The notes under the pieces are model-generated. The model was not told the DNA's origin. It did not search any database and saw only the letters and a program-made list of their open reading frames with translations. A stretch of DNA of 10,042 nucleotides, from the NCBI GenBank assembly GCA_046539225.1, contig JBKHHG010000023.1:1-10042 (forward strand), read 5' to 3'. Made by a program: the position numbers and the translations under genes. Below, one piece after another: positions 1 through 10,042 of the stretch; the stretch's first letter is position 1; every line of letters starts with the position of its first letter. This DNA comes from Candidatus Nanohaloarchaea archaeon. Lineage in GTDB: Archaea > Nanohalarchaeota > Nanosalinia > Nanosalinales > Nanosalinaceae.

Positions 1-2046
1 ACGACAGTGATGGTGGGTGAGAAGCCAAATGTTGCGAGTAAACTTGCTCAGGCCCTGGGTAATTACAGTGTTGAGGAGAACCGAGGGGTCAAGAACTATA
101 TTCTTGAGAAGAACGGTGAGAAGATTATTATTGCTCCGGCCGTTGGACATATCTTTAATCTTGAGGATCAGAGCGGGGACTGGGATTATCCTACTTTTGA
201 TGTGGAGTGGGTTCCAACCTTTGAGACGAATGACTCTGCGGACTACATGAAAAAATATTACAACAATTTGAAGGACCAGCTTGAGAAGGCGGATGAGTAC
301 ATCAACGCGTGCGACTACGACCTGGAAGGCTCGGTCATCGGAAGCAACGTTATCAAGCATCTTGCTGAGGCCTCGGATGACAGGATCAAGAGGATGAAGT
401 TTTCCACATTGACCGCGAGCGATTTAGAGGAGGCCTTTGACGACCTTGAAAGCTTTGATAAGGGTATGACCGAAGCAGGGTTAACTCGGCATGTTCTTGA
501 TTTCTATTATGGTATAAATGTTTCCCGGGCATTGATGAAAGCAGTACGGGAGAACGACCGGTACAAGACGTTGAGTACGGGAAGGGTTCAGGGCCCGGCC
601 TTATCTATGCTTGCGGAGAAGGAGAAGTCGATCATGGAGTTTGAGCCGGATCCTTACTGGGAGATCTACCTGAAGAACTCCGAGGTTGAGGCCCAGCTGG
701 AGCACGAGGATGAGGACCGGATCTGGGAGGAAGAGGTCGCAGAGCAGATCTACCTGACTGTTGAGGGCGAGAAAGATGCGAAGGTTTCCGATGTTGATAC
801 CAGGAACTACAAGCACAAGGTACCCGTGCCTTTCAACCTGACCGATCTCCAGAGCGAGGCCTCAAGCCAGTTTAACATTAATCCGAAGAAGACCCAGTCG
901 ATCGCCCAGACTCTGTATGAAAACGGTTTGATCTCGTATCCGCGTACCGAGTCCCAGAAGCTTCCTGCGAAGATTGGCTACAAGAACCTGCTGAAGAGGA
1001 TTAAGAACCAGGGTAGTTACACGGATCTCGCGGAGAAAGTTCTGGACAAGGATGAGATCTACCCGAAGCAGGGTAAGAAAGAGGACGATGCCCATCCCGC
1101 GATCTATCCAACAGGGGAGCAGCCCGGAAACTTATCGAAGAAGGAGAGAAATGTGTATGACCTGATTGTGAAGCGTTTTCTGGCCGTGTTTGGAGAGGCG
1201 GCGCAGAGGCAGAGCATTACAATGACTCTTGAAGTTCTGGGATACGAGTTCAAGGCCAAGTCAAAGATCACGCTGGAGAGGAACTGGTTTGATCTCTACG
1301 ATCCCTATGTACGGGTGGAGGAGGCCGAGCTCCCTGAGCTTGAGGAGGGCCAGGTCCTGGACGTGGAAGAGTTTGAAAAGGTTGAGAAGGAGACCAAGCC
1401 GCCGAGAAGGTACTCACAGTCAGGTATCGTCTCCGAACTTGAGAAGAGAAACCTTGGGACAAAAGCCACGAGAGCGCAGATCGTCGACAGGCTTTACAAC
1501 CGTGATTACATCGAAGGCGATCCGATCGAGGTAACGGATTTAGGCCTTTCAATCGTCGACACACTCCAGAAGTACTGCCCTGAGGTCGTCTCCGAGGACC
1601 TGACACGCGAGTTCGAGCAGAAGATGGAGGAAATCAGAGATGGAGAAATAACAAGGCCTGAAGTTCTGAACGACGCAGAGAAAAACCTGGGAGAAGTGCT
1701 TAGAGAGTTCAAAAAGCAGCAGAAGGATATAGGAGCTGAGCTCGTCCAGACTATAGACGCGGAGAGGAATAGGAAGAGAAAGTTAGGGCCTTGCGAGAGA
1801 TGCGAAGACAGCGATAGAGATGGAGGGGTCTTGCAGATTATAAAGGCGAACGGCAGTCGTTTCGTGGGCTGCACCAACTATCCCGACTGTGAAAACACTT
1901 ACCCGCTTCCAAACAATGGCAACATCAACTCTACCGATAAAGAATGTGATGAATGTGGTAAGCCGGTGATCTACGTGGAGAGGAAGAACAATAAGGATTA
2001 CTCCATGTGTATAGACCCTGACTGCCCCTCTAAAGACGACTGGTAA
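1..2046 (+). CDS. topA: DNA topoisomerase type IA (archaeal TopA/Top3-like) with C-terminal zinc ribbons; start probably at or just upstream of the window edge
   Basis: Toprim EKP..A and DYDLEG (DxD) motifs, GRVQGP, catalytic ISYPRT (Tyr codon 937-939), AHPAIYPT, LGTKATRA, and two C-terminal Cys4 clusters (CERC...CTNYPDC; CDEC...CIDPDC). The frame is open from base 1 (T-T-V-M-V-G-E-K-P), so the true start may lie just before the window. Confidence 0.95.
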   Translation, partial: TTVMVGEKPNVASKLAQALGNYSVEENRGVKNYILEKNGEKIIIAPAVGHIFNLEDQSGDWDYPTFDVEWVPTFETNDSADYMKKYYNNLKDQLEKADEYINACDYDLEGSVIGSNVIKHLAEASDDRIKRMKFSTLTASDLEEAFDDLESFDKGMTEAGLTRHVLDFYYGINVSRALMKAVRENDRYKTLSTGRVQGPALSMLAEKEKSIMEFEPDPYWEIYLKNSEVEAQLEHEDEDRIWEEEVAEQIYLTVEGEKDAKVSDVDTRNYKHKVPVPFNLTDLQSEASSQFNINPKKTQSIAQTLYENGLISYPRTESQKLPAKIGYKNLLKRIKNQGSYTDLAEKVLDKDEIYPKQGKKEDDAHPAIYPTGEQPGNLSKKERNVYDLIVKRFLAVFGEAAQRQSITMTLEVLGYEFKAKSKITLERNWFDLYDPYVRVEEAELPELEEGQVLDVEEFEKVEKETKPPRRYSQSGIVSELEKRNLGTKATRAQIVDRLYNRDYIEGDPIEVTDLGLSIVDTLQKYCPEVVSEDLTREFEQKMEEIRDGEITRPEVLNDAEKNLGEVLREFKKQQKDIGAELVQTIDAERNRKRKLGPCERCEDSDRDGGVLQIIKANGSRFVGCTNYPDCENTYPLPNNGNINSTDKECDECGKPVIYVERKNNKDYSMCIDPDCPSKDDW

Positions 2047-2049
2047 GGC

Positions 2050-2331
2050 CTAACTCGAGCCTATCTCCTCTCTTTCAAGGTCGATGGCTGTATCGATCAA
2101 CAGTCTTCCGAGCTGGCGGCCTCTCTCCCTTGGAAGATCTTTCTCATCGAAGCGGTCGGCGAACTGGCGCATGACTTCTTCCTCCCGGTCCTCGTCCTTC
2201 ACATCCATATCGTTTTTCTCCTTGTACTCAACGATCCTGAGGACTTCAGCCATTCTCTCATCTACTTTTTCAACTATCTCCTCGTTTATCTCATCTATGT
2301 TCTGTCTTGCGTCTTCAAGCGCGTTACCCAT
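2050..2331 (-). CDS. Monofunctional chorismate mutase, AroQ/type II
   Basis: Helical ~93-aa protein LEDARQNIDEINEEIVEKVDERM...IVEYK...VKDEDREEEV matches the AroQ pattern (R..ID.ID..I..L...R....I...K......D..RE..V) and sits next to tyrA and pheA. ATG 2331 is preferred over the ORF-track GTG 2349 because a TATA-like TTTTTAAG lies at -31..-24. Confidence 0.85.
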   Translation of the reverse strand: MGNALEDARQNIDEINEEIVEKVDERMAEVLRIVEYKEKNDMDVKDEDREEEVMRQFADRFDEKDLPRERGRQLGRLLIDTAIDLEREEIGSS

Positions 2332-2354
2332 AACAGTAAAGAACTGCACAAGGC

Positions 2355-2362
2355 CTTAAAAA
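2355..2362 (-). promoter_or_regulatory. Putative TATA box (TTTTTAAG) for a leaderless chorismate mutase transcript; the T-run may double as the tyrA terminator
   Basis: Directly follows the tyrA stop, 24-31 nt upstream of ATG 2331, which is typical archaeal leaderless spacing. Confidence 0.5.
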
Positions 2363-3217
2363 CTATCTTACCTCATCCGAGAGAAACTCGATAACCATGT
2401 CTGTTCTCTGCTGTGCACCTTCAAGATCAAACTCCTCTCCAAGCTCCTTGAACTTCTCGGCGAAGGCCTCTTCATCGCCTACAACTTCCTGAAGGGTTTC
2501 AGCCGACTCCATAAAGCTTTGCCGGATCTCCTCGTTTTCAGGGTTTTCAGCCTGTATAGAACCGTAGAGGCCTGGCTTCTGGTTCAGCATTCGCGCGGTC
2601 AAATCGGTTATCATCTGGTAGACCGGGGAAGAATACTCCGCCATGTCTTCACCGGTCAGATCCGTTTTCCTGATGGTTTCAGCAACCACAAGCTCCGAAA
2701 AATGCATAAGACCCTGTACAAGACTCATAGCCCTGTCATGGCTCTCAGGATCAGTAACATGTATCTCTGCACCTCTCTCTTTCCAGAACTCTTCCATCTC
2801 AGTCCATAGAGAACCTTTCTCAGGCGTCAAGACAATTTTCTGGCCTTTAATCGAGTTGCTTGGCGCATACATGGGATGCATTCCCAGGACTTCGTTCGAA
2901 TACTTTTTCATGGCATCAACAGGTTTCTTCTTGACAGATGTTATATCACAGAGCAGTGAATCCTCAGAGACATGAGGCCCAACCTCTTCAATAACCTCAA
3001 CAGTTACAGAGATCGGGACAGCGATGATTACAACATCAGCATCTTCTACAATCTCAGTATTTTTTCCATAATGCCAGCCATGATTTTCAGCGACCTCTGA
3101 GGCCTTTTCAACGTTCTTGCCGGATATAACTATTTCATTGTCGTCTTCCAGGGCTTCTCCAAGGTGCTGGCCGAACTTTCCCGTCCCTCCGACAATCGCA
3201 ACCCTTCTATCAATCAC
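2363..3217 (-). CDS. tyrA: Prephenate (or arogenate) dehydrogenase
   Basis: Rossmann VAIVGGTGKFG, ADVVIIAVP, LLCDITSVK, GMHPMYAP, HDRAMSLVQGLMH. Start placed at GTG 3217, overlapping the aminotransferase stop (3210-3212), with GGAG upstream. Confidence 0.9.
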   Translation of the reverse strand: MIDRRVAIVGGTGKFGQHLGEALEDDNEIVISGKNVEKASEVAENHGWHYGKNTEIVEDADVVIIAVPISVTVEVIEEVGPHVSEDSLLCDITSVKKKPVDAMKKYSNEVLGMHPMYAPSNSIKGQKIVLTPEKGSLWTEMEEFWKERGAEIHVTDPESHDRAMSLVQGLMHFSELVVAETIRKTDLTGEDMAEYSSPVYQMITDLTARMLNQKPGLYGSIQAENPENEEIRQSFMESAETLQEVVGDEEAFAEKFKELGEEFDLEGAQQRTDMVIEFLSDEVR

Positions 3218-4319
3218 TTTGAACCATCTCCGATTCCAGCCGGTCAAAGGCCTTCTCGATTTCGTCTTTTGTGGTGGATCCGAAGCAGATCCTCACGTTT
3301 TCATCGCTTTCAGGTCCCATCGGCTCGCCAGGTACCATTGCAACACCTTCCTTAATCATATCCATGCAGAAACTCCAGGAATCTTCTCCAACCTCTGGGA
3401 AAGCGTAGATTGCGCCTTCAGGAGCGACAAAGCTCCAGCCAAGCCGCTTCATTCTTTCAACAAGAAGGTCACGTCGCTCATGATAGGTTTCACGCATTTC
3501 TTCCACGTGAGAATCGTTTTGAAGCGCTTCAATCGCGGCGTACTGTGAGATTCTTGGCGGACACGCGGTAGAGGCCCGGGAAACCTTTGCGTACTCCTCA
3601 ATGTTTCCAGGTTCGTCGACCAGCCAGCCGACCCGCCAGCCTGTCATGGCATGGTGCTTGGAGGTCGAGCCTATTACTGCAGCGTTTTCAGTGTAGGCTG
3701 CTGGTGAAAAGTGTTTTCTGCCGAAAGTCAATCTGTGGTAGACCTCGTCCGATAGAAGGAAAGTATCGTGTTTATCTGCAAACTCTGCGATTTCTTTTGC
3801 CTGTTCTTCGCTGAGGACGTAGCCTGTCGGGTTTCCAGGCGTGTTAACAACCACCATGTCCGCATCCTTGATTTCCTCTTTTGCTTCAGGCCTCAGGTTT
3901 CTATCACTATCCCAGTACTGTACCTGCGTCCATTTGTTTTCCGAGACCTCGCTTATCATTTTGTACGGCCCCCAGCATGGATCATTGAACACTGCTTTGT
4001 CGTTTCTTCCAAGTCTTGCGGCGAAAACTGCGTAGAGCGCTCCCATTCCTCCTGTCGTTACCATGACTTCTTCTCTGGAAACTTCAAGGCCTTTTTTCAT
4101 TGATTCTTCCTCTGCGATTTCTTCTCTTAGTTCTTCAAGACCGAGCATCGGAGAATAGCCTTGCTTGTTTTCCAGGCCTTTTTTAGCGGCTTCTTTCACG
4201 TGTTGCGGCGTGTCGAAGCTGGGCTGGCCTATGTCAAATCTGACGATTTCATCCTGTTCCGCGGCTTTTTCTGAAATCTTTCTTATTGAGAGGCTGATGT
4301 TTTCGATTCTTTCCCTCAT
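3210..4319 (-). CDS. PLP-dependent class I/II aminotransferase (AspC-like; likely aromatic amino acid transaminase by context)
   Basis: DIGQPSFDTP, GYSPMLG, NTPGNPTG, SDEVYH, GSTSKHHAMTGWRVGW (PLP lysine), PEGAIYAF, VRICF. ATGA overlap with pheA (4316-4319) and a GGTGAT Shine-Dalgarno. Confidence 0.92.
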   Translation of the reverse strand: MRERIENISLSIRKISEKAAEQDEIVRFDIGQPSFDTPQHVKEAAKKGLENKQGYSPMLGLEELREEIAEEESMKKGLEVSREEVMVTTGGMGALYAVFAARLGRNDKAVFNDPCWGPYKMISEVSENKWTQVQYWDSDRNLRPEAKEEIKDADMVVVNTPGNPTGYVLSEEQAKEIAEFADKHDTFLLSDEVYHRLTFGRKHFSPAAYTENAAVIGSTSKHHAMTGWRVGWLVDEPGNIEEYAKVSRASTACPPRISQYAAIEALQNDSHVEEMRETYHERRDLLVERMKRLGWSFVAPEGAIYAFPEVGEDSWSFCMDMIKEGVAMVPGEPMGPESDENVRICFGSTTKDEIEKAFDRLESEMVQSD

Positions 4320-5092
4320 TTTTCATCACCTGCTATCTTGAAGCTGCCGAGATCCTGGACTTTTCCATAGGTTTCAAGGCATTTTTTTGCGTTCTCAAGT
4401 TTTTCGCCGGCAGCGTTTGCCTCGACGTAGAAGTAGTACTCTCCAAGTTTTCTCTTGGTGGGCCGTGACTGGAGATGGCTCAGGTTGATCTGATGACCGG
4501 CGAAACACGAAAGCATTGCATGAAGCAGTCCTGGCCGGTCCTCACCCGGATCCAGGATCAACGCAGTCTTTTCCTCAGCCTCTGCTTCTCCGTTAAGCAC
4601 GAAGAAACGAGTAATGTTTGTCTCGACGTCCTGGACAGAAGTCTCCAGTATATTCTTCCCGTTGATTTCTGCGGCAATCTCCGAAGCCAGTGCCGCTTCA
4701 CCGCTTCCAAGATTTTCTACAGCAGCTGCGGTTGATCCGGTCTCTTCTTTACTCCATTCATGCCTCTGTATAATTTCCTTTGACTGTGAAAGAGCCTGTG
4801 GATGTGACTTCACCTTTTCAATGTCTTCAATTGATTCTTCCTCCGAAATCAGAGCATGCTGGATCCTGAGATGGATTTCAGCAGTTATTGTATCGTCTCC
4901 TTCTCTTAGAAGCTCTACTGTATCTGATACCCCGCCTCCGAGCGAGTTCTCGACCGGGACAAACTTTGTCTCGATTTCTGACTCGAAAACTTCTCTGATG
5001 GTCGAGCAGAAAACCGGTTCCAGGTTTTCAAAGTATTTATCCGCTGCCTGATGAGTATAGGTTCCCTCAGGGCCGAGCAATGCTACTTTCAT
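4316..5092 (-). CDS. pheA: Prephenate dehydratase with C-terminal ACT domain
   Basis: LGPEGTYT, VPVENSLGG, SHPQALSQ, STAAA, catalytic NITRF, ACT-domain DRPGLL...INLSHLQSRP. Confidence 0.93.
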   Translation of the reverse strand: MKVALLGPEGTYTHQAADKYFENLEPVFCSTIREVFESEIETKFVPVENSLGGGVSDTVELLREGDDTITAEIHLRIQHALISEEESIEDIEKVKSHPQALSQSKEIIQRHEWSKEETGSTAAAVENLGSGEAALASEIAAEINGKNILETSVQDVETNITRFFVLNGEAEAEEKTALILDPGEDRPGLLHAMLSCFAGHQINLSHLQSRPTKRKLGEYYFYVEANAAGEKLENAKKCLETYGKVQDLGSFKIAGDEK

Positions 5093-5093
5093 T

Positions 5094-5162
5094 TAAGGCC
5101 TCAACTCCTTCATACATTACCGGTGTGATTTGAATCCTTTAATATCTCTGCTTGAGGCCTTA
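5094..5162. repeat. Perfect 11-bp inverted repeat flanking the pheA upstream region
   Basis: TAAGGCCTCAA (5094-5104) and TTGAGGCCTTA (5152-5162) are exact reverse complements with a 47-nt spacer. Confidence 0.85.
5137..5144 (-). promoter_or_regulatory. Putative TATA box (TATTAAAG) for the pheA-aminotransferase-tyrA operon
   Basis: AT-rich box preceded by purine-rich GCAGAGA (BRE-like) on the minus strand. AAGGAG SD-like element at 5105-5110. Confidence 0.45.
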
Positions 5163-5169
5163 CCTGTTC

Positions 5170-5610
5170 TTATTCTCTGCCCCAGTAGCCGGGGAGGCCG
5201 TCCCATTCCGAGAACTCTGTCGGCGGGAAATTCGTGTCCTCTTCTTCAATGTACCGGGCGATCTGCTTCGACTGCTGCGGGTGAAGATCGCTGTCTTCAA
5301 CGTCTTTCCTGAAGATTTCTGTCGCTCCTACTTTCTCATCCGGGTAGAGATGCTTGGCGATATCCTCGACTGTTTCAAGCTCGTCTTCGTCAAAGGCGAG
5401 GCCTGGGTCAAGCATCTCCCTTTCTCTTCCGCGGACGTATTCCACCCCGGCGCAGTCGAGAACCGTGTAGACTATATCGATCTCTGAATATCCCTCGGCT
5501 TCTTCCCACCATGAACGTTTCCAGCCCTCTACCTCATATAAATCGGGCTGGCGCTGCCTCTGGACAAGGCCTCCATCAGCCACTTTTTCAGGGCTGTATT
5601 CAGAGGGCAT
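5170..5610 (-). CDS. Hypothetical acidic protein (146 aa)
   Basis: Glu/Asp-rich composition matching neighbouring genes. ATG 5610 is preceded by SD-like GTGAT (alternative start GTG 5619). No family recognised. Confidence 0.7.
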   Translation of the reverse strand: MPSEYSPEKVADGGLVQRQRQPDLYEVEGWKRSWWEEAEGYSEIDIVYTVLDCAGVEYVRGREREMLDPGLAFDEDELETVEDIAKHLYPDEKVGATEIFRKDVEDSDLHPQQSKQIARYIEEEDTNFPPTEFSEWDGLPGYWGRE

Positions 5611-5699
5611 AGAAATCACTGTATCTATTTGTAGGGGTTTTGCGGGTTGCGTTGCATGGTGTGTTGTGTGTTTTGAGTTTCATTTTTGAGAGCACATCA

Positions 5700-5915
5700 G
5701 AAAAAGGCCTTTCACCGGTTAGAGCAGAAAGGCCTAAAGTTTACAGTAAAAGCAGCAGTAGAAGATCAGCGGTTAAAATTCTCGAGTCAGAAAATGCAGT
5801 GCAGAATCTATTTTTGTAGAACGTAGAATTCAAAGATTTCTGCTCAAGTAATGTTCTCTTTCGAGAGACATTGCAGAACGCGTCCACCTTTAGTTCGGGC
5901 GGAAGTACTCATCGT
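5700..5915 (-). ncRNA. Candidate structured non-coding RNA or cis-regulatory leader (unassigned family)
   Basis: Upstream TATA, two nested or adjacent stem-loops (5883-5903; 5838-5878 with a tetraloop), terminal hairpin plus T-run, and no long ORF. Confidence 0.4.
5701..5735 (-). terminator. Hairpin followed by a T-run (terminator-like) on the minus strand
   Basis: AGGCCTTTC (5705-5713) and GAAAGGCCT (5727-5735) form a perfect 9-bp stem with a 13-nt loop, followed by TTTT on the minus strand. Confidence 0.5.
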
Positions 5916-5937
5916 ATCCTAAAATGAGAGACAGGCC

Positions 5938-5945
5938 TTTAAAAA
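5938..5945 (-). promoter_or_regulatory. Putative TATA box (TTTTTAAA) firing into the 5700-5915 region
   Basis: Minus strand reads AAAGAG-TTTTTAAA-GGCCT (purine-rich BRE-like element plus TATA), nearly identical to the chorismate mutase promoter context. Confidence 0.5.
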
Positions 5946-5976
5946 CTCTTTGTTGAGGGGTAGCTACAGTTGTGTT

Positions 5977-6663
5977 CTATAGCAGGCCTCTGGTTTCCTT
6001 TTCCTCGACTATTCCCTCGTTGGCTATTGAAAACTTTCTTGACCTGCCTTTAGGTATTGAACGGTGCTTGGAGACCTCCATTTTTCTGCTGGAGTTTTCT
6101 GAAAGCTTTATCAGGCATTTCGACCAGTACTTTGGTACGTCTCGGCCTACAAGCTCCAGGTCTTCTTCATCGAAGCTTGTGTAGACCTGGTTGGTGATCA
6201 TAATCGGTATGCTGTGTTTACGGGCGATTTTTGAAAGCTCGGAGAGCTGCTGGGATAGCCGCTGGTTTACCTCGGAGGCGTTTTCCCCGTCGACTTTCAG
6301 ACGGTAGAGGGAGACCGCGGAGTCCACCACGATCAGGTCGATCTCCTCGGATTCCACCATGGCCTCGAGTTCCTCGACTGTCTCCTCCTGCTGGCTGAAC
6401 TCGACCGGGTTCTTGATTACAATGTTTTCCAGCGAGGTCTCTCCTCCTATCTGTTTCATTCTTTCCGGTGAAAATCCTCCTTCTGTATCTATGTATGCTA
6501 CTTTTCCTCCGTTGGCCGCGACTTCTGCCGAGGCCTGGATGCAGAAAGCCGTCTTTCCTGTTCCTGACTCTCCGTAAATGTTTGTGATTACTCCTTTCTC
6601 GATTCCGCCTTCGAGCAGCTCGTCTATGGGTTCTGAACCGGTTGGGACTCTTTCTACTTCCAC
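5977..6663 (-). CDS. radB: DNA repair and recombination protein RadB
   Basis: RecA-family core without the RadA N-terminal domain: PTGSEPIDELLEGG, Walker A GESGTGKT, YIDTEGGFSPER, Walker B LIVVDS, ITNQVY, and the RadB-typical C-terminal KHRS basic patch. Start placed at GTG 6663, with TATA-like ATTTAAG about 25 nt upstream. Confidence 0.92.
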   Translation of the reverse strand: MEVERVPTGSEPIDELLEGGIEKGVITNIYGESGTGKTAFCIQASAEVAANGGKVAYIDTEGGFSPERMKQIGGETSLENIVIKNPVEFSQQEETVEELEAMVESEEIDLIVVDSAVSLYRLKVDGENASEVNQRLSQQLSELSKIARKHSIPIMITNQVYTSFDEEDLELVGRDVPKYWSKCLIKLSENSSRKMEVSKHRSIPKGRSRKFSIANEGIVEEKETRGLL

Positions 6664-6684
6664 AGTGATTATTGCTTCACAATC

Positions 6685-6736
6685 CTTAAATCGGTGCACA
6701 GAATTTTTTTACTCACGTCAATAAAAAAACTTATAA
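6685..6736. promoter_or_regulatory. Divergent promoter region (radB TATA ~6685-6691 on minus; TTATAA 6731-6736 on plus) with a central imperfect palindrome
   Basis: Both boxes lie about 25-30 nt from their start codons (6663 and 6761). A-rich BRE-like sequence precedes TTATAA. Confidence 0.6.
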
Positions 6737-6760
6737 TAGTTGCATACTCTGAGTCTTATT

Positions 6761-7096
6761 ATGGAAGAACGTCCGGCCTCTCTGCTGACCTACAAGACCC
6801 ACAGGGAGAAGTTCAAATCTATGTATGAACGGAACCAGTTCTACAGAGGCCTCTTCGGCTACAAGCAGACGGTCAAGAAAAACGGTAAGAAGTACGAGTA
6901 CGAGAAAGACGGGTTGATGGACGAGGTTCCGAACGTCAGGATCGACGACTCGGTGTTTATAGTTGCGAAGGAGGCCTGCGAAAAGGTGGACGTATACTTC
7001 CAGGAATGGGGAGAAAAAGTCACACATCACATCTTCAAAGTTATAATAGACAAGCCGGATCTTATCGAGGCGCTCGAGAAAGGTGAGAAAGCATGA
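6761..7096 (+). CDS. Small hypothetical protein (111 aa), possible Cas2/VapD/PaaX-like ferredoxin fold
   Basis: ATG 6761 lies 25 nt downstream of TTATAA. The stop overlaps the cdc48 start (ATGA 7093-7096). The fold guess comes from the pattern LLTY...[11 protein letters not shown]...GL...RIDDSVFIV...VDVYFQEWG. Confidence 0.75.
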
Positions 7097-9366
7097 CAAA
7101 TGAAAACGAAGACAATGTCAGGCTGCGTGTAGGCGAAGTACCTCCGAACGCGCAGCAGGACGTCGGCAAGGGAATAGTAAGAATAGACTCCAAAATCATG
7201 GAAGAACTCGGCATAAAGGAAGGCGACGCTGTAACGGTCGAGGGCGACCGGAAAACAGTTGGGATCGCCGCAAGAAGCTATCCCGCGGATAAAGGCCTTG
7301 GAATCGCCAGGATGGACGGCTACATGAGGAAGAACGCGGGAACCTCTCTCGGAGAGCATATAGAAGTCGAAAAAGCCGAGTTAAAGGAGGCCAAGAAGAT
7401 TACGCTGGCTCCTGCCGAGGAAGGCGTCATGATGCAGGTCAGCGACCCCAATATTTTCAAGAGGAGTCTGGCCGGAAGGCCTGTAATGCAGGGTGATATT
7501 ATCTCGCCCGGAAACCAGGATAAGCCTCGCTCATTCTTTGACGACATGTTTGAAAGTGCAGCGGACAACTTCTCGTTCTCGTTCGGCGACACAAAGCTGA
7601 GCGTAGTAAAGACCAAGCCTAAAGGAGCTGTAAAGGTAACCCAGCATACAGAGATCGAGATGAAGGAACGAGCCATAAAAGAACCGAAGCAACAGGTGAA
7701 AGTTCCGGAAGTAACTTACGAAGACATTGGAGGCCTCGACCAGGAAGTCCAGCAGGTAAGAGAGATGATCGAACTCCCATTGAAACATCCCGAGGTCTTC
7801 CAGCAGCTTGGAATCGATGCGCCCTCCGGGGTGCTTCTACAGGGTCCTCCAGGCACAGGAAAAACATTGCTTGCGAAAGCAGTTGCGAACGAGGCCGACG
7901 CAGAGTTCCTCTCCATCAACGGGCCGGAGATAATGAGCAAGTACTACGGAGAATCAGAGAAACAGCTTAGAGAAAAGTTTGAAGAGGCGCGTGAAGGAGA
8001 GCCAGCGATCGTGTTCATCGACGAGATCGACGCCATCGCTCCAAAGAGAGGCGACGCTGGAGGAGAAGTAGAGAGACGGGTCGTCGCCACCCTACTTTCC
8101 GAGATGGACGGTCTGGAGTCACGGGAAAACGTTATTGTGATCGCAGCAACGAACCGGGCCGAGGCCATCGACCCAGCATTGAGAAGAGGTGGAAGGTTCG
8201 ACCGTGAAATTGAAATCGGAGTACCGAACAGGGAAGGCAGAAAAGAGATCCTCCAGATCCACACCAGGAACATGCCTCTCGCCGACAACGTAGAACTCGA
8301 GGAAATGGCGGAACTCACCCACGGCTATGTTGGAGCCGATCTCGAGGCCTTGTGCAAGGAGGCCGCTATGGCCACGCTGAGAGATATTCTTCCAGAGATC
8401 GATATGGATGAGGAGATCCCGAGCGATGTACTGGAGAAACTGGTGGTCGACCGCGACGCGATGATGGAAGGCCTTAGAAACGTCGAGCCAAGCCAGATGA
8501 GAGAGGTAATGGTAGAAGTTCCACAGGTGAGCTGGGAAGACGTTGGAGGCCTCGACCAGACCAAGGACCGGTTAAAGGAGATGGTCGAATGGCCTCAGAA
8601 ATACCCTGAAAGATTCGAGAAAATGGGTATTGAAGTACCGAAAGGTATCATGCTTTACGGAATGCCGGGAACAGGCAAAACCCTCTTAGCAAAAGCAATC
8701 GCAAACGAGGCCAACGCCAACTTCATCTCAATCAAAGGCCCGGAAGTATTCTCCAAATACGTAGGAGAATCAGAAGAAGCAGTAAGAGAAATCTTCAAGA
8801 AGGCAAGACAGGTAGCACCCTGCATCCTATTCATAGACGAAATCGATGCGATAGCACCGAGAAGAGGAGGCGGCAGCAGTGACTCCGGAGTAGGAGACCG
8901 GGTAGTAAACCAGCTGCTCACAGAACTGGACGGCATCGAATCCCTTGAAGGCGTAACAGTTATCGCAGCAACAAACAGGCCTGACATGATCGATCCAGCG
9001 ATCACAAGGCCTGGAAGAATCGATAGAAGCGTCGAAGTAGAAGTACCGGACAGGGACGCAAGAAGAAAGATCTTAGAGGTCCACACTCGGGATATGCCTC
9101 TTGCTGACGATGTAGATCTCGACGAACTGGCTGAAAAAACAGAGAACTTTGTCGGCAGCGACATAGAGGCTATGTGCAGAGAGGCAGCGATGATATCACT
9201 GCGTAACAACCCTGAAGACGAAGAAGTGTCTATGCAAGAGTTCGAAGAGGCTTTGAAGGATACCAATCCTACAGCAAACGAGGAAAACCAACAGCTTTAC
9301 AGGCAGATGACCCAGAAAATGAAGGATATAGACCAGGACGAAGCAACGCCCGACTACCTTGGATAG
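7093..9366 (+). CDS. cdc48: Cdc48/VCP/p97 family AAA+ ATPase
   Basis: N-domain ([21 protein letters not shown]) and two AAA modules: GPPGTGKT / [12 protein letters not shown] / [11 protein letters not shown] and GMPGTGKT / [12 protein letters not shown] / [16 protein letters not shown] at 7082-7086. Confidence 0.97.
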
Positions 9367-9369
9367 GCT

Positions 9370-10011
9370 ATGAGAAAAGTAACGAGAGATGAGATGACCC
9401 GGTTAGAGGATAAGGCCTTCAGGGATTACGGTTTAAAGCCTTCAAAGCTGATGGAGAACGCCGGCTACCAAATAGCGGACTTTATCAGGAAGAATCTGGA
9501 GGCCTCAGGCATAACGGTTTACGCAGGGAGAGGTAACAACGGTGGAGATGCGTTTGTCGCGGCGAGAAGGCTTCACAACTGGGGATTCGACGTTGAAGTC
9601 GTGACAGCGGGAAAGGTAGAAGGCCTTCCGGCCGAGGAGCTCCGGATTCTAGAAAAACTTGGAATTATGCCTCGGGAGGAACCTGAGAAGGATTTTTCCG
9701 TTGCTCTTGACGGGGTTATAGGCTCGGGCCTGAAAGGAGATCCAAGGCCTCCGCTCGACTCCATGATACGGGATGTGAACAGTCATGACACTGTTGTCTC
9801 CATCGATATAGCTTCGGGCGTTGACCCGGATACAGGGGAGGAAAAGGATCCATGTGTCAGACCTGATTACACGTTGACGCTGGGATTCCCGTTTGAAGGC
9901 CTTGATGCTGGAGGGGTTTACGTCGTTGACATCTCTCTTCCCCGTGAATTTTATGAGGAGGCCTTGACCGGTGCGATACCCTACGAAGAGTTCCAGTCCG
10001 ATATTCAATAA
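9370..10011 (+). CDS. nnrE: NAD(P)H-hydrate epimerase (stand-alone YjeF N-terminal domain)
   Basis: LMENAG, GRGNNGGDAFVAARRL, DGVIGSGL, SIDIASG, PDYTLTLG. Starts 3 nt after the cdc48 stop. Confidence 0.9.
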   Translation: MRKVTRDEMTRLEDKAFRDYGLKPSKLMENAGYQIADFIRKNLEASGITVYAGRGNNGGDAFVAARRLHNWGFDVEVVTAGKVEGLPAEELRILEKLGIMPREEPEKDFSVALDGVIGSGLKGDPRPPLDSMIRDVNSHDTVVSIDIASGVDPDTGEEKDPCVRPDYTLTLGFPFEGLDAGGVYVVDISLPREFYEEALTGAIPYEEFQSDIQ

Positions 10012-10042
10012 AAAACAGAACATAGCCCGGGCATTCAGGAAC

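Follow-up and report, generated by a model that had tools for sequence, protein, structure and literature searches.

AGGCCT is a highly iterated palindrome in the genomes of some Nanohaloarchaeota

The hexamer AGGCCT, a palindrome and the StuI site, is present 2,850 times in the 606,781 bases of the nanohaloarchaeal genome G000, the source of the 10,042-nt stretch analysed here in full (the window), at a mean of 4.7 copies per kb or approximately one per 210 bases. Its observed/expected ratio (O/E) under an order-1 Markov model is 16.4, and at maximal Markov order it is the top hexamer of this genome. In a survey across lineages, 12 of the 70 Nanohaloarchaeota genomes, from four genera, were rich in the word and one was losing it, and no such excess was found in the 121 Halobacteria and 151 Nanoarchaeota genomes examined. 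The excess acts at the level of DNA, pushing through synonymous as well as amino-acid changes. We tentatively propose, at a little less than an even chance, that this genome-wide iterated palindrome is driven near saturation by a candidate methylation-independent reader through short-range molecular drive. Our search of the literature returned no description of an AGGCCT excess in nanohaloarchaea.

AGGCCT counts in the window and in its source genome

The first-pass annotation of the window had singled out AGGCCT on the basis of 39 copies between positions 368 and 9964, and its counts are borne out. Dinucleotide shuffles of the window contain 2.77 +/- 1.69 copies, and none of 200 reaches 39; about half of all GGCC in the window (39/77) are AGGCCT; the copies occur in all three codon phases; and 6 of the 10 Arg-Pro dipeptides in the window genes are encoded by exactly AGG CCT. 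Thirty-two copies lie within genes (Table 1), and the remaining 7, starting at 2046, 2351, 5096, 5155, 5705, 5730 and 5933, are intergenic or at gene junctions.

Table 1. Features of the window and the AGGCCT copies they carry
Feature	Position	Strand	Basis	AGGCCT
DNA topoisomerase I (topA)	7..2046	+	NCBIfam TIGR01057 above cut-off	5, plus one spanning the stop codon (2046-2051)
Chorismate mutase-like gene	2050..2331	-	TIGR01805 below cut-off	0
Prephenate dehydrogenase-like gene	2363..3247	-	NCBIfam search	3
PLP-dependent aminotransferase	3210..4319	-	NCBIfam search	4
Prephenate dehydratase-like gene	4316..5092	-	NCBIfam search	0/4 permitting positions filled
Hypothetical protein	5170..5610	-	No NCBIfam match	2
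Intergenic region	5611..5976	.		3 (5705, 5730, 5933), the first two within the arms of a short inverted repeat
RadB	5977..6699	-	TIGR02237 above cut-off	2
Hypothetical protein	6761..7096	+	NCBIfam search	2
CDC48-family AAA ATPase (tree marker)	7093..9366	+	TIGR01243	8/9 permitting positions filled
NAD(P)H-hydrate epimerase (YjeF N-terminal)	9370..10011	+	TIGR00197	6

The annotation had allowed that the enrichment might be local, a by-product of codon use or an artefact of assembly, and none of these applies. AGGCCT is found on all 38 contigs of G000, at 1.7-5.8 per kb, and the sites of the window are a sample of this genome-wide signature. Synonymous shuffling leaves the excess in place, with 2,522 coding copies observed against 351 +/- 15 in shuffled genes (approximately 7-fold) and, by frame, 443, 916 and 1,163 against 59, 148 and 145; intergenic DNA is as densely populated as genes (5.3 per kb). 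Wherever the protein sequence permits the word it is usually there, at 2,538 of 3,254 permitting positions in G000 (78%) and 3,842 of 5,172 in the complete chromosome of a second high genome, G010. For Arg-Pro the log odds of AGGCCT are 4.0 in G000, 3.5 in G010 and 3.1 in the high genome G022, versus -0.2 in the low sister G024. Eleven other genomes also show the excess, and contigs from two public runs, both of one study that is possibly the window's own source, span the window with few differences. None of 40 listed strain differences falls in an AGGCCT, a result that is uninformative since only about 0.9 was expected.

Turnover, effect on proteins and site specificity

Some sisters inside genera g1 and g2 are without the excess, and AGGCCT positions turn over between lineages. 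In 401 orthologue triplets, 983 sites are present in G000 and not in G010, 731 in G010 and not in G000, and 526 in both. At the 815 positions where both genomes permit the word, these 526 shared sites stand beside 67 filled in neither genome and 108 and 114 filled in one; approximately 498 shared sites would be expected under independence, synonymous sites being near saturation at this distance. Proteins are affected as well: the same triplets contain 1,879 permitting peptides in G000, 1,617 in G010 and 1,006 in G024, motif-compatible peptides thus being 1.6-1.9-fold above the sister genome, and a reversed-peptide control is flat across genomes. In the G003 lineage AGGCCT decays while motif-compatible peptides persist, with 5.1 permitting positions per kb of which 15/60 are filled, versus an occupancy of 0.67-0.74 in its three sisters. 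The word is sparse in rRNA (4 in 4.3 kb), in tRNA (5 in 3.5 kb and 7 in 4.6 kb) and in apparently foreign genes, and occupancy dips slightly with expression as judged by a poor proxy.

The GGCC core is invariant, the outer bases are graded and flank preferences are weak, with a pyrimidine favored at +1 and A at +3 in genes and intergenic DNA alike. The next best word, AGGCCC, is 2.9-4.7-fold up and AGGCCN as a class 1.2-4.7-fold, whereas the six words with one mismatch in the core all sit at the level seen in the low genome G024, which indicates that no neighbor word has been drained. An apparent depletion of one-mismatch neighbors in Markov ratios computed without masking vanished under proper controls. 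Judged from these word frequencies, the specificity looks like that of binding. Sites also interfere at short range: occupancy is reduced within about 50 bp of another AGGCCT, being 0.63/0.50 when the next copy is 12-23 bp away, 0.78/0.67 at a distance of 24-47 bp and 0.81-0.84 from 96 bp upward. This dip is absent among the permitting positions of G024, and the spacing of sites has no clear helical (10-11 bp) period.

Candidate explanations of the excess

The annotation had interpreted the motif as the product of a HIP1-like process acting on DNA genome-wide, and this is supported. The mechanism it named first, in which a methyltransferase acts together with biased mismatch repair, is not. 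The alternatives it listed, binding by a protein or a tag for recombination or self-recognition, are now the two leading explanations. In the reading that we prefer, a putative protein would read unmethylated AGGCCT and would favor DNA molecules bearing it, over tracts of about 50-100 bp, during recombination, gene conversion or DNA exchange. We infer that one protein does the reading, that the advantage of the word is drive and not organismal selection, and, only from the absence of methylase genes, that the word is unmethylated. Against drive count a density wave of about 75 kb in G010, which drive does not predict, and the modest correlation of site presence between G000 and G010, which site-specific selection would produce too.

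The main rival, possible but on balance unlikely, is that ordinary selection maintains thousands of sites at which a chromosome organizer (a nucleoid protein or a factor that loads SMC) binds with a footprint of some tens of bases. It would be consistent with exclusion between sites at footprint scale, with flank preferences that extend to +3 in genes and intergenic DNA, and with the wave in G010, the one complete chromosome tested, which has a period of 74.7 kb and an amplitude of +/-10%. This period has a block-shuffle p of 0.001-0.004, is matched in strength by none of 612 control hexamers, survives GC regression and is the top period in each chromosome half. However, it was noticed post hoc and in a single genome, it falls together with a weaker peak in GC, and in the occupancy residual alone another peak is stronger. 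Moreover, most AGGCCT sites are lineage-specific, sisters within g2 and g1 manage without the excess, and no correspondence with the trait was seen for one histone paralogue, a DUF2582 protein or two other HTH/RHH proteins.

Improbable in our judgment is Elhai's ratchet, in which methylation of the GGCC core by a methyltransferase directs mismatch repair to retain the strand with the newly gained site. It would account for deviations tolerated at the outer bases only, as in HIP1 (PMC4390886), and it also predicts local saturation. Against it, the C5 methylase family PF00145 was found in none of three single-contig high genomes (G005, G010, G022), the N4/N6 family PF01555 in neither G005 nor G010, and MutS in none of five complete genomes; exceptions are a putative C5 methylase in the high genome G004 and a putative N4/N6 family match in G022. 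The complete high genome G010 has no recognizable DNA methyltransferase, MutS or ComEC: queries with relatives' methylases returned nothing, and there was no methylase among 326 scanned proteins that are G010-specific or shared with high genomes, the Pfam scan having set aside about 220 G010-specific membrane proteins, proteins shorter than 90 aa and 108 of 237 soluble proteins specific to G024. An amino-methylase motif occurs in five G010 proteins, three by chance and two short with counterparts in a low genome, and none is DNA-methylase-like. A GGCC methylase was identified only in low genomes, which avoid GGCC; G024 encodes a HaeIII-like GGCC methylase and an NgoPII-family nuclease, and its O/E for GGCC is 0.08-0.62.

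Very improbable is a bias of mutation or repair that depends on sequence context and turns near-matches into AGGCCT, whether through Vsr-like patch repair, a variant NucS or an error-prone polymerase. Such a bias would act genome-wide whatever the function, and NucS is the sole mismatch-repair family found of two searched. Nevertheless, no one-mismatch neighbor is depleted, including the C-to-T neighbors expected of a Vsr-type process (O/E of AGGCTT and AGGTCT 1.68 and 1.50 in G000 versus 1.64 and 1.44 in G024), NucS has no residue that distinguishes the 10 high from the 20 low genomes compared, the polymerase PolB2 is missing in the high G022 and present in the low G053 and G061, and a bias of this kind would not give interference between neighboring sites. 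Finally, an origin in codon or codon-pair usage, in base composition or in faulty assembly has nothing in its favor beyond AGGCCT being encodable by common codons. It has a negligible chance and is already refuted by the 7-fold excess over synonymous shuffles, the density between genes, the 12-genome survey and the matching contigs of two public runs.

Known systems and the search for a determinant

HIP1 (GCGATCGC) and the alternate highly iterated palindromes (HIPs) are cyanobacterial (PMC4390886, PMC5861425, PMC13756078). AGGCCT resembles them as a short palindrome with a density of about 1 per kb or above and more than 15-fold excess, enriched in three frames and in non-coding DNA independently of codon use, with deviations at the first and last base and gain or loss between relatives. 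Long-range periodicity, an argument for a chromosome role of HIP1 (PMC5861425), may be a further likeness, seen here as the 74.7-kb period of G010; G000 is too fragmented for such an analysis and G022 was represented by 260 kb. AGGCCT differs in being archaeal, in its density (2,000-4,700 per Mb versus 1,000-2,000 for HIPs) and in that no cognate methyltransferase and no MutS were found, the core methylase occurring in genomes that avoid GGCC. It is also 67% GC, versus at least 75% for alternate HIPs (PMC4390886), and a methylation-dependent gain in transformation is described for HIP (PMC13756078). AGGCCT would be the archaeal counterpart of the HIP1 word, one with no matching methylase gene found. 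The reason for HIP1, and the question of its creation by methylation, are still debated after three decades; AGGCCT offers a HIP-like word that is denser, in 1-Mb genomes and free of a recognizable methylase or MutS, and methylation can thereby be separated from enrichment.

Like the uptake sequences of Pasteurellaceae and Neisseriaceae (PMC2817400 and PMC7811141), AGGCCT has encodable peptides enriched about 2-fold in the proteome with flat reversed controls, a control of the same outcome in PMC2817400, and is sparse in rRNA and new DNA, with an invariant core, graded flanks and redundancy of close sites; uptake-site pairs within 100 bp do not add (PMC7811141). Known uptake sequences have non-palindromic cores of 9-10 bp and are often closely paired (PMC7811141), whereas AGGCCT is a 6-bp palindrome with weak flanks and depleted close pairs, and both features count against an uptake-type reading. 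ComEC (PF03772) was found in none of five complete genomes, leaving classical uptake unsupported. AGGCCT is of the same word class as Type II restriction sites of the HaeIII/NgoPII type, but restriction goes with avoidance; the set of avoided site, methylase and nuclease occurs only for GGCC in G024 and not for AGGCCT. Chi sites are likewise over-represented short words, tied to recombination, and are polar and strand-oriented, which a palindrome cannot be.

It is possible, although we would wager against it, that with AGGCCT a self-DNA signal of the uptake/Chi/HIP class has come to light for the first time in archaea, in the form of an unmethylated tag whose candidate horizontally mobile reader drives sites through genome and proteome, switched on and off within genera, patterned at about 75 kb and opposed by GGCC restriction in sisters. 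If so, the sister restriction systems would cut AGGCCT-rich DNA approximately every 130 bases. Provided that the gap in the literature is real, the excess would be the earliest indication that DPANN archaea have a sequence-specific signal for exchange or chromatin. A DNA-level force that rewrites the proteins of a reduced symbiont bears on how amino-acid change is read in these lineages.

Because closely related small genomes include some with the AGGCCT excess, some without it and one that is losing it, the reader of the word should be findable by comparing a few dozen genomes. In a screen of one complete high and one complete low genome, we rejected any candidate that a complete or near-complete high genome lacks or that low genomes have, and twelve candidates fail to track the trait. 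These are the DUF2582 winged helix and the Endo_dU nuclease (41 genomes each); PolB2, a 462-aa hypothetical protein, a pilin-cluster protein, DnaG, a MarR-like protein and a CopG-nucleotidyltransferase (5 genomes each); a SWIM zinc finger (70 genomes); NucS alleles; histone alleles, for which one of three or four paralogues was aligned across genomes; and the RadA allele, which has the strongest gene-level discordance, yet the high G022 shares the type of the low G024. A giant-protein/HerA-VirB4-like cluster present in G010 and G022 and missing in G024 is disfavored, since the corresponding syntenic location in G000 is undisturbed and lacks the cluster, and the ATPase of the cluster occurs widely across DPANN archaea. 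No nanohaloarchaeal viruses were obtained from pattern scans (one over 11/64 parts), an integrase scan or phage collections, and a metagenome scan (9/64 parts) returned mostly repeats; both are uninformative. A promoter or terminator role was also rejected, the only sign of one being 1.5-2-fold peaks of AGGCCT just 3' of stop codons and 17-20 bp before starts, which we read as low constraint.

AGGCCT excess in the window and its genome

The window holds 39 copies of the palindrome AGGCCT, against 2.77 +/- 1.69 expected from dinucleotide shuffles. On recounting, several features reported by the first-pass annotation were borne out: AGGCCT makes up 39 of the 77 GGCC words (about half, as claimed), six of the ten Arg-Pro dipeptides are encoded by AGG CCT, all three codon frames are used, and seven sites lie outside or across genes. 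The closest named relatives of the sequence are Nanohaloarchaea, and its genes comprise topA, a four-gene Phe/Tyr cluster, radB, cdc48 and yjeF-N.

The enrichment is not confined to the window. Its genome (G000) carries 2,850 copies in 606,781 bases, present on all 38 contigs, and other genomes show the same excess. The observed/expected ratio is 16.4 under an order-1 Markov model, and AGGCCT ranks as the top hexamer at maximal order. Synonymous shuffling, a check that the annotation had proposed, leaves the excess in place, with 2,522 coding copies (697 genes, our own gene caller); shuffles that preserve both the proteins and the codon usage yield 351 +/- 15. Intergenic density is 5.3 per kb. 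Among permitting positions, i.e. places where the encoded protein allows AGGCCT, occupancy is 78% in G000 and 74% in G010, a single-contig relative. Contigs from two runs of one study agree with the window apart from a few differences and, as these are possibly its source, the independent evidence comes from the other genomes. The excess is real, strong and switches between lineages, and the range of its causes is narrowed.

The Phe/Tyr cluster is unexpected for a reduced symbiont. The genes at its ends, for chorismate mutase and prephenate dehydratase, contain no AGGCCT (pheA fills none of its four permitting positions), a hint at more recent arrival.

Coordinates of features in the window and in related genomes
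Feature	Location	Strand	Description
Phe/Tyr cluster	window 2050-5092	-	chorismate mutase, prephenate dehydrogenase, aminotransferase, prephenate dehydratase
Inverted repeat	window 5701-5739		intergenic; short repeat, arms are two AGGCCT sites 25 bp apart
HaeIII-like methylase (E 2e-95) and adjoining NgoPII-family nuclease	L244:491-2407 (G024)		
Type I-B CRISPR array	G010:C1:798759-800153		21 spacers
RadA	G000:C4:15346-16296; G024:C1:20168-21124; G022:C1:20420-21370		same locus
Inserted cluster	G010:C1:415818-450031		a surface protein (8,573 aa) and a second protein (625 aa), each carrying HerA/VirB4-like ATPase domains
DnaG match	G005:C1:11697-12824; G023:C14:12866-13969		one internal TAG in each

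Distribution and turnover

Twelve of 70 genomes of the Nanohaloarchaeota phylum carry 2.0-4.7 AGGCCT per kb (genome sizes rounded), namely four of five in genus g1, all three in g7 and in g19, and two of six in g2; one genome, G003, has 0.95 per kb and the remaining 57 at most 0.7. Among nine named nanohaloarchaeal loci, that of Nanohaloarchaea archaeon SG9 reaches 4.2 per kb and L066 3.0, the other seven lying at 0.04-0.65. Enrichment was found in none of 121 Halobacteria genomes (maximum 0.29 per kb) and none of 151 genomes of the Nanoarchaeota phylum (maximum 0.57 per kb).

A CDC48 tree covering 30 genomes disperses the high ones within one clade of 12, next to low sisters. G003 retains permitting positions at 5.1 per kb but has only 15 of 60 filled, and its orthologous sites decayed through several different synonymous changes, so that it appears to have lost the AGGCCT excess recently. 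The low sister G024 is without a peptide relic (Arg-Pro 0.78 vs Pro-Arg 0.80) and the high genome G022 has a weak one, a pattern consistent with separate gains or differing strengths.

Full-text searches, with subscription literature largely outside their coverage, returned no description of the motif in archaea, and it does not appear in the main text of PMC11001535, PMC10266531, PMC10609329 or PMC3316494. For one cultivated nanohaloarchaeon, GDGCHC is the only methylation reported in PMC11001535 and PMC10266531.

Specificity, spacing and effect on proteins

With AGGCCT sites masked and codons shuffled, AGGCCC was raised 2.9-fold in G000, 3.5-fold in G010 and 4.7-fold in G022, and AGGCCA/G 1.2-3.3-fold in these genomes, while GGCC words with neither flank stood at no more than 1 in G000 and G010 (in G022 the pattern is broader, such words reaching up to 2.5). 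Words with a single mismatch in the core, six in all, lay at the G024 baseline in G000 and G010 and somewhat lower in G022. A conversion pathway would drain such neighbours, and no such drain appears; the specificity looks like binding rather than mutation. A pyrimidine at +1 and an A at +3 both go with higher occupancy (z about 6 in G000 and G010, codon-pair bias uncorrected), and A at +3 also marks intergenic sites (0.49 and 0.40 vs a background of 0.29-0.30).

Sites are locally redundant. Occupancy is 0.81-0.84 when the next site lies at least 96 bp away, 0.78/0.67 at 24-47 bp and 0.63/0.50 at 12-23 bp (below 12 bp the drop is partly mechanical), and permitting positions in the G024 control show no short-range dip; the unit of force thus spans tens of bases. 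Uptake sites of Haemophilus paired within 100 bp are likewise non-additive (PMC7811141). AGGCCT is sparse in rRNA (4 in 4,327 bases) and tRNA. No site occurs in the genes for the S-layer protein, Cas8 and EF-1alpha (which offers only 2 permitting positions), nor in a tRNA-flanked G010 island.

The force rewrites proteins. In 401 orthologue triplets, which share about 63-66% identity, G000 has 1,879 permitting peptides, G010 1,617 and G024 1,006, with Arg-Pro, Gly-Leu and Ala-Ser the most enriched dipeptides; sites are mostly lineage-specific (983 and 731 vs 526 common to G000 and G010). The same proteome pattern is reported for uptake sequences (PMC2817400), yet AGGCCT is not an uptake sequence. 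It works like the cyanobacterial palindrome HIP1 (PMC4390886, PMC5861425, PMC13756078) but differs from HIPs in two defining features, the cognate methylase and the GC content, and is therefore not classed as HIP proper.

Candidate causes

Our leading explanation, held tentatively, is that AGGCCT-bearing DNA would gain a fixation advantage via a protein reading the site, an advantage that may act as drive through recombination or DNA exchange; both the reader and the process it would act through are inferred, as is the state of methylation at the site. Such an advantage would explain why specificity is graded, why neighbouring words are not drained, why nearby sites are redundant and why sites decay once the trait is lost. 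We favour drive because thousands of interchangeable sites, costing amino-acid changes and dispensable in sisters, would be reached more easily by it than by selection. Twelve candidate readers all failed. AGGCCT occurs in two of the 21 G010 spacers, where simple arithmetic predicts about 0.16; this hints weakly that parasites of G010 bear the site. No protospacer was found among the sequences examined.

Selection for chromosome-organiser sites is less likely than drive, but accounts better for a 74.7-kb period in G010 AGGCCT density (amplitude about 10%; block-shuffle p 0.001-0.004). Of 612 control hexamers none matched this signal at that period and 0.8% did at any period; it persists after GC regression and is the top period in each chromosome half. 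The period comes from one genome and was noticed post hoc; GC content has a weaker peak there too, and occupancy taken by itself shows only modest power. A chromosome role for HIP1 was proposed from its periodicity (PMC5861425).

The first-pass annotation had suggested a methyltransferase with biased mismatch repair. A mechanism in which the GGCC core is marked and methyl-directed repair retains the strand gaining a site is contradicted by direct tests, and we consider it improbable. No DNA methylase was found in the complete G010 proteome by motif and homology searches or by Pfam scans of 326 proteins; PF00145 (C5 methylase) was found in none of G005, G010 and G022, and PF01555 in neither G005 nor G010. 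MutS and ComEC were found in none of five single-contig genomes, and NucS in 32 of 35 genomes. Exceptions among high genomes are a C5 methylase in G004 and an N4/N6 match in G022, candidates to which we assign no specificity. A HaeIII-like methylase beside an NgoPII-family nuclease does occur in G024, which avoids every GGCC word and also ACGT, and a near-identical methylase occurs in G020, likewise very low in AGGCCT. A modifying enzyme delivered by the host or borne on a plasmid is a possible alternative. Mutation bias towards AGGCCT, also contradicted by direct tests, is less probable still.

CTAG is nearly absent from G000, and no methylase was found; its order-1 observed/expected ratio there is 0.06, vs 0.38 in G010, 0.53 in G022 and 0.81 in G024. 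DnaG was found in neither G024 nor G053, the latter a further Nanohaloarchaeota genome. The inserted cluster of G010 is common to G022 and absent from G024 and the syntenic place in G000. Two RadA types occur in one family, that of G000 being 85% identical to G010 and 68-70% to G022 and G024, with changes in the C-terminal region. Unrelated DNA shows the same AGGCCT excess: an IMG/VR viral contig without an acidic proteome (L325) has 27 copies in 8.1 kb, and a poorly coding metagenome contig (L503) has 52 in 5.7 kb.
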